NCBI GenBank assembly: GCA_002773285.1
Contig: PFBM01000021.1
Location: forward strand, 14,312 to 78,311
DNA from: Candidatus Kaiserbacteria bacterium CG10_big_fil_rev_8_21_14_0_10_59_10
GTDB taxonomy: Bacteria > Patescibacteriota > Minisyncoccia > Phycocordibacterales > UBA2100
DNA: 64,000 bases
Reading direction: 5' to 3'
In this document: positions 1 through 64,000 of the stretch, in pieces
Position numbering within the stretch: the stretch's first letter is position 1
How the letters are laid out: the number at the start of each line of letters is the position of its first letter
Made by a program: the position numbers and the translations under genes
Notes under the pieces: model-generated
Told to the model about the DNA's origin: nothing
Databases searched by the model: none
Seen by the model: the letters and a program-made list of their open reading frames with translations, nothing else

Positions 1-5
1 TATAT

Positions 6-1067
6 ATGAAATGTATCGTGCGGTATACTAACGCCATGGAGGACTACATGAAAAAAGCATACATGAGCGATTCGATTTTCTGGGTCGAGGTTGACCGCAT
101 AACGCCAAACCCGTTTCAGCCGCGCAAGACGTTCGACGAGGCCGCGCTGGATTCACTGGCGGAATCCATTAGGCAATACGGCGTCTTGAATCCGCTTACC
201 GTCACAAAGCGCGAAGTCGAGCGTCCGGGCGAGGGTATCTTTGTCGAGTATGAGCTCATCGCCGGCGAGCGGCGCTTGCGGGCGGCAAAAAAGGCGGGCG
301 TCCAGCAGGTGCCGGTCGTTATCCGACGCCCGGAAGATTCGGATCGGCTCAAACTGGAGCTCGCGATTATCGAGAATTTGCAGCGCGAGGACTTGAATCC
401 CATCGACCGCGCTAGGGCATTCAAGCAACTCGTCGACGCCTTCGGCATGAAGCATGTTGAAATAGGCAAGCGCATCGGCAAGAGCCGCGAGTATGTCTCC
501 AACTCCCTGAGGATACTCATGCTGCCGCAGGATATGCTCGATGCGCTCGCCGAGGGGAAGATAAACGAGGGACATACGCGGCCGCTTTTGATGCTAATCG
601 ACAAACCGGAAGAACAAAAGACGCTGTTTCAGGAAATACTTACGCGCAAACTCTCAGTACGGGACGCAGAGCAGCTCTCGAGGCGCGTTGCATTCGAGAA
701 GGCGAGAAAGCACACCTTGACGCCGGACCTTCTTGTCCTTGAGCGGCAGCTCACCGAGCAGCTCGGCACGCGCGTGCGCATTGAAAAGAAAGACGAGGGG
801 GGAAAAGTGCTTATAGACTTTTTTTCGCCCGAGGACCTTGCGCACCTGTGCATGGTCTTGGCGCATACGCGGGAGGGCTCATCGAATGCTTCATCGCGCC
901 CGCCGCAGCAGCAGGGAGATATGGAAGCGGGAAATGATCCCGCTCGCAGCGAGGCGCCGCGCCCGGGGGAGAGCGCGGCGCCCGAGCTAGCCGAGCGCGC
1001 CGCCGCGCCTGTAGAAGCTGATTCACCAGAGGAAGACCTGTATTCCGCCCGAAATTTCACCGTATAG
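6..1067 (+). CDS. parB: Chromosome partitioning protein ParB/Spo0J (low-complexity Pro/Ala/Glu-rich C-terminal tail). Start uncertain: possible ATGs at 6, 36 and 63; the upstream region is off-window.
   Basis: ORF track 353 aa. ParB-box region ITPNPFQPRK near the N-terminus; ELIAGERRLRAAKKAGVQQVPVVIR is a typical ParB HTH/arginine-finger segment. Confidence 0.85.
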   Translation: MKCIVRYTNAMEDYMKKAYMSDSIFWVEVDRITPNPFQPRKTFDEAALDSLAESIRQYGVLNPLTVTKREVERPGEGIFVEYELIAGERRLRAAKKAGVQQVPVVIRRPEDSDRLKLELAIIENLQREDLNPIDRARAFKQLVDAFGMKHVEIGKRIGKSREYVSNSLRILMLPQDMLDALAEGKINEGHTRPLLMLIDKPEEQKTLFQEILTRKLSVRDAEQLSRRVAFEKARKHTLTPDLLVLERQLTEQLGTRVRIEKKDEGGKVLIDFFSPEDLAHLCMVLAHTREGSSNASSRPPQQQGDMEAGNDPARSEAPRPGESAAPELAERAAAPVEADSPEEDLYSARNFTV

Positions 1068-2633
1068 TCAGAACTTTTTCTGCGTCTTGCGTACACCGGC
1101 ATCCTCCTGTTTCCGGGCGGAAAGGGCGGCGCGTATCATTTTTTTGGCAAGCGTTGTCTTTGCGACGTCGTGCCACTTGCGGGAGGGTTTTGCAGAAGCT
1201 TTCGTTATAATTTCTACCATGTCGCCGTTGTGAAGAGGCGTTTCCAATGACACCATTTTGCCGTTTACGCGCGCGCCCGCCATTTTATTGGCGATCTCTG
1301 TGTGGATTGCATATGCAAAATCGATAGGCGTCGCGGCGAGCGGCAAGTCGATGACGTCGCCTTTTGGCGTGAAGACGAACACGCGGTGGCTGAAAAAATC
1401 GGTGCGCAAGTTTTCCAGATACTCTTCAGATTCTTCCGTGTCGGTATCCGCGCTCGCCAGTTCTTTGACCCACTCCGGAACGGTGCGCGAGGCACGCGGC
1501 TTGACATGTGCCGATACTTCGCGCTGCGCGGAACCACCGCCGGGCAGGAATTGGCGGATCCAATCGAGTCCGCCACCGCGTTTCTTTCGCCCCTGTACTT
1601 CTTTGTAGGTGAGGTGCGAGGCGATGCCGTAGAGAGATTCGCGATGCATCGCTTCCGTGCGTATCTGTATTTCAAGGGCGCCGCCGTCACCCGTGTAGAC
1701 GGTCGTGTGTATGGATTGGTAGCCGTTGGGCTTCGGGAATGCGATGTAATCCTTTATTTTTCCGGGCACCGGCCGCCATTGCTTATGCACCAGCCCCAGC
1801 ACCGCATAGCAATCGGCGAGTGTAGGGACGATGATTCGAAGCGCCATGATGTCGTGAATGGCGGTAATGTCCCACTGCTTGCGCTGCAGTTTGCGAAAGG
1901 TGCTATAGGTGCCCTTGACGCGGGCCTCAGTTCTAAACTCACGCATCTGCGCCTCGGCAAGAACGCGCTTCAGGTCCTTCTCGGCTTTTTCAAGGCGCCT
2001 CTCATTCTCACGCTTGCGCTCCTTCAGAAGTTCCTTTGTGCGCTCGAACTCCTTTGGATAGGCGTAGGGAAATGACGCATCCTCGAGCGCCGTTTTGACA
2101 ACACTCATGCCGAGCCGATCCGCGATAGGTGCGTAAATCTCCAGCGTTTCGTGCGCGATTCTCGCGCGCTTATCCGCGGGCACGAACTCCAGCGTCTTCG
2201 CATTGTGCAGGCGATCAGTAAGTTTGATAATGAGTACGCGAATATCCTGAGCCGTTGCTGCGAAGAGGCGCCGGAGGGATTCCGTGTGCCGTTCAAGTCC
2301 GCGATAGCGCAGTGCGCCGAGTTTTGTCACGCCGCGCACGAGAGAGAGCACTTCACGGTCGAACTGCGCCTCTAGTATCGCCGAGGCGACGCCTGCATCC
2401 TCCAGGCAATCGTGCAGGAGCCCCGCGGCAATGGTGTGTGCATCCATTCCCATATGCGCGAGGCGGTAGCCGACCTCGGCAGGGTGCACGAAATAGGGAG
2501 CGCCGGAATAGCGCGTCTGTGTCGCATGCGCATTTTGTGCGAACTCGTATGCGCGCGATACGAGCTCACGCGAGGCGGCGTCTTTTGGATCCAATGCAGA
2601 GATAATTTCTTCACACGTGCGGATGTGCTCCAT
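1068..2633 (-). CDS. rel: Bifunctional (p)ppGpp synthetase/hydrolase, short RelA/SpoT homolog: HD hydrolase + synthetase + TGS, no ACT domain. Convergent with parB; the stop codons abut.
   Basis: N-terminal HD motif (FVHPAEVGYRLAHMGMDAHTIAAGLLHDCLED). RelA/SpoT synthetase core (DIMALRIIV...YQSIHTTV). C-terminal TGS (FTPKGDVIDLP...GDMVEIIT). Only 521 aa against about 700-750 typical. Confidence 0.8.
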   Translation of the reverse strand: MEHIRTCEEIISALDPKDAASRELVSRAYEFAQNAHATQTRYSGAPYFVHPAEVGYRLAHMGMDAHTIAAGLLHDCLEDAGVASAILEAQFDREVLSLVRGVTKLGALRYRGLERHTESLRRLFAATAQDIRVLIIKLTDRLHNAKTLEFVPADKRARIAHETLEIYAPIADRLGMSVVKTALEDASFPYAYPKEFERTKELLKERKRENERRLEKAEKDLKRVLAEAQMREFRTEARVKGTYSTFRKLQRKQWDITAIHDIMALRIIVPTLADCYAVLGLVHKQWRPVPGKIKDYIAFPKPNGYQSIHTTVYTGDGGALEIQIRTEAMHRESLYGIASHLTYKEVQGRKKRGGGLDWIRQFLPGGGSAQREVSAHVKPRASRTVPEWVKELASADTDTEESEEYLENLRTDFFSHRVFVFTPKGDVIDLPLAATPIDFAYAIHTEIANKMAGARVNGKMVSLETPLHNGDMVEIITKASAKPSRKWHDVAKTTLAKKMIRAALSARKQEDAGVRKTQKKF

Positions 2634-2720
2634 AGAATTGACGAGTCACTAAAAGTATATGATACTAAAAAAAGGACGGTACGCAATGTCGCGTGCTGAT
2701 CTAGAGGCCCGGGAGGAAAA

Positions 2721-2981
2721 ATGAAAAAGATGTTTTCAATGCTCACTCCGCCTGCGATAGCGCTGATGCCGCTGCGGTGGTTTGCATGCGCAAGCTGCTA
2801 CTATCGCAGCAAGCAATGCGTGCCGACGCGCTGCCCGAATTGCGGCAGGGCGGAGCTGTCGGCCGAGGATGAGTACGCGGTCCAGGAGGGAGGACAGTTG
2901 GCACGGCGCCGCGGCGCCGTGCCTATTTCTTATGCGGATTGTGATTCGCGCAGGACTTGTCGCTGCAGCGCTCGGGGATAG
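2721..2981 (+). CDS. Small CxxC...CPNC zinc-ribbon-like protein (hypothetical). Its 3' end overlaps the topA 3' end on the opposite strand.
   Basis: Strong SD (GGGAGG) about 7 nt upstream of the ATG at 2721. Cys pairs CASC...CPNCG. Overlap with topA and low-complexity C-terminus lower the confidence. Confidence 0.3.
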   Translation: MKKMFSMLTPPAIALMPLRWFACASCYYRSKQCVPTRCPNCGRAELSAEDEYAVQEGGQLARRRGAVPISYADCDSRRTCRCSARG

Positions 2982-5076
2982 TCTTGGTGCCCTCCATCAT
3001 GAGTTTGCCGCAGTCCTTGCATATATTGCCAGTCGGACGTGCTTTCATCGTGAATTTGCATTCAGGATAATTTGAGCAGGCGAAAAAAGGCCCGAAGCGC
3101 CCGCGCTTCTCCACAAGCTGCCCCTTGCCGCATGACAGGCATGCCACGCCTGTGGAGTTTTGCGAATTTTCGTCCCGGCGCACGTATTTGCACTTCGGGT
3201 AGTTGCTGCATGCCACAAAACGCCCGAAGCGCCCTTCCCGCTCGATGAGCTTTCCGTCCTTGCACTCGGGGCACGGCTCGCCGAGGTCTTTCGGCGGTTC
3301 GATGATGCTGCCGTCCTCCTTGCGAGCGCCAAGGCATGTTGGAAAATTGGAGCAGCTCATAAAGCGCCCCGAGCGCGAGAGTTTGTATACCATTGGCGCG
3401 CCGCAAAGCGGACAGGGAAATTCCTCAGGTGCGTCGCCCATGTTGGTCAATTTCTCGATCTTCTCCTTGCCCTTAACCGCCTTTGCAAACGGTGCGTAGA
3501 ACGCGTGCAGCGTCTTTTCGTATTCGCGCGTGCCGGAAGCGATGTCGTCCAGCTCATTCTCCATTTCGGCCGTAAAGGTATCGCTTATATAGTCCGCGAA
3601 GTGATCTTCTATGAATGAGCTGACGACATCTCCCGTGTGCGTTGGAATAAGCGTGCGCCCCTGCTTTTCGACATACCCGCGGTCTTCAAGCGTTTTAATA
3701 ATGGAAGCGTACGTGGACGGCCGGCCGATGCCGCGCTTCTCAAGCTCTTTCACCAGCCCCGCCTCGCTGTAGCGCGAGGGCGGCTGGGTCGCCTTCTCTT
3801 CCGAGCGCGCTTCGACGAGCGTGAGCTCCTCCTCTGGGTTCGCTTTTGGCAGCTCCACGTCCTCACCGCGCGCCGCCGGGTCGGCCTTTAGCCAGCCCTC
3901 GAAAACGACGCGCGAGCCGGTGGCTGAAAAGTCGGGGATCGGCGAGCCCTCAGTGTTTGCGACTATCTTCGTGCGCAGAATCTTCGCATCTGCCATCTGG
4001 CTAGCGAGCGAACGCGCGCGTATAAGCGCGTACAATTTCTTTTGCTCATCGGTTGAGCCGAGGGAGCGCTTTGACGCGTCGGTGGGGCGGACTGCCTCGT
4101 GCGCTTCCTGCACGCTTTTTGAGCGGGACTTGTACTGGCGCGTAGAGAGCATCTCCGCGCCATACTCGCTCGACACGACGCGCGCAAGCTGCGTGAGCGC
4201 CTCACGCGAGAGAGTGGGGGAGTCGGTGCGCATGTAGGTGATGTGCCCCGCTTCGTACAATTTTTGCGCGATGCGCATCGTGCGCGACGGAGAGTAGCCG
4301 AGTCGCGTCGAGGCGGTCTGCTGGAGCGTTGAAGTGGTGAACGGCGCGCGAGGACTGCGGGATTGCTCCGACTCGTCAACGGAAACGACGCGCCACTGCC
4401 CCGCGCGCGCCTCTGCGACGATGCGCTCAGCTTCTTCGGCGCTTTTAGGCTCCTCCACGCACGTGGCGACAAAGCGTTCCTTCCTTGATGTTTCCAGCTC
4501 CGCTTCAAGCACCCAAAACGCCTCGGGCACGAATGCGCGTATCTCGCGCTCGCGCTCCATGAGTATGCGAAGCGCGGGAGATTGGACGCGGCCTGCCGAG
4601 AGGCCGTAACGGACTTTCTTCCATATGAGGCCTGAGAGGTCGTAGCCGAACAGGCGATCCAGCACGCGCCGTGCCTCCTGCGCTTTTACGAGCTGCATGT
4701 CGACGGCGCGCGGGTGCTGCAACGCTTCCTGGACCGCGCGTTCGGTTATTTCGTTGAACACGATGCGCTTCGGCTTGTTCAGTCCGATAGTGTCGGAGAC
4801 GTGCCACGCGATTGCTTCGCCCTCACGATCGGGGTCGGTGGCGAGGATGACTTCATCCGCCTTTTTTGCGGCGCGCTCCAAATCATGAATAACCCGCTCT
4901 TTCTCGGGCACGACCCGATAGCGCGGCACGAAACCGCCTTCGATATCGACCGCATCCTTGTTAGATTTCGGCAGGTCGCGAATGTGGCCCACGGATGCGC
5001 GCACCTCGTATCCTTTGCCGAGGTACTTCTCAATCGTCTTGGCCTTGGCCGGCGACTCTACTATTACAAGCTTCAT
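2923..5076 (-). CDS. topA: DNA topoisomerase I with C-terminal zinc-ribbon repeats
   Basis: MKLVIVESPAKAKTIEKYLGKGYEVRASVGHIRDLP Toprim start (internal Met 16 of the ORF-track ORF 2923..5121). Multiple C-terminal CxxC...CxxC zinc fingers. Confidence 0.9.
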   Translation of the reverse strand: MKLVIVESPAKAKTIEKYLGKGYEVRASVGHIRDLPKSNKDAVDIEGGFVPRYRVVPEKERVIHDLERAAKKADEVILATDPDREGEAIAWHVSDTIGLNKPKRIVFNEITERAVQEALQHPRAVDMQLVKAQEARRVLDRLFGYDLSGLIWKKVRYGLSAGRVQSPALRILMEREREIRAFVPEAFWVLEAELETSRKERFVATCVEEPKSAEEAERIVAEARAGQWRVVSVDESEQSRSPRAPFTTSTLQQTASTRLGYSPSRTMRIAQKLYEAGHITYMRTDSPTLSREALTQLARVVSSEYGAEMLSTRQYKSRSKSVQEAHEAVRPTDASKRSLGSTDEQKKLYALIRARSLASQMADAKILRTKIVANTEGSPIPDFSATGSRVVFEGWLKADPAARGEDVELPKANPEEELTLVEARSEEKATQPPSRYSEAGLVKELEKRGIGRPSTYASIIKTLEDRGYVEKQGRTLIPTHTGDVVSSFIEDHFADYISDTFTAEMENELDDIASGTREYEKTLHAFYAPFAKAVKGKEKIEKLTNMGDAPEEFPCPLCGAPMVYKLSRSGRFMSCSNFPTCLGARKEDGSIIEPPKDLGEPCPECKDGKLIEREGRFGRFVACSNYPKCKYVRRDENSQNSTGVACLSCGKGQLVEKRGRFGPFFACSNYPECKFTMKARPTGNICKDCGKLMMEGTKTIPERCSDKSCANHNPHKK

Positions 5077-5170
5077 ATTGCGTGATGTGCGCGGCGCGCA
5101 GGCCGTAGGATTACCACACAACTATATATCATGCAAAGCGCGGCACATGTTCACCGCGGTGCGTTGCGCG

Positions 5171-6025
5171 TTACCGAACGCGGACAAGACCGAGCTCTTC
5201 GGTGATAATACCCTTGATTTCCATCGTGCTGAGGAGCACGTTTGCCTCCGAGATAGGCATCGCGAGCGCGGAAATAAGTTCATCCCGCGTGCGCGGCTCG
5301 GAGAGCGCGGCGAGGACTCGGCGCTCTTCATTGCTAAGATCGCTATCGTCCCGCGCAGCAGCCGTGCGTTCAATGCCGAGTGCGCGCAGCACGTCCTCCG
5401 GCTCGGTCACGGGTGTCGCGCCGAGCTTGAGGAATTGATGCGTGCCGCGGCTTTCTGCGCTAAAGATGGAGCCGGGTACTACGAGAAGGTCGCGGTTATA
5501 TTCCGTCGCGAGCCGCGCAGTTATCAAGGAGCCGGAGCGCTCTTTTGCCTCAATGACGAGGGTTGCCCGGCACATGCCAGCCATAATGCGGTTGCGCTGC
5601 GGGAACGTGTAGTCCGCCGCCCTTTGGCTCGGCTCGAATTCCGAGAGGAGCGCGCCGCCCGCTTTAAGTATGTCCCGCGCGAGCGGAACGTTCGCCTTCG
5701 GGTATAGGACATCCCAGTCGAGTCCGGAGCCGGGAACGGCGACCGTAGGCAACCCAGCCGCGATAGCGGCTTTGTGGGCACACGCGTCCACGCCGTAGGC
5801 GAGTCCGCTGACAATTACCACGGGGGCGCCGCGCATTCCCTCTATAAGATGAGCGCAGGCCTGCCTGCCGTATTGCGTCATGGTGCGAGAGCCGACGACC
5901 GCGAGCCACGCGTTCTCGAAGCCGGGCAAAGAGCCGCGTACATATAACTTCGCCGGCATGTCCGGTATCTCACGCAGCGGTGGCGGGAAGGCCGCTGGGG
6001 AGAGCTTTGTCAGCTCAGCGTTCAT
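5171..6025 (-). CDS. dprA: DNA processing protein DprA/Smf. Start at Met29 of the track ORF; the GTG at 6109 is an alternative.
   Basis: Rossmann-like DprA core VVIVSGLAYGVDACAHKAAIAAGLPTVAVPGSGLD and a C-terminal winged-helix-like tail. Confidence 0.8.
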   Translation of the reverse strand: MNAELTKLSPAAFPPPLREIPDMPAKLYVRGSLPGFENAWLAVVGSRTMTQYGRQACAHLIEGMRGAPVVIVSGLAYGVDACAHKAAIAAGLPTVAVPGSGLDWDVLYPKANVPLARDILKAGGALLSEFEPSQRAADYTFPQRNRIMAGMCRATLVIEAKERSGSLITARLATEYNRDLLVVPGSIFSAESRGTHQFLKLGATPVTEPEDVLRALGIERTAAARDDSDLSNEERRVLAALSEPRTRDELISALAMPISEANVLLSTMEIKGIITEELGLVRVR

Positions 6026-6126
6026 AATGGTATTATCATAGCAAGCCGGTGGCTTGTAGCCGGTAGCCGATTGCACTGAAGCGTATTCATGCACGGCTGC
6101 GAGCTGCACGCTGCACGCTGCACGCT

Positions 6127-7404
6127 ATGTTGGACATAAAGTTTATTCGAGAGAACAAGGACATCGTCGCGGCAGGCGCGCGAAAAAAGCATATCGCGGT
6201 CGACTTAAACAAGCTGCTTGAGCTGGACGACGAGCGCCGCGCTCTGCAGCAATCCGTCGACGCGAAACGGGCGGAGCAGAATGCGGCATCTGAGAAAATT
6301 GCCGCCGCGGGAGAGAGCGAGCGAGCCGATTTGATCGCCACGGTGCAGCAACTGAAGGACGCACTTAAAGCGGAGGAAGAGAAGCTGACAGCCGTGATGA
6401 AGGCCTGGCGCGAGCTGATGGTGCAGGTGCCGAACGTCCCGGATGTGTCGGTACCGGACGGTGACTCGGACGCGGACAACAAGGAGATCCGCACGTGGGG
6501 CGAGAAGACCTCATTTCCGTTCACGCCGAAGAGCCATTTTGAACTGATGCAGCTGCATGACATGGCGGATTTCGAGCGCGGCGCGAAAGTCGCCGGTTTC
6601 CGCGGGTACTTTCTAAAAAATGACGGCGCACGGCTCGCATGGGCGCTCGAGCGCTTCGTACAGGAGCGTTTTATGTCCCGCGAGGGCTTCACGCCCATGG
6701 TCGTTCCTTCTCTCGTGCGCAAGGAGCCCTTCATCGGGACCGGCTACTTGCCGCAAAGCGAGGACGACTTGTACAGGACGCAGGACGGTGAATATCTTGC
6801 CGGCACCGCGGAGGTCGCGGGTATGGGGTACTACATGGACGAGGTACTTGATAAGAAAGAGCTGCCCATCAAGTTTTTCGCATTCTCGCCCTGCTTTCGC
6901 CGCGAGGCGGGGAGCCACGGGAAAGACACCAAGGGCCTGTTCCGCATTCACGAGTTCGTGAAGTACGAACAGATTGTCCTGTGCGAGGCGAGCCATGAAG
7001 AATCGGTCAGGCATCATGAAGAGATCACTGCCAATTCCGAGGCCCTGCTGCAGGAGCTCGGCTTGCCGTATCGCGTCGTGCTTAATTGCGGCGGCGATAT
7101 CGGGCTGGGACAGGTCAAAAAGTACGACATCGAAGCATGGATGCCGAGCGAGGAGCGCTATCGCGAGACGCATTCATCATCCTACTTCCATGACTTCCAG
7201 ACGAGGCGCCTGAACATACGCTACCGCGATGAAGACGGTACGCTGCGGTTCGCGCATTCGCTGAACAACACCGCGCTTGCGATGCCGCGCATACTCTGCC
7301 ACATAGTAGAAAACGGACAGCGCGAGGACGGCAGCATTTCCGTTCCCGAGGCGCTGCGGGGGTACATGGGCCGCGATGTCATCCAGAATACTAAAACTCC
7401 GTAA
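6127..7404 (+). CDS. serS: Seryl-tRNA synthetase
   Basis: N-terminal coiled-coil (MLDIKFIRENKD...). Class II aaRS motifs (FRREAGSHGKDTKGLFRIHEF; tRNA-binding arm). Confidence 0.9.
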   Translation: MLDIKFIRENKDIVAAGARKKHIAVDLNKLLELDDERRALQQSVDAKRAEQNAASEKIAAAGESERADLIATVQQLKDALKAEEEKLTAVMKAWRELMVQVPNVPDVSVPDGDSDADNKEIRTWGEKTSFPFTPKSHFELMQLHDMADFERGAKVAGFRGYFLKNDGARLAWALERFVQERFMSREGFTPMVVPSLVRKEPFIGTGYLPQSEDDLYRTQDGEYLAGTAEVAGMGYYMDEVLDKKELPIKFFAFSPCFRREAGSHGKDTKGLFRIHEFVKYEQIVLCEASHEESVRHHEEITANSEALLQELGLPYRVVLNCGGDIGLGQVKKYDIEAWMPSEERYRETHSSSYFHDFQTRRLNIRYRDEDGTLRFAHSLNNTALAMPRILCHIVENGQREDGSISVPEALRGYMGRDVIQNTKTP

Positions 7405-8245
7405 ACCGGCCGTTCGAAGCAAGCATGATTCGAACCGAGGCGTTGCGCTGTCGCGGCGGCGTATGCCGCGCCTTGCGGCGAGGAGACGGGCGCGCAATGC
7501 GCTCACTGCCGCGCTCGCGGTTGTTTGTCTCCTCTTGCTCGGGGGCGGCGGTGCCGCGCTCACGCACATGGAGCGGCTGACGATCGCCGACATACAAGTA
7601 CGCGGCGCATCACAGCTTGCACACGCGGCACTCGCCTCGCGCGCTGACGCGGAACTTAACAAGGAGGGATTCCATCTTCTCTCGCGCAAAAACATTTTTT
7701 TGTATCCGCGAAGCGAGCTTGAGTCTTCTTTGCGCGCCACGTTCCCCAGGATACGGACAGTGTCGGTCGCACGCGACGGCCTCCTTTCCCGCACGCTTGT
7801 CGTCTCCGTCGAAGAACGCGAGCCGTTCGCGCTTTGGTGCGGCCGCGAGTGCTATGTGATGGATAGGGTGGGGTATGTGTTTGCTGAGGCGGACGGCGCC
7901 GGCACACGCATGGCCACGCTGGTATTTGAGGGCGGTATCGATGAAGATAACGGTCCGGTCGTAGGCAGCGTATTATTGCCTGGCGCGTTCGAGGACGTGC
8001 GTGCGATGGTCGCGGCGCTCGCTCCGTCGGGCTGCAAGGGAGAGAAAATCGTCGTGCTAGACGATATTGATTATATGGTCGAATGCGCGGAGGGGTTTGA
8101 TGTGAAGGTGTCCTTCGTATCCGACATAGAACAAACGGCGCGCAATCTTGCACTATCGCTCTCATCGGATGCGCTCGCTGCGAGCGTGGAGCGCTTGGAA
8201 TATATAGACCTCCGGTTCGGAAATAGGGTGTACTACAAAAGGTAG
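7376..8245 (+). CDS. ftsQ: Cell division protein FtsQ/DivIB (N-terminal TM + POTRA). Overlaps the serS 3' end by about 29 nt in another frame.
   Basis: Basic N-terminus, TM helix LTAALAVVCLLLLGGGGAAL, then a POTRA-like segment (IFLYPRSELESSLRATFPRIRTVSVARDGLLSRTLVVSVEEREPFALW). Confidence 0.7.
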   Translation: MSSRILKLRKPAVRSKHDSNRGVALSRRRMPRLAARRRARNALTAALAVVCLLLLGGGGAALTHMERLTIADIQVRGASQLAHAALASRADAELNKEGFHLLSRKNIFLYPRSELESSLRATFPRIRTVSVARDGLLSRTLVVSVEEREPFALWCGRECYVMDRVGYVFAEADGAGTRMATLVFEGGIDEDNGPVVGSVLLPGAFEDVRAMVAALAPSGCKGEKIVVLDDIDYMVECAEGFDVKVSFVSDIEQTARNLALSLSSDALAASVERLEYIDLRFGNRVYYKR

Positions 8246-8330
8246 CGGGAACCTTGTAGCGCTGATTTCCCAAAAAACAGGCCGCGACACGAATACCGCG
8301 GCCAGTTGTGAGCCGTATAAGGCGGGTTTG

Positions 8331-8762
8331 TTATTCGAGCGCGATGGCGAGACCCGGGAATGTCTTGCAAAGGAACGCCGCATCGGCAGCATTCCCCTTG
8401 CGGATGAGAAGCGTCGCGAGCCGCACTCTTGTTTCGCGCGACACCTTGCCCCCCACGGTGAATACAAGCATCAGCTTGATGTCCAGCCGCTGCTCCGCCT
8501 TCAGGAGCCGCGGTAGCTGCTTGGGGCCTCTTCCGCGCTCCAACGACCGCAGGCGCCGAAGGACCATGGCTTCTGTGTCGGCCCGGTCGCCGCTGTGCAC
8601 GAGCTGCGCAAGCAAATTCCGCGTAGTGTTCGCGTACTTGCCGTTGCCGAGCTTCTTGACCTGGCGGCGGAGCTCGTCCTGCGCCTGTTCTATGGGCGTA
8701 ATGGTCCCTGTCGGCCTAAAAGCAGTCGTGTTGCGGCGAGCGATGGCCTCCTCGTTTCGCAT
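8331..8762 (-). CDS. Hypothetical protein (143 aa), divergent from dus
   Basis: ORF-track ORF with a GGAGG-like SD upstream of the start. No family recognised by eye. Confidence 0.4.
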   Translation of the reverse strand: MRNEEAIARRNTTAFRPTGTITPIEQAQDELRRQVKKLGNGKYANTTRNLLAQLVHSGDRADTEAMVLRRLRSLERGRGPKQLPRLLKAEQRLDIKLMLVFTVGGKVSRETRVRLATLLIRKGNAADAAFLCKTFPGLAIALE

Positions 8763-8989
8763 TCTTCCCTCCGTCTTTAAATCACCATCACCATGATGGT
8801 GCTGTATGGTGTTCTACGCCTATTGTCTAGGGAAGTCAACACACAACACATGCGCCTACGCTATGTGCTAATTCGCGCGAATAAGCACATAGCGCTCGCA
8901 GCTCTGCGGGGCGTGCGGCCGGCAGCAGAAGGATGAGGAAGCGTGGCGAGAGTTCGCGGCGATGAGGGTACGTGTGATACTGTGCGGCT

Positions 8990-9973
8990 GTGCAAAGTTT
9001 TTGGGACAGTTTGCCCAGGCCCTTTTTCGCGCAGGCGCCTATGGAGGATGTGACCGATGCCGCTTTCCGGCGCCTCATCGCGCGCGTCGGCAAGCCGGAC
9101 GTGATGTACTGCGAGTTCACTTCTGCCGACGGGCTTGTGTTCGCGGATGAGGCGGGGCGGACGAAGCTGCTGAAAAAGCTGGAGTACGACGACTCGGAGC
9201 GGCCGGTCGTCGCGCAGCTCTTCAGCGCCTCCCCTGAGAGAATGGAAAAAGGGGCGGCTATCGCGGCAGCGCGTGGTTTTGACGGCATCGATATAAACAT
9301 GGGTTGCCCTGATAGGTCCGTGGAGAAAAGCGGATGCGGCTCTGCGCTCATCAAGAATCCTGCGCTCGCGCGCGAGCTCTTACGAGCCGCGAAGCGGGGC
9401 GCAGCCGGCGTGCCCGTCTCGGTCAAGACGCGTATCGGCTATGCCGATAATGAGTTGCGCACATGGCTGCCGGAGCTTTTGGCGGAGGAACCGGCTGCGG
9501 TCGCGCTGCACGCGCGCACGCGCAATGAGCTGTCGCTTGTTCCGGCTCGATGGGAACATGTCGCCGAGGCCGTCGAGATCCGTGATGCGCTCGGCTCAAG
9601 CGCGCTTATCATCGGAAACGGTGACGCGCAGAGCGTTGACGATGCCCGGGAGCGATGCGCAGGGGCCGGCTGCGACGGCGCAATGCTCGGGCGTGCCATC
9701 TACGGCAATCCGTGGCTCTACGCGCGCCGCACGAGTGCGCCCACGCCTCGTGAGCGCATGGAGGCGCTCGCCGAGCACGTGCGCTTATTCGAGGAGATCA
9801 TGGGACAAACCACGAATTACGCAGTCATGAAGAAGCATTTCAAGGCGTACGTACACGGTTGGCAAGCGGGGGATGGTTTGCAAAGCGCGAAGGACATTCG
9901 AATGCGGCTTATGGAAACCGCGGCGCCGAGCGAGGCACGCGCCATTCTCGCGGATGCTATACTGCCGGCATGA
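8990..9973 (+). CDS. dus: tRNA-dihydrouridine synthase (probable GTG start at 8990)
   Basis: FFAQAPMEDVTDAAFRRL (APM..VTD motif). GFDGIDINMGCPDRSVEKSGCGSALIKNP (catalytic Cys region). Confidence 0.85.
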   Translation: MQSFWDSLPRPFFAQAPMEDVTDAAFRRLIARVGKPDVMYCEFTSADGLVFADEAGRTKLLKKLEYDDSERPVVAQLFSASPERMEKGAAIAAARGFDGIDINMGCPDRSVEKSGCGSALIKNPALARELLRAAKRGAAGVPVSVKTRIGYADNELRTWLPELLAEEPAAVALHARTRNELSLVPARWEHVAEAVEIRDALGSSALIIGNGDAQSVDDARERCAGAGCDGAMLGRAIYGNPWLYARRTSAPTPRERMEALAEHVRLFEEIMGQTTNYAVMKKHFKAYVHGWQAGDGLQSAKDIRMRLMETAAPSEARAILADAILPA

Positions 9974-11034
9974 AGAGAGGCACGTCGTCAGTCGCGCCGG
10001 CTCACGCGACGCTCTATCGCACCTACCGGCCTTCGGCATTTGAAGACGTGCGCGGCCAGGAGCACGTGGTGAGCGTTCTGCAAGCGGCGATTGCGAGCAA
10101 AAAACTCGCGCACGCGTACCTGTTTGTCGGCGGGAGAGGAACGGGAAAAACAACCGTGGCGCGCATTTTTGCACGCGAGCTCGGCGTAAGCGACAAGGAC
10201 CTCTACGAGATGGATGCGGCCTCGCACACGAGCGTTGAGGACGTTCGCGAGCTGCGCGAGGGTGTGAACGCGATGCCGTTCGAGTCGCCCTACAAGTTCT
10301 ACATAATCGATGAGGCTCACATGCTCTCGAAACAGGCCTGGAATGCATTCCTGAAAACGCTCGAGGAACCGCCTCCCCATGTGCTGTTCGTGCTCGCAAC
10401 GACCGAGCGAGACAAAGTGCCGGATACGATACAATCGCGCTGCGATGTCTATAGTTTCAGACCGCCGACGCGGGAGATGCTTGCGGAAGCCGTAACGACG
10501 GTTGCAAAAAAAGAGGGATACGCGCTGGAGCGCTCCGCTGCGGAGCTCGTCGCGCTGTTGGCGGAAGGGTCGTATCGCGATGCGCTTTCGATACTGCAAA
10601 AGGTCCTTACCGTGTCGAAGGACAAAAAAATTGACGTTACAGAAGTCGAAGCGGTCACCGGCGCGCCGCGCGGGGAGCTGGTACGCCAATTGCTGCGTGC
10701 AATGGCGGAAGCGAACGCGTCCGATGCGCTTCGCGCAGTGCAAGAGGCGGTTGCCGCGAATCTGGACGCGCGAACCCTGACAAAGCTTCTCATTCACCGA
10801 TTGCGCGTTGTAATTTTGCTGCGATTCGCGCCGGAGCTTGCAAGCGCATTCTCTAAAGAGCTTGCGGAGCCGGATATGGAACTTGCAACAGCGCTTTCCA
10901 AGAGTGCCGAGGTCACGTCTGACGCGCTTCGCGTGCTTCTGGATGCGTACGAGAGAATGGCCTACGCTGCCGTTCCGCACGTCCCGCTTGAGCTTGCGAT
11001 AGTGGACATATGCGGCGCGGCGGCGCAAGAGTAG
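9970..11034 (+). CDS. dnaX: DNA polymerase III subunit gamma/tau, short form (about 354 aa). ATG overlaps the dus stop (ATGA).
   Basis: YRPSAFEDVRGQEHVVSVLQAAIASKKLAHAYLFVGGRGTGKTTVARIFARELG (AAA+ clamp-loader Walker A). Cys-rich zinc module absent; domain III-like helical C-terminus. Confidence 0.85.
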   Translation: MKRGTSSVAPAHATLYRTYRPSAFEDVRGQEHVVSVLQAAIASKKLAHAYLFVGGRGTGKTTVARIFARELGVSDKDLYEMDAASHTSVEDVRELREGVNAMPFESPYKFYIIDEAHMLSKQAWNAFLKTLEEPPPHVLFVLATTERDKVPDTIQSRCDVYSFRPPTREMLAEAVTTVAKKEGYALERSAAELVALLAEGSYRDALSILQKVLTVSKDKKIDVTEVEAVTGAPRGELVRQLLRAMAEANASDALRAVQEAVAANLDARTLTKLLIHRLRVVILLRFAPELASAFSKELAEPDMELATALSKSAEVTSDALRVLLDAYERMAYAAVPHVPLELAIVDICGAAAQE

Positions 11035-11083
11035 GGCGCCCTGTCGGGCGCCCTTGCGCAATGCCGCGCTCACGCCGGCTCGC

Positions 11084-11521
11084 TCAGTATTTTTCGAGCA
11101 GCTTCACCCGAACGTCAGGCCCGGGAAAGCGTTGGCGCAGCTCCTCCTTGAACTTCTTGAGTCCTATCCGGAGCCGGCCATCTTTTCTCATTATGCAGTA
11201 GGCCGTCTCAAGCCCATTTATCTTTCGAAGCAGCTCGGCCAGGTCGCACAGCTGCGCCTCCGTAAGCGCGTACTCGGTTTTGCGCGCCGGCGGCATGGGG
11301 TCTGCAAGAGGCATCCTCTGCTCCAACCGCCTCCGCAGCGTTTCGAGCAGGGCGTCCCTTTTCCCGAGCGCGTAGATCTGGTCCGACCGTGCGGGAATCC
11401 CCCGGCTATGAAGCTCCTGGACGATACGCGGGGCCGGCACGCAGAGGTCCTTGGAGAGCATTCGGAAGATGCACCGCATAGCTTTCTCGCTATACTGCAA
11501 CTTATTAAGATGGATCGTCAT
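11084..11521 (-). CDS. Hypothetical protein (145 aa), convergent with dnaX
   Basis: ORF-track ORF. Moderately basic; no recognisable motifs. Confidence 0.4.
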   Translation of the reverse strand: MTIHLNKLQYSEKAMRCIFRMLSKDLCVPAPRIVQELHSRGIPARSDQIYALGKRDALLETLRRRLEQRMPLADPMPPARKTEYALTEAQLCDLAELLRKINGLETAYCIMRKDGRLRIGLKKFKEELRQRFPGPDVRVKLLEKY

Positions 11522-11635
11522 GGATCCCTCCTCTTCTCAGCGGCTAACGCATACATATACAACATGCGCGGAATAAAGCAATGAGTGCGTGCGTGTTCTT
11601 GTCCATATCAGCTTCGTCGTGCATCATGCTCATAT

Positions 11636-11706
11636 TCCGGGGTCGTCTAATGGTAGGACATCGCCCTTTGGAGGCGAGTATCTTGGTTCGAATCCAAGCC
11701 CCGGAA
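11636..11706 (+). tRNA. tRNA-Gln (anticodon TTG), no encoded CCA
   Basis: Cloverleaf read by eye: acceptor TCCGGGG/CCCCGGA; D-arm GTCT-AATGGTA-GGAC; anticodon stem TCGCC/GGCGA with loop CTTTGGA; variable GTAT; T-arm CTTGG-TTCGAAT-CCAAG; discriminator A. Confidence 0.8.
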
Positions 11707-11761
11707 TTGCTGCTTCATGCGCCGAACTGCGCATGCTCCGTTGAATCCGTATACTGCCAGC

Positions 11762-12589
11762 ATGCCAAGGTTCGCCACAGTCGAGAAGCGGGTGGGGGAA
11801 ACGCCTCTTCAAGCGCTCGAAGCGTACCGCGCGTCCCGCGCGGAGCTCGGGGACACTCCGATGGCATACGCTGGCCGGCTGGACCCGATGGCGAGCGGCA
11901 CGCTCCTTTTGCTTATCGGCGAGGAGTGCAAACGGGCCGACGCATACTTGAACCTTGATAAAGAGTACGAATTTGAGGTGCTGCTCGGGTACGAGAGCGA
12001 TAGCGGCGACGTATTGGGCATGCCGCGCGAGTGTGCCATCGGGCCGGACGTGAATGATAAAGCCGCGCAGCAGGCAGGCAGGCGGCTCATTGGCACGCAC
12101 GAACTGCCGTATCCCGCGTATTCCTCGAAGGCGGTCGGCGGCAAGGCGCTTTTTCAGCATGCGCATGATGAGACATTGCGGGACATAGAGATACCGACAC
12201 GGCGTATGCGTGTGTATCGAGTCGACTATCTTGGCAGCCGCACGCTATCGTCGACTACGCTGGTGAAGGAAATAATCGCCGATATCGAGCAACTGCATGT
12301 CACGCCGCAGCCGAAGGTGAAAGGGACTGATTTTCGAAAGGGCGAGATACTGGCTGCATGGAAGAATAGACGCCTGCCAGGGCGCACGTGCGTGCTCCTA
12401 AGGTACCGGGCTATTGTGTGCTCGGGCACGTACATACGCTCGCTTGCGCCTCTCGTCGCCCGGCATCTGGGTACGTGCGGACTTGCCCGCTCTATACATC
12501 GTACCGCTCTCGGCCGGTACTACTCGCCGCTCGGCATCGGCTATTGGCGTCCTCATTTCCGACATGCTCAGCGTAGACCCGCGATGTGA
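11762..12589 (+). CDS. truB: tRNA pseudouridine(55) synthase TruB-like
   Basis: GRLDPMASGTLLLLIGEECKRADAYLNLDKEYEFEVLLG (TruB catalytic Asp motif). Start at internal Met MPRFATV. Confidence 0.75.
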   Translation: MPRFATVEKRVGETPLQALEAYRASRAELGDTPMAYAGRLDPMASGTLLLLIGEECKRADAYLNLDKEYEFEVLLGYESDSGDVLGMPRECAIGPDVNDKAAQQAGRRLIGTHELPYPAYSSKAVGGKALFQHAHDETLRDIEIPTRRMRVYRVDYLGSRTLSSTTLVKEIIADIEQLHVTPQPKVKGTDFRKGEILAAWKNRRLPGRTCVLLRYRAIVCSGTYIRSLAPLVARHLGTCGLARSIHRTALGRYYSPLGIGYWRPHFRHAQRRPAM

Positions 12590-12682
12590 GACCTCGCGTG
12601 TTGCGGTGTGCTCCTGCTGTGCTATCCCCAGGTAGCGGTAGCGCATGGCTTTGGCAGCCGTAAAAGGCGCTATAGTGCGCGC

Positions 12683-13159
12683 ATGCAAAATACGCAGCAG
12701 ATGCTCCTTTTCCTGCTACGCGTCTTGATGGGATGGTTCTTGTTCTATGCGGGTATAACGAAAGTGCTGAACCCGGAGTGGTCGGCGGCGGGATTTCTGA
12801 ACAATGCCAAGACGTTTCCGGAGTTCTTCCAATTTTTCGCCACGCCGGCGGTATTGCCGCTGACAAATTTCCTCAACGAGTGGGGGCTTACGCTTATCGG
12901 CCTCGCGCTCATGCTGGGAGTCTTCGTACGCTTGAGCGCGATACTCGGCGCCGCGCTGATGGTTTTGTACTATTTCCCGACGCTTGATTTTCCGTATCCG
13001 TCCGTACACACCTTTATCGTAGACGACCACGTGATATATGCGGTCCTGCTCCTGTACCTGGCATGGGTGCGCGCAGGCCGCGTTGTGGGGCTTGAGAAGT
13101 GGCTTTCATCGCACCCTAAAATTATCGCTAATGTTCCTACACTGCGGCGCTTGATCTAA
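12683..13159 (+). CDS. DoxX family membrane protein
   Basis: LLRVLMGWFLFYAGITKVLNPEW and four predicted TM segments typical of DoxX. Confidence 0.7.
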   Translation: MQNTQQMLLFLLRVLMGWFLFYAGITKVLNPEWSAAGFLNNAKTFPEFFQFFATPAVLPLTNFLNEWGLTLIGLALMLGVFVRLSAILGAALMVLYYFPTLDFPYPSVHTFIVDDHVIYAVLLLYLAWVRAGRVVGLEKWLSSHPKIIANVPTLRRLI

Positions 13160-13187
13160 AGCGCGCAGCTTGATGGCACGGGGGAAT

Positions 13188-13213
13188 ACGCGCCCGCGGC
13201 GGGCGCCTTTTTG
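13188..13213 (+). terminator. Rho-independent terminator after the DoxX gene
   Basis: GC hairpin CGCGCCCGCGGCGGGCGC immediately followed by CTTTTTG. Confidence 0.5.
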
Positions 13214-13299
13214 CGGCGGGTGCGCATGGTGCTTAATCGGCACTACAGAAAGCGGCACGTATAGTGTCACATATACTCACCCGAATGGTCGGCCCATGT

Positions 13300-13632
13300 A
13301 TGAAAATAGAAATTTATTTCAATGATAAGGAACTGGAGCAGCGGGCGTCCTACGACCCGGAGGCGAGGGAGGAGCTAAGGAAGGCCGTCGCGGCAATTGC
13401 CATCTTGCACGCGCGGGATCTCGCTGAGGCGCGCGCACTGGACGAAAAATACGTGCCGCAGCTCGCAACGGCGGGGATGGGCGTGTTCGACCAGGCGTAC
13501 AATGTATACATGAAATATGGAGGCGTATTTGAAGAAACGACCGCGTTCGCGCCGTACTTCGGGTGGTGGGCGCGGCAGGCGATGATCGAGTATATCGGTT
13601 CGATACGCGCGCCAATCACGCGCGTAGAGTAA
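13300..13632 (+). CDS. Sigma-70 family N-terminal fragment (regions 1.2-2.2 only; possible pseudogene or remnant). Alternative upstream starts at 13264 and 13285.
   Basis: VFDQAYNVYMKYGGVFEETTAFAPYFGWWARQAMIEYIGSIRAPITRVE parallels the sigma-70 region 2.1/2.2 consensus ([26 protein letters not shown]...IRIPVHMVE). The ORF stops where region 2.3 would begin. Confidence 0.5.
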   Translation: MKIEIYFNDKELEQRASYDPEAREELRKAVAAIAILHARDLAEARALDEKYVPQLATAGMGVFDQAYNVYMKYGGVFEETTAFAPYFGWWARQAMIEYIGSIRAPITRVE

Positions 13633-13648
13633 GCAAAGCGAGGCCGTG

Positions 13649-14419
13649 CTAGTGTGCGAGGGTAGCGTAGACCACCAAGCGATGGTCATAGGTGCCGAGG
13701 CTGCGAACGTACGACCCCGCGCAGGTTATTACGTGCAGGTGTTTTCCGCCGTCGTTCCTGTTGAAGAGCATATCGGACGTCAGATCCGACAGACGGTGTG
13801 TCTTGGTATGCGTCACTACATACCGAAGCCGGCTGCCGTCTTCAGCTGTCACATATATCTCGTCGCCGGCCTTGACGCGGTGCAGCTCGGAAAACGCGGC
13901 ATATACGTGCGCTGCGAGCACCGCACTGCCCGTGTTGCCGGGCAGGACCCCGTACTTATACCAACCGACGTTATCGGTGCGCCCATCGGGCACATCCATG
14001 TCTCCCTTGTCGTTAATGCCGACCTGCTGGATGGGTGAATTGAGGCCGATGGCCGGCATCTGGACACGTACGGGATATGTGGAAGAGGTAGCGGATAGGG
14101 GTGACGGGCTTGAAGGAACCGGTGTCGCACTCACACCCTCCTCTACTTTTCCTTCCGGAACTGCTGCTCGTGCGACAGATAACGCGACCTCGAGCGTGCC
14201 GTTGGGTGGCGACGAGGCCCCATCCAAAGGCGGCTCGTGTGACGGAATCTCAGCGATGAATGGGGGCAGGTCTAGGGCAATGCCGGAGCGAGCATCATTG
14301 GTAGGAAGCGTTGCGCTGCCGCTACCGGGGTCAAGCAGCGCTGCGTGCGCGCTTGCACCTAGAACGGCGACGCATCCGCATGCAGCTAACAATAGTACTG
14401 TACGCATGAACCGATGCAT
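13649..14419 (-). CDS. Sortase-family transpeptidase (class E/F-like), N-terminal signal/TM
   Basis: Catalytic His in LAAHVYAAF, TLxTC-type Cys motif HVITCAGSY, conserved Arg in RLVVYA. Confidence 0.8.
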   Translation of the reverse strand: MHRFMRTVLLLAACGCVAVLGASAHAALLDPGSGSATLPTNDARSGIALDLPPFIAEIPSHEPPLDGASSPPNGTLEVALSVARAAVPEGKVEEGVSATPVPSSPSPLSATSSTYPVRVQMPAIGLNSPIQQVGINDKGDMDVPDGRTDNVGWYKYGVLPGNTGSAVLAAHVYAAFSELHRVKAGDEIYVTAEDGSRLRYVVTHTKTHRLSDLTSDMLFNRNDGGKHLHVITCAGSYVRSLGTYDHRLVVYATLAH

Positions 14420-14593
14420 TCTATGGGCACGCCATGTTCATGTCTATATCATTCATGAATCTGAAGAGCTCATGAACCTATGCGGCTACAAAAGCAGCAA
14501 AAAGGGTTTGCACTACGCGTGCGAACTCATCGATTGTCCACACCGCCTCCGGACACCTGCAGCGCTGTCGCGCACGCCGAAGCGCGCTATACT

Positions 14594-14884
14594 ATGCTGG
14601 TGGAAGATTTCTTGAAAATGGATATCTTTTTCGTAGTGACGACACTCGTCGTTGCGGTCTTAGGGCTTTTTGCCGCGATCGCCCTTTACTACGTAGTGCG
14701 CATTCTTCGCAATGTCGAGCATATATCACACAATGTCGCCGAGGAGAGTGATAACCTCCGCGCCGATATTGCACAGCTGCGCGAGCGCGTGCGCGCCGAG
14801 GGTTTTCGATTGAAGCACGTCGCCGCATTCGTTCGCTCGCTGTTCGGACGAGCGGCGCGCGTGGCAAAAAAGAAGCGCAAGTAA
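14594..14884 (+). CDS. Small single-TM protein with a C-terminal coiled-coil and basic tail (hypothetical)
   Basis: MLVEDFLKMDIFFVVTTLVVAVLGLFAAIALYYVV TM then a charged helix. TATACT -10-like box just upstream. Confidence 0.45.
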   Translation: MLVEDFLKMDIFFVVTTLVVAVLGLFAAIALYYVVRILRNVEHISHNVAEESDNLRADIAQLRERVRAEGFRLKHVAAFVRSLFGRAARVAKKKRK

Positions 14885-14958
14885 TTAATGCGGCTTTCAT
14901 GAGTTGCGCGTAATGCTGTAGTATTCTGAGAGTTATTAGTAACAGTATTACATCACCT

Positions 14959-15378
14959 ATGGTTAAGAAGCGTACGCAAAAAGCGATGGGGATAGGAGCG
15001 GGTCTCGCAGCGGCAGGCGCCGCGGCCGCCGCAGGGTACTATTTTTACGTGAGCAAGGACGCGGCGAAGCATCGTCGCGTTGCCGCGAAGTGGGCGAGTG
15101 GGTTCAAGAAAGAAGTCGTCAAGCAGGCGAAGGCGGTTAAGAACGTGAATAAGACCGCCGTGCTTGCGGCGGTGGATAAGGCGACAGAAATGTATACCAG
15201 GGCACGCAAAACCGATAGAGCGGATATTATGCGCGCTGCCGAGGAGCTGAAGAAAAACTGGCAGCGCGTCGCGCAAGAAGTGCAGGCAGCTGCCGAGAAA
15301 GGGGCTCGTTCCGCTCGCAAAACGGCAAAGAAGACGGCAAAGCGAACTACACGCAAGAAAACCGCAAAGCGCCGGTAA
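14959..15378 (+). CDS. Lys/Ala-rich basic protein with N-terminal hydrophobic segment and KKTAK-type C-terminal repeats (histone H1/AlgP-like low complexity)
   Basis: GIGAGLAAAGAAAAAGYYFY hydrophobic stretch; C-terminus RKTAKKTAKRTTRKKTAKRR. Confidence 0.5.
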   Translation: MVKKRTQKAMGIGAGLAAAGAAAAAGYYFYVSKDAAKHRRVAAKWASGFKKEVVKQAKAVKNVNKTAVLAAVDKATEMYTRARKTDRADIMRAAEELKKNWQRVAQEVQAAAEKGARSARKTAKKTAKRTTRKKTAKRR

Positions 15379-15482
15379 TGCAGCGGCTTTATAGCTTGGC
15401 ACCTGCGTGCGTATGCTTTACACACGGGGGTGGCGCGGGGCTCTTCGGCCTGCGCCCTCCCGTGCATGCCGTGGCACATTGA

Positions 15483-15680
15483 TCAGTTGTCCGGCGTCGG
15501 CGAGACCGGTGGAACTGTTATGTTCGGTGCCTGCGTTTCCGGCAGGTTTACATCTATGTTCGTGCGCTCTTCCTGCTGCCCCCATAGTGGCCCTCGCAGG
15601 AACCACACGAGGGCTCCGACGACGATGATAATAAGCAACACTATGAGCACTGTGTTGACGCCTGAGTTGTCTCTGTCCAT
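15483..15680 (-). CDS. Small membrane protein (65 aa, single TM, Pro/Thr-rich tail)
   Basis: VLIVLLIIIVVGALVWFL TM helix; short ORF only. Confidence 0.35.
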   Translation of the reverse strand: MDRDNSGVNTVLIVLLIIIVVGALVWFLRGPLWGQQEERTNIDVNLPETQAPNITVPPVSPTPDN

Positions 15681-15902
15681 ATAAGAACCGCGTATCTATG
15701 ATAAATAAAAGCGGATCTGCCCCGTGCGGTGCGCGGAACCCCGCATAGTGATGGTTGCACTACAAACTGAAGACGCCATGAAGTGCGGGCGTGCGCCACA
15801 GCTGCATATATCCGCTCAATATACCTTGCACAACGCCTGCGCCTCGTTCATATTTTGCACATTAACGCGCACGCACAATGCGGTGCGTTATGCATACTTT
15901 CT

Positions 15903-16277
15903 ATGATAGAAAGCGAGCAGCGGGGTAGACGTACCATTGACCTGGATGAGATCCGGGCATGGGCGGAGGAGCGCGGGGGAGTCCCCGCGATAGCCGAGCG
16001 CGCCAAAGATGCAGAAGGCGGAGACCTGCTACGCATCGTCTTTGATGACACGGAGAAACACGTGCGGGAAGTTCCCTGGGAAGATTTCTTCGCCGTGTTC
16101 GAGGCAAATAAGCTTGTGTTTGTATACGACGCTCCCGTGGCAGGAGAGCCGTTGAGCTTGGAGCACGAATTTGCTGAGCGCACGACTGCCGACATTGAGA
16201 GTGCGGAACCACTGGAAGAGTACGGCGAAGACGATTGGCTTGATGAGGGAGAAGAAGAGCTCGAGGAGCTGCTTTGA
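15903..16277 (+). CDS. Acidic hypothetical protein (about 124 aa, Glu/Asp-rich C-terminus)
   Basis: Internal Met of ORF-track ORF 15783..16277; coding-like composition; no family assigned. Confidence 0.45.
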   Translation: MIESEQRGRRTIDLDEIRAWAEERGGVPAIAERAKDAEGGDLLRIVFDDTEKHVREVPWEDFFAVFEANKLVFVYDAPVAGEPLSLEHEFAERTTADIESAEPLEEYGEDDWLDEGEEELEELL

Positions 16278-16397
16278 GGGATTCACCCCTCTTTCACCGC
16301 GGGGCCGGCATACTTATCGTCAGGTCGATGTTACGAGCCAAACAAGATTTGAGCTAGTGACATGATTACAAACTCGTCACACGAACGTTAACCGCAG

Positions 16398-16655
16398 ATG
16401 ATCCGTATGACCATGCTCAAAAGAATTATAAGCGTGTCTGCTCCTCTTGCAGCCCTTGCAGCCGCGGGTATTGCGAATGCGCAAACAGCGACACAGACCG
16501 CGACCACAGCAACGCCTACACCCGGCATTCCGGAGACCGGCGTAGGCGGGGATATGGTGATGAATCTTGTCCTATTGGGCGCAGCAGCGCTCATAGCAGG
16601 CGCAGGCGCCATGTACCTGTATGTGACGCGCTCGCGCGGGGCAGACAGGGTGTAG
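16398..16655 (+). CDS. Mini sortase substrate: signal peptide + Thr/Ala/Pro-rich 15-aa stalk + IPETG sorting motif + TM + RSRG tail
   Basis: MIRMTMLKRIISVSAPLAALAAAGIANA signal; QTATQTATTATPTPG stalk; IPETG; GVGGDMVMNLVLLGAAALIAGAGAMYLYV hydrophobic; TRSRGADRV positive tail. Sits 32 nt upstream of a sortase gene. Confidence 0.6.
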   Translation: MIRMTMLKRIISVSAPLAALAAAGIANAQTATQTATTATPTPGIPETGVGGDMVMNLVLLGAAALIAGAGAMYLYVTRSRGADRV

Positions 16656-16686
16656 CCATGATCGTTAGCCCGGCGTCTGCGCGCGT

Positions 16687-17427
16687 ATGAGGATACGTAC
16701 GCACAGCAGAGAAGTGGCAGCGGCAGTTCTTGCCGCTGCCATTCTCGTAGGAGGCACGGCGGCGGTCCGCACGCTGCTGGTTCTGCCTGCCTCGGCGCTT
16801 CTCGTGCCGTACCCAACGGAAGCTCATGAGAAGAACGACGCGTTCGGGCTCATACGGTTTGTTACAGAGACAGCAACGCCGTTTAGCGGTGCGCAAGGCG
16901 CGTCGCGAGCGGAGAGACCGTTCCGGGCGCGGCCGGCTGCCTCAGAGAGGAATGGCGCATCGGAGGCGATGGGAACGGCGCAGCCCATGCGGCTCCAAAT
17001 ACCGCATATACGAGTCGACGCGCCGGTCGTGAGGGTCGGCATCAACGGGGTTGGCAATATGGCAACGCCATCGTCGTTCAGCGAGGTCGGCTGGTATCGG
17101 CATGGCCCGCGACCCGGCGAGCCGGGAAGCGCCGTCCTTGCCGGGCATGTAGACAATGCACTCGGGTTTCCCGGCGTCTTTAAGAGATTGGGTGAGTTGC
17201 GGGAAGGAGATGTGCTGTATATCACTGTGGCTGATGGCACTGCTCTGCGATTTGTTGTCGCCTCTGTGGAAACGCATCCATATAATGACGCACCTACGAA
17301 CGAGATTTTTTCGACGGGCGGCGCGCCGCGTGTCACGCTTATCACCTGTGCCGGCTCCTGGCTGCGCAGTGCCGGCACATACGATACGCGGCTCGTCGTC
17401 ACGGCATACTTGGCGGATGATAAGTAA
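16687..17427 (+). CDS. Sortase-family transpeptidase (paralog of 13649..14419)
   Basis: LAGHVDNA (His), TLITCAGSW (Cys), RLVVTA (Arg). N-terminal TM anchor. Confidence 0.8.
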   Translation: MRIRTHSREVAAAVLAAAILVGGTAAVRTLLVLPASALLVPYPTEAHEKNDAFGLIRFVTETATPFSGAQGASRAERPFRARPAASERNGASEAMGTAQPMRLQIPHIRVDAPVVRVGINGVGNMATPSSFSEVGWYRHGPRPGEPGSAVLAGHVDNALGFPGVFKRLGELREGDVLYITVADGTALRFVVASVETHPYNDAPTNEIFSTGGAPRVTLITCAGSWLRSAGTYDTRLVVTAYLADDK

Positions 17428-18092
17428 TGACGCATGCTGCATACATGACGATACGGTTTGTTGATAGAGCGGAGGCAGGGAAGGCACTGGCTGAAGCGCT
17501 TCTGGGTTATCGCAGCGATGCACCTGTCATCTACGCATTGCCCCGCGGCGGCGTAGCTGTTGGGTATGAGATCGCTCGGGCACTACGGGCGCCGCTTGAG
17601 ATCATTCTCACGCGGAAGATAGGGCACCCCCTCAACGCAGAATATGCAATATGCGCGATAGCGGAAGGTGGGGAGCCGCTCTGCAACGAATTGGAGCGCG
17701 CGGAGCTTGACGACGCGTGGCTTGCGGCGGCGTGCAAACGGGAGCGTGCGACACTCGCGCACAGAGCGGCACTGTACCGCGGCGATGGGGCGCGCATCTC
17801 AGCACGCGGTCGAGTCGCGATACTGGTGGACGACGGCATTGCGACGGGGCTTACGATGCGCTCGGCCATTGCGGTGTTGAGAGGTGAGGAACCCAAGAAG
17901 CTTATCGTTGCGGCGCCCGTGTGCCCCGCCGATGTCATTGCAGAGCTGCATGAGGCGGGAGCGGACGAAACAGTCATTTTGGAGAAAGGAAAGCCATATC
18001 TCGGTGCGGTCGGCGCATACTATCGGGAGTTCCCCCAGCTCACCGACAACGAGGTCATCGCCGCTCTCCAGGGGTCGAGGAAAACGGAATAA
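17427..18092 (+). CDS. Phosphoribosyltransferase-family protein (type I PRTase fold). ATG overlaps the sortase stop (ATGA).
   Basis: PRPP-binding loop ILVDDGIATGLTMRSAIAVL and N-terminal hood region. Confidence 0.7.
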   Translation: MTHAAYMTIRFVDRAEAGKALAEALLGYRSDAPVIYALPRGGVAVGYEIARALRAPLEIILTRKIGHPLNAEYAICAIAEGGEPLCNELERAELDDAWLAAACKRERATLAHRAALYRGDGARISARGRVAILVDDGIATGLTMRSAIAVLRGEEPKKLIVAAPVCPADVIAELHEAGADETVILEKGKPYLGAVGAYYREFPQLTDNEVIAALQGSRKTE

Positions 18093-18175
18093 GCGTTTGC
18101 GCTTGCGTCGAGTATGGACGTAGGCGCTCCTGACGAGACATTGCGCAACAGCCGACAGCGTGCACAATATCGCTC

Positions 18176-19453
18176 ATGAGTGAACGCATGTGGGATGACG
18201 CGCTCGCAGTGCTTCGCCGGGCTGCAGCATCCGTTTCCCTTGATCCCTTGCTGGAAGCGCATCTCATGCATGCTGACCGCGCAGTGCAGGTGTCGGTACC
18301 CGTCCTTCGCGATGACGGAAGCGTAAGCGTTTTCGACGGATATCGAGTGCAGCACGACAATACCCTTGGTCCATACAAAGGCGGCATTCGCTATCACCCG
18401 GCAGTAACGACCGACGAGGTGCGCACACTCGCGCTGTGGATGACCATCAAGTGCGCGGTGGTCGGCATTCCGTTCGGCGGCGCAAAAGGCGGGATAGCGG
18501 TTGACCCAAAATCGCTCACCGAGCGGGAATTGGAAGCGTTAACGCGCGAATTCGCACGAAAACTCTACCCGCTCGTCGGACCGGAGCGCGACATTCCGGC
18601 TCCGGACGTGCAGACGAACGCACGCATCATGGATTGGTTTGCAGACGAGTATGGCAAGGTGCGCGGCGAGAGGACGCCCGCGGTCGTAACGGGCAAATCA
18701 CTGAACGCTGGCGGTTCGGAGGGGCGCACAGAAGCGACCGGCTATGGAGGCGCAGAGGTGCTGCTGGAAGTGCTTCGCCGCATGCACGAGCCGTTGGAGG
18801 GGCTGACGGTTGCCGTGCAGGGCTTTGGCAACGTTGGCTTTCATTTTGCGCAAAAACTTGCCGGCACCGGGCTGCGCGTCGTCGCAGTGTCCGATTCGAA
18901 GGGCGGCATCTACGTCCCCGACGGCATCGCAGACATCACTGCGGTCGAAGAGTGCAAAAGGAGCCAAGGGACCGTTGCGGGCTGCTACTGCATCGGCTCT
19001 GTGTGCAATGAGGCGAATAAGGAACAGCTGCACGCGTCGGAGATCTCCGGCGAGGATATATTTTCGCAGGAAGTCGACATTCTCGTTCCTGCTGCACTGG
19101 AAAATGTACTCACGAAGGATACCGCGCCGCGCGTGCGTGCTCGGTACGTCCTCGAGCTTGCCAACGGCCCTACGACGGCCGAGGCGGACGCGGTGCTTCT
19201 TGAGCGTGGCGTAACAGTCATCCCCGATGTTCTGGCGAACGCAGGCGGGGTCGCCGTGTCCTACGCCGAGTGGAAGCAAAACATGGCGAACGAGAGCTGG
19301 AGCCGCGAGCGGGTACTGCGAGAGCTTGAGGATACAATGCGACGCGCAACATCGGAAGTGCTTGAGGAGGCACAGAGCGGAGACATCCCGCTGCGCGATG
19401 CCGCATATCGTACGGCGATCCGGCGCCTGCAAACGGGGGCGCCTTCATCCTGA
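18176..19453 (+). CDS. gdhA: Glutamate dehydrogenase (Glu/Leu/Phe/Val dehydrogenase family)
   Basis: KGGIRYHPAVTTDEVRTLALWMTIKCAVVGIPFGGAKGGI catalytic motif; NAD(P) Rossmann GFGNVG. Confidence 0.9.
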   Translation: MSERMWDDALAVLRRAAASVSLDPLLEAHLMHADRAVQVSVPVLRDDGSVSVFDGYRVQHDNTLGPYKGGIRYHPAVTTDEVRTLALWMTIKCAVVGIPFGGAKGGIAVDPKSLTERELEALTREFARKLYPLVGPERDIPAPDVQTNARIMDWFADEYGKVRGERTPAVVTGKSLNAGGSEGRTEATGYGGAEVLLEVLRRMHEPLEGLTVAVQGFGNVGFHFAQKLAGTGLRVVAVSDSKGGIYVPDGIADITAVEECKRSQGTVAGCYCIGSVCNEANKEQLHASEISGEDIFSQEVDILVPAALENVLTKDTAPRVRARYVLELANGPTTAEADAVLLERGVTVIPDVLANAGGVAVSYAEWKQNMANESWSRERVLRELEDTMRRATSEVLEEAQSGDIPLRDAAYRTAIRRLQTGAPSS

Positions 19454-19493
19454 GCGCGCGTAAGGACACGCTGAGCGCGTCGTCCTCGTATGC

Positions 19494-19934
19494 ATGGATT
19501 CACGAAGCGGCGTCTATGTGATAGCCGGCTTTGCGGCACTCGCGCTTCTCCTTGCGCTTGCCGCGTACCACGTATTCTTTCGGGACGGGGACGAAGCCGC
19601 GTTTAACGCGCTTTCTCTCGAGGAGCGCATGGCTATGTGCCGCTCTCTTCCGAACGGTTCTTCGCATGAAGTGCGCACTGCGGAGCGCTTGTTCATCAAC
19701 CTCCCCGAGGATATATATCCATACGCACATCGCTCTTTTGTATTCGAGGGGGCCAGGGCCGCGCTCGTGCCGAGCGGCGAAGCGCTCTATATAGACGAGT
19801 CGTTCAAGCGCGGCCACTGCGTCACGCACCTGTACGAATTTAGCGGCGAGGGCAGCGTGGAGCTTGTGGTATCGAGCGCACGCCATGCACTGCCCGAATA
19901 TCGGGTATATGTGAGTGTTGTCGCTAACGAGTAG
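19494..19934 (+). CDS. Membrane-anchored hypothetical protein (N-terminal TM + about 110-aa extracytoplasmic domain), immediately upstream of otsA
   Basis: VYVIAGFAALALLLALAAYHVFF TM. No family assigned. Confidence 0.45.
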   Translation: MDSRSGVYVIAGFAALALLLALAAYHVFFRDGDEAAFNALSLEERMAMCRSLPNGSSHEVRTAERLFINLPEDIYPYAHRSFVFEGARAALVPSGEALYIDESFKRGHCVTHLYEFSGEGSVELVVSSARHALPEYRVYVSVVANE

Positions 19935-20102
19935 TGTGTGCATCACGCACCCCTGCTGCACAATGCGCCGCTCCTCCACTCGCGCTCTAGCCCATCGAAG
20001 CTCATCCACAGAGAGAGCTGGCAGCCACTGCGCTGTATGATACAGTGCTGCGGTACGAGGCCCTGCCTCCTGCCGCCAAAGGGCTGGCAGCATACGCATG
20101 CC

Positions 20103-22331
20103 ATGCGACAAGTATTGATCATTGTGGCTGTTGCCGTTACAGCGGTGACCGGCGTGGTCCTACTCTTTACGCACGTGCAGGTGCGCACCGAAAGCGACGT
20201 ACTCGCACGAGACCTGGAGCAGCGCACCCGCATACTTGCGGAAAGTTTGCAGGAATCGGTCGAGCCCGCATACATCGTGCAGTCGCAGAGCGCGCTTCAG
20301 CGTATCGTCGAGCGCTTTGCCAACCGCCAACCTCTCGTCGGGGTAGCCGTGGTCGACCGCGCAGGCACGGTCGTTGCGGCGTCCGAACATGTCTCGGAGG
20401 CGGGGGTAGTCGGCGTCGTGCCGACCGTCTCAGCGCTGCAGGGTGAAAGCGGTGGGAGCTTCTTGCGTACTGCGGAAGCGACCATGTATGTGTATGCGGT
20501 GCCGCTTACGGATGAAACAGGCGAAGTGACCGCGGCGATGGTCGTCGTGCAGGACGCCTCCTACATAGACGAGCGCGCGTACAGCACATGGTGGAACAAT
20601 ATCGCCCGCCTTCTTGCGTACGTGCTGCTTTTTGGCGCTGCGGTGGCGCTTCTGGTGCGGTGGGTCGTACTGCGGCCGCTCATGGCCCTCGCTGCGACGG
20701 TCAAATCGGCGCGCACGGGACGCGGCGGCCTAAAGGCATTGGAGCCGCTGAAGCAGAACTTATTTTTCATGCCGCTTGCGCGCGAGATATCGGAGATGAC
20801 GAAGAGTCTCGGACAGGCGCGGCATGCGGCGAGCGAGGAGGCGCGCCTCCGGCTTCAAAAAATAGATACACCGTGGACGGCGGAGCGTTTGAAGGAATTT
20901 ATCCGGACGTATTTAAAAGGCCGTCCCATCTACGTAGTGTCGAATCGCGAGCCATACGCGCATACGCGACGCGGCAACGAGATACTGTGGTCCGTCCCTG
21001 CAAGCGGCATGGTGACGGCGCTTGAGCCCGTGATGGCCGCGGCGGGCGGGATGTGGATAGCGCACGGCGGCGGAGATGCGGACAGGGAGGTGACGGACGA
21101 GAGCGGCAAGGTCGCGGTACCGCCGGATGACCCGAAGTACACGCTTAAGCGCATATGGCTCGAGCCCGAAGAAATAAAAGGCCACTACGACGGCTTTTCC
21201 AACGAGGCGCTGTGGCCGCTATGCCACACCGCGCACACGCGCCCGATATTCCGCAATGAGGATTGGGCGATGTACAAGCGCGTCAATGGGAAATTTGCCG
21301 AACAGATACTCTCTGAGCTGAAAGACGTTCAGCGCCCCATCATCCTCATACAGGACTACCATTTCGCGCTCCTGCCGCAGATGCTGAAAGACGCGCGCCC
21401 CGATGCGCAGATAGGCATCTTTTGGCACATTCCCTGGCCGTCACCAGAGGCGTTCAGCATATGCCCGTGGCGCAAGGAGCTTTTGGAGGGCATGCTTGGC
21501 GCCGATATCGTGGGCTTCCATACGCAGCAGTACTGCAACAACTTTCTCGATACCGTAGGCAAGGAGATAGAATCACTCATCGATTTCGAACAGTTCGCCG
21601 TGACGCGCGACGACCACGTGTCGTACATCAAGCCATTTCCCATATCGATAGCATTCACGAACGGCGCCGAACGCGACGAGGCCGACAAGCCCGATAAAAA
21701 GGTGCTCTCCGTTCTCGGCATAAAGACCGAGCGATTCGGGCTAGGCGTCGACCGAATGGATTATACGAAAGGCATTCTTGAGCGCTTTAAGGCCATTGAA
21801 TTTTTGCTCGAGAAGCATACGAAGTACAGAGAGAAGTTCACGTTCCTGCAGATCGCGCCACCTTCGCGCGAGGGTGTCGAGAAATACCGAGAATACGGCG
21901 CTGCAGTGAAGCAGGAAGCCGATCGCATCAACAAGCGTTTCGGCAAGAACGGCTGGCGACCCATCGTTCTCGAGACGCGGCACTACACCCACAGCGAGCT
22001 CGAACCGCTCTACCGGCTCGCGGACGTGTGCGTCGTAACCTCGCTGCACGACGGCATGAACCTTGTCGCCAAGGAGTTCGTCGCCGCCCGCGACGACGAA
22101 TCAGGCGTGCTGGTGCTCTCGCAGTTCACGGGCGCCGCCCGTACGCTCAAAGGTGCGCTCCTTGTCAATCCATATAGCGCGGAGGAAACCGCAGAGGCGG
22201 TGCATAAGGCCCTCTCCATGTCGCCGACCGAGCAGTACCGGCGCATGCGCGCCATGCGCAATACGATCAAGGACTACAACGTATACCGCTGGTCCGCGGA
22301 GCTCATTAAAGCGGTCGCCAGCATCGCGTAA
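20103..22331 (+). CDS. otsA: Alpha,alpha-trehalose-phosphate synthase (GT20) fused to an N-terminal TM / periplasmic sensor-like domain / TM / HAMP-like linker
   Basis: GT20 core from IYVVSNREPYAH...GGLV.ALEPV...WIAHGGG...FSNEALWPLCH to the C-terminus. N-terminal 300 aa: TM1 LIIVAVAVTAVTGVVLLF, about 190-aa extracytoplasmic domain, TM2 LLAYVLLFGAAVALLVRWVVL, then HAMP-like RPLMALAATVKSARTGRGGLKALEPL...AREISEMTKSL. Confidence 0.85.
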   Translation: MRQVLIIVAVAVTAVTGVVLLFTHVQVRTESDVLARDLEQRTRILAESLQESVEPAYIVQSQSALQRIVERFANRQPLVGVAVVDRAGTVVAASEHVSEAGVVGVVPTVSALQGESGGSFLRTAEATMYVYAVPLTDETGEVTAAMVVVQDASYIDERAYSTWWNNIARLLAYVLLFGAAVALLVRWVVLRPLMALAATVKSARTGRGGLKALEPLKQNLFFMPLAREISEMTKSLGQARHAASEEARLRLQKIDTPWTAERLKEFIRTYLKGRPIYVVSNREPYAHTRRGNEILWSVPASGMVTALEPVMAAAGGMWIAHGGGDADREVTDESGKVAVPPDDPKYTLKRIWLEPEEIKGHYDGFSNEALWPLCHTAHTRPIFRNEDWAMYKRVNGKFAEQILSELKDVQRPIILIQDYHFALLPQMLKDARPDAQIGIFWHIPWPSPEAFSICPWRKELLEGMLGADIVGFHTQQYCNNFLDTVGKEIESLIDFEQFAVTRDDHVSYIKPFPISIAFTNGAERDEADKPDKKVLSVLGIKTERFGLGVDRMDYTKGILERFKAIEFLLEKHTKYREKFTFLQIAPPSREGVEKYREYGAAVKQEADRINKRFGKNGWRPIVLETRHYTHSELEPLYRLADVCVVTSLHDGMNLVAKEFVAARDDESGVLVLSQFTGAARTLKGALLVNPYSAEETAEAVHKALSMSPTEQYRRMRAMRNTIKDYNVYRWSAELIKAVASIA

Positions 22332-22333
22332 CC

Positions 22334-23107
22334 ATGTTGAGCGCCGCGCGGCACATCGATGAAATAGCGAGGCGCGTGAGGCGTGCGGGCGGCGCACTCT
22401 TGTTCCTTGATTTTGACGGCACGCTTGCGGAGATCGCTACGACGCCGGAGTCCGCGCGCATGAGCGCCCGAACGCGGCGCGCGCTCAAGGCGTGCGTTGC
22501 GCGATACCGCGTTGCAGTCATTAGCGGGCGGGCGCTCGCGGACGTCCGCAGAAAGGTGGGTATGCGCACGGTGGCCTACGTCGGCGGCCACGGAACGGAA
22601 TACAGCATTGGCCGTCTGCGGGGCGTGTCGGGACTGCCTGCCGCTCTTCGCGCGTCACTCCGTGACGCGGCACGGCGCTTTCTGCCATTGTGCAAGGAAT
22701 ACCCGGGATTGCGCATCGAGCGTAAACCTTCGTCCGTTTCGGTACACTACCGCCGGCTGGAGCCGCGCGCGCTCCGCTCATTCGCGCGAATAGCGCGGCG
22801 GCTATGCACGGATATAGCGGCCGAAGGGTCGTTACGTATTATGTTCGGGAAAAGGGTCCTTGAATTTATGCCCGCTATCGGATTTGGGAAAGGGCATGCA
22901 GTGGGCCTCTTGCGGCGCGAGTTGGACCCTCGCCGCACACTGCCGGTCATATATATCGGGGACGATACCACGGACGAGGAGGCATTTCGCGCACTTCCGC
23001 GCGAGATTACCGTACGCGTGGGCGTGCGCCGCAGCAGCGCCGCACGGTACGTTCTCCGCAGGCGCGCCGACGTCGACCTGCTTCTGGAGCGGCTTGCCAC
23101 CTTGTAG
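22334..23107 (+). CDS. otsB: Trehalose-6-phosphate phosphatase (HAD-IIB)
   Basis: LLFLDFDGTLAEIATTPESA (DxDGT motif I); GKGHAVGLL; IYIGDDTTDEEAF (motif IV). Confidence 0.8.
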   Translation: MLSAARHIDEIARRVRRAGGALLFLDFDGTLAEIATTPESARMSARTRRALKACVARYRVAVISGRALADVRRKVGMRTVAYVGGHGTEYSIGRLRGVSGLPAALRASLRDAARRFLPLCKEYPGLRIERKPSSVSVHYRRLEPRALRSFARIARRLCTDIAAEGSLRIMFGKRVLEFMPAIGFGKGHAVGLLRRELDPRRTLPVIYIGDDTTDEEAFRALPREITVRVGVRRSSAARYVLRRRADVDLLLERLATL

Positions 23108-23221
23108 AGGCGAGCGCACGCCCGTGCGCAGCTGTGCATAACTTGCACCGAACGGTCGACATGCGTGTAAAAATATAGACAAGGGTCGATGTTACCGTTA
23201 ATTCGTGCGCACATTGCACTT

Positions 23222-23464
23222 ATGAAATATTTACACATTGCGACATTTTCGCTCGTCATCATCGGCGGTGTTAATTGGATGCTTCTCGCGCTTACCGGTT
23301 GGGAGATAGGAGCGCTCTTTGGCGGAATGGACGCCCTGCTATCCAAAGCGATTTATGTGCTGGTGGGTCTTTCGGCAGTGTACCTCGCTGTCATGCACAA
23401 GCGTGCATGCCGCGAGTGTTCTGTTGAGGAGCAACATTCCGCACCCATGGGAGCGGCGATGTAG
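23222..23464 (+). CDS. DUF378-family small membrane protein
   Basis: MKYLHIATFSLVIIGGVNWMLLALTGWEIGALFGG...AIYVLVGLSAVY matches DUF378-like architecture. AT-rich promoter-like region upstream. Confidence 0.6.
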   Translation: MKYLHIATFSLVIIGGVNWMLLALTGWEIGALFGGMDALLSKAIYVLVGLSAVYLAVMHKRACRECSVEEQHSAPMGAAM

Positions 23465-23586
23465 GGATAGCGTTTTTTACAGGCAGCCGGCTCGCACGGA
23501 TGCGCGCCGGCTGTTTGCGCGCGGCGGTGCGCGATGCGAGGGTACCGGGATTCGACCCGGCGCGCGCCGAGGTGTAGGATACGAGC

Positions 23587-24825
23587 ATGGCATATGCACC
23601 GAGCGATACCGTCCTTAAGAAATACGCCGACGTGTTGGTCAATTTTGCATTGGGGGGCGGTAAGGGTATCCGAAAAGGCGACGTAGTGCGCCTTTCCGCA
23701 TACGAGGCGGCGAAGCCGCTTTTTATCGCCGTCCACAACGCGATAATCGACGCGGGAGGCCATGTTATCTCCAACTACGGCCCGGACGAGGAGCAAGGCG
23801 ACAAGCGGCGCAATATGAATTACACCCGATATTTTTTCGAGCACGCGAAGCCGCATCAGCTGGATTTCTTTCCAAGAAAATACCTGCGAGGGCTCATTGA
23901 CGAGATAGACCATTCCGTTTTCATCATATCCGAAGCCGATCCTCACGTGCTCAAGGGCGTTGACGCGAGAAAAATCATGCGCCGTGGCGTCGCGATGAAG
24001 CCCTTTATGGACTGGCGGCGCAAGAAGGAGAACAAAGGCAAGTTCACATGGACTGTTGGCCTCTATGGCACTCCGGCTATGGCACGCGAGGCCGGCCTGT
24101 CGGAGAGGGCCTACTGGGAGCAGATAATCAAGGCGTGCTTTCTCGACAAACGAGATCCGATCGCTGCGTGGAAGAGTGTCTACAAGCGGCTAGAACACTA
24201 TCGGACCAAGCTCAACAAACTTTCGCCGCGTATTGACCGCCTGCATGTGCGCGGGCGCGACGCCGACCTCTGGATACGCCTGGGCGAGAAGCGCGCATGG
24301 CTCGGCGGTTCCGGCCGCAATATTCCCAGTTTCGAACTTTTTACCTCGCCGGACTGGCGGGGCACTGAGGGTTGGATACGCTTTAATCAACCGCTGTACC
24401 GCTACGGCAGCAAAATAACGGGCATCGAGCTTGCGTTCAAGGGGGGACGGGTCGTTACAAGCAAAGCACGCACGAACGAGCGGCTGCTTAAGGAGATGAT
24501 AGCGACTCCGGGCGCCGACAAGGTCGGGGAGTTTTCGCTTACCGACAAGCGATTCTCGCGCATAACGAAATTCATGGCGGATACGCTTTTTGATGAGAAC
24601 GTTGGCGGGCCGGAGGGGAATACCCACATTGCCCTCGGTATGGCGTACGAAGATTGCTATGCGGGGGACGTAGCGAAGCTCACGAAGAAAATGTCCGCTG
24701 CGCTCGGCTATAACGACTCGTCGGTGCATACGGACATCGTCTCGACGACTCGGCGCACGGTAACGGCTCACCTGAAGGACGGTACGGAGAGAGTCATATA
24801 CGAGAACGGCGTCTTTACGCTGTAG
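23587..24825 (+). CDS. Aminopeptidase, M29 family (AmpS/PepS-like)
   Basis: N-terminal LKKYADVLVNFALGGGKGIRKGDVVRL and overall length/architecture typical of thermophilic M29 aminopeptidases. Confidence 0.75.
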   Translation: MAYAPSDTVLKKYADVLVNFALGGGKGIRKGDVVRLSAYEAAKPLFIAVHNAIIDAGGHVISNYGPDEEQGDKRRNMNYTRYFFEHAKPHQLDFFPRKYLRGLIDEIDHSVFIISEADPHVLKGVDARKIMRRGVAMKPFMDWRRKKENKGKFTWTVGLYGTPAMAREAGLSERAYWEQIIKACFLDKRDPIAAWKSVYKRLEHYRTKLNKLSPRIDRLHVRGRDADLWIRLGEKRAWLGGSGRNIPSFELFTSPDWRGTEGWIRFNQPLYRYGSKITGIELAFKGGRVVTSKARTNERLLKEMIATPGADKVGEFSLTDKRFSRITKFMADTLFDENVGGPEGNTHIALGMAYEDCYAGDVAKLTKKMSAALGYNDSSVHTDIVSTTRRTVTAHLKDGTERVIYENGVFTL

Positions 24826-24898
24826 TGTCAGATGGCCGCGGCAGCGCCAATACCAATCCTTGAAGTGTTGAGGCCCGCGGCGCCATCGCGCCGCGGGC

Positions 24899-25045
24899 CT
24901 ATGCCGCCTTCCTGTGCCGGCGTGTAATCCAACGCCACCCATAAAAGGCACGTGCCCAATGGGTATACCGGGCAAGACACACCTTGCTGCAAAAGTAGAG
25001 CGCGTCCCCGCACGGCAGCACGATGGTGTGCTTTGAGCCGTCCAT
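24899..25045 (-). CDS. YHS/TRASH-domain mini-protein (about 48 aa; metal-binding motif)
   Basis: LPCGDALYFCSKVCLARY fits the C-G-x...YFCS-x2-C-x3-F YHS/TRASH signature. Internal Met of ORF 24899..25099. Confidence 0.4.
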   Translation of the reverse strand: MDGSKHTIVLPCGDALYFCSKVCLARYTHWARAFYGWRWITRRHRKAA

Positions 25046-25283
25046 GGAGTGTGGCGACGTACATCTCAGATATCCGCATCGGTCCCGTCGTGACCTCATC
25101 GCATCCTCCAGTTCCCCGCTAACTCAACCGTAATCCCCTGCGGGGTATGAGTCAACGATATGTACACAGGAGCGCGATGCCTGCGAGTGTCCCGGACGCA
25201 CGTCATAGCGGCTTCATGCGGACGCACGACAATGGAGGCGGGATAAGGTCGTGTTAGCAGAAACTAAGCGCGAGTAACTTCAT

Positions 25284-25436
25284 ATGTTGTGGACGATCGC
25301 TGGTATCCTTGTCGTGCTCTGGCTTCTTGGAATGATAACTGCAACGACGTTCGAGGGGTTCTTGCACGTACTTCTCGTACTGGCAGCGGTGGCTATTCTC
25401 ATACGGCTCATTCAAGGCCGAAACCCAATTCAGTAG
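25284..25436 (+). CDS. lmo0937-family small membrane protein (50 aa)
   Basis: Translation read by eye: MLWTIAGILVVLWLLGMITATTFEGFLHVLLVLAAVAILIRLIQGRNPIQ. This closely matches the widespread ML(W)TI..ILIVLWLLG...LIHILLVIAI..LIRLIQGR mini-protein. Not in the ORF track (<60 aa). Confidence 0.5.
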   Translation: MLWTIAGILVVLWLLGMITATTFEGFLHVLLVLAAVAILIRLIQGRNPIQ

Positions 25437-26035
25437 TCAGATGCGCAACCGGGAGAAGCAGTTTTGCCGTTTTGTTGATTCTACGAAGTAGACTTTGCGA
25501 AAAATTGATATACCGCTGTGCTGTCCGGTCGGACATGACAGCGGTATACGGGGATGCGCCGCTTGTGAGCAGCAATTCCTTCACATGCGCATGGAAGAGC
25601 GTCGTGCGGGGGTACCATGCTCATCGGGCCCATCTTTACAGGACAGCCGCTCCTCCGTGCGCTCGCGGGACAGATACCGTTCACGCTTATGCACCTTGCG
25701 GGAACAATAGTGTTTGCGACGACTCTCGGCCCCGTACTCTACCGATGGGTCGTTCAGAATGAAGTACTTGAAACACACGTAGCGTGGCAACGCGTACTTG
25801 CGTACGCGCGGCGGATCTAGCGCCTCTCGCGAGGCGTAAAACGCGGCAGCTGCAAAACAAAGACCACCAAGGCGGTGCAGGGCGGGGGTGACCGCAACAC
25901 GCCTTGGTGGTCTAGCCGCGCTAACGGGGGGTCGCGCGGAATTTGCTGACGCTAGCATACTACAGGGTCGCGCTTTGTAAAGGGGCCGATGAATTGCCTG
26001 CCATGTCCGTCGGGATGCTATTATGAACGGCACAT

Positions 26036-27496
26036 ATGTCGTTGGAAGCGGAAATACGCGCGGAGAGGGAGAAAAAGCTCGCGCTGTTGCGCTCCGCGGG
26101 CATGGAGCCATACCCGGTATCGACCGAGCGCGACAGCACCATAGCGGAGCTGCTTGAGGAGTTTGACGCGTTGGAGCAGAGCGGCACGACCCGGACGATC
26201 GCGGGGCGCATCGCTTCCATACGCGGACAGGGCGGCATAACATTCGTCGACGTTATCGACGGCACGGCGCGAGTACAGCTCGTATTGAACAGGAAGGAGA
26301 TGGATGCCGCCCGTTTCGATCTGTTCCAAGAAGCAGTGGACCAGAGTGACTTCATTCAAGCCACGGGTGCCGCATTCAGGACCAAGCGCGGCGAGCGCTC
26401 GCTGAGTGTAATCAAGTGGAAGATGCTGGCCAAGTCGCTTCGTCCGGTGCCCGACGAGTGGTACGGCGTGAAGGACGAGGAGCTGCGGCTTCGCGAACGC
26501 TACCTCGACATACTGCTCAATGAGGACGTGCGAGCGATGTTCGAGCGCCGTGCGGCGTTTTGGCAGGTTATCCGCACGTTTTATCTTCAGCGCGGTTTTC
26601 TGGAGGTCGAGACGCCGGTCTTCGAGAATTCGCCGGGAGGCGCCGACGCGCGTCCCTTTATAACGCATCACAATGCACTCGACATGGATGTGTATTTGCG
26701 GATCTCTCTTGAGCTGTGGCACAAGCGGCTGCTTGTCGCCGGCTACCCCAAGGTGTTTGAAATAGGGCGCGTATTCCGAAACGAGGGTCAATCGCGCGAG
26801 CATCTGCAGGACTACACGATGCTCGAATCGTATGAAGCATACATGGACATGCAGCGCGGTATGCACATGGTGCAGGAGCTGTATCGAGCTATCGCCTCGG
26901 AAGTGTACGGTACGCACTCATTTTCGATGCGCGGGCATGCGGTCGACCTGGCCGGACAGTGGAATACCATTGATTATTCCAGTGCCATCCGCGACGCCTA
27001 CGGGATCGACCCGCTCGAGTGTACTGAGGCGGAGGCGATCTCGAGCGCACAGAGCGCCGGCGTCCTTGCGGAAAATACGGGCCGAAACAAGGCTCGAGCG
27101 ATAGACAACTTGTGGAAGCGGCTGCGCAAGGACATAGCCGGTCCCGCATTCCTCATCGGGACGCCGGTGTACCTCGAACCCTTGGCAAAGCGCAGTGCGA
27201 GCGATGAGCGGGTGGTCGAGCGCATGCAGGTTATCATCGCAGGGTCCGAGGTTGGAAAGGGGTTTAGCGAATTGAACGACCCGCTCGACCAGCGCGCGCG
27301 CTTCGAGGAGCAGCAAAAACTTCGAGAGGGAGGCGATGAGGAAGCGCAACGCCTGGACCTCGAGTACATACGCGCTATGGAATACGGAATGCCGCCGGCA
27401 TTCGGTTTCGGCGTCTCCGAGCGCCTGTTTGCTTTTTTTGAAGATACGCCTGCGCATGAATCCCAGCTCTTCCCGTTGCTTAAGCCGCGGCAGTAG
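26036..27496 (+). CDS. lysS: Lysyl-tRNA synthetase, class II
   Basis: N-terminal OB anticodon-binding domain (GRIASIRGQGGITFVDV..ARVQLV). Class II motifs (FRNEGQSREH; GGADARPF). Confidence 0.9.
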   Translation: MSLEAEIRAEREKKLALLRSAGMEPYPVSTERDSTIAELLEEFDALEQSGTTRTIAGRIASIRGQGGITFVDVIDGTARVQLVLNRKEMDAARFDLFQEAVDQSDFIQATGAAFRTKRGERSLSVIKWKMLAKSLRPVPDEWYGVKDEELRLRERYLDILLNEDVRAMFERRAAFWQVIRTFYLQRGFLEVETPVFENSPGGADARPFITHHNALDMDVYLRISLELWHKRLLVAGYPKVFEIGRVFRNEGQSREHLQDYTMLESYEAYMDMQRGMHMVQELYRAIASEVYGTHSFSMRGHAVDLAGQWNTIDYSSAIRDAYGIDPLECTEAEAISSAQSAGVLAENTGRNKARAIDNLWKRLRKDIAGPAFLIGTPVYLEPLAKRSASDERVVERMQVIIAGSEVGKGFSELNDPLDQRARFEEQQKLREGGDEEAQRLDLEYIRAMEYGMPPAFGFGVSERLFAFFEDTPAHESQLFPLLKPRQ

Positions 27497-27595
27497 TGCT
27501 ACGATGCGGCCACTCGCCTATGGGCGAGCGGTATCAACCGAGCCGAGCTTTTGCTCGGCCAAATAGAAAGGAGTGCCCCGGGTCTTTTTTTGGCA

Positions 27596-27630
27596 GGGCG
27601 CGCCGCTCCCGCGGCGCGCCCAATTCTTTT
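27596..27630 (+). terminator. Rho-independent terminator downstream of lysS (third of three hairpins in this spacer)
   Basis: GGGCGCGCCGC-TCCC-GCGGCGCGCCC followed by AATTCTTTT. An upstream hairpin GCCGAGC-TTTT-GCTCGGC and CCCCGGGTCTTTTTTT also lie in the spacer. Confidence 0.45.
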
Positions 27631-27647
27631 AGTAGTACACTACGTGT

Positions 27648-28094
27648 ATGGACATGCGCGAATTCGAGCGGCTTGTGGCTGAAGGGTACGAGCGGCTTCC
27701 CGAATGGGTGAGGGAGAACATACGCAATGTGGCGCTGCTAGTGGAGGATGAACCATCGGAGGAGGATAGGGAAGCGGAAGGCCTACAGCGCGAGGAGACG
27801 CTGCTCGGGCTCTACAAGGGGGTGCCGCTTTCCGAGCGTGGAAGCGACTACGGCGTCGGTGCGACGCTTCCCGACACCATCACGCTGTACCGACACCCTA
27901 TCCTCGAGCTGGCGCATGAATCCGTTGACGAGCGCGCATCCGAAGAGGATGTGAGGGAGAAGGTGAGAGAGATCGTCGCGGACACGGTATGGCACGAATT
28001 TGCCCACCATTTCGGCATGAATGAGCAAGAAGTGCGCCAGCGCGAGGGCGAGCGGGGTATCGGGGATTACCGTGCTCAAAATGGCCGAACATGA
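27648..28094 (+). CDS. Zincin-like metallopeptidase-family protein (HExxH)
   Basis: WHEFAHHFG HExxH-type motif near the C-terminus; acidic protein with the architecture of the small 'metallopeptidase family protein' common in bacteria. Confidence 0.55.
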   Translation: MDMREFERLVAEGYERLPEWVRENIRNVALLVEDEPSEEDREAEGLQREETLLGLYKGVPLSERGSDYGVGATLPDTITLYRHPILELAHESVDERASEEDVREKVREIVADTVWHEFAHHFGMNEQEVRQREGERGIGDYRAQNGRT

Positions 28095-28179
28095 CGCTCC
28101 GTTGCAGGGTGCAGCGCGGCGCTTCCTCACGTCGGCTGCAAGCCGCGCCCGGCCGTTTTTTTGGTGGTATAGTACGCGC

Positions 28180-29433
28180 ATGAAGCTGTCAGAGGTGCTG
28201 CGCGAGCGCGGGTATGTGTATCAACACTCCTCGGAAACTCTTGAGGAAATTACGGACGGCAAAAAGCGCACCGTGTACCTCGGCATAGACCCGTCCGCCG
28301 ATTCGCTCCACGTTGGGAACCTTGTGGTTCTTCTTGCACTCCGGCGTTTTCTGGAGGACGGGCATAGCGTTATTCTTCTCACCGGCGGCGGCACGGGCAT
28401 GATAGGCGATCCGGGCGGAAGAAGCGGCGAACGTGCGCTGCTTGACGAAGAAACGATAGCGCACAATAGCGCGCGTGTTCGTGCGCAAATGGAGAAAGTG
28501 TTCGGCACGGCCGATTTCAATAGCGTTAACAATGCGGATTGGCTGTATGACCTGAAGCTTCTGGACTTTCTGCGCGATGTGGGCAAGCATTTCACCGTCA
28601 ATGCGATGATTAAAAAGGAGATGGTACGCGAGCGGCTCGATGCCGAGTCGCCCATCTCGTTCACCGAGTTCTCGTACTCGCTGCTGCAGGGTTACGATTT
28701 CATGCATCTCAATGCGATGCATGGGTGCGATGTTCAGATAGGCGGCTCGGATCAGTGGGGCAATATTCTCGCCGGAGTGGAATACGTGCGCCGTGCAAGC
28801 GGCAGGACGGTATACGGTCTGACGGTTCCGCTTCTCATCAATAAGGCAACGGGAAGAAAGTTCGGCAAGAGTGAAGAGGGCGCGATATGGCTAGACTCCG
28901 CCAAGACGACGCCATTCATGCTGTACCAATTTTTTCTTAATACGGACGACGACGCCGTGGAAGAATACCTCTTGAAGCTTACGCTTCTTCCCAAAAGCGA
29001 GATAGATGAAATGATGCAAAAGCACGCTTCTGCGCCTGGTGAGAGACAGGCGCAGCGGCTCCTTGCGAACACCGTGACCGAGCTTGTCCATGGCGCGGAC
29101 GCTGCCCATTCGGCGGAAAAAATGTCGGAAACACTGTTCGGCAGATCTGATGCTGCCGCGCTCTCAAAGGATGAAGTTACGGCCTTGCTAGAGGGCGTTC
29201 CGTCGCTGCAAACACGGGTGGGGGAACCGCTCGCCGACGTGCTAGTCCAGGCGGCACTTGCCGCCTCCAAGCGCGAGGCGCGGCAGTTCATGGCCGACGG
29301 CGCCGTCGCGCTCAACGGTGCGAAGGTCACGGATCCGTCGCGGGTTCTTATGAAGGAGGACTTTCAAAATGCGCCCGTCGCCATCGTGCGGCGCGGGCGG
29401 CGGAATGCGGCCGTGCTCACGCTCGGTTCATAG
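28180..29433 (+). CDS. tyrS: Tyrosyl-tRNA synthetase, with S4-like C-terminal domain
   Basis: HIGH-class motifs: LGIDPSADSLHVGNLV; KFGKSEEG (KMSKS). Start at internal Met MKLSEVL. Confidence 0.9.
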   Translation: MKLSEVLRERGYVYQHSSETLEEITDGKKRTVYLGIDPSADSLHVGNLVVLLALRRFLEDGHSVILLTGGGTGMIGDPGGRSGERALLDEETIAHNSARVRAQMEKVFGTADFNSVNNADWLYDLKLLDFLRDVGKHFTVNAMIKKEMVRERLDAESPISFTEFSYSLLQGYDFMHLNAMHGCDVQIGGSDQWGNILAGVEYVRRASGRTVYGLTVPLLINKATGRKFGKSEEGAIWLDSAKTTPFMLYQFFLNTDDDAVEEYLLKLTLLPKSEIDEMMQKHASAPGERQAQRLLANTVTELVHGADAAHSAEKMSETLFGRSDAAALSKDEVTALLEGVPSLQTRVGEPLADVLVQAALAASKREARQFMADGAVALNGAKVTDPSRVLMKEDFQNAPVAIVRRGRRNAAVLTLGS

Positions 29434-29694
29434 ACCTTCTGCTATCTTGTAGTGCCATGAAATCAAAAGGAAGGGACCCGCGCGGCGAGTTCAGGACGGT
29501 GCATCCGCCGCGTGTCGCGCCGCGCATGGAAGGCGCGGTTAAGAATACGGGCATTAAGCCGAAGAAGAAAAGCAGGAAGGCGTAGGTAGGCCAGCTGGCC
29601 GGCAGCGTGTTACGGGCAACACTTCCGCATTTGCTGCGGTCGCGGGCCTCGGCGCGAGCTGCCAGTCGTAAGAAACCTGGTACAGTAGTGTGTT

Positions 29695-31710
29695 ATGCGC
29701 CAGAAATTCATGCTCCGGGCCCCATATGAGCCCGCGGGGGACCAGCCGCGCGCCATCGAGGCGCTTTTGAAGGGCCTTCACGCGGGAAAGCTGCATCAAA
29801 CGTTGCTCGGTGTCACAGGCAGCGGCAAGACGTTCACGGTAGCGAACACCATTGCGGCACATGGAAAGCCGACGCTCGTTATTGCGCACAACAAGACGCT
29901 TGCGGCGCAGCTCGCTGCGGAGTATCGAGAATTCTTTCCGGAGAATGCCGTACACTACTTCGTGTCGTACTATGATTTTTACCAGCCGGAGGCGTATGTT
30001 CCCGTCAGCGATACGTATATCGAGAAGGAAGCGCAGATCAACGAAGACATAGAGCGGCTGCGCCATGCAGCGACGCAAGCGCTCTTGACGCGACGAGACG
30101 TAATAGTCGTCGCATCCGTCTCGTGCATCTACGGGCTTGGAAGCCCTATTGAATACGAGAAAGTGAATCTTAAGCTGAGCGCAGGCGAGCCGATGACGCG
30201 CTCGGCGCTCGCAAAGCGATTGGTCGGTATGCACTTTGAGCGTACGACGGCGGATCTCTCGCCCGGCACGTTCCGCGCACTCGGTGCGACAGTTGAGATC
30301 ATGCCTGCCAATGAGCGCACTATCTATCGCGTGGATACGGCGGGAGGGGCCATCGCGCGGATCGAGGAACTGGACCCTGTTTCGCGCGTGATACGCGGCT
30401 CGCCAGAGGCCGTATTCGTCTTCCCTGCACGCCACTACGTCACACCTAAGGAAACTATCGATGCTGCGCTTGCGGACATCGAGGCGGAACTCGAGCTTCA
30501 GCTAAAACGTTTCGCGGACAGTGGGAAGATACTTGAGGCGGAGCGCCTGAAACGCCGTACGCGGCAAGACATCGCAATGATACGAGAATTCGGGTATTGC
30601 AACGGCATCGAGAATTACTCGCGGCACTTCGACAGGCGCAAGCCGGGCGAGCCGCCTCACACGCTGCTCACGTATTTCCCTCATGCGGATGACGGTACGC
30701 CGGAGTTCGTTACCGTTATTGACGAATCCCATGTGACCGTGCCGCAGATCGGGGCGATGTACGCGGGTGATCGCTCGCGGAAGGAGACGCTTATCGAGCA
30801 CGGTTTTCGCCTCCCCAGCGCGGTCGATAATCGCCCCCTTACGTTCGAGGAGTTTAACGAGCGGGTGGGGCAGGTCATATACACGTCCGCGACACCGGCG
30901 CCGTACGAGCTCGGCCTCTCGGGCACGCCCGTGCAGCAGATAATCCGTCCGACGGGGCTTGTCGACCCTGAAATAGACGTGCGGCCGATCATTGCGCGGG
31001 GCGCGTATGCGGGCCAGGTCAAGGATTTTATCGACGAGGCTGCGACGGTGACTGCGCGCGGCGCGCGCTCCCTCGTGACGGTGCTCACCAAGAAAATGGC
31101 CGAAGACCTCTCGCAGTTTCTCGTCGAGCGTGGCATACGCGCACGCTACATACACAGCGATATTAAGACCATTGAGCGTATAGAGATACTGACTGATTTT
31201 CGAAAGGGCGAATTCGACGTTCTGGTTGGCGTGAACCTGCTTCGTGAGGGGCTCGATCTGCCGGAAGTTGAATTGGTGGGGATACTGGATGCGGATAAAG
31301 AAGGATTCCTGCGCTCTGAGACATCGCTCATACAAACGATCGGTCGCGCAGCCCGCAATGTACGTGGGCGTGTCATTCTCTATGCTGAGAACGTGACTGG
31401 ATCCATGGAACGAGCTATTGGGGAAACGAACAGGCGCCGCGCGCTTCAAAGAGCGTACAATGAGAAGCATGGCATTACGCCAAAAACGGTCGAGAAGCGC
31501 ATACGGAACATCATGGGAGACATTACGCGCGTGCGCGAGCGAGCGATACGGCGGCTTGCCGAGGACGACGTTGCCGCCTTCGGCGGGGATGTGAAAAAGG
31601 CCGTGGCGGAGAAGCGGCGCCAGATGCACGAGGCCGCAGACCGGCTTGATTTCGAGACGGCGGCCCTGCTGCGCGATGAGATACGGCAGCTTGAGTCCGC
31701 CAAAAAGTAG
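29695..31710 (+). CDS. uvrB: Excinuclease ABC subunit B
   Basis: YEPAGDQPRAIEAL...LLGVTGSGKTF; helicase motifs; C-terminal UVR domain FETAALLRDEIRQLE. Confidence 0.9.
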   Translation: MRQKFMLRAPYEPAGDQPRAIEALLKGLHAGKLHQTLLGVTGSGKTFTVANTIAAHGKPTLVIAHNKTLAAQLAAEYREFFPENAVHYFVSYYDFYQPEAYVPVSDTYIEKEAQINEDIERLRHAATQALLTRRDVIVVASVSCIYGLGSPIEYEKVNLKLSAGEPMTRSALAKRLVGMHFERTTADLSPGTFRALGATVEIMPANERTIYRVDTAGGAIARIEELDPVSRVIRGSPEAVFVFPARHYVTPKETIDAALADIEAELELQLKRFADSGKILEAERLKRRTRQDIAMIREFGYCNGIENYSRHFDRRKPGEPPHTLLTYFPHADDGTPEFVTVIDESHVTVPQIGAMYAGDRSRKETLIEHGFRLPSAVDNRPLTFEEFNERVGQVIYTSATPAPYELGLSGTPVQQIIRPTGLVDPEIDVRPIIARGAYAGQVKDFIDEAATVTARGARSLVTVLTKKMAEDLSQFLVERGIRARYIHSDIKTIERIEILTDFRKGEFDVLVGVNLLREGLDLPEVELVGILDADKEGFLRSETSLIQTIGRAARNVRGRVILYAENVTGSMERAIGETNRRRALQRAYNEKHGITPKTVEKRIRNIMGDITRVRERAIRRLAEDDVAAFGGDVKKAVAEKRRQMHEAADRLDFETAALLRDEIRQLESAKK

Positions 31711-31711
31711 T

Positions 31712-32656
31712 ATGCTCGACGTTCGTGAACAGGTTCCGCTTGCTCCGCTGACAACGTTCGGCATCGGCGGCCCCGCACGGTATTTTGTCGACGTCACGTC
31801 TGAGAAAGAGATAATGCAGGCGCTGCACTGGGCAACGCGCAAAAATGTCCGCGCGGTGCTCTTGGCGGGCGGGAGTAATGTCTTGGTACCGGATGAAGGG
31901 CTTGAGGCGCTCGTGATACGCATCGCACAGAGTGCGTACGATATCAGCGGGGCAACGCTTATCGCGGACGCGGGATGCAACTTGTGCGAGCTCATTGGAA
32001 AGACCGCGGCGGCGGGACTCGGCGGGTGGGAGAGACTCGCCGGCATACCCGGTACTATCGGCGGCGCTGTACGCGGGAATGCCGGTGCCTTCGGCACCGA
32101 AATGAGAGATATCGTGGTGTGGGTACGGGCCGTAGATATGGAGAGCGGAGAGGTGCGCGAATACACGAATGAGGAGTGCCACTTTTCGTATCGTATGAGC
32201 TATTTCAAACGAAATCCTGCATTGTTCGTTACCAAAGTGTGCGTGGCGCTGGAAGAAGTGCCTCCTGTTGAGGCACAACGGATAATAGAAGAGACCGTCG
32301 CAGAGAGAGAGCGTCGGCACATACAAGATGTGCGCGCAGCCGGTTCGTACTTCATGAATCCTGTAGCGCCGAAAGCGATACAGTCTCGTTTTGAAAAAGA
32401 GAAGGGCGTTGCTGCTCGCGGAGGGCGCGTGCCCGCCGGCTGGCTCATAGAAAAGGCGGGCCTAAAAGGAGCGCGCGTTGGCGGAGCGCAGGCAAGCGAG
32501 CAGCATCCAAACTATCTTGTCAACACGGGTACTGCGACAGCCGCGGACGTACGCGCTTTGGCGGAGCGTATACGCGAGGCGGTGCAGGACGCCTTTGGCG
32601 TCGAGCTGCAAGAGGAAGCCGTCGTGCTCGGGAGGGATGGGCGCACCGTCCGCTAG
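31712..32656 (+). CDS. murB: UDP-N-acetylenolpyruvoylglucosamine reductase
   Basis: LAPLTTFGIGGPARYFVDV...LLAGGSNVLV FAD-binding start. ATG 2 nt after the uvrB stop. Confidence 0.85.
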   Translation: MLDVREQVPLAPLTTFGIGGPARYFVDVTSEKEIMQALHWATRKNVRAVLLAGGSNVLVPDEGLEALVIRIAQSAYDISGATLIADAGCNLCELIGKTAAAGLGGWERLAGIPGTIGGAVRGNAGAFGTEMRDIVVWVRAVDMESGEVREYTNEECHFSYRMSYFKRNPALFVTKVCVALEEVPPVEAQRIIEETVAERERRHIQDVRAAGSYFMNPVAPKAIQSRFEKEKGVAARGGRVPAGWLIEKAGLKGARVGGAQASEQHPNYLVNTGTATAADVRALAERIREAVQDAFGVELQEEAVVLGRDGRTVR

Positions 32657-32886
32657 CCGGGTTTTTTGGTGTCGAATACCCACACTAATACGAGTATCCA
32701 GCCCACGACCGTCCAACCGATCATAAAGTTAGTGAAAAATATCGCGCGGGGATTAACATGCCGCAGAATATAGGCGAGGAACGTCGGAAAGAAGTAGACG
32801 TACAGAAAGCCGAGTATAACTACGAATTCGGTCATGCGATGATGGCCGAGTATACCCGACTTCATCCACTGGACAAAATTACGCAC
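32653..32886 (-). CDS. Superinfection-immunity-like small membrane protein (Imm_superinfect family). Likely start at an internal Met near 32835. Its 3' end overlaps the murB stop.
   Basis: VVILGFLYVYFFPTFLAYILRHVNPRAIFFTNFMIGWTVVGWILVLVWVF matches the YFLPTIIA..R.......F.LN...GWT.IGW..ALIWA pattern. Confidence 0.55.
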   Translation of the reverse strand: MRNFVQWMKSGILGHHRMTEFVVILGFLYVYFFPTFLAYILRHVNPRAIFFTNFMIGWTVVGWILVLVWVFDTKKPG

Positions 32887-32906
32887 TCGCGGGGTCGGAG
32901 CCGTCT

Positions 32907-33131
32907 TTACACGCTCTTCTTTGCCGCCTCACCCGTCGAGTGTCCCCGTCCCTCGCCGCGCGGCGTGTCTAGCGCCCAGATGAGTGACAGGAACCAGCCG
33001 ACCACGCTCCACGCGAGCAGCAGGTTGACGAAGAATACGCCCCCGGGATTCGCGTGGCGAAGATAGACGGCAAGGATGGTCGGAAAAAAGTATACATAGA
33101 CGACCGCGATCGCAATAAGGAGTTCTCTCAT
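32907..33131 (-). CDS. Superinfection-immunity-like small membrane protein, tandem paralog
   Basis: IAIAVVYVYFFPTILAVYLRHANPGGVFFVNLLLAWSVVGWFLSLIWAL is the same motif as the neighbouring gene. Confidence 0.55.
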   Translation of the reverse strand: MRELLIAIAVVYVYFFPTILAVYLRHANPGGVFFVNLLLAWSVVGWFLSLIWALDTPRGEGRGHSTGEAAKKSV

Positions 33132-33279
33132 AGGGTTCAGCGGCAGTCTTTACCGCGCAATGTGCTATAGTGCCCGTGCCTTGCCCTAGGGACAGCCCTC
33201 GGGGCACACTGGATTGTTATGCCAGTGTGCTTGTGCATGCATGAATGGCTGGTGAAGGCGCGGGCGGGCAAACAGAGCT

Positions 33280-35874
33280 ATGCAGGACAAAATAACCATA
33301 AAAGGCGCGCGTACGCACAACCTCAAAAACATTACGGTTGAGATGCCGCGCAACAAGATGATCGTATTCACCGGTCTGTCGGGCTCGGGTAAGTCGTCGC
33401 TCGCATTCGATACGATATTCGCCGAGGGACAGCGCAAGTATGTGGAGTCGCTGTCGGCCTATGCGCGTCAATTCTTGCGCCAGATGCAGAAACCGGACGT
33501 CGATGAGATATCTGGTCTTTCACCGGCAATATCGATCGATCAAAAAAGCCGCTCGAATAATCCTCGCTCGACAGTGGCAACTATCACGGAAGTATATGAT
33601 TACCTGCGCGTACTCTACGCGAGGATCGGGCACCCGCACTGTCCCGTTTGCAGCAGGGAAGTGAAGAAGTTGACCAATGAGGAGATACTGGACGCGGTAC
33701 TGAAAAGCGTAACAGCATCGTCGCGCACAGCTCGCGCAGGGCGTGCCCTCACTGCAGGCGTGTCAACCGCGACCATACGCATCGCGGCGCCTGTCGTCGT
33801 CGGCAGAAAGGGCGAATACTATCAACTGCTGTACGATCTTTTGAACAAAGGGTATGAGCGCGCGGTGATCGATGGCGCAGAAAAAAGCCTGCGCCAGCGC
33901 ATAGTGCTCGAGAAAAACAAGAAGCACGACATCGATATCGTCGTGGACGATATATTCGTAAGCGAGTTCGCCGACGATAAAAAAGCGGCTCTTGAGCGGG
34001 CGTCGGAAGCTATCGAACGCGCGCTGCACGAGGCGGACGGTTTGGTACGCATCACGGAGCCGAACGGGGAAGCCCGCATTATATCCGCCAAGTTCATGTG
34101 TCCGTACGACGGGTTCTCATTTCCAGAGGTGGAACCGCGTCTATTTTCCTTTAACTCCCCGTACGGTGCGTGCCCTGAGTGCAACGGGCTAGGGACAAAG
34201 CATCTTTTTGGCAACGAGGAGTGCGAAGCGTGCAAAGGTGCGCGCCTGCGGCCGGAGGCGCTGCACGTCATGCTCGAGAGCGGCGGAAAGGGCGCCGCGC
34301 GAAGAAATATCGTCGAGATAGCCGGGATGTCTATCGCTGAGGCAGCAGATTTCTTCTCAGGGCTGAAGCTGTCAAAAAGCGAACAGGAGATATCGCGCAC
34401 CGTTATCAAAGAGATTTCGAGCCGGCTGCAGTTTATGATAAATGTCGGTATCGAGTACCTGACGCTGGATCGGCGCGCCAATACGCTCTCCGGAGGAGAA
34501 GCGCAGCGCATACGGCTGGCATCGCAGCTTGGCAGCGGACTTGTTGGTGCGCTCTATGTGCTGGACGAACCCACAATAGGCCTCCATCAGCGCGATAATG
34601 ACCGACTTATCCGCACGCTGCAACACTTGCGGGAGCTCGGAAATACCGTGCTTGTGGTCGAACATGATGAGGACACCATTTATGCGGCGGACTATATTAT
34701 CGACCTTGGACCGGGAGCCGGCGTGCACGGCGGGGAGATAGTGGCCGCAGGGTACGTGGAGGATTTGATAGGGGCGAAGTCAAACCCTTCCGGCTCCCGC
34801 ACGCTCGCATATCTGCGCGGGGAGGATGAGATTGAGATACCGTCAAAGCGCCGGGACGAGAATCGAGGCACGTTAAAGGTGCGCGGCGCAACAAAGTTCA
34901 ATGTAAAGAAGGTCAATGCGGACATTCCTCTTGGGAAGTTCGTCGTTATTTCGGGCGTTTCCGGAAGCGGCAAATCGACCTTCTTGTACGAGATACTGCA
35001 CAGGAACCTGCGTGCGCGCTTTGATCCGCGCTACCGAACCGCTACGAAGTATAATGTTGATGATTTTAGCGGCACAGAGTACGTGGGGCGCGCGATACTG
35101 ATAGACCAGAGCCCTATCGGAAGAACGCCGCGCTCCAATCCGGCTACCTATACTGGTGCATTCACGCACATCAGGGATCTTTTTGCCATGACGGAAGAGG
35201 CGCGGACGCGTGGCTGGGGGCCGGGGCGCTTTTCATTCAACGTCAAAGGTGGGCGCTGTGAAGCATGCCAGGGGAACGGCTTGATCGCAGTTGAAATGCA
35301 CTTTCTTCCTACTGTGTATGTCACGTGCGATATCTGCCGAGGCAAGCGGTACATGAAAGAAACACTCGAGGTGAAATATAAAAAGAAGAGCATACACGAT
35401 GTGCTCTCCATGACAGTCGAGGAAGCGTTACTCTTTTTCGAGGACATACCTGCCGTATCCGATCGCCTGCGTACGCTCATGGACGTGGGGCTTGGGTATC
35501 TGGAGCTCGGGCAGAGTGCGACGACGCTCTCAGGCGGCGAGGCGCAGCGCGTCAAGATAGCGTCAGAGCTGTACCGGCCACATCTTACGAAAACGGTGTA
35601 TCTCTTGGACGAGCCGACGGTCGGCCTGCATTTCGACGACGTTAAGAAGCTTATCGAAATACTGCAGCGTTTGGTTGACCGCGGCAACACCGTCGTTGTC
35701 ATCGAGCACAACTTGGATGTTCTTAAGTCCGCGGATTACATTCTCGACATGGGGCCTGAAGGCGGCGCGGGAGGCGGAAAGATCGTCGCTCGGGGCACTC
35801 CTGAACAAGTCGCCGCAAGCGAGGGTTCGCACACTGCGCCGTACTTGAGACGTGCCTTAAAGCGCAAGCGCTAG
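33280..35874 (+). CDS. uvrA: Excinuclease ABC subunit A (864 aa)
   Basis: [12 protein letters not shown]...[37 protein letters not shown]; two ABC ATPase modules and zinc-finger Cys clusters. Confidence 0.9.
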
Positions 35875-35883
35875 CGGCAGCAT

Positions 35884-37212
35884 ATGGAACGAAAAGCATT
35901 GCGCACGCTTTCTCTGCCCGATGCCCCCGGCGTCTACTTTTTTCGCGGTCCAAGGCGCTCGATACTCTATATCGGGAAAGCGGCTTCTCTATCCGACAGG
36001 GTACGGAGCTATTTCTCGGGCGATCTCGCGGCGTCTCGCTCACCCGCCATCGCGGGCATGGTCGCGCGCGCAAAAGACATCACATGGGAAGAGACGGATT
36101 CGGTGCTCGAGGCACTCATTCTGGAGGCGAACTACATTAAAAAGTATCAGCCCCCGTACAACGTTGAGCAGAAGGACAACAAGAGCTGGAATTACCTCTG
36201 CGTAACGCGCGAGAAGTTCCCGCAGGTGTTGGTGGTGCGCGGAAGAGAGCTGTTCGGGACGCAAGGAACGCGCAGGGATATGAAGGCGATATTCGGTCCA
36301 TACCCGCACGGCGGCTCACTGCGCGAAGCACTGAGAATAGTGCGCAAGATCTTTCCGTTCAGAGATGCATCGTGCACGCCATGCGACGAACAGATGTTGG
36401 CAATGCATACACGGCGCCCCAGCAAGCGCAAAACTCTTCCCACAAAGGTTAAACCTTTGGCAAAGGTTAAACCTTTGGGAGGGCGGGCGGATGAATGTAG
36501 ACCCTGCTTTAATAGACACATCGGGCTGTGCCCCGGCGTGTGCACGGGGGAAGTGACTGCGGCAGAATATGCCGGCACCATAAAGAATATTCGCGAGCTC
36601 TTTGCTGGCAAGAAGCGCTCGCTTGTGCGGCGCCTGCAACGGGAAATGCGTGCGGCGGCAAAGAGCGAGGACTACGAGCATGCGGCAACCTTGCGCACAC
36701 AAGTAGAGGCGCTGGAGCACATTCGCGACGTGTCGCTGATCAAAAACGACGCAGGCATTTCAACAGGAGGATCTTTCCGCGTGGAAGCGTACGATGTCGC
36801 TCACACGAGCGGCGCGGAGACCGTAGGTGTTATGACTGTCGTCTCCGGCGGCGAGGCCATGAAAAGCGCCTACAGAATGTTTAAGGTTCGCGGCGTCAAG
36901 AACGACGATGCGGCCGCACTGCGGGAAATATTATCAAGGCGGCTCGTCCACACGGAGTGGCAGCTTCCGCGCGTCGTTGTCGTAGACGGCGGCAAGGCGC
37001 AGCTACGCTCTGCCGAGCGGCTCTTTCGCGAGGTCGGCGTATCAATTCCCGTTGTAGCGGTCGTAAAGGATGAGCGCCACAGGCAATCGCGCATTATTGG
37101 TGATGAGGGTGCGATACGCGCCTCGGAGCGTGATATTCTGCTGGCAAACCGGGAGGCGCATCGCTTCGCGCTTTCGTACCATCGAAAAAGGCGCGCGCAC
37201 CAAGGTAGATGA
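35884..37212 (+). CDS. uvrC: Excinuclease ABC subunit C, short form (442 aa; GIY-YIG + UVR + RNase H-like nuclease domain; no C-terminal (HhH)2)
   Basis: GVYFFRGPRRSILYIGKAASLSDRVRSYF (GIY-YIG). UVR domain TLRTQVEALEHIRD. VEAYDVAHTSG catalytic segment. Ends about 150 aa short of typical UvrC. Confidence 0.85.
   Translation: MERKALRTLSLPDAPGVYFFRGPRRSILYIGKAASLSDRVRSYFSGDLAASRSPAIAGMVARAKDITWEETDSVLEALILEANYIKKYQPPYNVEQKDNKSWNYLCVTREKFPQVLVVRGRELFGTQGTRRDMKAIFGPYPHGGSLREALRIVRKIFPFRDASCTPCDEQMLAMHTRRPSKRKTLPTKVKPLAKVKPLGGRADECRPCFNRHIGLCPGVCTGEVTAAEYAGTIKNIRELFAGKKRSLVRRLQREMRAAAKSEDYEHAATLRTQVEALEHIRDVSLIKNDAGISTGGSFRVEAYDVAHTSGAETVGVMTVVSGGEAMKSAYRMFKVRGVKNDDAAALREILSRRLVHTEWQLPRVVVVDGGKAQLRSAERLFREVGVSIPVVAVVKDERHRQSRIIGDEGAIRASERDILLANREAHRFALSYHRKRRAHQGR
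36443..36478. repeat. Tandem direct repeat (2 x 18 nt) of an AT-rich perfect palindrome, in frame inside uvrC
   Basis: CAAAGGTTAAACCTTTGG twice in tandem; each unit contains the palindrome AAAGGTT-A-AACCTTT. Encodes KVKPLAKVKPL. Local GC is far below the genome average. Confidence 0.7.
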
Positions 37213-37264
37213 TTTTGCAGGCACGTATTGTATCCATCGGCCGTGGGGTTGCTATACTGTATCT

Positions 37265-37720
37265 ATGCCTGAAGGTCCGGAGAAGGGCAATATCATCAAA
37301 TTTCCTCGGAAGCGCAAGGAGAACGCCACACCTGCGTCGGAGGGTGACGCGTTGGGTACCGTGGGCGAGGATGCGCCTCGCCTCTCTAGAGACGAGGCGC
37401 GTGACATGGCAAGGAGCATAGCAAAACAACTCAGCAGTGATAAGACGGCACTTTTGGATGCGGAAAAGGAATGGCGTGAGAGGAATTGGGGACAGATTGA
37501 CGCCACGGAAGAAACTCAGGCACAGTGGTTGGAGAAATGGAGAAAGGAGTCACGGGCAGCTTCCGAACCGATATTCCTGGAGTTGTTCGAACGATATACG
37601 AAGGACGCCTCTTACTATCCACCACTGAAAATTCTGGCATACGCGTCGGAGTACCTCCGTCGCTTTGGTGAACGGTCTGATCTGGCGCTTTCAGAAGATG
37701 AGGACGACTGGGGGTTGTAG
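37265..37720 (+). CDS. Hypothetical protein (about 151 aa, charged, Trp-containing)
   Basis: Internal Met (MPEGPEKGNIIKFPRKRKE) of ORF-track ORF 37070..37720; coding-like composition. Confidence 0.45.
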   Translation: MPEGPEKGNIIKFPRKRKENATPASEGDALGTVGEDAPRLSRDEARDMARSIAKQLSSDKTALLDAEKEWRERNWGQIDATEETQAQWLEKWRKESRAASEPIFLELFERYTKDASYYPPLKILAYASEYLRRFGERSDLALSEDEDDWGL

Positions 37721-37848
37721 GTATCGCGTTCTTACGCATCCCAACGCACTAGAACTAACGCCGCGCTCGCGAGCGCAGTATGAGGGGCACTGCGTGCGGA
37801 TGTGCACATCACGGCGCTCGGTGAGATTTGTGCTGCTATACTTTGCGC

Positions 37849-38823
37849 ATGGCTCGCTTGGTGGTCGCAGTGCTGCGAGGAGGCACCTCCGATGAATATA
37901 CTTTGTCACTACGGACGGGTGCACAACTGCTGAGAGCGTTGCCTGAAGAGGAATACGACGTTCGCGACATTTTGATTGATGCGCAGGGCGTATGGCATTC
38001 CCGTGGACTGCCGCTTCCTCCTGCCCGCGCACTCACCGGCGTCGATGCCGTCCTTAACGGCCTGCACGGGGGCATCGGCGAGGACGGCACTCTCGCGCGG
38101 CTTTTGCGCCAATTGTCGGTTGCACACGCGACAGCAAGCGCGCACGCCTCCGCGCTTTCCCTGCACAAAGCGCGCGCCTCAGCTGTCATGCGAGAGGCGG
38201 GCATACACGTTCCTCGTGGCGTATTGTTCAGCGTTTCCAATGAGGTCCCGAGCACCACTATGGCACGAGCGGTTTTCGAGCAGTTCGGCCCGCCGTATAT
38301 CGTAAAGCCGACATCAACCGGCGCGTCCCATGGCGTCGTGTATGTGGCATCGTATCCGGAACTACCTGAGGCAATTGCCCGCGTACTGGAGACATATGGC
38401 GCCGCGCTCGTGGAAGAGTACATTATCGGCGAGGAGACGACGGCCGCCGTGATGGACGATTTCCGCGGCGAAGAGCTCTACGCATTTCCGCCGGCGCGCG
38501 TCGTCCGGCCCGAGCGCGCGCGACATCTTGCGCACACGCATCACCTTGATGGAGCTATTCGATACAATACGCCATCCGATTTCTCGCACGCTGAAAAAGA
38601 AGCAATTGTCGAGGCGGCGCGCAAGGCCCACCGCGCGCTCGGGCTCTCTTTTGTTTCGCGCGCGGATATCATCCTCTCGCGGCGCGGCCCGTACGTACTC
38701 GAGGTGAATGCCGTGCCCGGGTTGTATGAAGGGGCGGCGCTCCCACCCATGCTTGAATCCGTCGGCTCATCAGTGGGAGAGTACGCCCGCCATCAGCTCC
38801 AACTCGCGCGTGAGCGCAATTAA
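37849..38823 (+). CDS. ddl: D-alanine--D-alanine ligase
   Basis: MARLVVAVLRGGTSDEYTLSLRTG start and an ATP-grasp body (IVKPTSTGASHGVVYV...EEYIIGEE...LEVNAVPGL). Confidence 0.85.
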   Translation: MARLVVAVLRGGTSDEYTLSLRTGAQLLRALPEEEYDVRDILIDAQGVWHSRGLPLPPARALTGVDAVLNGLHGGIGEDGTLARLLRQLSVAHATASAHASALSLHKARASAVMREAGIHVPRGVLFSVSNEVPSTTMARAVFEQFGPPYIVKPTSTGASHGVVYVASYPELPEAIARVLETYGAALVEEYIIGEETTAAVMDDFRGEELYAFPPARVVRPERARHLAHTHHLDGAIRYNTPSDFSHAEKEAIVEAARKAHRALGLSFVSRADIILSRRGPYVLEVNAVPGLYEGAALPPMLESVGSSVGEYARHQLQLARERN

Positions 38824-38842
38824 TTGTATTCTTGCTGCGTTA

Positions 38843-38914
38843 GGGCCAGTAGTTCAGTGGTAGAATGCCTCATTTGCAATGAGGAGGTCCGGGGTTCGAT
38901 CCCCCGCTGGTCCA
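38843..38914 (+). tRNA. tRNA-Ala (anticodon TGC), G3:U70 identity pair present, no encoded CCA
   Basis: Acceptor GGGCCAG/CTGGTCC with a G3-T70 wobble; anticodon stem CCTCA/TGAGG, loop TTTGCAA; T-arm CGGGG-TTCGATC-CCCCG; discriminator A. Confidence 0.85.
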
Positions 38915-38935
38915 CAGGGGTAAAAGACATGTGCC

Positions 38936-40741
38936 TTAGTGCACGAGGATGGATACTGCGCGTTCAGCAATGAGGGCGCCTGAAAGATTGCGGGCAACGA
39001 AGTTGACAACGTAAGGTCCGGCGCCGCGCCAATTCCAACCCGACACGTCTACCCATGCGCGCTTATGGAACCATCCTTCGTCGCTATCGTGCATCTCGTT
39101 CAGCCGGTCGCCGTCCACCTGCCAGAACATTCGGTACTCCGGCAGCGCGGCATCCTGCAGGAGCGCCTTAAACGGCTGGGTTCCCGATATTCCAGCGCCA
39201 TCGGTCGGCCACCAAATATCGATATCTCCATTCTCCGGACCGGGCGCGGGCGGCGGCGTGTCATCGCCGTTCTCTGGGGGCGGCGGTGGAGGCGGCTCGC
39301 CGCCGCCGTTGCCGCCAACAGCTATCGTTGCCGCCTCGTTATTCCAATGAACGACGTTGGACCAGCCCGCGGTGAATACGCCTATCGCAACACGATAGAG
39401 TCCGGCCGCCGCCGCGTTCCACGTCGGCATGTACTGCTTTGTTTCTCCTGAGCCGAATGATTGATTCTCAAAAAAATGCTGAAACACCTGCTGGCCGGAC
39501 TCGTTGTAAATCTCGACATCAACTATGCCGCCAATGAATTCATCGCCGATGTTTTGCACCGATACGTGCACTGTCGTATTGTGTCCCGTCTCAGGTGATG
39601 CGGGCGATGGGTCCGCATCGCTTGTAAACGTCGGCGGATTCTGGGGCTGGCTCACGGGAGGCGCCGCGTTGGTGAACCAGCGTGTTACTACCTCCTCAGC
39701 GGGCTTGTTCTGCGGCGTGTAGTTATTGTCGCCGGAGCCGCCTGCGTGCGGATTTGTCTCCCATTTCCACCAGTAGACACCGTGCACGTAGTCGTAATCA
39801 TTCCAGTATGAGAGCAGGGCCTCGTACGCATGTGCCTGCTCATGTAGGTCTACCGCGCCGCCGCGGCTCCAGTTCCACGGGTCGTGACGGGCGCCCTCGA
39901 GCGAGCGATAGCCGATCTCGAGAAAGAGGAGGGGCTTGCCGACGCTCTGGCTGAACGCTCGGATGTCGTTGTTGTTCCAGAAATGCCACGCACTCTTTAT
40001 ATCGTCGACGGCATTCGTGGGCGAGTTCAGGTTGTAGTATACGGAAAGCCCGGCATAATCGAGCTGCGGCCAAAATTCAATAAACTTCTTTTCGTTCACG
40101 AACGGGTCGTCAGTGTTGTTTGTTGAATTCGCGCCATAGACGAGAGAGCCCGAATATACGCCGCGCACATCGGCGATCAGGGACTGCCAGTTTGCTGTGT
40201 TCGACGGATGCATCACTCCGGCCGCCACCGACACGAGTTCCGTTCCTATATTCAGCATCGCCGCGCCGTGGGATTCTGCTATTGCCGCAAGATGCAGAAG
40301 GCGCTCGCGATAGCGCGAGAACCACGCATCCCTGTCGTCAGGGTTAATGTGCGCGCGCCATGAGCCATCATACGACTCGAGATGGAGCTTAAGCGTTACC
40401 TGCAGGCCGAGCGAGCGGGCATACTCTATAGCTGCGATGAGCGCCTCATCGGTGGGCGTGTTCCAACCAGGCGCAATGTCTGAGCTGCGCGTGTTGGATT
40501 GGTAGTAGGGAACGACGATGCCGACATGCGACGCGCCCGTCGCAGCAAGGTCGCGCAGAGATTCCCGCGCACTCTCGCTGCCGAGGTCCGTGCTGCTCTG
40601 CGGTACGAGCGTCGCTCCTTGTTGCCAGTTGGCGACCGCTGCCTCGCTTTTTTCCGGCCACCATGCCATAAGCGCGCCCAGAGAAACAATCCCGAGCGCG
40701 ATACTTGTCGCCAATGCCCTACTCATCGTTGCGTGCTCCAC
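38936..40741 (-). CDS. Secreted glycoside hydrolase (TIM-barrel mannanase-like, GH26/GH113-type) with a poly-Pro linker and a C-terminal beta-rich domain
   Basis: Signal/TM LATSIALGIVSLGALMAWW; catalytic-domain-like ...VTLKLHLESYDGSWRAHINP...NIGTELVSVA...FLEIGYRS...; PPPPPPPENGDDTPPPAPGPENG linker. Family assignment by eye only. Confidence 0.55.
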   Translation of the reverse strand: MEHATMSRALATSIALGIVSLGALMAWWPEKSEAAVANWQQGATLVPQSSTDLGSESARESLRDLAATGASHVGIVVPYYQSNTRSSDIAPGWNTPTDEALIAAIEYARSLGLQVTLKLHLESYDGSWRAHINPDDRDAWFSRYRERLLHLAAIAESHGAAMLNIGTELVSVAAGVMHPSNTANWQSLIADVRGVYSGSLVYGANSTNNTDDPFVNEKKFIEFWPQLDYAGLSVYYNLNSPTNAVDDIKSAWHFWNNNDIRAFSQSVGKPLLFLEIGYRSLEGARHDPWNWSRGGAVDLHEQAHAYEALLSYWNDYDYVHGVYWWKWETNPHAGGSGDNNYTPQNKPAEEVVTRWFTNAAPPVSQPQNPPTFTSDADPSPASPETGHNTTVHVSVQNIGDEFIGGIVDVEIYNESGQQVFQHFFENQSFGSGETKQYMPTWNAAAAGLYRVAIGVFTAGWSNVVHWNNEAATIAVGGNGGGEPPPPPPPENGDDTPPPAPGPENGDIDIWWPTDGAGISGTQPFKALLQDAALPEYRMFWQVDGDRLNEMHDSDEGWFHKRAWVDVSGWNWRGAGPYVVNFVARNLSGALIAERAVSILVH

Positions 40742-40850
40742 TTAGACAGTATCAACTGGTCGGTTGAACGGGGCATGAAGGTGCAGATGCTATCCAAGCC
40801 GACGCAGCAATACCATGCAAGGACTTGCGTAAGGGGATTCTTGTGTTACA

Positions 40851-41390
40851 ATGGCAGTGTTGGCTCAGCAAGAGGAGGATGAAATGCTCTCGAGCGGAAT
40901 CAACGAAGAAGGTGTCCTTATAGATTGGGGGCACGCGGATTTCTCTAAGTTTCCTAGCGCTAGTGCCGAGGAAATTAAGAGAAACTCGCAAAAGTTCTTC
41001 CGTGCGGCCTTCGGGGATAGAGTCCCCAGGGGTACGGCTGCACGGATCCAAGTGACCAGCTGCGCGCTCGAGGAGCGCCGTTCCTGCGGAAGGCGCCTTC
41101 GAGTGCTGCAGGTCGCCTCCGAACGGAGCGGTGGTATCTGGGAGTTCTTCCGCAGTATCTTCGGAGAGCGCGTTGCCTCACCGGCTCTGACGATATACGT
41201 TCGTCCGAGCGCGAGGGACGAAAACGGCGCGTACAAGGGGGCGAAAATATCTTTCCGCATCCCCGACGAGCTCGCGAAATGGCTCACTCCGGAGCGGATG
41301 CGCAGGGCGGCGCGCGAACTTGAACCGAAACGACCTCCCCGCACTACTATCAGGCAGCGGAAGGCCATCGAGGCATTTGCTTGGTCCTAG
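40851..41390 (+). CDS. Hypothetical protein (179 aa)
   Basis: ORF-track ORF with coding-like composition; no family recognised. Confidence 0.4.
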   Translation: MAVLAQQEEDEMLSSGINEEGVLIDWGHADFSKFPSASAEEIKRNSQKFFRAAFGDRVPRGTAARIQVTSCALEERRSCGRRLRVLQVASERSGGIWEFFRSIFGERVASPALTIYVRPSARDENGAYKGAKISFRIPDELAKWLTPERMRRAARELEPKRPPRTTIRQRKAIEAFAWS

Positions 41391-41605
41391 GTCACCCATG
41401 TTCTTTTGAAGCGCTCGCAACGTAAGCGGGCGCTCTTTTTTATCCCCAAACTGCGCCACCATCTTGACAACCTCCGAAAGTGACCCATACTAGTCGGGAA
41501 TGTAAGTTTTCCATGTGTTGTGTTCCGGCAGCCGCAGGGCTGCGCCGACAAGACAGTGGAAAAGGTTGGTTTACATGAATTAAAGGAACACAATTCGACA
41601 CGACA

Positions 41606-41929
41606 ATGGCAAAGAAGTTGTACGTCGGCGGGCTGCCCTACAGCACGACCGACGCCGAGTTGAAGGACGCGTTTTCGCAGGCAGGGACCGTCGAGTCGGC
41701 CACCGTCATCATGGATAAGATGAGCGGCCGCTCGAAAGGTTTCGGCTTTGTGGAGATGTCGACGGATGAGGAAGCGCAAGCGGCTATCGACCAATTCAAT
41801 GGGAAGGATTTCGGCGGACGCTCGATCACCGTTAACGAGGCGCGTCCTATGGAGGAGCGCCCGCGCCGCGACTTTCGTGGCGGAGGCGGCGGAGGCGGCT
41901 ACGGCCGCTCCAACGACCGACGCTGGTAG
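41606..41929 (+). CDS. RRM-domain RNA-binding protein with RGG/Gly-rich C-terminal tail
   Basis: LYVGGLPYSTTDAELKDAF (RNP2-like) and KGFGFVEM (RNP1). C-terminal RRDFRGGGGGGGYGRSNDRRW. Confidence 0.8.
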   Translation: MAKKLYVGGLPYSTTDAELKDAFSQAGTVESATVIMDKMSGRSKGFGFVEMSTDEEAQAAIDQFNGKDFGGRSITVNEARPMEERPRRDFRGGGGGGGYGRSNDRRW

Positions 41930-41955
41930 CTCAAGGAGCGCAGCGAGGGTTATCT

Positions 41956-41988
41956 ACACCCCTCACCAAAGAACTCGGTGAGGGGTGT
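41956..41988 (+). terminator. 12-bp perfect hairpin (ACACCCCTCACC / GGTGAGGGGTGT) directly after the RRM gene; putative terminator/attenuator without a clear U-run
   Basis: Read directly: acacccctcacc aaagaactc ggtgaggggtgt. Confidence 0.35.
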
Positions 41989-41999
41989 ATGATTGCTGC

Positions 42000-42377
42000 A
42001 TGAGATATGGCGCGATGTTCGGCTGGGGCGTGGTCATATACGCGGTGGTCTTTTTGGTGTGGTCGGGTTTTCTAACGTACGGATTTATCGAGGGCATGTT
42101 GCCGCGTATCCTCGGATTTGCCGCGCTCGTAGCGGCGACCTCTACCGCCGCGTTGTCCTTGCGGCTTTCAACATGGTACGACGTCCTGCCGTACTCGCTT
42201 TCGTGGATGGTCGTCGTTATGCTCCTCGATGGTATTTTCTCATTCCCATTTGTGGGGTTCGCGATATACGCGGACCCCAACGTGTGGGTGGGATATGCGC
42301 TTGTCGCCATCGTCCCGCTTGCCGCGATCCGCATCGCGAGCTTTTACCGCAGGCCGCACTCTGTTGAGAGCCAGTAG
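42000..42377 (+). CDS. Small polytopic membrane protein (hypothetical, about 125 aa). Alternative start 42015; GTG at 41985 lies inside the hairpin.
   Basis: Three or four hydrophobic helices (GWGVVIYAVVFLVWSGFL...; LGFAALVAATSTAAL; VVVMLLDGIFSFPFVGFAIY). Confidence 0.5.
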   Translation: MRYGAMFGWGVVIYAVVFLVWSGFLTYGFIEGMLPRILGFAALVAATSTAALSLRLSTWYDVLPYSLSWMVVVMLLDGIFSFPFVGFAIYADPNVWVGYALVAIVPLAAIRIASFYRRPHSVESQ

Positions 42378-42379
42378 AT

Positions 42380-43555
42380 ATGCATTCATCGCTGTACACG
42401 CATCGCACACTCGTGCGCGCCGCCTTCGCGCTTGCGCACGTGTTCGTGTGGGTGCTGTCCTTCGAATTACTTTCTGCCGCGCTCGCATCGGTTGGAGCCG
42501 CGCTCGCGGCAACGGCGCTCTTGCACGCAACCTCACAAACCGTTTCGCTCTACACAACGCCCTTCGCGGCGCGGTTTCTCCACCGCGCGGGGGCGCGGCG
42601 CAGCATGTCACTTGCGGCGCTCGCTGCGGTGGCGGCGTTCGCCATGTTTGCGCATATTTTCAGCGAGCGAGAGGGAGCGCTTCCGCTTGCCGCTTTATGC
42701 AGTGCGGTGGTGCTCCTTGGACTGTACCGCGCGCTCTACTGGGTGCCGTATCGCGTCATGGACGACCGTACAGCGGAGCAGGCATACCGCTCACACTACC
42801 TGCGAGAGCTCGGCATCGCGTCGCTGCCGCTCGCCGGTGCGCTCATACTGATATACAGCCCACTGGGTGCCGCCGCTCTTTTCTTGTGCGCCGGCCTGCT
42901 GCTTCTCGGTTCTATGATTTTTCTCGCTCGCGCACCTACCGCGTACGAACGATATGATTGGACGTTCGCCGAGAGCATGCGGCGGCTCTTTTCTGCGTCT
43001 GAGCGCCCGCTGCTTTCATCTTCTTTTCTGCAGGGCGTGCAAGGCGCGGCACTCCTGTTCGCGTGGCCGCTTGCGGTATTTACCGTCGTCGACGGCTCGT
43101 TTCTCGTGCTCGGCGCTGTCATGTCGCTCTCTCTCGGTGCGACCATTCTGCTGCGCGCACATATCAGTCGCGCCGTGCGTGATACGCCTCTTGGCGATTC
43201 CATACACGTATCCGCCGCACTCGGTGCCTCGGGCTGGCTATTGCGGCTCACGGCCGCATCGCCCATCGCGCTTATCATCGTCGACACGTATTCCAATGCG
43301 GGCAATCCGCTTAGGCGTATCGGCGTTGACTGCGCAGCATTTGAGCAAGCGGCGGACCTCGGCCACTTTGTCGACGAATTTTCCGCACTGAAGGACATGG
43401 GGCAGATGCTCGGGCGTATCACTCTGGCACTTATTCTTGCCTTAGCTGCGGTCTATCTTGGCGCGTTCATCTCACTCGCGCTTGCGATACTTATTGCGGC
43501 GTGCGCTGCAGGCGTGTCGCTCTACGCTTTCCAACCCGGGCGAATTCACGCATAG
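42380..43555 (+). CDS. Polytopic integral membrane protein (391 aa, about 10 TM; transporter-like), hypothetical
   Basis: Continuous hydrophobic helices separated by short Arg-containing loops. Preferred over the Arg-rich alternative frame 42229..42957. Confidence 0.55.
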   Translation: MHSSLYTHRTLVRAAFALAHVFVWVLSFELLSAALASVGAALAATALLHATSQTVSLYTTPFAARFLHRAGARRSMSLAALAAVAAFAMFAHIFSEREGALPLAALCSAVVLLGLYRALYWVPYRVMDDRTAEQAYRSHYLRELGIASLPLAGALILIYSPLGAAALFLCAGLLLLGSMIFLARAPTAYERYDWTFAESMRRLFSASERPLLSSSFLQGVQGAALLFAWPLAVFTVVDGSFLVLGAVMSLSLGATILLRAHISRAVRDTPLGDSIHVSAALGASGWLLRLTAASPIALIIVDTYSNAGNPLRRIGVDCAAFEQAADLGHFVDEFSALKDMGQMLGRITLALILALAAVYLGAFISLALAILIAACAAGVSLYAFQPGRIHA

Positions 43556-43562
43556 TGCCCGC

Positions 43563-44177
43563 ATGAGGCGCACTCTGCCCACCTCTTTTTTTCGAAAAAA
43601 AGCGACGGACATAGCACCTGCACTATTGGGTAAATGCCTCGTTCGCTCAATGCGCCGCGCTACTGTCTCAGCGATGATAACTGAAGTCGAGGCGTATGAC
43701 GGACTCGACGACCTGGCGAGCCATGCGTCGCGCGGACGCACGCCACGGAGCGCAGTCATGTTCGGGCCGCCGGGCCACTGGTACGTCTATCTCGTCTACG
43801 GCATACACGAAATGCTCAATATTGTATGCGGTCCGGAAGGGTATCCAGCCGCTGTCCTTATACGCGGCGTCCACATTTCTCCACGTACATCTCTACCGCC
43901 TCGCCCCCAAAATTACCAAGGACCGTCCTTGGTAAGGGGAGGGGGTAGGGTGCGCGCGGGCGAAATCGCGGGCGAAATACTGGGGCCGGGAAGGGTAACA
44001 AAGGAACTTGCCGTCACGAGAGCGCTGAATGGGCAGCCGGCGACCGCAGCGAGCGGGCTCTGGATTGAAGACAGAGGAGTGCGGGTGCGCCGCAGCGAAA
44101 TTATTCGTACATCAAGGATAGGCGTGGCATACGCCGGGGAGTGGGCGCATAAGCCGTGGCGGTTCACTCTGCAGTAA
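43563..44177 (+). CDS. mpg: DNA-3-methyladenine glycosylase (MPG/AAG family) with an in-frame palindrome-encoded insert
   Basis: ALLGKCLVR...ITEVEAYDGLDDLASHASRGRTPRSAVMFGPPGHWYVYLVYGIHEMLNIVCGPEGYPAAVLIRGV matches MPG throughout. Extra segment ISPRTSLPPRPQNYQGPSLVRGGG before the C-terminal region. Confidence 0.75.
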   Translation: MRRTLPTSFFRKKATDIAPALLGKCLVRSMRRATVSAMITEVEAYDGLDDLASHASRGRTPRSAVMFGPPGHWYVYLVYGIHEMLNIVCGPEGYPAAVLIRGVHISPRTSLPPRPQNYQGPSLVRGGGRVRAGEIAGEILGPGRVTKELAVTRALNGQPATAASGLWIEDRGVRVRRSEIIRTSRIGVAYAGEWAHKPWRFTLQ

Positions 44178-44211
44178 AAAAAAGAAGCGGCATCCAGTGC
44201 GGACCCGCTTC
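44176..44211 (-). terminator. Rho-independent terminator for the minus-strand gene 44235..44561 (possibly bidirectional)
   Basis: GAAGCGG-(14-nt loop)-CCGCTTC hairpin flanked by AAAAAAAA on the plus strand (U-run on the minus strand). Confidence 0.45.
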
Positions 44212-44234
44212 AATCAATTCATCATATGCGCGTC

Positions 44235-44561
44235 TCATGCATCAAACAGATCTTTTTGCTCTGATTGCCGCGCCATTCTCGCACGCCTCTTGCGGGCCAA
44301 CCCCCGCTTTTGTCGCATGGCGCCAAATGCGAGTTTCTTCGCGGCTATCCAGTGTTCGCGCTTCACGCCGTAGCGCCGCGGGTCGAACCGGGAGCTTAAC
44401 AGCTCCTTCGAACCACGCAGGCTCTTCCATGTGAGCGCAGTTTCGAGCGGGCACGTGAATACGATCGCCACATCGCTGTAGACGATTACCTTCACCTCCT
44501 GCTCATCGGCGTATAGGATGCTGGCCACCTCATCCTCCTCGCGTTGCCCGGATGTACGCAA
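44235..44561 (-). CDS. Hypothetical protein (108 aa, basic C-terminus)
   Basis: ORF-track ORF with a downstream terminator. Confidence 0.4.
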   Translation of the reverse strand: MRTSGQREEDEVASILYADEQEVKVIVYSDVAIVFTCPLETALTWKSLRGSKELLSSRFDPRRYGVKREHWIAAKKLAFGAMRQKRGLARKRRARMARQSEQKDLFDA

Positions 44562-44601
44562 CGCACCTCTATGCCACTTTTTTAATTATACCATGGATAC
44601 T

Positions 44602-45057
44602 CTATTGGGACAAGATTCTCTGCACTGCCTCTTTCACCTCATTACCGTCGGCATTGCCGCCCAACTCTTTCATCCCCGCGCCGGTCAGTTTGCCCGCCCC
44701 TGATGCATCGGCGATACGTAGCTCGTCTTTCTTGGCGCGTGCCACTCGCTCTATCTCATCCCTGCTCGCCATCTGCGGCAAGTACTCCTCGACAATCGCC
44801 AGTTCGGCGCGCTCTTTATCGGCAAGCTCGGCACGGCCCCCTTTCTCATAGCTTTCCGCCGATTCTTTACGCTGCTTCGCGAGGCGCTTCAGCACCGTCA
44901 CCGCCTCCGCATCCGATAGTTCTTCTGTCGGCTTGCGTCCCTTTGCGACCAGCTCGTTCGTAAACGCTGCAAGGGCTCCCCGCAGCGTATCGACACGGAG
45001 CGCATCTTTCGATCTCATGGCGGCTACCATAGCCGCACGGATATCCGCTGTTATCAT
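44602..45057 (-). CDS. GatB/YqeY-domain protein
   Basis: MITADIRAAMVAAMRSKDALRVDTLRGALAAFTNE...EYLPQ...ELGGNADGNEVKEAVQRIL matches the YqeY family. The ORF-track ORF 44602..45519 has a spurious N-terminal extension. Confidence 0.75.
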   Translation of the reverse strand: MITADIRAAMVAAMRSKDALRVDTLRGALAAFTNELVAKGRKPTEELSDAEAVTVLKRLAKQRKESAESYEKGGRAELADKERAELAIVEEYLPQMASRDEIERVARAKKDELRIADASGAGKLTGAGMKELGGNADGNEVKEAVQRILSQ

Positions 45058-45087
45058 TCCGGAAGTGTAGCATGGTAGAATGACGCA

Positions 45088-46170
45088 ATGGAAGCGGCGA
45101 TAGTCGTTATACTGCTCGCCAACATAACGCTTTTGGCATACCTCATCTGGCGCGTGAGAAAGGGCGGCGGCGACGCATCGAGCCTCATGCTGCTCCAAAA
45201 TCAGCTGCAGGACCTGTCTCGTACAGTGGAGCAAAAGCTCGAGGGCGGCACGAACCGCATGTTCGAATCGATGAAGGCGCAGTTCGGCGAGTCGCAGCGC
45301 TTGGCATCGGATATCCGCGACTTGGTCGCAAAGCAGCTGACGGAAGTCGCGCGTGAGCAGACCAAAACCAACGAGGCCACCGCGCGCTTTATGACCATCG
45401 CGGAGCAGCTCGCGAATCTCGAAAAGGTATTGAAGCATCAGAAGCAGCGGGGGAACCTCGGCGAGGCCTCGCTTGAACTCATTTTGACGAATATCCTCGG
45501 CGGCTCGGGGACATTTCAAATGCAGTACCAGTTTCCCGGCGGAGAAACGGTCGACGCCGCCATATTCACTAAAGAAGGCATTATTCCCGTCGACGCTAAA
45601 TTTTCACTGGATAACTACAATCGGCTTCTGAGCGCGGTCGACGACGCGCAGCGCCTTGAGCTGGAGAAGGACTTCAAGAACGACCTCAAGCTTCGCATAG
45701 ATGAGTGCGCAAAATACGTGCGCGTGAAGGACGGCACGCTGCCGTTCGCGTTCATGTACATCCCGGCCGAAGCCATTTATTACGACCTTCTCATAAACGA
45801 GATAGGGTCGGTCAAGGTCAACACGCGGAATCTCATCGACTATGCGTACAACGAAAAGAAGGTGATCATCGTCTCGCCGACCACCTTTGCCGCGTATTTG
45901 CAATCGGTGCTCTACGGCTTTAAAGCATTCAAGATCGAGGAAACGGCAAAAGACATCGCGAAGAACGTCGAGAACTTGTCGCGGCACCTAAAGGCGTATG
46001 AGGATTATTACAAAAAACTCGGCTCCTCTCTCTCGACGACGGTAAACCACTACAACGCCGGCTCGAAGGAGCTCGGAAAGATCGACAAGGACGTACTGCG
46101 CATTACCGGTGAATCCGCAGCGCTTGACGCGCCTCTTTTAGAGAAGCCCGCGCTTGCCGACGAGAGATAA
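45088..46170 (+). CDS. rmuC: DNA recombination protein RmuC
   Basis: N-terminal TM + long coiled-coil, then C-terminal PD-(D/E)XK-like region (IPVDAKFSLDNY...FAFMYIPAEAIYY). Confidence 0.8.
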   Translation: MEAAIVVILLANITLLAYLIWRVRKGGGDASSLMLLQNQLQDLSRTVEQKLEGGTNRMFESMKAQFGESQRLASDIRDLVAKQLTEVAREQTKTNEATARFMTIAEQLANLEKVLKHQKQRGNLGEASLELILTNILGGSGTFQMQYQFPGGETVDAAIFTKEGIIPVDAKFSLDNYNRLLSAVDDAQRLELEKDFKNDLKLRIDECAKYVRVKDGTLPFAFMYIPAEAIYYDLLINEIGSVKVNTRNLIDYAYNEKKVIIVSPTTFAAYLQSVLYGFKAFKIEETAKDIAKNVENLSRHLKAYEDYYKKLGSSLSTTVNHYNAGSKELGKIDKDVLRITGESAALDAPLLEKPALADER

Positions 46171-46191
46171 ACCAAGTATAGTGCCGCCACT

Positions 46192-46509
46192 ATGGCAAAA
46201 ATAGCCGTTATAGAAACGGGCGGGAAGCAGTACGTCGTGATGACCGATAGTATCGTGACGATAGAGAAGCTGGCGGAAGGGGAGCCGGGGACAAAGGTAA
46301 CCTTCGATAAGGTCCTTCTTACCGACGATGGTGCGAAGACCGCGGTCGGGGCCCCGTATATAGCCGGCGCGGTCGTTACGGGTGAGTTGGTCGCGGAGAA
46401 CAAGGCGAAGAAAGTAACGGTCATCCGATACAGGCAGAAAAGCCGTTCATTTAAGAAGAAGGGGCACCGTCAGACGCAGGCGAAGGTACGCATAACCAAG
46501 CTGCCCTAG
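46192..46509 (+). CDS. rplU: 50S ribosomal protein L21
   Basis: MAKIAVIETGGKQYVV...VIRYRQKSRSFKKKGHRQTQAKVRI, near-canonical L21. Confidence 0.9.
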   Translation: MAKIAVIETGGKQYVVMTDSIVTIEKLAEGEPGTKVTFDKVLLTDDGAKTAVGAPYIAGAVVTGELVAENKAKKVTVIRYRQKSRSFKKKGHRQTQAKVRITKLP

Positions 46510-46529
46510 GCGCCCGAGCGGGCGGCGCG

Positions 46530-47141
46530 TCAGCGCCTGTTCTCGAGCGCGCTTTTGAGTGTCTCGGCATCCGCATACTCCAACTCGCTGCCCGTCGAAA
46601 GGCCCCGCCCGAGCATCGTTATCTTCCATCCGTGCCGCGCCGCAAGCGCGGCAAGCGCGTCGCGGACATGAATGGCCGTGTAGTCGCCTTCTGGATTCGC
46701 CGGCAGGGCTAGAATGACCTCACGCAGGCCTGCCGATGCGCGCTCCTGTGCACGCGAGAGGAGTTCGCGCTCGCGCAGCGCCTTGGCCTTCTCGCTCGCA
46801 AGGGAGATGGTCCCTCCGAGCACGAAGTAATGGCCGCGATACGTGCCACTTCGCTCCAGGGCGGCGAGGTCCGCGTCGCTGGAGACCACGGCAAGCATCG
46901 ACGCGTCGCGTGCGGGATCGGCGCATAGCGCGCAGAGCCCCTTCGCGCCGGCGTGGTAGCGCATGCACGCATCGCACTGGTTGACGGTTGCGCCGAGTGC
47001 GCGTATCGAGTCGGCCAATTCGCGCCGCATAGAAGGCGAAGAGCGCAGCAAGAATTGCACGAACCGGTGCGCCTGGCGGGGTCCGATGCCGGGAAAGCGC
47101 GCAAACAACGTCGCTAACTTATCGAGCGCATCCATGTGCAT
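46530..47141 (-). CDS. recR: Recombination protein RecR
   Basis: LATLFARFPGIGPRQAHRFVQFLL (HhH); CDACMRY...C zinc finger; Toprim. Confidence 0.85.
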   Translation of the reverse strand: MHMDALDKLATLFARFPGIGPRQAHRFVQFLLRSSPSMRRELADSIRALGATVNQCDACMRYHAGAKGLCALCADPARDASMLAVVSSDADLAALERSGTYRGHYFVLGGTISLASEKAKALRERELLSRAQERASAGLREVILALPANPEGDYTAIHVRDALAALAARHGWKITMLGRGLSTGSELEYADAETLKSALENRR

Positions 47142-48517
47142 TAAAAGGGCTGCTCCACCTCCGCCTCTGGAGTAAAGTCGCCGAAATCGCTTTTCTCGAG
47201 TGAAATGAACGTGGTTTTCTCCTCATCAAAGCGAAGGTCAATTTTGCCAACCGGGCCGTTGCGATGCTTCTCGACGAGTATTTCCGCAATGCCCGTGCGT
47301 TCGCCTCCGTCCTGCATCTTATCCTCGCGATGAATGAACATGACGACATCGGCATCCTGCTCTATTGAGCCCGAGTCGCGCAGGTCGGAGAGGCGCGGCT
47401 TTCCGCGCCGCTGCTCGACGGCGCGCGACAGCTGCGAAAGTGCAAGGACCGGCACGTCCAGCTCGCGCGCCATCGCCTTAAGTGAACGGGAGATTTCCGT
47501 CACCTGCTGTACGAGCGAATCGGACGAGCGGGTGGTTGAAGGCGTAATGAGCTGCAAGTAATCCACGATGACGAGGCCGAGGCCCTTTTCCATTTTGAGC
47601 CGTCGTGCGACAGAGCGCATCGTGAGTACCGTTGAGGACGGCTTATCATCGATAAATATTGGCGCGTCGGAAAGCGTCGCAATGGCGTGCTGCAGACGCT
47701 CGTACTCATCATCTTTAGATATCTTGCCCGTGCGCAGCCGCCATGAATTGACGCGGGCCTCTGCGGCGAGCATGCGGTCAACCAGCTGCTGGGAACTCAT
47801 CTCGAGCGAGAAAATGCCCACCGCCGTGTTGTGTTTGGTCGCGCTCTGACGCGCGATGTCGAGCGCGAGGGCGGTTTTACCCATGGAAGGGCGGGCAGCG
47901 AGTATGACAAGGTCCGAGCGCTGCAGTCCTGCGAGCAAGTTGTCGAGCTGTGGGAAGCCCGTCGGTACGCCGCGTATCGAACCGTCATGCTGCTGCAGCT
48001 GCTCCAAACGCTCCCACGCGTCGCTGAGTGACTCCTTGATGGTAGAGAATGTCCGCAGGCTCGGCGCGTTCGCGACGGCGAACACCGCTTGCTGCGCCTC
48101 ATCAAGTATCTGTTCTATCTCTCTATCCTCGGCAAACCCGAGTTCGGCGATGCGCCCAGCGACGTCAATAAGAGAGCGCAGTACGTACTTCGACTGCACG
48201 TTCTCCGCATAGTGGCGCGCGCTACCCGGAGAAGCCGCGGTAGACACCAATTCAGACAGGTATGCGCCGCCGCCGATACCCGCAAGCTGCTTTCGTTCCT
48301 TCAGTTTGCCCGAAAGCGTCACGAGGTCGATCGGCTCGCCCTTGCCGTGGAGCGCGAGCATCGCGTCGAAGATAGTGCGGTGCTTGCCTGCATAGAATGA
48401 ATCAACGCCGACGACGTCCGCGACCTCGAACATCGCATTCGGGTTAAGCATGAGGGCGCCGAGGAGCGCGCGCTCCATATCAACATCCTGCGGTGGGACT
48501 CGAGCGCTTTGTGCCAT
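47141..48517 (-). CDS. dnaB: Replicative DNA helicase DnaB
   Basis: PQDVDMERALLGALMLNPNAMFEV N-domain; RecA-like core (ILAARPSMGKTALAL; Walker B VIVDYLQLI). Confidence 0.9.
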   Translation of the reverse strand: MAQSARVPPQDVDMERALLGALMLNPNAMFEVADVVGVDSFYAGKHRTIFDAMLALHGKGEPIDLVTLSGKLKERKQLAGIGGGAYLSELVSTAASPGSARHYAENVQSKYVLRSLIDVAGRIAELGFAEDREIEQILDEAQQAVFAVANAPSLRTFSTIKESLSDAWERLEQLQQHDGSIRGVPTGFPQLDNLLAGLQRSDLVILAARPSMGKTALALDIARQSATKHNTAVGIFSLEMSSQQLVDRMLAAEARVNSWRLRTGKISKDDEYERLQHAIATLSDAPIFIDDKPSSTVLTMRSVARRLKMEKGLGLVIVDYLQLITPSTTRSSDSLVQQVTEISRSLKAMARELDVPVLALSQLSRAVEQRRGKPRLSDLRDSGSIEQDADVVMFIHREDKMQDGGERTGIAEILVEKHRNGPVGKIDLRFDEEKTTFISLEKSDFGDFTPEAEVEQPF

Positions 48518-48614
48518 AGCACGATTCTATCACCAAGCGCCCCCACGCACATGCGCGGCACGCGCCGCCATGTGGGACTTACGTGTGGACAATGCGGCAC
48601 TCAGCCGTATAGAT

Positions 48615-48643
48615 TTGACAAGGGCGAAGGCGCCTGCTAAAAC
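48615..48643 (+). promoter_or_regulatory. Sigma-70-like promoter candidate (TTGACA-N17-TAAAAC) upstream of 48696 in the dnaB/48696 divergent region
   Basis: Read directly: ttgacaagggcgaaggcgcctgctaaaac; about 50 nt upstream of the ATG. Confidence 0.3.
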
Positions 48644-48695
48644 TACGTCACGCATAAAGACATTTGTCATAAAAACAGTCAAATCCACCATCGCT

Positions 48696-49718
48696 ATGCT
48701 TCAATTCACTACGCGCAGCGTCACGAAAGAGCTCCTTTCCTCTCTGCCTGAACGCTCACGGCGAGTCGTTGCAGAGCGTTTTGGCCTCGGCACGAGCGCG
48801 CGGCGGCGCACGCTGGAGGCAATTGGCAAGGAGTATGGGGTGACACGGGAGCGCATACGCCAGATAGAGAACCACTCCCTCGCAATGGTCCGAGAATCGG
48901 AGGCATACGGCCGCAACATGCACGCGATCGATGACCTCAAGCGCGCCGTGCATGAGCTCGGCAGCATCGTATCCGAGACGGCTGCTCTGGCCGCTCTCGC
49001 TACGTCGGAGGCCGAACGCAACCATGTGCTCTTTCTTCTCACGGTAGGGCACCACTTCGAGCACAGGCCGGATAATCCCGACTTTCACGCACGCTGGCAC
49101 GTGGACCCGGCGCTTGCCGAGGCGGTAGAGCGCTCGCTTTCGCGCTTGCATGAGGAGCTGAGCGCCGAGCGGCTCGTTCCAGAGAGTGATTTTGTGCAGC
49201 AGTTCGTACGCATTCTGAAAGAGGAGGGTGTGCGTGCACGTTCCGAAGAGGCGCCGTCTCGCTGGCTTGCCATTGCCAAGCGTATTGCGCGCAACCCGCT
49301 TGGTGAGTGGGGTAGGAGCGATTCGCCGCACGTGCGCATCAAGAACACGCGTGACTTTGCGTACCTCACACTGAAGCGTCACGGCTCACCCATGCACTTT
49401 ACCGAAGTGGCGAAGGGCATTCGCGAGCTGTTCGATAGGAACGCGCACCCCGCAACAACGCACAATGAACTTATTAAGGACAGCCGATTTGTGTTGGTCG
49501 GGCGCGGCCTGTACGCCCTTAAGGAATGGGGGTACGCGCCCGGCGTCGTGCGCGAGGTCATCAAGAACATCATCGCGGAAGAGGGTCCGCTGTTGCGCGA
49601 AGACATAATCGAGCGTGTGAAGCGCGAGCGCTACGTCAAAGACGCAACTATTGCCGTGAATCTCCAGAGCGACGCCTTCACGCGCGGCGCGGACGGCCGC
49701 TACAGCATCGCCTCATAG
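48696..49718 (+). CDS. Protein with an N-terminal sigma-70 region-4-like HTH domain fused to an uncharacterised C-terminal domain of about 270 aa
   Basis: LSSLPERSRRVVAERFGLGTSARRRTLEAIGKEYGVTRERIRQIENHSLAMVR is a close match to sigma-70 region 4.2. The rest is unassigned. Confidence 0.6.
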   Translation: MLQFTTRSVTKELLSSLPERSRRVVAERFGLGTSARRRTLEAIGKEYGVTRERIRQIENHSLAMVRESEAYGRNMHAIDDLKRAVHELGSIVSETAALAALATSEAERNHVLFLLTVGHHFEHRPDNPDFHARWHVDPALAEAVERSLSRLHEELSAERLVPESDFVQQFVRILKEEGVRARSEEAPSRWLAIAKRIARNPLGEWGRSDSPHVRIKNTRDFAYLTLKRHGSPMHFTEVAKGIRELFDRNAHPATTHNELIKDSRFVLVGRGLYALKEWGYAPGVVREVIKNIIAEEGPLLREDIIERVKRERYVKDATIAVNLQSDAFTRGADGRYSIAS

Positions 49719-49784
49719 CCGCGTTGTCCGCAGACAAGCCCGCTTCCATGCGGAAAGTGCGCACAGGACTGGTATGATAGTGCG

Positions 49785-51215
49785 ATGGCGGAAGAGGAAA
49801 AGCAATCCGTGCTGGACAGGATGATACAGTCGTTTACCGGCTGGGTGGGCAGGCGCATCGATGCCCTAGCGAAACCGGGCAAGCCGCACGGATATTTCGA
49901 CGCATGGGTCGAGTGGATAGGTGACTGGGGGGTCTCGCGCGGACTCGCGCTCATAGTCATCTATGTACTCCTTTTTTCGGCGGCGTCTTCACTGGTACCG
50001 GCTCTTCCCGTACTGGTGTGGAGCTGGATATTCGCAACGGCGCCGATATGGATACCCGTTGCCTCTATCATCGCCCTCACGCGCATTTGGATGTGGTACG
50101 TGAATACGCAGTACCTTGCAACGCGAAAACCAGTGCTGCTCGATATCCGCATGCCGCGCGAGGTCACAAAGTCGCCGCGGGCGATGGAAACAGCCCTTTC
50201 GCAGTTTTACACTACGTCGAATGAGACGACCTTTATCATGCGATGGTGGGAGGGGAAAATGCGGCCCTGGTTCTCCTTCGAGCTCGCGTCGTTCGGTGGC
50301 GACGTGCATTTCTACCTCTGGTGCTGGCGAGAATACAAGAACGTGCTCGAAACGCAATTGTATGCGCAGTATCCGGAGATCGAGATACACGAGGCCGAAG
50401 ATTACGCATCACGTTTTGTCTACGATCCATCCGTGTACGAAGTGTGGGGAAACCAGTATGCGTACGATAAGCGCTCCGATGGGCGCGACCCGGCGCCATA
50501 TCCGATCCGCTCGTACATAGACCTAGAACTCGACAAGGACCCGAAGGAAGAGTTCAAAGTAGACCCTCTTGCACAGGTTATCGAGGTCTTTAGCAGTTTG
50601 AAAGGAAGCGAGATGGCGTGGATGCAAATTCTCATACGCGCCAACAAGGAGAGCGAGACGGGTTTCCAGAAGCTGGTAAAAGCGGAGGTTGAGCACATAC
50701 GCAAGGAGGCATCCATACAGCCGACCGGGGAGCATCTGGAGCCGGGCGAAGAGGCGCGGCGCGGCTTTCCGCACCCGACGTGGCGGCAGACAGAGCAGAT
50801 ACGGGCTCTCGAGCGGCACGCAAGCAAGAAAACATTCACTGTCGGCATACGCACGCTCTATGCGGCAAAACACGAAGAGTTTAGCGGCACAACGCGCTCC
50901 GCCATACGGTGGGTATTTCTGCCATTCAATAGCGACCACCTAAACGGCCTACGCCCGGGAAAGTGGCACAACGACTTCGATTATCCGTGGCAGGATTTCC
51001 GCAATATCCGCTGGAGAAGGCAGGCGCGCCGCTTTTTCGATGCGTACCGCCGGCGTTCCTATTTCTACACGCCGTGGATAACACCCTTTTTTATTATGAG
51101 CACCGAGGCGCTCGCGACGATCTACCATCCGCCGAGCCGCACGATAGCCGCGCCCGGTTTGCAGCGCATTCCGTCCACAAAGGCCGAGCCGCCGCCGAAT
51201 TTGCCGCTTCGGTGA
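49785..51215 (+). CDS. Large membrane protein (two N-terminal TM helices + about 370-aa Trp/Tyr-rich cytoplasmic domain), hypothetical
   Basis: TM1 LALIVIYVLLFSAASSLV, TM2 PVLVWSWIFATAPIWIPVASIIAL, then a soluble domain with no recognised motifs. Confidence 0.5.
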   Translation: MAEEEKQSVLDRMIQSFTGWVGRRIDALAKPGKPHGYFDAWVEWIGDWGVSRGLALIVIYVLLFSAASSLVPALPVLVWSWIFATAPIWIPVASIIALTRIWMWYVNTQYLATRKPVLLDIRMPREVTKSPRAMETALSQFYTTSNETTFIMRWWEGKMRPWFSFELASFGGDVHFYLWCWREYKNVLETQLYAQYPEIEIHEAEDYASRFVYDPSVYEVWGNQYAYDKRSDGRDPAPYPIRSYIDLELDKDPKEEFKVDPLAQVIEVFSSLKGSEMAWMQILIRANKESETGFQKLVKAEVEHIRKEASIQPTGEHLEPGEEARRGFPHPTWRQTEQIRALERHASKKTFTVGIRTLYAAKHEEFSGTTRSAIRWVFLPFNSDHLNGLRPGKWHNDFDYPWQDFRNIRWRRQARRFFDAYRRRSYFYTPWITPFFIMSTEALATIYHPPSRTIAAPGLQRIPSTKAEPPPNLPLR

Positions 51216-51258
51216 TGTGCCGTATGCAACCCATGCGTATAAGCGCCCGCAGCTCTCT

Positions 51259-52302
51259 ATGAGTGAAGATAAGAAACTGGAAGAGGCATTCGAGGAGTAC
51301 ATGGACGGCACTCTTTCGCGCTGGTCGCGCGCGGAGGAGTATCTCAGCCGCAATGCGAACAGACGCACTGCCGCCATCCTTCTCGCCGTCTTCGTGTTCG
51401 CGCTTGCGCTGTACACATCCGTATTCTCGCCACCGCACGATTTTCCTACCGAGGCGATCGTCGATGTGCCGCAGGGCGCATCGGTGCGCGACATCGCAGA
51501 GACGCTCGAGCGCGAGAGGATCGTACGCTCCGCGCTGTGGTTCCGGCTACTCGTGCGCTTCACGGGCAACGAGCGGAGCTTGCACGCGGGAGAGTATTTG
51601 TTCGAGGAACCGACGGGCCTATGGGGCGTAGCGCAGGCGCTCTCCCACGGCCGCTACGGTATGGAACCGCGGCGCGTACGAATACCGGAGGGCGCGATGG
51701 TGCGCGATATAGCCGAGCTCTTGGACGAGGAGTTGTTGCGATTCGATAAAGAGCTCTTTACGGCGAAAGCGCTCCCGTACGAGGGCCGCCTCTTTCCGGA
51801 CACGTACTTTTTCCTGCCAAGCGCGAACGAAGATACTGTGCTTGAGGCACTGCGGCAAAACTTCGATGCACAGCTTGCTCAGCTTGAGGAAGAAATTGCG
51901 GCGTTCGGACGCCCGCTCGAGGAGGTGCTCATCATGGCATCGATACTGGAGCGCGAAGCGCGCGACCACGAGGACAGAAGGCGGATAGCCGGCGTCTTGT
52001 GGCGACGGCTTGACGAAGACATGCTGCTGCAGGTCGATGCCGTTTTTCTCTACTCGATCGGGCGCTCGACGTTCCAGCTCACATTGGAAGACCTGCGCTC
52101 CGATTCGCCCTACAACACGTATCGCTACAAAGGCCTCCCGCCCACGCCCATCGGCAGTCCGAGCCTCAGCTCCATACGTGCCGCCATCACCCCGATAGAC
52201 GGCGGATACTACTACTATCTTGCGGACAATACCGGCGTTACGCACTACAGCAGGACGTACGAAGAGCATCTGCGGAAAAAGAGATTGTATCTTGGAACAT
52301 AG
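51259..52302 (+). CDS. mltG: Endolytic murein transglycosylase MltG (YceG-like)
   Basis: N-terminal TM, LysM-like (PQGASVRDIAETL), YceG core (FPDTYFF...; ILEREAR; YNTYRYKGLPPTPIGSPS). Confidence 0.8.
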   Translation: MSEDKKLEEAFEEYMDGTLSRWSRAEEYLSRNANRRTAAILLAVFVFALALYTSVFSPPHDFPTEAIVDVPQGASVRDIAETLERERIVRSALWFRLLVRFTGNERSLHAGEYLFEEPTGLWGVAQALSHGRYGMEPRRVRIPEGAMVRDIAELLDEELLRFDKELFTAKALPYEGRLFPDTYFFLPSANEDTVLEALRQNFDAQLAQLEEEIAAFGRPLEEVLIMASILEREARDHEDRRRIAGVLWRRLDEDMLLQVDAVFLYSIGRSTFQLTLEDLRSDSPYNTYRYKGLPPTPIGSPSLSSIRAAITPIDGGYYYYLADNTGVTHYSRTYEEHLRKKRLYLGT

Positions 52303-52371
52303 CTACGAAGCGGGGTCTATGACCGATGCAGTGCTTGCATTCGAGGTCGGGGGACTACAAGCTACGGGTCT

Positions 52372-53418
52372 ATGCGCGTGTATGTAGGACTCTCCGGCGG
52401 CGTCGATTCGGCTGTGGCCGCCGCGCTCTTGAAAAAAGCGGGGCACACAGTAGTGGGTTGCTTTATCAAGATATGGCAGCCCGAGTTTATCGAGTGCGCA
52501 TGGCGAAAGGACCGCGTTGATGCCATGCGCGTGTGCGTCGCTCTCGGTATCCCGATGCGGGAACTCGATCTGTCGGAGGAGTACAAACGCGACATTGTCG
52601 GATACATGCGTGAGGCCTACGCGATGGGCTGTACGCCGAACCCCGATGCGTTGTGTAACCGCTCCATCAAATTTGGCGCGTTCGCAGCGTGGGCTCGGCG
52701 CGAGGGAGCGGAGTGCATTGCGACAGGCCACTATGCGCGAATACTGCAAGAAGGCGGACGGCATGCGCTCTACAGGGGAAAAGATTTGCAAAAAGACCAG
52801 TCGTATTTCTTATGGATGCTGCGCGAGAGAGACCTTGCGTTTGCGCAATTTCCGCTCGGCGGCATGCGAAAGAGCGATGTGCGTGCACTCGCGAAACGCT
52901 ATGCGCTACCAGTCGCCGATAAGCCCGACAGTCAGGGACTGTGCTTCGTGGGAGAGGTATCGATGCGCGATTTTTTGTCACGCTTCATCCGAGTAGAAAA
53001 GGGATCCGTGCTTGACGAATCCGGCCGTTCGATAGGGGCACATGACGGCGCGGCACTCTATACCATCGGGCAGCGCCACGGATTCCGCCTCTTCAGTAGA
53101 GAGGCGGCTTCTGTGCCCGCGTACGTCTCGAGTACGAGCGTATCCGACAATACGATAACGGTGACTAGGGACAGGGAACGGTGCATGACTACATGCGTGA
53201 CCATTCGCTCCATGCACTGGCTCGCAGGCGAGCCGCCTCGCTTCCTGCATGCGCATGCGCAGCTTCGCTACCGAGAGGCGCCGGTAGGAGTCGCGTGTAC
53301 CCGTGTGAATGATTCTGCGTTTCAGCTGCAGCTGGAGAAGCCGCGCATCGCCGCGCGTGGCCAATCGCTCGTCCTGTATGAGGGCGAGAGAATCCTAGGT
53401 GGAGGCATCATTGCATAG
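52372..53418 (+). CDS. mnmA: tRNA-specific 2-thiouridylase MnmA
   Basis: VYVGLSGGVDSAVAAALL (PP-loop SGGxDS); CNRSIKFGAF; catalytic Cys. Confidence 0.9.
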   Translation: MRVYVGLSGGVDSAVAAALLKKAGHTVVGCFIKIWQPEFIECAWRKDRVDAMRVCVALGIPMRELDLSEEYKRDIVGYMREAYAMGCTPNPDALCNRSIKFGAFAAWARREGAECIATGHYARILQEGGRHALYRGKDLQKDQSYFLWMLRERDLAFAQFPLGGMRKSDVRALAKRYALPVADKPDSQGLCFVGEVSMRDFLSRFIRVEKGSVLDESGRSIGAHDGAALYTIGQRHGFRLFSREAASVPAYVSSTSVSDNTITVTRDRERCMTTCVTIRSMHWLAGEPPRFLHAHAQLRYREAPVGVACTRVNDSAFQLQLEKPRIAARGQSLVLYEGERILGGGIIA

Positions 53419-53469
53419 CATCGCGAGACCTGTGGAAAGTACGCACCATATACATAGAGTGCGCGTATA

Positions 53470-53895
53470 ATGCGCGTAATGTCTGAAGTGTTTCTACGCG
53501 TCATGTGGCTCGCGCTTATCGCGGGTGCACTCGCATATGCCGCATATCTTTTTCTCGGAAGTACGATCCTTGCGCAAGCTGAAGATTCCTTGGCGCACGT
53601 CATCGTGCGCGACACCATCGAGGACGGCGTACACCGCCTTTCCGGCATGGTGATGGTGCCGTCGGACTGCCACGGCATCAGCGTGCGCGTCCACCAGAGT
53701 GACGCAAGCGAATACGCGCTTTCGATATCGACATGGATCGACCCGACGCGTGTATGCGAGCCGGAGCCGACGGCGCGCGCGTTCCGCGTCGTTACATTCG
53801 CGCCGCCCGTCGGCACCGCGTTCACCGCCACGCTCGACGGCAGTCCCATACCGCTTACCGTGTTGACGCACCACATTCGCTCCCATGACCGCTAA
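53470..53895 (+). CDS. Membrane-anchored hypothetical protein (N-terminal TM + about 110-aa external domain with a Cys pair)
   Basis: VMWLALIAGALAYAAYLFL TM. No family assigned. Confidence 0.4.
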   Translation: MRVMSEVFLRVMWLALIAGALAYAAYLFLGSTILAQAEDSLAHVIVRDTIEDGVHRLSGMVMVPSDCHGISVRVHQSDASEYALSISTWIDPTRVCEPEPTARAFRVVTFAPPVGTAFTATLDGSPIPLTVLTHHIRSHDR

Positions 53896-54715
53896 CGCCA
53901 ACATACTGAAGGCCGACGGAGAGAGGGAGCCATTCGACCCCCGCAAGCTGGATGCCTCGCTCGCGCGCGCAGGCGCCGCCAAAGACGCGCGCGAAAGGAT
54001 AATCGCCCGCATCGAGAGCGAACTCTACGAGGGCATGACGACCGAAGAGATATACCGCCACGCGTTCGAGTACCTGCGCCGCGACGAGGCGCCGCCTGTT
54101 GCCGCTCGCTACTCCATCAAACGTGCCGTATTCGCGCTCGGTCCGTCAGGGTTTCCGTTCGAGCAGTTTCTCGGCGAGGTGCTGCGGGCGCACGGCTGGG
54201 CTGTACGCACCGGCGCCGAACTGTACGGCCGATGCGCGCCGCACGAAGTGGACGTGCTCGCCGAGCGCGCGGGCAAGCGCGTCGGTATTGAGGCCAAGTT
54301 CCACAACGCGGCTTCCGGCAAGACCGACATCAAGGATGCGCTGTACGTCCGTGCGCGGTATGAGGATTTGGCGCGCGCGGCGGAGCAATCTTCGCGCGTG
54401 GATGACGGGTGGCTCGTCACCAACACGCGCTTTACCAAAAATGCCATCCGGTACGCGCAGTGCGCGAACCTTACGCTCATCGCATGGGAGTATCCAAAGG
54501 GGCGCGGGCTGCGCTCCCTCATCGAAGAAGGCGGCGTCCACCCGCTCACATGCCTCACGACGCTCACGGAGGGTGAGAAGCAGCGGCTCATGGATGCGAA
54601 GATAGTTCTTTGCAAGAATGTGCAGAGCGGCCATTTGCTGGAGGAATATGGCGTTAAGCCGGCGAGAATACCCTGCGTGCTCGACGAAGCGAAGCACTTA
54701 TGCACGGTCGGATAG
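53885..54715 (+). CDS. ATP-cone domain fused to an Mrr/restriction-endonuclease-like (PD-(D/E)XK) domain
   Basis: N-terminal ILKADGEREPFDPRKLDASLARAG...EEIYRHAFEYL (ATP-cone pattern). C-terminal EVDVLAERAGKRVGIEAKFHNAAS...GWLVTNTRFTKNAIRYAQ (Mrr_cat-like E..K and TN..FT motifs). Confidence 0.6.
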   Translation: MTANANILKADGEREPFDPRKLDASLARAGAAKDARERIIARIESELYEGMTTEEIYRHAFEYLRRDEAPPVAARYSIKRAVFALGPSGFPFEQFLGEVLRAHGWAVRTGAELYGRCAPHEVDVLAERAGKRVGIEAKFHNAASGKTDIKDALYVRARYEDLARAAEQSSRVDDGWLVTNTRFTKNAIRYAQCANLTLIAWEYPKGRGLRSLIEEGGVHPLTCLTTLTEGEKQRLMDAKIVLCKNVQSGHLLEEYGVKPARIPCVLDEAKHLCTVG

Positions 54716-54755
54716 TGCACGTTGACACCTCGATGGGCGCCGCTACAATAGGGGC

Positions 54756-55280
54756 ATGACGAACGATGTTCAATGGCAGCACGTATTATTAGGAGTGGCC
54801 GCCGGCATTCTTATCGGATCGCTTGCGACATGGCTCGCCCTCTCGGATAGGGCTGGCATTCCGCAGGCCTCCGGCGACATCCCGGATACATCCGAGGAAC
54901 AGGATCTCGACGGCGAGCAACAGGGTACATCAGGCGGCGCGCAACATTCGGGCTACAGCATAGCGGTGTCAGACCAACTCGCTGGCCGCTCCGTCACCGT
55001 ACAGAGTGTCACGCTCACCGAAACGGGCTGGATCGCGGTGCGCGAGCGCGCCGTGGAAGGACGGCCGGGCAACGTTCTCGGGGCGGCGCGGCGCGATGCC
55101 GGCGTGTACGAGGAGGTGAGCGTCACCTTACTGCGGGCGACCGAAGCGGGCGGCAGTTATGAGGTAGTCGTATACCGCGATGACGGCGACCGCGTATTTG
55201 ACATGAAGAAGGACACGCCGCTTGAAGACACCGCCAAGGTTTTCCGTGCGCTTTCGCCATTCAGCACGAACGAGGGCTGA
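54756..55280 (+). CDS. Secreted/membrane-anchored hypothetical protein (N-terminal TM, acidic linker, beta-rich domain)
   Basis: VLLGVAAGILIGSLATWLAL anchor. No family assigned. Confidence 0.45.
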   Translation: MTNDVQWQHVLLGVAAGILIGSLATWLALSDRAGIPQASGDIPDTSEEQDLDGEQQGTSGGAQHSGYSIAVSDQLAGRSVTVQSVTLTETGWIAVRERAVEGRPGNVLGAARRDAGVYEEVSVTLLRATEAGGSYEVVVYRDDGDRVFDMKKDTPLEDTAKVFRALSPFSTNEG

Positions 55281-55305
55281 CACCGCCGCGTACCAACGAT
55301 GCACC

Positions 55306-55818
55306 ATGCCCGAGCTGTTCGATACGGAGGCAGTAATTCTCGGGAAGCTTCTCCTAGCGACGGTCCTTGGTCTTCTCATCGGGACTGAGCGCGCGCTGAT
55401 GGCGCGCCAGGCCGCCGGCTCGCGCACCTTTGCGCTTGTGTCTCTCGGGTCATGCCTTTTTATCGTAGCCGGGTTGCACATTGACGTGCGGTATCTGGGT
55501 ATCGTGAACTTCGACCCCGCGCGCGTGCTCGCGGCCGTCGTGCAGGGAATCGGATTCATTGGCGCGGGCCTCATCATTTTTCGAGGCCATGCGCTGCATG
55601 GTGTCACTACCGCCGCGGGCCTCTGGGTGGCAGCGGCAGTAGGGGCTATGGTCGGTTTCGGCATGTACGCGATCGCCATATTCGCTGTTCTGCTTGCTCT
55701 CACCGTGCTCTTTGGGATGTGGTACGTGGAGAATAGGTTCAAGCGCATCCTGCTTGATAATCATCCTGAACAACCGGAAGAGCCGTACGAGCATCCGCTC
55801 GGCGGAATGAGGGAGTAA
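55306..55818 (+). CDS. MgtC/SapB-family membrane protein
   Basis: LLLATVLGLLIGTERALMARQAAGSRTFALVSLGSCLF (MgtC signature GxERE...K.AGxRT..LV..GS) plus further TMs. Confidence 0.7.
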   Translation: MPELFDTEAVILGKLLLATVLGLLIGTERALMARQAAGSRTFALVSLGSCLFIVAGLHIDVRYLGIVNFDPARVLAAVVQGIGFIGAGLIIFRGHALHGVTTAAGLWVAAAVGAMVGFGMYAIAIFAVLLALTVLFGMWYVENRFKRILLDNHPEQPEEPYEHPLGGMRE

Positions 55819-55868
55819 GTGCCGCTATGTGCACGGTGCGTAATGCGCGCTCATGATATAGTGGGCCT

Positions 55869-56684
55869 GTGGCGCAATATACAAAACGGTACAATCCGGC
55901 GCGTGGGGCTGACTGGAACTATGGCGGCAGGAATTGGCGCCTGTCGCGTTCCAAAATTGACCTTTTCTTGGAATGCCCGCGTTGCTTTTACCTGGACAAC
56001 AAACTCGGCACCGGCCGGCCGCGCGGCCCCGCCTTCACGCTGAACGTCGCGGTCGATGCCTTGTTTAAAAAAGAGTTCGACGTACACCGTATCGATGGGA
56101 CGGCGCACCCGCTTATGAAGGCCTACGGCGTGGACGCCGTGCCGTTCCGTCATCCGAAGATCGATATATGGCGGGAGAACTTCAAGGGCATTACCTGGCA
56201 AGATGCGGCGACCGGTTTTACGATCTCGGGGGCGGTCGACGACGTGTGGGTGACCCCTGAAGGAAAACTTATAGTTGTCGACTACAAAGCGACATCAAAG
56301 AACGGTACTATCGAATCCCTTGCCGATTCGTCATGGGAGGAGCAGTACAGGCGCCAGATGGGCGTGTACCAGTGGCTCCTGCAGAAAAACGGATTCAACG
56401 TGCATCCGACCGGCTACTTCGTCTACGCCAATGCCAGCTCGGATAAAGCGGCGTTCGACGGGCGGCTTGAATTTGAGATCACGCTTGTGCCGTGCGAAGG
56501 CGATACGTCGTGGATAGATAAAACGCTGCCGCTCATCAAGGCATGCCTCGACAGCGAGGAGATACCGCCTGTCGGAGAGAACTGCGAATTCTGCCCGTAC
56601 CGCGAGGCGGCGGGGAAGCACTTGCAGACACTCGCCACAAAAAACAGACCCGCGAGGAGGGACGCGCGTAGCACGGGCGTATGA
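55869..56684 (+). CDS. PD-(D/E)XK nuclease-family protein with Cys clusters (Cas4/AddB-like Fe-S nuclease fold)
   Basis: N-terminal ECPRCFYL, core GAVDDVWVTPEGKLIVVDYKATSK (D...DYK), QMGVYQWLL (QxxxY), C-terminal CEFCPY. Confidence 0.65.
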   Translation: MAQYTKRYNPARGADWNYGGRNWRLSRSKIDLFLECPRCFYLDNKLGTGRPRGPAFTLNVAVDALFKKEFDVHRIDGTAHPLMKAYGVDAVPFRHPKIDIWRENFKGITWQDAATGFTISGAVDDVWVTPEGKLIVVDYKATSKNGTIESLADSSWEEQYRRQMGVYQWLLQKNGFNVHPTGYFVYANASSDKAAFDGRLEFEITLVPCEGDTSWIDKTLPLIKACLDSEEIPPVGENCEFCPYREAAGKHLQTLATKNRPARRDARSTGV

Positions 56685-56962
56685 TGTCGCGCCCCTTTCG
56701 CGAGCGCGTACTTTCAGTCGTGCGCGGCATACGGCCGGGAAGGACGATGACGTATGGGGCGGTTGCCCGCGCCGCTGGCGCGCCGCATGCCGCGCGGGCC
56801 GTCGGCGCAATATTGAAAAACAATTATAATCCGGCAATTCCATGCCATCGCGTTATACGCGCGGACGGTTCCCTTGGCGGATACAACAGGGGCGCTGTGC
56901 GCAAGCGCGCGCTTCTTGCCGCAGAGGCGGCAGTGCCGCCGACACCGGATGCACACAGGTAG
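56681..56962 (+). CDS. ogt: Methylated-DNA--protein-cysteine methyltransferase, DNA-binding domain only (MGMT/Ogt-like)
   Basis: TMTYGAVARAAGAPHAARAVGAILKNNYNPAIPCHRVIRADGSLGGY (PCHRV active site). ATG overlaps the upstream stop. Confidence 0.8.
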   Translation: MMSRPFRERVLSVVRGIRPGRTMTYGAVARAAGAPHAARAVGAILKNNYNPAIPCHRVIRADGSLGGYNRGAVRKRALLAAEAAVPPTPDAHR

Positions 56963-57052
56963 CGGTTTCGGGCATTGAATTTTAGCGCAGTTTGCGTATA
57001 GTGTGCGCAGCTCTGTTCGAGCATCGCTCACCCTTAACTGGAGGACACTGCG

Positions 57053-57514
57053 TTGATGACGGTAGAACGTCCATATCGACGGACGACGACTATCACGCTC
57101 CGCGAGTGCGCCGAGCTGGGGGCGATTTTCTCGCCCATGGGGGAGGGCGATGCTTCTCGCCTGACCCAAGCAATAGCAACGCTGCTTCTTTCCGCGGGGT
57201 TTTGCATTACGCAAGACCCTGTAACACATGGGTATGACGTCACAATGCGACCATTCGGCACTGGCTTCGGATACACGTTCGTTGCCATTTTGTCTGAATC
57301 GCACTGCGCGATCCACACATACCCGGAGGAGCAGTATGGCGTCACGGTGGAGGTAGAATTCAACCTTTGCTACCTCAACTGCGACCACTCTGAGAAGATC
57401 GAAGAGGCACGCCTGCGCCTCATTGATCTATTCAGGCCGCGGTGCGTGGAGGAAGTAGAGCACTCTCGCAAAAGATACTTTACGCCGATCGCAGCATCAG
57501 TTGTAGCGGCGTAG
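57053..57514 (+). CDS. speH: S-adenosylmethionine decarboxylase proenzyme, small pyruvoyl-dependent type (SpeH-like)
   Basis: FVAILSESHCAIHTYPEEQYGVTVEVEFNLC matches the ESH(I/L)(S/T)IHTWPE self-cleavage/pyruvoyl motif. Confidence 0.65.
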   Translation: MMTVERPYRRTTTITLRECAELGAIFSPMGEGDASRLTQAIATLLLSAGFCITQDPVTHGYDVTMRPFGTGFGYTFVAILSESHCAIHTYPEEQYGVTVEVEFNLCYLNCDHSEKIEEARLRLIDLFRPRCVEEVEHSRKRYFTPIAASVVAA

Positions 57515-57519
57515 AGATA

Positions 57520-57550
57520 GGGCGGCACCTATCAGTGCCGCCCTTTGCTA
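57520..57550 (+). terminator. Rho-independent terminator candidate between speH-like and ung
   Basis: GGGCGGCAC-CTATCA-GTGCCGCCC hairpin followed by TTTGCTA. A TATACT box follows. Confidence 0.4.
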
Positions 57551-57562
57551 TATACTGCCGGC

Positions 57563-58234
57563 ATGCATGTAAAGCTGGAGCACTCGTGGAAGAGACAGCT
57601 TGAAGGCGAGTTCAAAAAGGACTATTTCAAGTCACTCGCGCAATTCGTACGCGAGGAATATACCCATGCCGTCGTGTATCCGCCGCCGAAGCACGTGTTC
57701 CGCTGCTTCGAACTCTGCCCGTTCGACGCGGTGAAGGTCGTCATCCTCGGGCAGGATCCCTACCATGGGGCTGGCCAGGCTAACGGCCTGTGCTTTGCCG
57801 TGGGCGAGGGTGTCGCACTGCCGCCTTCGCTGCAAAACATTTTCAAAGAAATGGAAAGCGACCTTGGGGCGAGTATGAAAAACAGAAGCGGGGACTTGGA
57901 GCGTTGGGCGCGACAGGGGGTTCTTCTCTTGAACGCCACGCTTACCGTTCGCAGCCGCATTGCCGGCTCCCATCAAGGCAGGGGATGGGAGCAGTTTACG
58001 GATTCCGCCATTCGCATCCTCTCCGAAAAGCGTGAGCACCTAGTTTTCATCCTGTGGGGAAACTACGCGAAAGCGAAAGGCATCCACATCGACCGTACGA
58101 AACATCTCGTCATAGAGTCCGCACACCCGTCGCCATTCTCGGCTGCGGGAGGATTCTTCGGCTCAAAGCCCTTCAGCCGAACCAATGCCTACCTCCTGGA
58201 ACACGGCAAAAAGCCGATCGACTGGCTCGCCTAG
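57563..58234 (+). CDS. ung: Uracil-DNA glycosylase (family 1)
   Basis: VKVVILGQDPYHGAGQANGLCFAV and HPSPFSA (family-1 UNG motifs). Start at internal Met MHVKLEH. Confidence 0.85.
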   Translation: MHVKLEHSWKRQLEGEFKKDYFKSLAQFVREEYTHAVVYPPPKHVFRCFELCPFDAVKVVILGQDPYHGAGQANGLCFAVGEGVALPPSLQNIFKEMESDLGASMKNRSGDLERWARQGVLLLNATLTVRSRIAGSHQGRGWEQFTDSAIRILSEKREHLVFILWGNYAKAKGIHIDRTKHLVIESAHPSPFSAAGGFFGSKPFSRTNAYLLEHGKKPIDWLA

Positions 58235-59503
58235 CTATAGGCGAAGCAGTCCCTTCAGTGCCACGGCCGAGGTGCCCGTATGCGGGCCTATCACTGCGAG
58301 GTTGAGCGCCCCGGTGTGGAACACATCCTTCGCAACACGGCGCACATCAGAGACGGTAACCGCATCGATACCCGCAAGTATCTCGGAAAGCGGCCGAACG
58401 CGACCGAAATGTATAAGAGAGGTCGCGGCATGCTCCGCAACCGCGTCTGTCGTCTCCAGAGACAGCGTGAGGGTGCCGCGCATATGCGCCTTGACCTTCT
58501 TCAACTCGGAATGCGGCACGTCAGTGCGCTTGATCTTGCGGAGCTCGCCGAGGATCGTTTGTACGGCTTTCTCAAGTTTCGCGTGCTCCACACCCGCCTG
58601 GACGACAAAATACCCGACGTCGGGATACTTATCCGTCCAGCCACGCACAAAGTACGCCAGTCCGCGCCGCTCACGCACTTCGAGGAACAGGCGGCTCGAC
58701 ATGCCGCTTCCGAGAATAGCGGAGAGCACCTCGAGCGCATACTCATCCGTATGGCCGTACGGATATGCAGGAACCCCAAGCATCAGCTGCGTTTGGTCGG
58801 TATGCTTTTCCTTGATGCGCACTCGAGGGCCCGCAGGTGGGGTTGGGTCCGAGGCCGCATGCAGGTGAGGTTCGCGCTTCTTCAGCCGCCCAAAATTGCG
58901 CGCGATATTCCTCAATACGCGCGCTTCATCGAAGGAGCCCGCGACGCAGACGACCGTATTCTGTGGTGTGTAGTGGCCGCGCATGTACGATTCGAATTGC
59001 GCACGCGTGAAGCGAAGTACATTCTCGCGCGTACCAATGATCGGACGACCGAGCGGATGGTCGCTTCCGAAGAAGAGCTCGTCGAACACATCATTGATCT
59101 TGCGCATGGGCATGTCCTCATACATGCCTATTTCCTGCACTATGGCGCCGCGTTCTTTTGTTATTTCGCGCGAAGGAAGCGTCGAATTGAGGAAGATATC
59201 ACTGATGACATCGAGCGCAGTATCGAAATATTGGCTCGACACTTTCGCATAGTACGCGGTCCTCTCTTTTGCGGTAAACGCATTGTAGCTCGCGCCTACG
59301 GAATCGAGCTCTTCGCTTATCGCTCGCGCACTCGGCCGCTTCGCCGTCCCTTTGAAAAACATGTGCTCAAGAAAGTGCGCAAGGCCGTTTTCTTTCTCTG
59401 TCTCATAGCGCGAACCGGTACCCGCCATCACCATCACCGTCGCCGTTTTGGTGCCCGCGAGCGGTATAAGGACGGCACGCAAGCCGTTCTTGAGCGTGTG
59501 CAT
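58235..59503 (-). CDS. M16-family zinc peptidase (insulinase-like)
   Basis: GLAHFLEHMFFKGT (HxxEH inverted zinc motif); two M16 halves. Start at internal Met MHTLKNG; the ORF-track start 59689 is an extension. Confidence 0.8.
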   Translation of the reverse strand: MHTLKNGLRAVLIPLAGTKTATVMVMAGTGSRYETEKENGLAHFLEHMFFKGTAKRPSARAISEELDSVGASYNAFTAKERTAYYAKVSSQYFDTALDVISDIFLNSTLPSREITKERGAIVQEIGMYEDMPMRKINDVFDELFFGSDHPLGRPIIGTRENVLRFTRAQFESYMRGHYTPQNTVVCVAGSFDEARVLRNIARNFGRLKKREPHLHAASDPTPPAGPRVRIKEKHTDQTQLMLGVPAYPYGHTDEYALEVLSAILGSGMSSRLFLEVRERRGLAYFVRGWTDKYPDVGYFVVQAGVEHAKLEKAVQTILGELRKIKRTDVPHSELKKVKAHMRGTLTLSLETTDAVAEHAATSLIHFGRVRPLSEILAGIDAVTVSDVRRVAKDVFHTGALNLAVIGPHTGTSAVALKGLLRL

Positions 59504-59599
59504 TCGGTACCTCACAGTGCCGCGCATGGTAGCGCGGGTACCGACTGAAGGCAATGAACGCGTTGAATTAGTGCGCATATGCGGATACAATTCGCCTTT

Positions 59600-61501
59600 A
59601 TGACGTACGACGAGTTGCGGAGGGCGTATATCGAATTTTTTAGGGCTCGGTGGCACGCGGAAATTCCATCGGCGTCTCTCGTGCCGCAAAATGATCCTAC
59701 GACGCTTTTCACCGGTAGCGGCATGCAGCCATTGGTGCCGTACCTTCTAGGAAAGAGCCACCCCGCCGGTACGCGGCTTGTGAATTCGCAAAAGTGCTTT
59801 CGCGCGGAGGATATCGACGAGGTGGGGGACAACCGTCACACGACTTTTTTTGAGATGCTCGGAAACTGGTCCCTAGGGGATTATTTCAAGAAGGAGCAGT
59901 TGCCATGGTTTTTTGAATTCTTAACGGATGTAGTAGGACTCGACCCGAGGAAGTTGTACGTCACGGCTTTCATCGGCAACGAGCAGAGAGGCGTTCCGCG
60001 CGACATTGAATCGGCGGAGATTTGGCGGGAACTGTTCGCAGCTAAGGGTATTGACGCGGATGTGGTTGAGATAGGGAGCGAGTCGGACGGGTATCGGCTT
60101 GGCATGCGCGGAGGCAGAATTTTCTACTACAACGCAAGAAAGAACTGGTGGAGTCGCGCGGGCGCACCCGAGAATATGCCTGCCGGGGAGCCGGGCGGCC
60201 CTGATTCGGAGGTGTTTTATGATTTCGGGACGTCTCACGATGCGAAGTATGGCGCTCAGTGCCACCCAAACTGCGATTGCGGCCGCTTCCTGGAAATAGG
60301 GAACTCCGTGTTCATGCAGTACATCAAAAAGGAGGATGGTTCGTTCGCGCTCTTGCCGAAACAGAACGTTGACTTCGGCGGCGGACTTGAACGTATCGCC
60401 GCTGCGGAGCAAGAGAATCCCGACGTGTTCGCGACGGAGCCGTTGCAGGACATTGTTGCGCTTCTCGCGAAGTTCGCGCGCAAGTCCTATGACGACGGCC
60501 GCTATACGCGCTCCTTCCGCATCATCGCCGACCACGTCCGAGCCGCGACGTTTATGATAGCGGACGGCGTTACGCCGTCTAACACCGAACAGGGGTACGT
60601 TCTGCGGCGGCTCCTACGCCGCGCCGCGCTTCACGCTAGTTCTCTCGGGCTTGGAGATAAGGATGCGGATGACAGCGCGCTTGTCCGCTCCGCCATTATC
60701 ACCATTGAGCAATATAAAGGAGCATATCCCGAGCTGTCCGGCGAGGAAGCGTACCAACGCATACGCGGCGAGATATGGCAGGAAGAGGTGCAGTTCGCCA
60801 AGACGCTGCAGAAGGGCATGCGCGAGTTTGAGAAGATAGCTGGCGAAGGGAGCATTTCCGGCGAAGCCGCGTTCACGCTCTTTTCCACCTACGGCTTTCC
60901 ATTTGAGATGACGAAGGAGCTTGCGCGCGAGCGCGGCCTGGACGTCGACGAAGAGGCGTTCAGGGAGAACATGCGGGCGCACAGCGAGCGTTCGCGAGCT
61001 GGAAGCGAACAGAAGTTCAAGGGCGGACTGGCTGACCGCTCCGACGATACGATCCGGCTTCACACCGCCCACCACCTTCTCTTAAAGGCGCTCCAGATCG
61101 TGCTCGGGACGCACGTCAAACAGCGAGGTTCGAACATAACGGGTGAGCGCTTGCGCATAGACTTCTCACACGGCGAGAAAATGACCGATGAGCAGAAGCG
61201 CGAGGTCGAGCATATCGTCAACGAAAAAATACTCGAAGGACTGCCTGTCGTACGCACCGAAATGCCGAAGAGCGAGGCCGAGCGGCTCGGCGCCGAGAGC
61301 GAATTCGGCGCCAAGTATCCGGAACGCGTGTCGGTATACTCCATCGGCCCGCTTGAGAGTGCGTTTTCGATCGAATTTTGCGGCGGCCCGCACGTGCAGA
61401 ATACGCGCGAATTGGGAAAGAGCGGCGTATTCAGAATACAGAAAGAAGAGGCGGTATCCGCCGGCGTACGCCGCATCAAGGCATCGCTCGTACGCGCGTA
61501 G
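59600..61501 (+). CDS. alaS: Alanyl-tRNA synthetase, short form (catalytic + tRNA-recognition + editing domains; no C-Ala domain)
   Basis: SLVPQNDPTTLFTGSGMQ...TTFFEMLGNWSLGDYFK (class II AlaS core). Editing HxxxH/CxxxH (HTAHHLL...CGGPHV). Ends about 240 aa short of typical AlaS. Confidence 0.85.
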   Translation: MTYDELRRAYIEFFRARWHAEIPSASLVPQNDPTTLFTGSGMQPLVPYLLGKSHPAGTRLVNSQKCFRAEDIDEVGDNRHTTFFEMLGNWSLGDYFKKEQLPWFFEFLTDVVGLDPRKLYVTAFIGNEQRGVPRDIESAEIWRELFAAKGIDADVVEIGSESDGYRLGMRGGRIFYYNARKNWWSRAGAPENMPAGEPGGPDSEVFYDFGTSHDAKYGAQCHPNCDCGRFLEIGNSVFMQYIKKEDGSFALLPKQNVDFGGGLERIAAAEQENPDVFATEPLQDIVALLAKFARKSYDDGRYTRSFRIIADHVRAATFMIADGVTPSNTEQGYVLRRLLRRAALHASSLGLGDKDADDSALVRSAIITIEQYKGAYPELSGEEAYQRIRGEIWQEEVQFAKTLQKGMREFEKIAGEGSISGEAAFTLFSTYGFPFEMTKELARERGLDVDEEAFRENMRAHSERSRAGSEQKFKGGLADRSDDTIRLHTAHHLLLKALQIVLGTHVKQRGSNITGERLRIDFSHGEKMTDEQKREVEHIVNEKILEGLPVVRTEMPKSEAERLGAESEFGAKYPERVSVYSIGPLESAFSIEFCGGPHVQNTRELGKSGVFRIQKEEAVSAGVRRIKASLVRA

Positions 61502-61556
61502 GACACCTGTGCATAGCGGCGCGTTGCGCGGCGCGATGCGCTGTATACTTACACAA

Positions 61557-62735
61557 ATGAGGTGGCCTTTTTTAGTGCCCGGGCGCCTGCGTGCGAATAG
61601 CGTGTGCGCTATCGCCGATGTGGAGAGCGGTGGTGTGGGATTTGCCATTGCCGAGCTTTCACATACGCGTCAAGAGCCCGTGCGCATTCTTGCATATGAG
61701 CGAGCAGTGTTGCCGCATGGGGAACGCGGAGCGAGACACACTGCTTCGGCGTCGCTCGGTCTTCTCTCTCGCGTGGGCGCTCGGGTGCTGCATTCCTTTG
61801 CCGTATCTCAAGCGGCACAGAAGCATGGCCATGTTGCGAGTGCGCATGTGATCCTACGTGCCCCCTGGTACTCCTCCGAGACGCATCGAAACGATTCCGT
61901 ATATCCGAAAGCGCAAGCTATTCGGCAGCGCACCATTACGGAACTTGCCGAGCAAGCCATACGAGAGTCCGCCGGCTCATCACTGCCATTCGAATCTGCT
62001 GTACTGCGCGTGCTTCTCAATGGATACCCTACGGGAAAGCCCATTGGCAAAAGCGCGGTTGAGCTCTCTGTTATCACGCTCTCGAGCCACAGCAGTGCAA
62101 AAATGAATGCCCGAGCACATACGGCGGTATCCTCGCTTCTTCCCGGCCGGGACGTGCGCGTCCACTCCGGTATGCGAGCGTCGCTCGCCGCGCTGCACGA
62201 GATCCTCACACGCACGAATACGTTCACCATAATGATCGTCGGGGCAGATATGACGGAATGCATCGTCGTACGCAAAGACGAGGTCAGTCAACACGTCCGG
62301 ATTCCATTCGGCACATCGGCTGTGATCCGCGAGCTCTCTGGCGCGAACGGGCTTCCGGATGAGACAGAACACCTCTTTAAAGCCGCCTTTATCGACGGGG
62401 AGGACTCAAAAGCGACCTCTGCACTGCGCGAGAAGCTTGCGCGCGCTGAGATAGAATACGCCTCGAGGTTTGGGGCTGCGCTCGGCTCGCTTGCGGAGCG
62501 GCGCCGCCTCCCGAACGAATGCGTACTCATCACACACCCGTTTTTTGCGCCATGGCTGGAGACATTCGTTACGCGCATTGATTTTTCCCCGTTCACGGTC
62601 ACGACACACCCGTTCAACGTCGAGGTGCTCCAGAATGCGCACGTAGCGCATGCCGTCGCGTGGAGCGAAGATACTCCCCCGGATGTCGCCATCTCGCTTG
62701 CAGCGCTGTTCGTGCGCGCGTACGTAGGGAAGTAG
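61557..62735 (+). CDS. Actin-like (ASKHA-fold) ATPase-family protein, tentatively PilM/FtsA/Ppx-like. In-frame alternative starts at 61536 and GTG 61575.
   Basis: N-terminal VCAIADVESGGVGFAIAE resembles the phosphate-1 (xIDIGS) loop of actin-fold ATPases; size fits. Low-complexity stretches and call by eye reduce confidence. Confidence 0.4.
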   Translation: MRWPFLVPGRLRANSVCAIADVESGGVGFAIAELSHTRQEPVRILAYERAVLPHGERGARHTASASLGLLSRVGARVLHSFAVSQAAQKHGHVASAHVILRAPWYSSETHRNDSVYPKAQAIRQRTITELAEQAIRESAGSSLPFESAVLRVLLNGYPTGKPIGKSAVELSVITLSSHSSAKMNARAHTAVSSLLPGRDVRVHSGMRASLAALHEILTRTNTFTIMIVGADMTECIVVRKDEVSQHVRIPFGTSAVIRELSGANGLPDETEHLFKAAFIDGEDSKATSALREKLARAEIEYASRFGAALGSLAERRRLPNECVLITHPFFAPWLETFVTRIDFSPFTVTTHPFNVEVLQNAHVAHAVAWSEDTPPDVAISLAALFVRAYVGK

Positions 62736-62809
62736 TATGCGAACTATCAACATAACCGTGTTTCCCATCCAGCTGAAGACGATATAATGGGTTGTGAGTG
62801 TGGAATTTT

Positions 62810-64000
62810 ATGGTACGAGATTACATGCAAGACATTGTTCCTCCGAATGACGACGCGGACGCGGCTCGTGCGCGCCGTGAACATGCTAATGAAGAGGAGG
62901 CGGAGGTAGTCGCCGAGGGCGCGCCGCCGGAGCGCAGTATCCGCAACGTGCACGTCCCCGCGCGCGCGGGCCGGCACTCGCGTCCTGCGCCGCATCAAGC
63001 GATTGGCCCGGAGGCAATTCAAGGCGGCAGGCGGAGAAGTAGCCGTTGGATATGGACGGCGGCATCGCTTGCGCTACTGCTTCTCATTGTCTCAGCTGCG
63101 CTTCTCCTGCTTCGCGGAACGACCGTAACCGTTACGCCGCGTTCCCAAACGGTGGTCTTCGATCCGATAATGCGATTCGTCGCGCACCCCGCTGACGCAG
63201 CTGCCTCTGAGTCGCAGCTTATCTACACCGTGCATACGGAAGTACTGGAGGACTCTGCGATAGTCGCCGCAGAAGGCGTTGAGCATGTTGAGGAGCGCGC
63301 ATCCGGCGTCATTACCGTATTCAACGAATATTCGGCAGATCCTGTGCGACTGATTAAGAACACCCGGTTCCAGACGCAGGACGGGCTTATTTATCGCACG
63401 CCTGAGTCCATCGTAGTACCGGGCCGCAGCGGCTCCACCGCTGGCCGCATAGACGTCGAGGTATTTGCCGACCAGCCAGGGAGCCAATACAACAGCGGCC
63501 CTGTGACGCGCCTCAGCGTTCCGGGTCTCGCGGATACGCCGGATATGTTCGCTGGGATCTACGCACGCTCCGATGGAGGATTTAGCGGTGGTTTCTCGGG
63601 CTCGCGTCCCGCTATTCCGCAGGCAACACTCGCGGCCGCTCGTGCCGAGGTACGCGACAGGCTCGAATCCAATGCGCGCAGCATAGCCCTCGCGGGCGAT
63701 GGAGAGTTCCGTTTTGCCGACCTGGCGCGCATCACGTTCGAATCACTGCCACCAACTACCGAGCAAGGAGGCACTGTCCGTATCCACGAGCGCGCCACTA
63801 TTCACATTCCGGCCGTTGACGAGAGAGCGTTCGCACAGGCAGTAGCTTCATTCGTGAGCGCAGACGCTTCGGAGGCGGATGTTGTACTCTATCCGCGTGA
63901 AGGCATGGCGGCCACTCTTGTGCAAGAAAGTCCGGCGCTCGGTTCCGAGCCAATAGAGTTCACGCTTACCGGCACGGCCCTTTTGGTGTGGCAGGTTGAT
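62810..64000 (+). CDS. Partial CDS (continues beyond the window): bitopic protein with about 90-aa cytoplasmic N-terminus, one TM and an extracytoplasmic domain
   Basis: Stop-free frame translated by eye from ATG 62810 to the window end (MVRDYMQDIVPPNDD...WIWTAASLALLLLIVSAALLLL...TVTVTPRSQTVVFDP...). Not in the ORF track, presumably because it has no stop. Confidence 0.4.
   Translation, partial: MVRDYMQDIVPPNDDADAARARREHANEEEAEVVAEGAPPERSIRNVHVPARAGRHSRPAPHQAIGPEAIQGGRRRSSRWIWTAASLALLLLIVSAALLLLRGTTVTVTPRSQTVVFDPIMRFVAHPADAAASESQLIYTVHTEVLEDSAIVAAEGVEHVEERASGVITVFNEYSADPVRLIKNTRFQTQDGLIYRTPESIVVPGRSGSTAGRIDVEVFADQPGSQYNSGPVTRLSVPGLADTPDMFAGIYARSDGGFSGGFSGSRPAIPQATLAAARAEVRDRLESNARSIALAGDGEFRFADLARITFESLPPTTEQGGTVRIHERATIHIPAVDERAFAQAVASFVSADASEADVVLYPREGMAATLVQESPALGSEPIEFTLTGTALLVWQVD

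Follow-up and report, generated by a model that had tools for sequence, protein, structure and literature searches.

The locus described here lies in a 64,000-nucleotide stretch of DNA (the window) from a Candidatus Kaiserbacteria genome. Its central gene encodes a predicted trehalose-6-phosphate synthase (TPS) that is preceded, within the same polypeptide, by a membrane-spanning sensor-like region, and it is accompanied by an otsB gene and by genes for small membrane proteins. The features are as follows, with residue numbers in the parts of the fusion referring to its 742-aa product:

19494..19934, + strand: upstream 146-aa orphan protein with a single, N-terminal transmembrane (TM) segment and coding-like codon usage
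19935..20102, + strand: non-coding spacer of 168 nt upstream of the TPS start, with negative codon log-likelihood in all three frames
20103..22331 including the stop codon, + strand: sensor-HAMP-GT20 gene for a 742-aa predicted membrane-bound trehalose-6-phosphate synthase (from the ORF, homologue starts and codon statistics)
20112..20177, + strand: TM1, aa ~4-25 (hydropathy peak 2.96; AF2 helix 2-58)
20181..20597, + strand: extracytoplasmic single-Cache/PDC (PAS-like) domain, WalK-like, aa ~27-165
20598..20666, + strand: TM2, aa ~166-188 (hydropathy peak 2.39; AF2 continuous helix 153-205)
20670..20822, + strand: divergent HAMP, aa ~190-240, with AS1 at P192-G206, a variable connector and AS2 from near E228
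20823..20927, + strand: output linker, aa 241-275, with a signalling-helix-like AxEEARxR stretch, a W258-T259 hinge and helix 260-271
20928..22328, + strand: GT20 (OtsA-type) catalytic domain, aa 276-742 (PF00982)
22334..23107, + strand: otsB, trehalose-6-phosphate phosphatase, 257 aa (PF02358, 1.3e-31; TIGR00685, 131.8 bits)
23189..23464, + strand: DUF378 small two-TM membrane protein, 91 aa (PF04070, E 2.5e-14)

The TPS gene sits inside a longer open reading frame (19938-22331). We place its start at the ATG at 20103 (MRQVLIIV...) because the equivalent M(R/K) is the start in the closest homologue (from related locus L001) and in all other homologues, because codon statistics across 19935-20102 are non-coding-like in every frame, and because the extra N-terminal residues of the longer frame and of the 764-aa protein called by NCBI lack conservation among homologues. 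Homologue starts and codon statistics together rule out both the GTG at 19938 and the ATG at 20037, the latter being NCBI's choice. An earlier note on this DNA had named a start downstream of TM2 as grounds for rejecting the fusion; the homologues, all of which begin at the equivalent of ATG 20103, speak against such a start. The resulting protein shares 100% identity with an entry from Candidatus Kaiserbacteria that carries the annotation 'trehalose-6-phosphate synthase'. The protein reads, in order, TM1, single-Cache/PDC domain, TM2, divergent HAMP, a helical linker of very high conservation and GT20, with its N-terminus inside and its GT20 domain in the cytoplasm. No second GT20 gene lies within the window. 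A promoter/terminator scan of this strand found no sigma-70-like promoter in the 168-nt spacer, and no Rfam family or regulatory element was found there.

The phosphatase gene does follow TPS directly, as first described, with a gap of 2 nt rather than 3 nt between the TPS stop and otsB. Its TIGR00685 score of 131.8 bits exceeds the cut-off of 68.05, and its translation contains the HAD motifs DFDGT and GDDTTD. In each of the nine Patescibacteria loci examined, TPS is followed by a phosphatase gene; outside Patescibacteria none adjoins TPS at the loci examined. DUF378 homologues with 55-60% identity follow the phosphatase gene in L001, L010 and L012, and DUF378, found in four loci, is a recurrent membrane neighbour on the downstream side; a PQ-loop protein is encoded nearby in L004 and L005. 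On the upstream side, the membrane protein noted earlier is indeed present and has one TM segment. It was said to adjoin TPS immediately, but 168 nt lie between the two, and the suggestion that it forms a conserved part of the system fails: the protein matches no Pfam or NCBIfam family, has a single match (99% identical) among 5.8 billion proteins, and is absent upstream of the TPS gene in 11 of 11 related loci. It is a lineage-specific orphan and not a conserved partner of TPS. A role as a WalH/WalI-like partner is likewise ruled out for this orphan, non-syntenic protein.

TM1 and TM2 are the only two hydrophobic peaks in the 742-aa protein and, with the AF2 models (pLDDT 87-89), they bear out the proposed TM1-ectodomain-TM2 topology, except that the ectodomain spans ~140 aa (aa ~27-165) and not ~190 aa. 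In the models TM1 extends without a break into the ectodomain, where it forms a long N-terminal helix, and a PAS-like five-stranded antiparallel sheet lies between the TM helices, as in Cache domains. The Cache fold, raised earlier as one candidate, is thus found in the model, while the Pfam matches of the window protein to Cache-clan families (Cache_WalK, 18.9 bits; sCache_like, 18.2 bits) do not reach the cut-off of 27. SMP_2, a member of the Cache clan (PMC4822843), matches 35 of 49 relatives (6e-7), more strongly than any Cache family matches the window protein, and dCache_1 matches 12 of the 49 (4.8e-8). A profile of the family also matches WalK ectodomains (E 6e-5). Residues 94-116, the lid expected to cover the ligand pocket, are both the least conserved and the least confidently modelled part; the lid varies in length among relatives, and no ligand-binding motif is evident in the pocket/lid region. 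Because this lid is so poorly conserved and modelled, a shared small-molecule ligand for the Cache domain is doubtful.

The HAMP linker proposed in the earlier note stands as a divergent HAMP, with the qualification that Pfam HAMP has no match in the window protein even at E 10. TM2 ends at ~aa 188 and a conserved Pro follows at 192, so that the region occupies the HAMP position directly after the last TM. P192, G206 and E228 are each at least 80% conserved and form the HAMP Pro/Gly/Glu signature, and P192 and G206 stand 14 aa apart in every sequence, matching the Af1503 alignment. When a profile of the HAMP region of the family was compared with the PDB, the top seven matches were all to the Af1503 HAMP, aligned end to end, with E-values of 0.028-0.11. 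Pfam HAMP is the commonest family match among relatives (6 of 35), although below threshold (best E 0.0012; 19.7 bits versus 25); it falls under the Pfam gathering score in every member and gives no match at E 1 in 49 full-length relatives, so that the domain is detectable only in isolated linker segments and by profile. The connector is longer than the usual pattern and variable (17-26 aa). In the AF2 models the region forms a helix-loop-helix (helix 153-205, loop, helix 220-252); since these models are monomers, both the dimer and its four-helix HAMP bundle are assumed. A full-length WalK model aligned by Foldseek also covers this region, the best target (9a5d) being itself an integrative/predicted model.

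Conservation within the N-terminal region is highest in AS2, the signalling helix and the hinge. The output linker is its most conserved part (entropy 1.22 bits), with W258, R262 and L263 invariant, and helix 260-271 leads into the first strand of GT20. The distances along this path are fixed: I155 and P192 are exactly 37 aa apart in 78 of 78 sequences examined, W258 and S280 are 22 aa apart in 49 of 49 full-length sequences, and the spacings are kept across phyla at 25-45% identity.

From this architecture, which can be read directly in the protein, we infer a regulation and a cue: the TPS fusion is probably a one-component transmembrane receptor-enzyme in which the sensor and HAMP allosterically control trehalose-6-phosphate (T6P) synthesis. 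The protein would work as a dimer, like other HAMP receptors. A change at the ectodomain or membrane would pass down TM2 and be converted by the HAMP bundle, and the signal may then run through AS2 and the 'EEARLR' helix and across the W258-T259 hinge into the first GT20 beta-strand, SNREP, which carries the putative glucose-6-phosphate-binding Arg. An altered domain closure or oligomer geometry would alter the rate of T6P synthesis, OtsB would free trehalose, and a stress protectant would be controlled without transcription. As candidate cues, envelope stress, osmotic or desiccation stress or, by analogy with WalK, a signal derived from the cell wall seem likeliest.

In favour of the receptor-enzyme reading are the two TM peaks, AF2 models with pLDDT 87-89 and homology to kinase input modules. 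Signature residues and fixed spacings lie on the proposed signal path, and the lengths of the lid and connector are free. The input module also appears to be modular: protein P0161 carries it as far as the end of AS2, fused to a YbdK/GCS2 ligase. Against it stand the sub-threshold HAMP scores in all members, with PDB E-values of only 0.03-0.1, the poorly conserved pocket lid, and the lack of an adjoining phosphatase gene outside Patescibacteria. Another reading, which we rate as rather unlikely, is a membrane tether or scaffold: the N-terminal module would only anchor and dimerise the synthase at the membrane without stimulus-dependent control, the Cache and HAMP parts being relics of a kinase ancestor. 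Such a tether might put trehalose synthesis beside the membrane that trehalose protects, or beside DUF378, a SemiSWEET or another transporter or channel, and the small membrane proteins that recur nearby (DUF378 in four loci, the PQ-loop protein in L004/L005) fit this idea, as do the divergent HAMP and a pocket/lid region of poor conservation and no evident ligand-binding motif. However, a simple anchor needs neither a folded ectodomain nor HAMP signature residues nor exact spacing across phyla at 25-45% identity, and the top conservation is found in the HAMP-to-enzyme linker and not in the TM helices.

The catalytic half of the protein is a complete GT20 domain. The PF00982 match covers aa 277-738 (E 3.7e-122; profile positions 4-471 of 473), and thus begins ~277 residues into the protein and not ~320 as first estimated. 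Its best PDB match is M. thermoresistibile OtsA (5jij, 7.8e-82), and E. coli OtsA (1gz5) matches at 4.5e-70. The substrate-binding and catalytic motifs SNREP, DYH, GVDRxDYTKG, APPSRE and DGMNLVAKE align with M. thermoresistibile OtsA and a fungal Tps1 and vary little or not at all among 49 relatives. In the Gly-Gly loop, Ser replaces the first Gly to give Ser-Gly, and G302 is invariant. We assign the domain as a predicted trehalose-6-phosphate synthase, for which the adjoining otsB gives indirect support. That the enzyme is regulated as proposed while its product is not (or not only) T6P, and instead another glucosyl-phosphate such as a glucosylglycerol-phosphate-like solute or envelope precursor, seems to us improbable. 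The scores fall short of the NCBIfam equivalog cut-offs for OtsA (TIGR02400, 451 bits versus 564.85; PRK14501, 484 versus 634; PRK10117, 284 versus 759), the loop has Ser-Gly in place of Gly-Gly, and the downstream phosphatase in L010 and L012 belongs to the inositol-monophosphatase family and not to OtsB. Yet OtsA remains the best-scoring function, far above GgpS (451 versus 314 bits), the glucose-6-phosphate and UDP-glucose motifs are retained, a bona fide T6P phosphatase adjoins here and in L001, L004-L007 and L011, and in L011 TPS and otsB are accompanied by a trehalase-like GH63 gene and a sugar kinase of the ROK type.

N-terminal TM/HAMP extensions of GT20 proteins proved to be recurrent, the complete layout being shared by hundreds of homologues. 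More than 120 full-length homologues with 55-72% identity have the same ~740-aa architecture, and the module is carried by 688 clusters at 50% identity. The fusion is common among Patescibacteria homologues and occurs also in Acidobacteriota, Elusimicrobiota, Omnitrophica and Deltaproteobacteria MAGs, a taxonomic breadth drawn from protein searches (a scan of a genome collection with the single protein returned one locus); all family members come from uncultured organisms. Database entries label the family 'trehalose-6-phosphate synthase' only, since its Cache and HAMP parts score under the Pfam cut-offs. That the N-terminal region is a separate gene joined by frameshift or misassembly, or that the true start lies after TM2, is vanishingly improbable and we take the fusion to be genuine, as the earlier note held: many database relatives are short (280-520 aa), but each of these either breaks off at a contig end or carries a visible frameshift, and still reads into the GT20 start SNREPY, whereas more than 120 independent full-length proteins (729-798 aa) cover 97-100% of the query, the closest relative (L001) has the same ORF (743 aa), and codon usage resembles that of coding sequence throughout the N-terminal part.

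Bacterial compatible-solute synthesis is usually described as being under transcriptional control (for example, RpoS acting on otsBA) or subject to ion effects on soluble enzymes, and the stress sensing behind it is largely an open question. More tentatively, and in our estimation somewhat short of an even chance, the TPS fusion may be the founding, widespread example of a receptor class whose HAMP directly gates a primary metabolic enzyme, with a WalK-like Cache domain sensing a cue from the envelope or cell wall and so switching trehalose synthesis at the post-translational level. If so, it would provide a direct and experimentally tractable link from an extracytoplasmic or membrane signal to osmolyte production, with enzyme activity as the read-out of HAMP, would extend HAMP/Cache receptor outputs past kinases, chemoreceptors and second-messenger enzymes, and would give the genome-reduced Patescibacteria a transcription-free stress response. 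Among homologues from Parcubacteria, which have few regulators and live as episymbionts, the fusion is a frequent form of OtsA, so that understanding it would bear on the stress survival of these uncultured bacteria. The YbdK/GCS2 ligase fusion suggests that receptor-metabolic enzymes of this type may form a wider family that standard domain annotation misses; the practical lesson is that sub-threshold sensor domains hide behind plain enzyme annotation.

Among known systems, the sensor histidine kinases WalK (YycG) and CreC share the TM-sCache-TM-HAMP input module, with HAMP after TM2; NCBIfam HK_WalK matches 18 of 29 family members over the ectodomain, TM2 and HAMP, and CreC also matches 18 of 29. 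The cytoplasmic PAS, DHp and ATPase domains of WalK are all absent from the TPS fusion, whose output is GT20: neither HisKA nor HATPase_c matches it, and its C-terminal 467 aa are GT20. Since only the input module of WalK is shared, the fusion is not a kinase. Nor are WalH/WalI-like partners conserved alongside it, the single-TM protein upstream being an orphan. WalK requires its sCache domain in order to respond to the activity of peptidoglycan endopeptidases (PMC7299342). The receptor DgcN/YfiN (TM-periplasmic PAS/CHASE8-TM-HAMP-GGDEF) is likewise a one-polypeptide transmembrane receptor in which HAMP drives a dimeric catalytic domain directly; it matches 7 of 29 family members, and its N-terminus matches the window protein weakly (E 4.5e-5). 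HAMP-linked class III adenylate cyclases, such as M. tuberculosis Rv3645, are further HAMP-coupled receptor enzymes. DgcN/YfiN and these cyclases make second messengers, whereas the output of the TPS fusion is a primary metabolic enzyme, predicted to make a bulk solute precursor; glycosyltransferases are missing from the tabulated outputs of Cache domains (PMC4822843). Canonical soluble OtsA (E. coli, 1gz5/1uqu; M. thermoresistibile, 5jij) has the same GT20 fold, substrate motifs and pairing with a T6P phosphatase gene. Compared with it, the fusion adds 275 N-terminal residues comprising two TM helices, Cache and HAMP, has Ser as the first residue of the Gly-Gly loop, and scores under the equivalog cut-offs. 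There are precedents in which the enzymes of trehalose synthesis are tied to the sensing of stress and to membrane proteins from the same operon: Thermoproteus tenax has a TPSP-GT-mechanosensitive channel operon (PMC3634074), and the OtsA of Arthrobacter is an osmotic-stress-linked cytoskeletal element (PMC5685639). The DUF378 neighbour of the TPS fusion is a loose parallel. In both precedents, however, control is exerted by distinct proteins or by a soluble enzyme that self-assembles, without a covalently fused transmembrane sensor or HAMP. The earlier note knew of no characterised sensor-HAMP-OtsA, and our search of the searchable literature likewise turned up no account of an OtsA that is membrane-bound or fused to a sensor. 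What sets the fusion apart from the known HAMP receptors is that its proposed output is a metabolic glycosyltransferase.

Four plus-strand genes occupy positions 19494–23464 of the window, three of which could be assigned by Pfam/NCBIfam:

19494–19934, plus strand: 146-aa ORF (ORF listing)
19938–22331, plus strand: long ORF containing sensor-TPS, the putative membrane-bound trehalose-6-phosphate synthase (ORF listing)
22334–23107, plus strand: 257-aa ORF, trehalose-6-phosphate phosphatase otsB (PF02358, TIGR00685)
23189–23464, plus strand: 91-aa ORF, DUF378 small two-TM protein (Pfam/NCBIfam match)

A Candidatus Kaiserbacteria (Patescibacteria/CPR) contig is 100% identical to the window, and its protein is annotated as a "trehalose-6-phosphate synthase" of 764 aa. 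A start at ATG 20103, giving a product of 742 aa, is supported since an equivalent M(R/K)xx plus hydrophobic stretch opens all homologues, the closest relative (72% identity, at locus L001) is a 743-aa ORF with its start at the equivalent position, and the 168 nt at 19935–20102 look non-coding in all frames. The public annotation begins 22 codons upstream of this ATG (window 20037–20102) and, set against homologue starts and codon statistics, its start is probably mis-set. Hydropathy analysis revealed exactly two TM peaks in sensor-TPS (aa ~4–25 and ~166–188), with basic residues bunched after TM2 (R186, R191, K201, R204, R207, K211). The chain is oriented N-in and its C-terminus is cytoplasmic, the latter a requirement of a nucleotide-sugar-dependent enzyme. 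The fusion of sensor, HAMP and GT20 described in the earlier note is confirmed with corrected boundaries: the ectodomain spans ~140 aa rather than ~190, and GT20 starts at residue ~277 rather than ~320.

A GT20 domain (PF00982, E 3.7e-122) takes up the C-terminal 467 aa of the long ORF. Of the functional models, the bifunctional TPS/TPP PRK14501 (484 bits) and OtsA TIGR02400 (451 bits) fit best, both under their equivalog cut-offs, and PDB matches include the OtsA proteins of M. thermoresistibile (5jij, 7.8e-82) and E. coli (1gz5, 4.5e-70). The SNREP, DYH, GVDRxDYTKG, APPSRE and DGMNLVAKE motifs align and show little or no variation among 49 relatives; Ser-Gly replaces Gly-Gly in the loop, of which the second Gly is invariant. 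Judged by these residues, the domain looks catalytically competent. That otsB directly follows, as had been proposed, is borne out by PF02358 (1.3e-31) and by TIGR00685 (131.8 bits, above the cut-off of 68), and its product carries the HAD motifs DFDGT and GDDTTD.

A WalK-like single Cache/PDC domain makes up the ectodomain. Pfam matches of the window protein itself all fell below threshold (Cache_WalK, sCache_like, CHASE8 and dCache_1); its relatives matched SMP_2 (35 of 49) and dCache_1 (12 of 49, best 4.8e-8), as well as Cache_WalK, sCache_3_2 and CHASE8. A profile built from 29 N-terminal sequences picks up the extracellular domain of S. aureus WalK in its crystal structures (E 6e-5 to 5e-4). 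AF2 models (pLDDT 87.1 at full length and 88.7 for the N-terminal 275 aa) have a five-stranded sheet, a long helix running on from TM1 and a C-terminal one running into TM2; the top Foldseek match, across all 275 columns, is a full-length B. subtilis WalK model (E 4e-10, TMq 0.66), a target that is itself an integrative/predicted model. When the 29 members were scanned individually against NCBIfam, full-length kinase models for WalK (18 members, best 1e-10) and CreC (18) were matched, along with AtoS (9), DgcN/YfiN (7) and DcuS (5). Given these Pfam, profile, fold and NCBIfam matches, the N-terminal 240 residues are homologous to a sensor-kinase input module. The best single-sequence WalK match (4.6e-11) came from P0122, a 913-aa protein from a Logan contig carrying the same type of N-terminal module. 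This protein has ~170 additional N-terminal residues with weak YtjB and YfiR-associated-kinase-like matches, possibly a duplication or tandem copy of a sensor segment.

The Pfam HAMP model found no match in the window protein. When aa 186–275 were scanned alone in 35 relatives, HAMP was the commonest family (6 of 35, best E 0.0012), and the best single-sequence HAMP match was that of P0122 (E 0.0011, 19.7 bits). Searched against all PDB sequences, a profile of this segment returned the archetypal HAMP of Af1503 as its top seven matches (E 0.028–0.11), aligned end to end (profile positions 3–53 to HAMP residues 4–54), with HAMP-EnvZ chimeras next in the list; the full N-terminal profile also reached the TM2-HAMP of Tsr (E 0.36). 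P192, G206 and E228, the signature residues of a HAMP, belong to the small set of positions at least 80% conserved, and the distance from P to G is constant at 14 aa (78 of 78 sequences), with a connector varying from 17 to 26 aa. We conclude from these statistics, individually weak and mutually consistent, that the linker appears to be a genuine but divergent HAMP, for which a dimeric bundle is assumed; the HAMP call made earlier is upheld in this form.

Across phyla, the N-terminal segments of lowest entropy are the second HAMP helix, AS2 (224–240), the 'AxEEARxR' helix (241–253), the W258-T259 hinge and the helix at 260–271, with W258, R262 and L263 invariant; variability is highest in the putative lid over the ectodomain pocket (94–116) and in the HAMP connector. 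Two spacings are fixed in every sequence (I155–P192, 37 aa; W258–S280, 22 aa), and that of E228–W258 is one residue longer in Patescibacteria (30 aa) than in other groups (29 aa). Conservation points to a helical register that does not vary between ectodomain and HAMP, by way of TM2, or between AS2 and the first GT20 beta-strand, as a mechanical signalling path would predict. The N-terminal module might instead be a non-signalling membrane tether or scaffold, which we think unlikely since a mere anchor does not predict a fixed register along TM2-HAMP and AS2-GT20. The best-supported reading, and in our judgment a reasonably probable one, is that sensor-TPS acts as a one-component receptor-enzyme, in which a change in the Cache domain or the membrane would pass through TM2 to HAMP and on through the conserved linker to modulate GT20 activity, and OtsB would then finish trehalose synthesis. 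Poor conservation of the pocket and lid makes one specific small ligand seem a less likely cue than a general signal (envelope, osmotic or desiccation). A cue derived from the cell wall is possible by analogy with the sCache domain of WalK, for which such a signal has been proposed (PMC7299342). The design makes direct coupling of sensing to osmolyte synthesis testable.

A phosphatase gene follows sensor-TPS in all nine Patescibacteria loci examined; no phosphatase gene adjoins it in the non-CPR loci L003, L008 and L009. This gene is otsB in the window, L001, L004/5, L006/7 and L011. In two Parcubacteria/Kaiserbacteria loci, L010 (6303–7028) and L012 (6207–6983), an inositol-monophosphatase-family gene (PF00459) stands in its place, followed by DUF378. 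The PF00459 gene may be a non-orthologous T6P phosphatase replacement or hint that the GT20 reaction yields another product; the latter, which would be compatible with a receptor-enzyme, we regard as improbable. DUF378 lies downstream of the phosphatase in four of the nine loci (window, 23189–23464; L001, ~3486–3698; L010, 7131–7358; L012, 7093–7296), with 55–60% identity between loci. What looks like a compact cycle of trehalose synthesis and breakdown is encoded in a Kaiserbacteria cluster (L011, 4001–8990), where sensor-TPS and otsB are joined by genes for a GH63/trehalase-like hydrolase and a ROK sugar kinase. In another Kaiserbacteria lineage an 88-aa PQ-loop gene (SemiSWEET-like, weak match) lies ~30 nt upstream of sensor-TPS (L004, 4702–4968; L005, 1989–2255).

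The architecture of the earlier note is largely borne out, but its upstream membrane partner is wrong: the 146-aa protein belongs to no family, has a single near-identical match in 5.8 billion proteins and was not found at any related locus. The ORF is probably a true gene restricted to its lineage and outside the sensor-TPS system. At 19500–19999, overlapping this orphan, GC and AT skew go negative, unlike in all flanking plus-strand genes, and so a recent insertion is possible. Elsewhere in the window, a minimal sortase substrate is encoded by an 85-aa ORF (16398–16655, plus strand), whose product combines a signal peptide with a Thr/Pro-rich stretch, the sorting motif IPETG, a hydrophobic helix and, as its tail, RSRG. 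A sortase gene lies directly downstream (16687–17427), and the minus strand carries another sortase homologue (44% identity, ~13655–14074).

The 120 best matches to the full-length query share 55–72% identity, are all 729–798 aa long with 97–100% query coverage, and have named sources among Kaiser-, Doudna- and Taylorbacteria and other Parcubacteria/Patescibacteria. The N-terminal module alone retrieved 688 clusters (50% identity) at E<=1e-3 and 269 at E<=1e-10 among 1.84 billion representatives, and other named sources are Acidobacteriota/Terriglobia (a 761-aa protein), Elusimicrobiota, Omnitrophica and Deltaproteobacteria. All named members come from metagenome-assembled genomes, with no cultured organism seen among them. 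An artefact is refuted, the short matches being contig-end or frameshifted fragments that still read into GT20. The design is widespread, yet invisible to standard annotation. In P0161 (690 aa; L002, 3373–5445), encoded on a single 6.9-kb metagenomic contig, TM-Cache-TM-HAMP is fused to a YbdK/GCS2 carboxylate-amine ligase rather than GT20, with 32% identity to sensor-TPS over aa 3–233, to the end of AS2; this one contig therefore suggests a portable input module.

The known links between trehalose enzymes and stress sensing all take other forms, namely the TPSP-GT-mechanosensitive channel operon of T. tenax (PMC3634074) and the self-assembling, stress-linked OtsA of Arthrobacter (PMC5685639). 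Full-text searches of a literature collection with few subscription journals turned up no account of a sensor- or membrane-fused OtsA, so that an earlier description is possible. The output table of a Cache survey is without metabolic glycosyltransferases, the output class of sensor-TPS (PMC4822843). The input of sensor-TPS is homologous to that of WalK/CreC-type kinases, but the protein is not a kinase because it has neither DHp nor ATPase domains. It would work like other HAMP-coupled receptor enzymes, DgcN/YfiN and the HAMP adenylate cyclases among them.

What the first reader, a model, noticed from the sequence alone, without database searches (positions are those of the whole stretch)
36425..36490. 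AT-rich tandem perfect palindrome inserted in frame within uvrC
The 18-nt unit CAAAGGTTAAACCTTTGG occurs twice in tandem (36443..36478). Each unit contains the perfect palindrome AAAGGTT-A-AACCTTT, giving a 36-nt block far below the local GC content. It keeps the reading frame and adds PLAKVKPLAKVKPL-like residues between the GIY-YIG and UVR domains of UvrC. Such structures are typical of miniature inverted-repeat or REP-like elements, or of protein-binding sites, not of coding sequence. A second in-frame palindromic insert lies in mpg (next finding), which makes two DNA-repair genes with in-frame palindromic insertions.
Basis: seen in the sequence. Interest (0 to 1): 0.5.

Follow-up and report, generated by a model that had tools for sequence, protein, structure and literature searches.

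The report
REP-like hairpin doublet inside uvrC
The odd AT-rich tandem palindrome inside the DNA-repair gene uvrC is a copy of a small hairpin repeat (REP/REPIN-like, linked to RAYT-type transposases) that is scattered through the genomes of ultra-small "CPR" bacteria and often sits in frame inside essential genes.

Summary
CAAAGGTTAAACCTTTGG occurs twice in perfect tandem at 36443-36478, in frame in a short CPR-type UvrC. It lies in a hypervariable, probably disordered loop between two conserved Cys motifs.

It is not a local oddity. Its 13-nt core, AAGGTTNAACCTT, occurs as hairpin-forming doublets in at least 120 metagenome contigs and in two named Patescibacteria MAGs. In those sites the same DNA is read in three frames and on both strands inside unrelated housekeeping genes (PolA, LigA, UvrC, UvrD, PilB, many aaRS).

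Fourteen of the 120 loci encode Y1/HUH transposases. Their nearest characterised relatives are REP-associated tyrosine transposases (RAYTs). Four of these genes are flanked on both sides by doublets, and four carry a doublet in frame.

So this is an intragenic REP doublet (REPIN-like). Intragenic REPs in repair genes are already described in other phyla (Di Nocera 2013). What is new is the family: CPR hosts, no GTAG/CGTC tag, and almost no exclusion from coding sequence.

The window itself holds no RAYT and no further copy. Mobilisation by RAYT is therefore inferred, not shown.

The parts
36443..36460 (+). REP-like unit 1: CAAAGGTT-A-AACCTTTG + G. It contains the family core AAGGTTAAACCTT at 36445-36457.
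36461..36478 (+). REP-like unit 2, identical to unit 1. Core AAGGTTAAACCTT at 36463-36475.
36438..36480 (.). Whole predicted hairpin. Unit 1 pairs with unit 2 with a single A.A mismatch at the two centres, and the stem is extended by the flanking TCCC/GGGA.
   Evidence: As ssDNA the fold is -13.8 kcal/mol, z = -4.2. As RNA it is -23.2 kcal/mol, z = -4.5. None of 200 shuffles folds as well.
35884..37212 (+). Host gene uvrC. This is the short CPR form, 442 aa, with GIY-YIG, UVR and RNase H-like domains and no C-terminal HhH domain.
36385..36495 (+). Hypervariable linker of UvrC (aa 168-204), between the conserved motifs FPFRD-x-C-x-PC and C-x-PCFNRQIGLCPGVC. The doublet encodes aa 187-199 of this linker.
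   Evidence: Alignment A1 shows a linker of 0 to about 60 aa in homologues. In the AF2 model residues 168-212 have pLDDT < 50 and almost no secondary structure; only one short predicted helix (168-174) falls at their start.
43913..43935 (+). Second in-frame hairpin of the same style, TTACCAAGG-ACCGT-CCTTGGTAA. It lies inside mpg and encodes NYQGPSLV. It is a single unit, not a doublet.
43563..44177 (+). mpg (methylpurine-DNA glycosylase), host of the second hairpin.
   Evidence: Pfam Pur_DNA_glyco, E = 1e-53. The match spans 196 residues of the protein against 177 profile positions.

Best explanation
The 36-nt block is an intragenic copy of a short palindromic repeat family of CPR/Patescibacteria. 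It is a REP doublet, that is REPIN-like. Each unit carries the 13-nt core AAGGTTNAACCTT, which can form the stem-loop AAGG/TTNAA/CCTT. Two units plus a short spacer form one long hairpin in single-stranded DNA or RNA.

In related genomes these doublets flank, and even lie inside, genes for Y1 (HUH) tyrosine transposases of the RAYT/TnpA_REP type. The most likely origin is therefore RAYT-mediated single-strand cut-and-paste or copy of the hairpin into uvrC. This step is inferred by analogy with IS200/IS605 and E. coli TnpA_REP.

The copy survived for three reasons. It adds a whole number of codons, it has no stop in the frame used, and it landed in a loop of UvrC that tolerates any length.

Both centre bases are A instead of the usual complementary pair. 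In this frame (AAG GTT NAA) and at this 18-nt spacing, a T at either centre would make a TAA stop. Two routes lead to A/A and cannot be told apart here: a T/A doublet fixed only after a T-to-A change, or an A-centred single unit that inserted and was then duplicated by slippage.

Shown here: the repeat, its family, its association with RAYT-like genes elsewhere, and the variable loop.
Inferred: mobilisation by RAYT, neutrality for UvrC, and the order of events.
For: 1. Family.
- The pattern AAGGTTNAACCTT-N(2-12)-AAGGTTNAACCTT has 24 specified bases, so by my own arithmetic well under 10 chance hits are expected.
- 132 sites were analysed. 126 have complementary centre bases, which makes them inverted doublets.
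- The window copy matches the doublet in the PolA gene of a Patescibacteria MAG almost base for base, apart from a 2-nt shorter loop and the centre base: TTCCCACAAAGGTTAAACCTTTGG--CAAAGGTTAAACCTTTGGGAGG against GGCCCCCAAAGGTTTAACCTTTGGGGCAAAGGTTAAACCTTTGGGGGAG.

2. DNA-level identity, not protein-level. The same core is read as KV[QEK]P, R[LF]NL or G[SL]T, on either strand, in unrelated proteins.

3. RAYT link.
- Y1_Tnp genes occur in 14 of the 120 loci, and in none of 273 kb of other loci or the window.
- All 12 full-length ones pass the Pfam PF01797 threshold.
- The only NCBIfam hit is NF047646, REP-associated tyrosine transposase.
- The only PDB hit of their profile is 4ER8, E. coli TnpA_REP.
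- Doublets flank the gene on both sides at 0-20 nt in L128, L090, L061 and L120. They lie in frame inside it in L112, L073, L117 and L120.
- A 719-kb Paceibacterota contig has three diverged paralogues, each flanked on both sides by its own hairpin type.

4. Multi-copy. One 93-kb contig carries a near-identical 48-nt element in ValRS, MurB and its RAYT.

5. Tolerated site.
- The linker is hypervariable and has pLDDT < 50.
- Five other CPR UvrC genes carry palindromes of 28-46 nt, or paired hairpins, in the same loop.

6. Real sequence. A second assembly is identical.
Against: - The window holds no Y1_Tnp gene and no other copy of the core in 64 kb. Nothing shows that the element is or was mobile in this genome.
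- The two centres are identical. Formally this is a direct tandem, not an inverted doublet. Only 6 of 132 family sites are non-complementary.
- No empty-site relative is available. The closest other UvrC is 63-68% identical, so the insertion boundaries and the absence of a target duplication cannot be verified.
- The RAYT-like proteins score far below NCBI's equivalog cut-off (31-49 bits against 80). The PDB link is weak (E = 0.008).
- No GTAG or CGTC tag, the hallmark of described REPs, is present.
- In GatB (L109) the doublet-encoded peptide aligns to a solved homologue without any gap. Not every copy is therefore a simple insertion.
- The taxonomy of most anonymous metagenome contigs was not determined.
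Confidence: 0.75

Rival explanations
1. Purely local origin. An 18-nt stretch of native uvrC coding sequence that happened to be palindromic was duplicated by replication slippage. There is no relation to any dispersed repeat.
For: - The two units are exact direct repeats, 2.0 copies, period 18.
- Hairpin-prone sequence favours slippage (established knowledge).
- Both centres are A, as expected for a direct duplication.
- There is no other copy in the window.
Against: - The same 13-19-nt core occurs as doublets in at least 120 unrelated loci.
- The PolA doublet of L008 is nearly identical.
- At 39% GC the block is foreign to a 57-59% GC genome.
- Slippage may still be the last step, turning a singlet into a direct doublet. 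It cannot explain where the unit came from.
Confidence: 0.05
2. A host-selected functional site rather than a selfish element. The hairpin or palindrome would be a binding site for a conserved CPR protein, or an RNA structure that regulates uvrC (pausing, processing or attenuation). The family would then be conserved because the host uses it.
For: - The 13-nt core is conserved across contigs of 32-61% GC, while flanks and loops vary.
- Orthologous UvrC copies L048 and L130 differ by a compensatory double change that keeps the palindrome: CAGAATTCTG against CGGAATTCCG.
- Some intergenic copies look like terminators, with a hairpin followed by a T-run.
Against: - The sites are spread over dozens of unrelated genes, in any frame and on either strand.
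- UvrC orthologues lack the site.
- Arm-to-arm correction by template switching would give compensatory changes without selection (established mechanism, not tested here).
- The tight association with transposase genes fits a mobile element better.
- There is no Rfam match.
Confidence: 0.1
3. A miniature element moved by something other than RAYT. Candidates are a DDE-transposase MITE with terminal inverted repeats, or copies spread by recombination after DNA uptake.
For: - The inverted-repeat architecture resembles a MITE.
- No RAYT is present in this window.
- CPR bacteria are thought to rely on DNA uptake (general knowledge).
Against: - No target-site duplication is visible at the window copy. 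The flanks are CCCA and GGGA, partly complementary rather than direct.
- The flanks of other copies are inverted, not direct.
- At 35-50 nt the elements are far shorter than the 70-300 bp usual for MITEs (PMC3733652).
- The only transposase class found next to them is Y1/HUH.
Confidence: 0.08
4. Assembly or sequencing artefact, for example a palindromic chimera or adapter.
For: Palindromes and short tandem duplications are classic assembler and library artefacts.
Against: - A second assembler (Logan) reproduces the sequence at 100% identity over 9 kb.
- The block preserves the reading frame.
- The same core occurs in contigs from dozens of independent metagenome projects and in NCBI MAGs, and is conserved between orthologues such as L034 and L087.
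Confidence: 0.02

Closest known systems
REP / REPIN-RAYT systems of Pseudomonas and Enterobacteria (Bertels & Rainey 2011, PMC3116915; Nunvar 2010; Ton-Hoang 2012)
   Same: - Short palindromic units are mostly arranged as inverted doublets that fold into one hairpin.
- There are many copies per genome.
- The cognate Y1/HUH transposase gene is flanked by the repeats.
- Paralogous transposases each have their own repeat type.
   Different: - The doublets are much shorter, 30-38 nt core to core, against REP spacings of 71-110 bp in P. fluorescens.
- There is no GTAG tag.
- They are hardly excluded from coding sequence: 42% of evaluable sites lie in long ORFs, against 50% for random positions. Classical REPINs are extragenic by definition.
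- The hosts are CPR bacteria. No paper in the library links REPIN or RAYT to Patescibacteria.
Intragenic GTAG/CGTC REPs in replication and repair genes (Di Nocera et al. 2013, PMC3733652)
   Same: Single REPs and REP dimers sit in frame inside known genes. That paper notes UvrABCD, RecBCD and DNA polymerase I as notable hosts, and dimers that encode 20-30 aa. This is the same phenomenon as seen here in uvrC, and in PolA, LigA and UvrD of relatives.
   Different: - The repeat families (GTAG- and CGTC-tagged) and the hosts (Opitutus, Rickettsia, Thauera, Thioalkalivibrio) are different.
- There the intragenic copies are a minority.
- Here the host range is broad (aaRS, Mur ligases, GT4 and others) and is not specific to repair genes.
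Rickettsia palindromic elements (RPE; Ogata et al. 2000, as cited in PMC3733652)
   Same: Palindromic selfish DNA is inserted in frame into genes that appear to stay functional. This adds a peptide segment.
   Different: - By my recollection RPEs are about 100-150 bp.
- They are restricted to Rickettsia.
- No dedicated transposase is known for them.
- Their sequence is unrelated.
TnpA_REP subclasses of Quentin et al. 2018 (PMC6006769): subclass 2.4 and subclass 2.1/TIRYT
   Same: - Subclass 2.4 genes carry REP insertions inside tnpA_REP that do not break the frame. The same is seen in L112, L073, L117 and L120.
- The CPR proteins' motifs (PNH[FY]H, LFQGRFK, YIHLNP) and length (about 210-240 aa) fit the signature listed for subclass 2.1: NH[YF]H / FQ / Y[IV]HLNP, median 238 aa.
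   Different: - For subclass 2.1 no REP-like sequences were found near the genes. Here hairpins flank them.
[quoted passage not shown] Here they lie upstream of HuH.
- Subclass assignment was made by motif comparison only. No phylogeny was built.
IS200/IS605 (TnpA Y1 transposase)
   Same: Same Pfam family (Y1_Tnp). Recognition of subterminal hairpins in single-stranded DNA is the mechanistic model.
   Different: - The elements here have no coding capacity.
- The transposase genes are low-copy and diverged, not identical IS copies.
- The PDB profile search hit TnpA_REP, not IS608 or ISDra2 TnpA.

Membership tests
REP / REPIN (REP doublet forming hairpin) | A short palindromic unit able to form a stem-loop | tested here: met
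   Each unit has 8-nt arms, CAAAGGTT-A-AACCTTTG. The family core is AAGGTTNAACCTT.
REP / REPIN (REP doublet forming hairpin) | Two units in inverted orientation, separated by a short spacer, that fold into one hairpin | tested here: inconclusive
   In the family, 126 of 132 doublets have complementary centres. The window copy has centres A/A, so formally it is a direct repeat. It is still predicted to fold as one long hairpin with a single mismatch, z = -4.2.
REP / REPIN (REP doublet forming hairpin) | Many copies dispersed in the same genome | tested here: not met
   Only one doublet occurs in the 64-kb window, and the rest of the genome is not available. Relatives do show multiple copies: 4 in 2.2 kb (L120), 3 on one 93-kb contig (L107/L112), and 6 cognate hairpins in 20 kb (L165).
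REP / REPIN (REP doublet forming hairpin) | Extragenic location | tested here: not met
   The window copy lies inside uvrC. In the family, 43 of 102 evaluable sites are inside ORFs of at least 200 aa, against 50% for random positions.
REP / REPIN (REP doublet forming hairpin) | A cognate RAYT gene flanked by the repeats | tested here: inconclusive
   Met in relatives: L128, L090, L061 and L120 are flanked on both sides, and L163-L165 by their own hairpin types. There is no Y1_Tnp gene in the window.
GTAG- or CGTC-tagged REP superfamilies (Di Nocera 2013) | A conserved GTAG or CGTC tetranucleotide at one end of the stem-loop | tested here: not met
   GTAG occurs in 6 and CGTC in 14 of 242 outer flanks of 14 nt. 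No conserved tetranucleotide was found.
RAYT / TnpA_REP (for the associated proteins, not encoded in the window) | Y1 HUH fold with an HuH motif and a catalytic Tyr motif (Y---NP) | tested here: met
   N87, H88, H90, Y112, Y148 and N152 are invariant, and P153 nearly so, in 31 sequences. Pfam Y1_Tnp scores 28.7-44.3 bits against a cut-off of 23.
RAYT / TnpA_REP (for the associated proteins, not encoded in the window) | Reaches NCBIfam NF047646 (REP-associated tyrosine transposase) at its equivalog cut-off | tested here: not met
   It is the only family hit, but scores 31.5-49.3 bits against a cut-off of 80. Two of the six proteins had no hit. These are distant relatives, not equivalogs.
RAYT / TnpA_REP (for the associated proteins, not encoded in the window) | Binds and cleaves its cognate REP hairpin | not testable with these tools
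   This needs biochemistry.
MITE (DDE-transposon derivative) | Terminal inverted repeats plus a target-site duplication, 70-300 bp | tested here: not met
   There is no direct repeat at the borders (the flanks CCCA and GGGA are partly complementary). The element is about 36-44 nt.
Rickettsia palindromic elements | Sequence similarity to RPE families, and a Rickettsia host | not tested
   Only the behaviour (in-frame palindromic insert) is shared. The host here is CPR. No sequence comparison with RPEs was run.

The most novel reading that the evidence does not exclude
CPR/Patescibacteria carry a phylum-wide REP-RAYT system that has not been described. Its hairpin doublets are 'translation-compatible': the core is stop-free in all three frames with C at the centre and in two of three with A, G or T. 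In contrast to classical REPINs, they colonise coding sequence almost as freely as intergenic DNA. They would thereby create lineage-specific loops in essential proteins of these ultra-compact genomes. The uvrC and mpg inserts of this window would be two such loops.
Probability: 0.5. Interest if true: 0.72.

Novelty: new member of a known kind. Interest (0 to 1): 0.6.

Why it matters
- Annotation. Low-GC palindromic blocks inside CPR genes are real repeat-derived inserts. They are neither assembly errors nor domain features, and they can be recognised by a simple motif.
- Evolution. Ultra-small symbiotic bacteria with almost no intergenic space still maintain REP/RAYT-type elements, apparently by parking them in protein loops. 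This is a ready source of new peptide segments in essential enzymes. It also gives a natural data set for asking which loops tolerate insertions.
- The field. Described REPIN-RAYT systems come from Proteobacteria and a few other phyla, and REPINs are defined as extragenic. A CPR family with about 40% intragenic copies, linked to a RAYT class reported to lack REPs, would widen that picture. It could also give markers for CPR strain typing.

Tried and rejected
- More copies in the window. The 18-mer with up to 3 mismatches, AGGTTNAACCT with up to 1 mismatch, and AAGG-N5-CCTT found only the uvrC units and the mpg hairpin.
- Source genome in the GTDB collection. It is not there. The exact 18-mer gave 37 loci and none carries the tandem in uvrC.
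- Known RNA family. No Rfam match at E <= 1 in 35800-37300.
- Viral origin. No doublets in IMG/VR.
- Protein-level motif (KVKPL repeats). Rejected, because the same DNA is read in three frames and on both strands elsewhere.
- CRISPR or TIGR array. Rejected: there are only two units, the location is intragenic, and copies elsewhere are irregularly spaced on both strands.
- Integron attC. GTTRRRY/RYYYAAC is formally present in the core, so this was considered. It was dropped because the elements are too short, intragenic and not next to integrases. This rests on reasoning only, not on a test.
- Operator or restriction-site explanations. No support was found.
- GTAG/CGTC tags. Absent.
- Target-site duplication. 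None visible.
- PDB. The UvrC middle region has no solved homologue by sequence. A single RAYT-like sequence gave no PDB hit; only the profile did.
- Literature. Searches for CPR/Patescibacteria with palindromic, in-frame, REPIN or RAYT terms found nothing relevant. A search for the UvrC 4Fe-4S cluster found no usable source, so that point is left as my own recollection.
- Repair-gene targeting. The host list is broad. No enrichment test was possible.
Full report
**1. The observation**

The sequence is as described. CAAAGGTTAAACCTTTGG lies at 36443-36460 and again, identically, at 36461-36478. It is the best-scoring tandem repeat of the window: period 18, 2.0 copies, 100% match, score 72. It has no further copy in the 64 kb even with 3 mismatches, and shuffles expect 0.01 matches.

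Each unit is a palindrome with 8-nt arms around a central A. The junction of the two units is a third palindrome. Unit GC is 39%, against 57% for the local 2 kb.

The block is in frame in ORF 35884-37212 (+). This is a 442-aa UvrC with GIY-YIG (residues 15-93), UVR (246-279) and RNase H-like (299-425) domains. The block encodes T187-KVKPLAKVKPL-G199. A Logan assembly of run SRR6240789 is 100% identical over 9007 nt, including the repeat. An assembler artefact is therefore unlikely.

**2. Where it sits in the protein**

The closest homologues are short UvrC proteins of Parcubacteria, Kaiserbacteria and Paceibacterota, at about 60% identity. In an alignment of 40 of them, the repeat falls in a linker between two conserved Cys motifs, FPFRD-x-C-x-PC and C-x-PCFNRQIGLCPGVC. 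The linker is 0 to about 60 residues long and has no conserved sequence. The nearest other homologue (P0002) has almost no linker.

An AlphaFold2 model built on this alignment gives pLDDT < 50 and almost no secondary structure (only one short predicted helix, 168-174) for residues 168-212. From memory, and not verified here, these cysteines correspond to the 4Fe-4S ligands reported for E. coli UvrC.

So the peptide is lineage-specific and lies in a loop that tolerates any length.

**3. The same DNA elsewhere**

An exact scan of one genome per species for the 18-mer gave 37 loci. Twelve are from CPR MAGs: Saccharibacteria, Buchananbacteria, Taylorbacteria and 'Patescibacteria group'.

Two Patescibacteria MAGs carry a doublet of the same palindrome in frame inside unrelated genes:
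- DNA polymerase I in L008, peptide LAPKGLTFGAKVKPLGEE.
- A PilB/GspE ATPase in L034, peptide SFPKGLTFVPKVKPLEIW.

The L008 element differs from the window's only by a 2-nt longer loop, the first centre base and a few flank bases. In Saccharibacteria the 18-mer forms the tip of longer intergenic hairpins, some followed by T-runs.

IMG/VR gave none.

Of the 132 sites analysed:
- 126 have complementary centre bases (C/G, G/C, A/T or T/A). They are therefore inverted doublets that fold into one hairpin, often extended by complementary flanks.
- Spacers fall into recurring types, for example GCSGC, xGAATTCx, TGGCTAGCCA, and an 11-nt RRATCKGNARA.
- 43 of the 102 sites with at least 400 nt on both sides lie in stop-free frames of at least 200 aa, with at least 40 codons on each side.
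- Random 36-nt windows in the same loci meet this criterion 50% of the time. The doublets are therefore barely excluded from coding sequence.

Pfam identifies the hosts as housekeeping genes:
- Replication and repair: UvrC (L048, L130 and L154 at a second site between UVR and RNase H; L094 in the same Cys loop as the window), UvrD, LigA twice, RNase H, a DEAD-box helicase, a PD-(D/E)XK nuclease and ComM.
- Translation: PheT; the Ile/Val/Leu/Arg/Ala and class-II tRNA synthetases; GatB, MnmA, MiaA, KsgA, RsmI and Fmt.
- Other: FolD, Mur ligases, MurB, GT4 glycosyltransferases and a class-V aminotransferase.

The core is read as KV[QEK]P, R[LF]NL or G[SL]T depending on frame and strand. What is conserved is therefore DNA, not protein. 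Against E. coli LigA (2OWO), the doublet-encoded EVPATSRFNLAARL of L106 is a clean 14-residue gap.

**4. The link to transposases**

Two host ORFs turned out to be IS200-like Y1 transposases. Searching all ORFs of the fetched loci with them found homologues in 14 of the 120 metagenome loci (743 kb). None was found in the 273 kb of the other fetched loci or in the window.

Evidence that these proteins are RAYT-like:
- All 12 full-length proteins pass the Pfam Y1_Tnp threshold.
- Their only NCBIfam hit is NF047646, REP-associated tyrosine transposase, at E = 1e-7 to 4e-13 but below the equivalog cut-off.
- The only PDB hit of a 31-sequence profile is 4ER8, E. coli TnpA_REP, at E = 0.008.
- Their motifs are YH[IV]YNRG, PNH[FY]H, Y[TS]MYFN...LFQGRFK and YIHLNP.

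Evidence that they are associated with the doublets:
- Doublets flank the gene on both sides at 0-20 nt in L128, L090, L061 and L120.
- Doublets lie within 37 nt of the gene in L080 and L108.
- Doublets sit in frame inside the gene in L112, L073, L117 and L120.

A database search with one of the proteins found 5006 homologues at E <= 1e-10. Every named one is from a CPR lineage (Vogelbacteria, Paceibacterota, Parcubacteria, Azambacteria or Taylorbacteria) and is annotated simply as 'transposase' or 'hypothetical protein'.

One 719-kb Paceibacterota contig has three diverged paralogues. Each is flanked on both sides by its own hairpin:
- TAGAGAGTT[C/G]AACTCTCTA
- TAGAAGG-CGAGG-CCTTCTA
- GGGTAAGG-CGAAA-CCTTACCC. 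This one also occurs as a doublet inside the called ArgRS gene.

One transposase paralogue per repeat type, with the repeats flanking the gene, is the pattern described for REP/REPIN-RAYT systems (PMC3116915).

**5. Other UvrC genes**

I fetched DNA for four homologues with long linkers. All four have strong palindromes in the same loop:
- L159: a 46-nt perfect palindrome made of two sub-hairpins, GTAAAGGCC-G/C-GGCCTTTAC.
- L160: a 28-nt palindrome.
- L161: a 41-nt palindrome made of CCAAGG-N5-CCTTGG hairpins.
- L162: two complementary hairpins 28 nt apart.

With the window and L094, six of the six UvrC loops examined at the DNA level carry palindromic elements, of at least five sequence types. 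The loop is either a repeated landing site or a place where such inserts survive.

The window's mpg hairpin, TTACCAAGG-ACCGT-CCTTGGTAA, belongs to the CCAAGG-N5-CCTTGG style also seen in L161 and several other loci.

**6. Why A/A in the window**

The core has three reading frames. AAG GTT NAA is closed by a stop only when N = T. A AGG TTN AAC is never closed. AA GGT TNA ACC is closed when N = A or G.

In the window the spacing is 18 nt, so both units are read in the first frame. A canonical A/T doublet would then carry a TAA stop in uvrC. The observed A/A pair is the only A/T-type arrangement compatible with this frame.

Either a T-to-A change was fixed, or an A-centred singlet inserted and was then duplicated by slippage. 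I cannot tell these apart. Either way the block is predicted to fold as one long hairpin with a single A.A mismatch: -13.8 kcal/mol as DNA (z = -4.2) and -23.2 kcal/mol as RNA (z = -4.5).

**7. Comparison with what is known**

- REPs inside genes have been described. Di Nocera et al. [quoted passage not shown] They note the parallel with Rickettsia RPEs.
- Quentin et al. 2018 (PMC6006769) report in-frame REP insertions inside tnpA_REP genes of subclass 2.4. They list for subclass 2.1 the motif signature NH[YF]H / FQ / Y[IV]HLNP and a median length of 238 aa. The CPR proteins fit this signature. That paper states that no REP-like sequences were found near subclass 2.1 genes.
- The kind of thing is therefore known.
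- Three points differ here. The host group is new: no paper in the library links REPIN or RAYT with Patescibacteria. The GTAG and CGTC tags are absent. The doublets are very small and show almost no bias against coding sequence.

**8. What is not shown**

- The window contains no RAYT-like gene and no further copy. Mobility in this genome is not demonstrated.
- There is no empty-site relative, so the borders and the target site are unknown.
- The taxonomy of most metagenome contigs was not determined.
- RAYT activity on these hairpins is inferred from homology and gene neighbourhood only.
- In GatB (L109) the doublet-encoded residues align with a solved homologue without any gap. Simple insertion does not explain this.
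- The flanks of many copies are complementary beyond the conserved core, but with different sequences in different copies. This could reflect a palindromic target or hairpin extension by template switching, and remains unexplained.

**Verdict**

It is a new family of a known kind: an intragenic REP doublet in a repair gene. It also points to a wider, apparently undescribed REP-RAYT system in CPR bacteria.

Noticed in passing
window 43913-43935 and 43955-43978 (inside mpg, 43563-44177): mpg carries an in-frame hairpin, TTACCAAGG-ACCGT-CCTTGGTAA (arm 11, loop 1). Twenty nt downstream lies a perfect 12-nt tandem, CGCGGGCGAAAT x2, encoding AGEIAGEI. The Pfam match spans about 20 more residues than the profile, so this region looks like an insert. 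The hairpin has the same CCAAGG-N5-CCTTGG style as elements in other CPR genes (L161, L066, L106).
   Followed up: partly
window 43585-43602: A perfect 18-nt palindrome, CTTTTTTTCGAAAAAAAG, lies at the start of mpg, where it encodes SFFRKK, just after the stop of the upstream ORF. It could double as a bidirectional terminator-like hairpin.
   Followed up: no
window 2900-2923, 11033-11054, 16715-16741, 24871-24900, 27596-27621, 57519-57544: GC-rich hairpins with perfect arms of 9-13 nt lie at or next to the ends of long ORFs, in terminator-like positions. Palindromes with arms of at least 10 nt number 6 in the window, against 0.75 expected from dinucleotide shuffles.
   Followed up: partly
L015 266-3362 (Saccharibacteria MAG CAZNKJ010000002.1); also L005, L024, L036, L009, L016: Five copies of AAGCTCCAAAGGTTAAACCTTTGGAGCTT-type hairpins occur within 3.3 kb, on both strands. 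Other copies in the same and another Saccharibacteria MAG have different lower stems that are still complementary. This looks like a REP-like singlet family in TM7 that shares the window's 18-mer.
   Followed up: partly
L163, L164, L165 (719-kb Paceibacterota contig Ga0376277_0000057): Three diverged RAYT-like paralogues lie in one genome, and each is flanked by its own hairpin type. The third type also occurs as a doublet inside the ArgRS gene (L165 14321 and 14346).
   Followed up: partly
L109 1759-3213 (-), GatB: The doublet-encoded peptide SVARLNLESEKRFNLNFLKL aligns with T. maritima GatB (3AL0) without any gap. The palindrome therefore occupies native-length sequence instead of adding residues.
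   Followed up: no
L048, L130 and L154 (UvrC orthologues, doublet between the UVR and RNase H domains): The spacer differs by a compensatory double change, CAGAATTCTG against CGGAATTCCG, which keeps the palindrome perfect inside coding sequence. This suggests arm-to-arm correction or selection on the hairpin.
   Followed up: no
window 35884-37212 and homologues P0001-P0120: All these CPR UvrC proteins are short (403-472 aa). In the proteins scanned against Pfam here, no C-terminal helix-hairpin-helix domain was detected. uvrC directly follows uvrA (33280-35874).
   Followed up: no
L001 2789-3267 (= window about 32650-33130, minus strand): Two small tandem genes with Imm_superinfect (PF14373) hits lie just upstream of uvrA.
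   Followed up: no
about 25 metagenome loci, e.g. L063, L067, L096, L103, L109, L116, L122, L138, L145: A large sub-family of doublets shares a conserved, non-palindromic 11-nt spacer, RRATCKGNARA. These copies lie in many unrelated host genes.
   Followed up: no

Follow-up and report, generated by a model that had tools for sequence, protein, structure and literature searches.

SigO and RsoA of Bacillus subtilis together make up a two-subunit σ factor. DNA-reading winged helices are also attached to motors of the FtsK/VirD4 type, as in the FtsK gamma domain and in the TraM-TraD coupling, and Aravind and Iyer reportedly described, in 2012, bacterial HARE-HTH proteins that combine features of a σ factor and of the α subunit. 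CPR bacteria (Patescibacteria) are ultra-small and have tiny genomes with few recognisable regulators, and genetics is almost absent in them. Isolated σ region 4 is established to bind −35 DNA (PDB 1ku7).

The 64-kb stretch of DNA analysed here (the window), from a Candidatus Kaiserbacteria organism, contains a gene whose 340-aa product belongs to a family that reuses the −35-reading module of the housekeeping σ outside any σ factor. In this family, region 4 is fused to a δ-like HARE-HTH domain, and its gene is locked to that of a VirB4-like membrane protein. Coordinates are collected in Table 1.

Table 1. Features of the region 4/winged-helix locus, in window positions.
Feature	Position	Strand	Remarks
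dnaB	47141..48517	−	divergent neighbour; Pfam DnaB and DnaB_C
Promoter	48615..48643	+	−35 TTGACA (48615-48620), 17-nt spacer, −10-like TAAAAC (48638-48643); ATG about 52 nt on
Second, inverted −35-like hexamer TTGACT	48677..48682	−	in 5′ leader, 14-19 nt ahead of ATG
CDS, 340 aa	48696..49718	+	σ70 region 4, then four winged-helix domains; soluble, without TM-like segment
σ70 region 4	48732..48893	+	residues 13-66; 4.1 helix plus 4.2 HTH TLEAIGKEYGVTRERIRQIE
Two winged-helix-like modules	48918..49325	+	about residues 75-137 and 138-210; poorly conserved, neutral to acidic
HARE-HTH winged helix	49359..49529	+	residues 222-278; most conserved part of the family, net basic
Fourth, C-terminal winged helix	49545..49715	+	residues 284-340; conserved, basic; weak DUF3320 similarity
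Downstream partner gene, 476 aa	49785..51215	+	Pfam DUF8128 in homologs

Results

The gene and its family

The plus-strand reading frame ends where the initial annotation had placed its end; the start that it had chosen, 48540, falls within the spacer. The ATG at 48696 is taken as the real start because homologs are nearly all 340 aa long and open with MLxF. With the C-terminal 274 aa as a query, 312 clusters are found at E≤1e-30, mostly 330-360 aa long. Among the matches listed for the same family, one is 100% identical and more than 100 are 64-70% identical at 99-100% coverage, nearly all of these listed matches being 337-345 aa long. The family carries the name “sigma factor-like helix-turn-helix DNA-binding protein” (Patescibacteria; Sigma70_r4 plus HARE-HTH, about 340 aa), and the window protein shows full-length similarity, equal length and both Pfam domains. 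Clustering at 50% identity divides the family into more than 1000 clusters, and it is widespread in CPR bacteria and conserved across several of their lineages; the region-4 pattern used for scanning genome contigs also picks up RpoD genes. As a member of this large and uncharacterised family, which has been seen in Patescibacteria alone, the protein is ordinary. Searches of phage sequences returned no family members and those of plasmids a single weak, partial match, and a mobile-element origin was rejected on these grounds. In the window there is no second region-4 ORF, no rpoD and no other σ-like ORF, and no Rfam family was found between 46000 and 52500.

Region 4 and its recognition residues

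Pfam Sigma70_r4 matches the protein with an E value of 1.7e-12 (47.1 bits, cut-off 24.1), and BLASTP aligns 55 aa of it with region 4 of a CPR RpoD at 55% identity, with no further match. The domain had been recognised in the initial annotation, with a numbering (residues 5-65) that was off by about 9. Identity to solved SigA region 4 structures is 36-48%. Judged by its sequence, the 340-aa protein has a true region 4 of the kind found in RpoD.

Regions 2 and 3 had been reported missing, and every search agreed. Sigma70_r2 and Sigma70_r3 have no Pfam match in the window protein at E≤1; NCBIfam RpoD and RpoS models are matched at their region-4 ends only, far below their cut-offs; and a PDB profile search retrieved σ region 4 only. 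The two regions are also absent from 126 of 127 diverse family members, and all family N-termini begin 10-25 residues ahead of region 4.1. Of the features that define the σ70 family, the protein thus has region 4 but neither region 2, which binds core, recognises the −10 element and melts DNA, nor the usual region 3. The possibility that the C-terminal part consists of σ regions 2-3 was checked and came out negative, as the 274 aa fold as winged helices. A diverged or permuted ordinary σ factor was therefore rejected as very improbable: the protein has σ4 alone and is not a σ factor.

The window protein keeps every region-4 residue that contacts the bases or the backbone of the −35 element. 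Across 127 representatives with an identity of only 30-48%, conservation is 90% or higher at each of the recognition residues R28, L40, T50, R51, E52, R53, R55 and Q56 (E. coli R562, L573, T583, R584, E585, R586, R588 and Q589). Since these contacts are preserved in a family whose identity is otherwise about 30-35%, the suggestion that the protein is a DNA binder occupying −35 elements stays, on sequence grounds, the best reading.

The part of region 4 that faces RNAP is a different matter. The RpoD C-terminal stretch KLRHPSRS..LRDYL, which includes L607, is 60-90% conserved in 67 RpoD proteins versus 10-40% in the family. Substitution of L607 or R541 disrupts the contact between σ4 and the β flap (bioRxiv 10.1101/2022.01.24.477500), and neither position is conserved in the family, which, together with the loss of the C-terminal motif, argues against RpoD-like docking on RNAP. 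A different RNAP contact could still be made despite the lost RpoD-type tail.

Winged-helix domains

The rest of the protein had been thought to lack any recognisable family. This proved wrong: winged helices follow one another in the AF2 model (pLDDT 84.5), and the remaining 274 aa are, as modelled, four such domains, the third being HARE-HTH. The Pfam HARE-HTH family (PF05066) scores 27.6 bits in the window protein (cut-off 25.9) and is matched in 123 of 127 family representatives, with a best E value of 1.6e-17. The conserved motif reads TxHNELIKDxRFVLVGRGxYAL.EWGY, and the third helix and the wing carry invariant polar residues (T254, H256, N257, E258, D262 and R270). Median net charge is +4 for region 4, +5 for HARE-HTH and +4 for the fourth winged helix; the middle of the protein is neutral to acidic and variable, and its two winged helices are probably a spacer or a protein-contact region. 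Among the papers searched, none links HARE-HTH with CPR, and a Tn-seq paper on Saccharibacteria makes no mention of such a protein.

The promoter and the 5′ leader

The proposal that the gene has its own promoter, TTGACA-N17-TAAAAC, was borne out by comparison of orthologs. Taken alone, the composite element matches 10 of 12 positions and is equalled by 1.2% of shuffles. A perfect TTGACA is found upstream of the gene in 11 of 19 orthologous loci (1.09 expected), versus 8 of 86 (9%) other genes at the same loci (Fisher p 1.2e-5), and a TTGAC(A/T/G)-N16/17-TAnnnT pattern lies 47-126 nt upstream in 16 of the 19. The window as a whole contains 11 TTGACA sites where 19 are expected. The perfect −35 element may simply reflect a strong promoter. 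A consensus scanner missed the element because its −10 hexamer has no final T, and listed instead TGGACA-18-TAGATT (48586-48615).

The second, inverted hexamer has counterparts: in loci L001, L003 and L085, as in the window, TTGAC recurs in inverted orientation at 47-63 nt past the −35 element. Over the 19 loci, minus-strand TTGAC occurs 7 times versus 2.8 expected, a marginal excess only.

Neighbouring genes

The divergence from dnaB was confirmed, with a measured spacer of 178 nt. The arrangement is confined to close Kaiserbacteria relatives, and a functional link to dnaB or recR was rejected, the synteny being found among close relatives only. The downstream side is far more constant. The DUF8128 gene begins 66 nt after the end of the reading frame, a scanner found no terminator between the two, and of the 18 other loci that are informative, 17 also have DUF8128 as the downstream gene. 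In several loci, the gap measures 16-66 nt. The order is kept while the flanks vary, with dnaB or secDF upstream and yceG or an ATPase gene downstream. This tight linkage had been overlooked in the initial annotation. Adjacency in small syntenic genomes can last without physical interaction. Near its N-terminus, the DUF8128 protein has a hydrophobic hairpin (about residues 45-100). Its cytoplasmic domain (residues about 115-476) has a fold like that of the VirB4/TrwK N-terminal domain and ends in a conserved tail, RIPxTKAEPPPNLP; there is no Walker A motif.

In loci L009, L010, L011, L013 and L014, which belong to distant lineages, the gene after DUF8128 encodes a VirD4/TraD-like ATPase of 575-631 aa, 52-65% identical among the five, with Pfam matches to TrwB_AAD_bind, TraG-D_C, DUF87 and a treble-clef zinc finger. 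No homolog of it was found in the window or in L001-L008 and L012, save a fragment in L005. When the loci were examined for a type IV secretion or coupling-protein module, all NCBIfam conjugation models scored far below their cut-offs. A few genes downstream, relatives carry a gene for an Mrr-type nuclease.

Discussion

We propose that the 340-aa protein is a soluble, RNAP-independent factor that would bind −35-type hexamers, autoregulate its own operon and act together with DUF8128, and we put the chances of this mechanism at somewhat less than even (about 0.45). Its N-terminal σ4 module would read TTGACA-type hexamers through the residues that the housekeeping σ uses, and the basic, conserved HARE-HTH domain and fourth winged helix would make up a second nucleic-acid-binding head, kept about 130 residues away by the two variable winged helices. 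The protein may occupy −35-like elements, foremost that of its own promoter, a TTGACA of unusual perfection, where competition with RpoD region 4 would lead to autoregulation or occlusion of the operon that the gene heads. The membrane protein DUF8128, presumably produced from the same transcript, may tether or modulate it. A binder of every TTGACA would be a global, not a local, regulator, and one candidate role of the family is that of a general promoter-level regulator acting by σ4 mimicry. Since the protein is small and soluble and its predicted target is explicit (the TTGACA of its own promoter), the proposal is readily testable.

A more doubtful reading is that the protein is an adaptor that recruits DNA, recognising a site and passing the DNA to a split VirB4/T4CP-like motor formed by the DUF8128 membrane anchor and a VirD4/TraD/HerA-type ATPase, much as the FtsK gamma domain reads KOPS and TraM docks on TraD. 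The two conserved basic heads of the protein suit this role, as does the ATPase gene next to DUF8128 in five loci. VirD4-like T4CP homologs are present in 2,918 of 3,035 Patescibacteria genomes, mostly lie at a distance from virB4, and exaptation is suspected for them (PMC12102498), so that another candidate role of the family is that of the missing DNA-recognition partner of these ATPases. However, neither the window nor relatives at the Kaiserbacteria/Paceibacteria level have an adjacent ATPase gene; −35-type specificity would be unexpected where a translocase is to be loaded; and the phage and plasmid searches speak against this role too. The wider version, a lineage-wide three-part machine of a TTGACA-reading soluble protein and a split membrane-anchored motor (DUF8128 plus the zinc-finger ATPase), we regard as unlikely. 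If true, it would mean sequence-directed handling of DNA at the membrane, for example, to segregate chromosomes, to export DNA to the host or import it from there, or to tether promoters to the membrane, and it would also account for the “orphan” T4CP homologs that nearly all CPR bacteria have.

The HARE-HTH fold anchors the δ subunit to the β′ shelf/jaw (PMC11156646, PMC7749165), so a role on RNAP itself is possible. As an accessory subunit, the protein would dock through HARE-HTH on the shelf/jaw, and its σ4 would either take the place of RpoD region 4 at the flap, compete with it there, or secure −35 DNA for the enzyme. The invariant polar residues of HARE-HTH are consistent with a universal partner, for instance RNAP. 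We nevertheless find this role rather improbable: the flap-contact positions and the RpoD C-terminal motif are not conserved, as described above; ordinary RpoD is present in CPR genomes (L062); the likeness to δ is limited, as set out below; and simultaneous docking at the flap tip and the β′ jaw appears doubtful because the two are on opposite sides of RNAP.

There is a slim chance that the protein reads modified DNA, HARE-HTH sensing m6A or another mark and σ4 reading the −35 element, in a methylation-dependent regulation resembling that by GcrA. HARE-HTH domains occur in fusions with restriction endonucleases and N6A methyltransferases, and it has been predicted that they discriminate modified bases (PMC4738411); the Mrr-type nuclease gene downstream in relatives would fit; yet that prediction is contextual, and the family has neither a linked methyltransferase nor a conserved methylation motif near the promoter.

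A split σ factor completed by the small ORF at 13264-13632, which the initial annotation had called a σ N-terminal fragment, has the SigO-RsoA precedent and a 32-aa local likeness to region 2.3 behind it (FAPYFGWWARQAMIEYI..IRAPI against RpoD FSTYATWWIRQSITRAI..IRIPV, 12 of 32 identical, pairwise E 7e-5), but was rejected as very improbable, the ORF lying 35 kb away, having no Pfam match even at E 10 and no PDB σ match, and having two homolog clusters among 5.8 billion proteins, a distribution at odds with that of the 340-aa family.

Comparison with described systems

The chain of four winged helices resembles WH1-4 of the SelB C-terminus, Pol III RPC62/C82 and UFL1-DDRGK1, a likeness at the level of fold only (7-13% identity) and without functional implication. 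With group-1 σ70 factors (RpoD/SigA), the protein shares the fold and sequence family of region 4; it differs in having this region at its N-terminus, followed by winged helices, and in lacking region 1.2 in addition to regions 2 and 3. Compared with the δ subunit (RpoE) of Firmicutes, its HARE-HTH is internal (residues 220-279 in the TIGR04567 match, 26.9 bits, under the cut-off of 42) rather than N-terminal, and its C-terminus is a folded, net-basic winged helix instead of a polyanionic disordered region.

As in the FtsK gamma and TraM-TraD cases, a winged-helix/HTH reader is genetically coupled to a membrane-anchored ATPase module of the FtsK/HerA/VirD4 superfamily; here, however, the reader is a protein of its own, and just 5 of about 18 loci have the ATPase gene next door. 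As in SigO-RsoA, one polypeptide carries σ4 and not σ2, although no co-encoded, co-distributed σ2 partner was found for the 340-aa protein.

Set against ECF σ factors, the protein lacks σ2 and so cannot form a DNA-melting holoenzyme, and DUF8128, with its VirB4-N-domain/EccE-like fold, has no anti-σ domain. In its layout, the locus is nevertheless like the operons of ECF σ factors and their membrane anti-σ factors: a σ-related gene comes first and a membrane-protein gene second, and the promoter in front carries the motif that the first product, by its predicted specificity, should recognise.

Gene and σ region 4 domain

The plus-strand frame ending at position 49718 is open from 48450. The initial annotation had this end right but began the gene at 48540; since nearly all listed homologs are 337-345 aa long (most 340) and have a similar N-terminus, we place the start at ATG 48696, which gives a 340-aa protein beginning with MLQFTTRSV. 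Ahead of region 4.1, the frame is open for just 10-25 codons in 15 orthologous loci. The gene is divergent from dnaB, as noted before, across a 178-nt spacer. No hydrophobic segment was found in the protein and no Rfam family within 46000-52500; the Patescibacteria genome from which the window comes has 59% G+C.

Features of the target locus and of the related loci (L-numbers) compared with it
Feature	Position	Strand	Remarks
Small ORF, 110-122 aa	13264-13632	+	C-terminal 32 residues resemble σ region 2.3
dnaB	47141-48517	-	Pfam DnaB and DnaB_C
-35 element, TTGACA	48615-48620	+	N17 to the -10-like element
-10-like element, TAAAAC	48638-48643	+	
Inverted TTGAC(T/G/A)	48677-48682	-	just ahead of start codon
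Target gene, 340 aa	48696-49718	+	σ region 4 and four winged helices
LKRAVHEL helix	48936-48959		target residues 81-88
DUF8128 gene, 476 aa	49785-51215	+	directly downstream of target; Pfam DUF8128 in homologs
yceG(mltG)-mnmA	51217-53418		after DUF8128, gaps 1 and 69 nt; also in relatives L001, L003, L088
DUF8128 homolog, L013	7079-8494		
ATPase, L009	5550-7277		
ATPase, L010	8394-10154		
ATPase, L011	8884-10716		
ATPase, L013	8516-10411		
ATPase, L014	about 4690-5960		

Pfam Sigma70_r4 matches target residues 13-66 (E 1.7e-12; 47.1 bits, cut-off 24.1). The NCBIfam RpoD, RpoS and RpoH models match only through their C-terminal region 4 ends, far under their full-length cut-offs; a PDB profile search with 60 homologs hit SigA/RpoD chains in region 4 only (E 1e-13), and BLASTP against a canonical 360-aa RpoD, encoded in a dnaG-rpoD pair of another Patescibacteria (CPR) genome (L062), aligned residues 12-66 only, at 55% identity. 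The region 4 match reported initially is thus genuine. Regions 2 and 3 were undetected in the target and in all but one of 127 diverse family representatives (30-48% identical to it); the rest of the protein is not a σ factor that has diverged or been permuted.

Residues R28, L40, T50, R51, E52, R53, R55 and Q56, equivalent to R562, L573, T583, R584, E585, R586, R588 and Q589 of E. coli σ70, are each conserved in at least 90% of the 127 representatives, R55 being invariant; their equivalents are the -35 contacts in the σ4/-35 DNA structure 1ku7. Among 67 RpoDs from many phyla, the stretch KLRHPSRS..LRDYL, C-terminal to the recognition helix, reaches 60-90% conservation, versus 10-40% in the family. 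R541 and L607 are the two positions substituted to disrupt the σ4/β-flap contact (bioRxiv 10.1101/2022.01.24.477500); L607 falls within this stretch, and the family conserves neither. We infer that selection has retained the DNA-reading face of σ4 and not the RpoD-type RNAP-docking face.

The helix LKRAVHEL after region 4 resembles the β flap-tip helix LLRAIFGE, and Foldseek alignments of the target to the SigA-r4/flap-tip chimeras 8d5v_B and 7kug_D reach ca. 110 columns. The helix could be an intramolecular flap mimic that caps σ4, but its conservation does not extend to the wider family.

Winged helices and extent of the family

The remainder of the protein, initially described as an unknown 270-aa domain, consists instead of four winged helices. 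In the AlphaFold2 model (mean pLDDT 84.5, pTM 0.62), four helix-strand-helix-helix-strand-strand units follow region 4 at residues ~75-137, 138-210, 215-280 and 284-340. Residues 222-278 match Pfam HARE-HTH, a domain like the N-domain of the RNAP δ subunit (27.6 bits, threshold 25.9), as do 123 of the 127 representatives (best E 1.6e-17). Conservation peaks in the recognition helix of region 4.2, in HARE-HTH with its lead-in (~195-283) and in the last winged helix; region 4, HARE-HTH and the fourth winged helix are basic (median net charges +4, +5 and +4, respectively), and the middle two are variable, with a neutral to acidic charge. As the DNA-reading face is kept and the docking face is not, the protein would comprise two conserved nucleic-acid-binding heads with a spacer between them. 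The domain content, the absence of σ2 and σ3, the kept -35-reading residues and the loss of the RpoD-type tail are established.

A full-length search retrieved more than 100 near-full-length relatives (64-70% identity), where named from Kaiserbacteria, Paceibacterota or Parcubacteria, and annotated either as "hypothetical" or as "sigma factor-like helix-turn-helix DNA-binding protein". With the C-terminal 274 aa as the query, 1054 clusters (50%-identity representatives) were found at E<=1e-3, of which 312 reached E<=1e-30; the majority have lengths of 330-360 aa, the match beginning near residue 70-120, and therefore share the target's architecture. Among the matches listed in one-genome-per-species contigs, 13 of 13 full-length ones are from Patescibacteria (labelled Kaiserbacteria, Paceibacterota, Parcubacteria, Doudnabacteria, Peregrinibacteria, "Saccharibacteria" or unclassified), and those from other phyla cover region 4 only and are rpoD genes. 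The family is large and visible in databases, and the target is one of its ordinary members; we found no characterised member and no literature linking HARE-HTH with CPR. One of the aligned representatives carries a Bac_DnaA_C domain (E 1e-22) and two exceed the usual length, at 494 and 552 aa; gene fusion or gene-calling error may account for these.

Promoter of the target gene

The promoter was missed by a consensus scanner because its -10 element lacks the final T; the 10/12 composite was matched by 1.2% of shuffles. An element of the form TTGAC(A/T/G), 16-17-nt spacer and TAnnnT-like hexamer lies 47-126 nt upstream in 16 of 19 orthologous loci. A perfect TTGACA precedes 11 of the 19 orthologs (1.09 expected) compared to 8 of 86 other genes in these loci whose upstream gaps measure 60 nt or more (Fisher p 1.2e-5). 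The promoter proposed initially is therefore real, with an unusually consensus -35 element that could make it strong or could be a site for the target's own σ4 domain. TTGACA is under-represented in the window (11 sites on both strands, 19 +/- 4.4 expected), which would fit with spurious -35 elements being avoided.

An inverted hexamer is found 47-63 nt past the -35 element in the window and in L001, L003 and L085. Minus-strand TTGAC is marginally enriched over the 19 loci (7 versus 2.8 expected), and the hexamer could be a second site for the σ4 protein or a chance occurrence.

Gene neighbourhood

The link to dnaB is lineage-local: recR-dnaB lies upstream only in close Kaiserbacteria relatives (L001-L003). 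DUF8128 comes directly after the target both in the window and at 17 of the 18 other informative loci, an order that persists down to 29-35% identity, where secD-secF are the upstream genes. The two are 16-66 nt apart in several loci, and no terminator was found between them in the window. With yceG-mnmA close behind DUF8128, the arrangement suggests one long operon running from the TTGACA promoter. Further downstream, relatives encode an Mrr-type nuclease bearing an ATP-cone, as well as a PD-(D/E)XK protein.

DUF8128 homologs are all annotated "hypothetical"; one, from Candidatus Kaiserbacteria bacterium CG10_big_fil_rev_8_21_14, has a sequence 100% identical to that encoded in the window. 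The protein has an N-terminal hydrophobic membrane hairpin (~45-100), lacks a Walker A motif or P-loop, and in its fold resembles the VirB4/TrwK N-domain and EccE; its C-terminal tail, GLxRIPxTKAEPPPNLP, is very conserved and looks like a docking motif (fold and tail as seen in the window protein, L009-L016 and L086-L088). It may be related to "TrsD" VirB4-N-terminal-like proteins, which are reported to be abundant in Patescibacteria (PMC12102498). Residues 411-461 of the L013 homolog weakly match the region 4 end of an NCBIfam RNAP σ factor model (E 4e-4, 19.8 bits), and the window protein does not.

In L009, L010, L011, L013 and L014, from distant CPR lineages, the next gene encodes a highly conserved, soluble VirD4/TraD/HerA-type ATPase of 575-631 aa (52-65% identity among them) with Pfam TrwB_AAD_bind, TraG-D_C, DUF87 and a C-terminal treble-clef zinc finger (CxxC-x17-CxxC). 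The ATPase shows weak similarity to TraD/VirD4-like and CedD models and, taken together with DUF8128, has the look of a split VirB4/T4CP. No homolog is present in the 64-kb window, nor is one adjacent in Paceibacteria-level relatives. According to a 2025 survey, 2,918 of 3,035 Patescibacteria genomes encode VirD4-like T4CP homologs; of 5,713, only 148 were close to virB4, and exaptation to other roles was brought up by the authors (PMC12102498).

Proposed function

Also established are the target's two basic conserved heads, the conserved and exceptionally perfect -35 element of its own promoter, and its close genetic linkage to a membrane protein resembling the VirB4 N-domain. The reading we favour, with a probability of about 45%, is that the protein binds TTGACA-type hexamers without help, first at its own promoter, where competition with RpoD region 4 would bring about autoregulation or occlusion, and that the DUF8128 membrane partner would tether or modulate it. 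The initial annotation, largely right overall, had already proposed a -35 occupier; that idea now leads as a prediction, and the annotation's unknown domain, dnaB link and split σ did not hold.

The target may instead act as an adaptor that recruits DNA to a split VirB4/T4CP-like motor, an unlikely reading given that the ATPase is missing from the window. A δ-like accessory factor bound to RNAP, to which HARE-HTH points and the unconserved docking face does not, is somewhat less probable still. A modified-DNA reader (PMC4738411), again suggested by HARE-HTH, seems improbable.

A split or permuted σ, the former proposed with the fragment at 13.3 kb, is hardly credible. The resemblance of its stretch FAPYFGWWARQAMIEYI..IRAPI to the region 2.3 motif FSTYATWWIRQ...IRIP is real but short (pairwise E 7e-5); the ORF has no Pfam match even at E 10 and no PDB σ match. 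Only two homolog clusters exist among 5.8 billion proteins, one besides its own (53% identity, 111 aa), a distribution that cannot match the CPR-wide target family; the ORF might represent an orphan gene or the remnant of a σ factor, or the resemblance might have arisen by chance.

The target combines σ4, two winged helices, HARE-HTH and a fourth winged helix with linkage to a T4SS-like membrane module, and is a good experimental subject in CPR biology.
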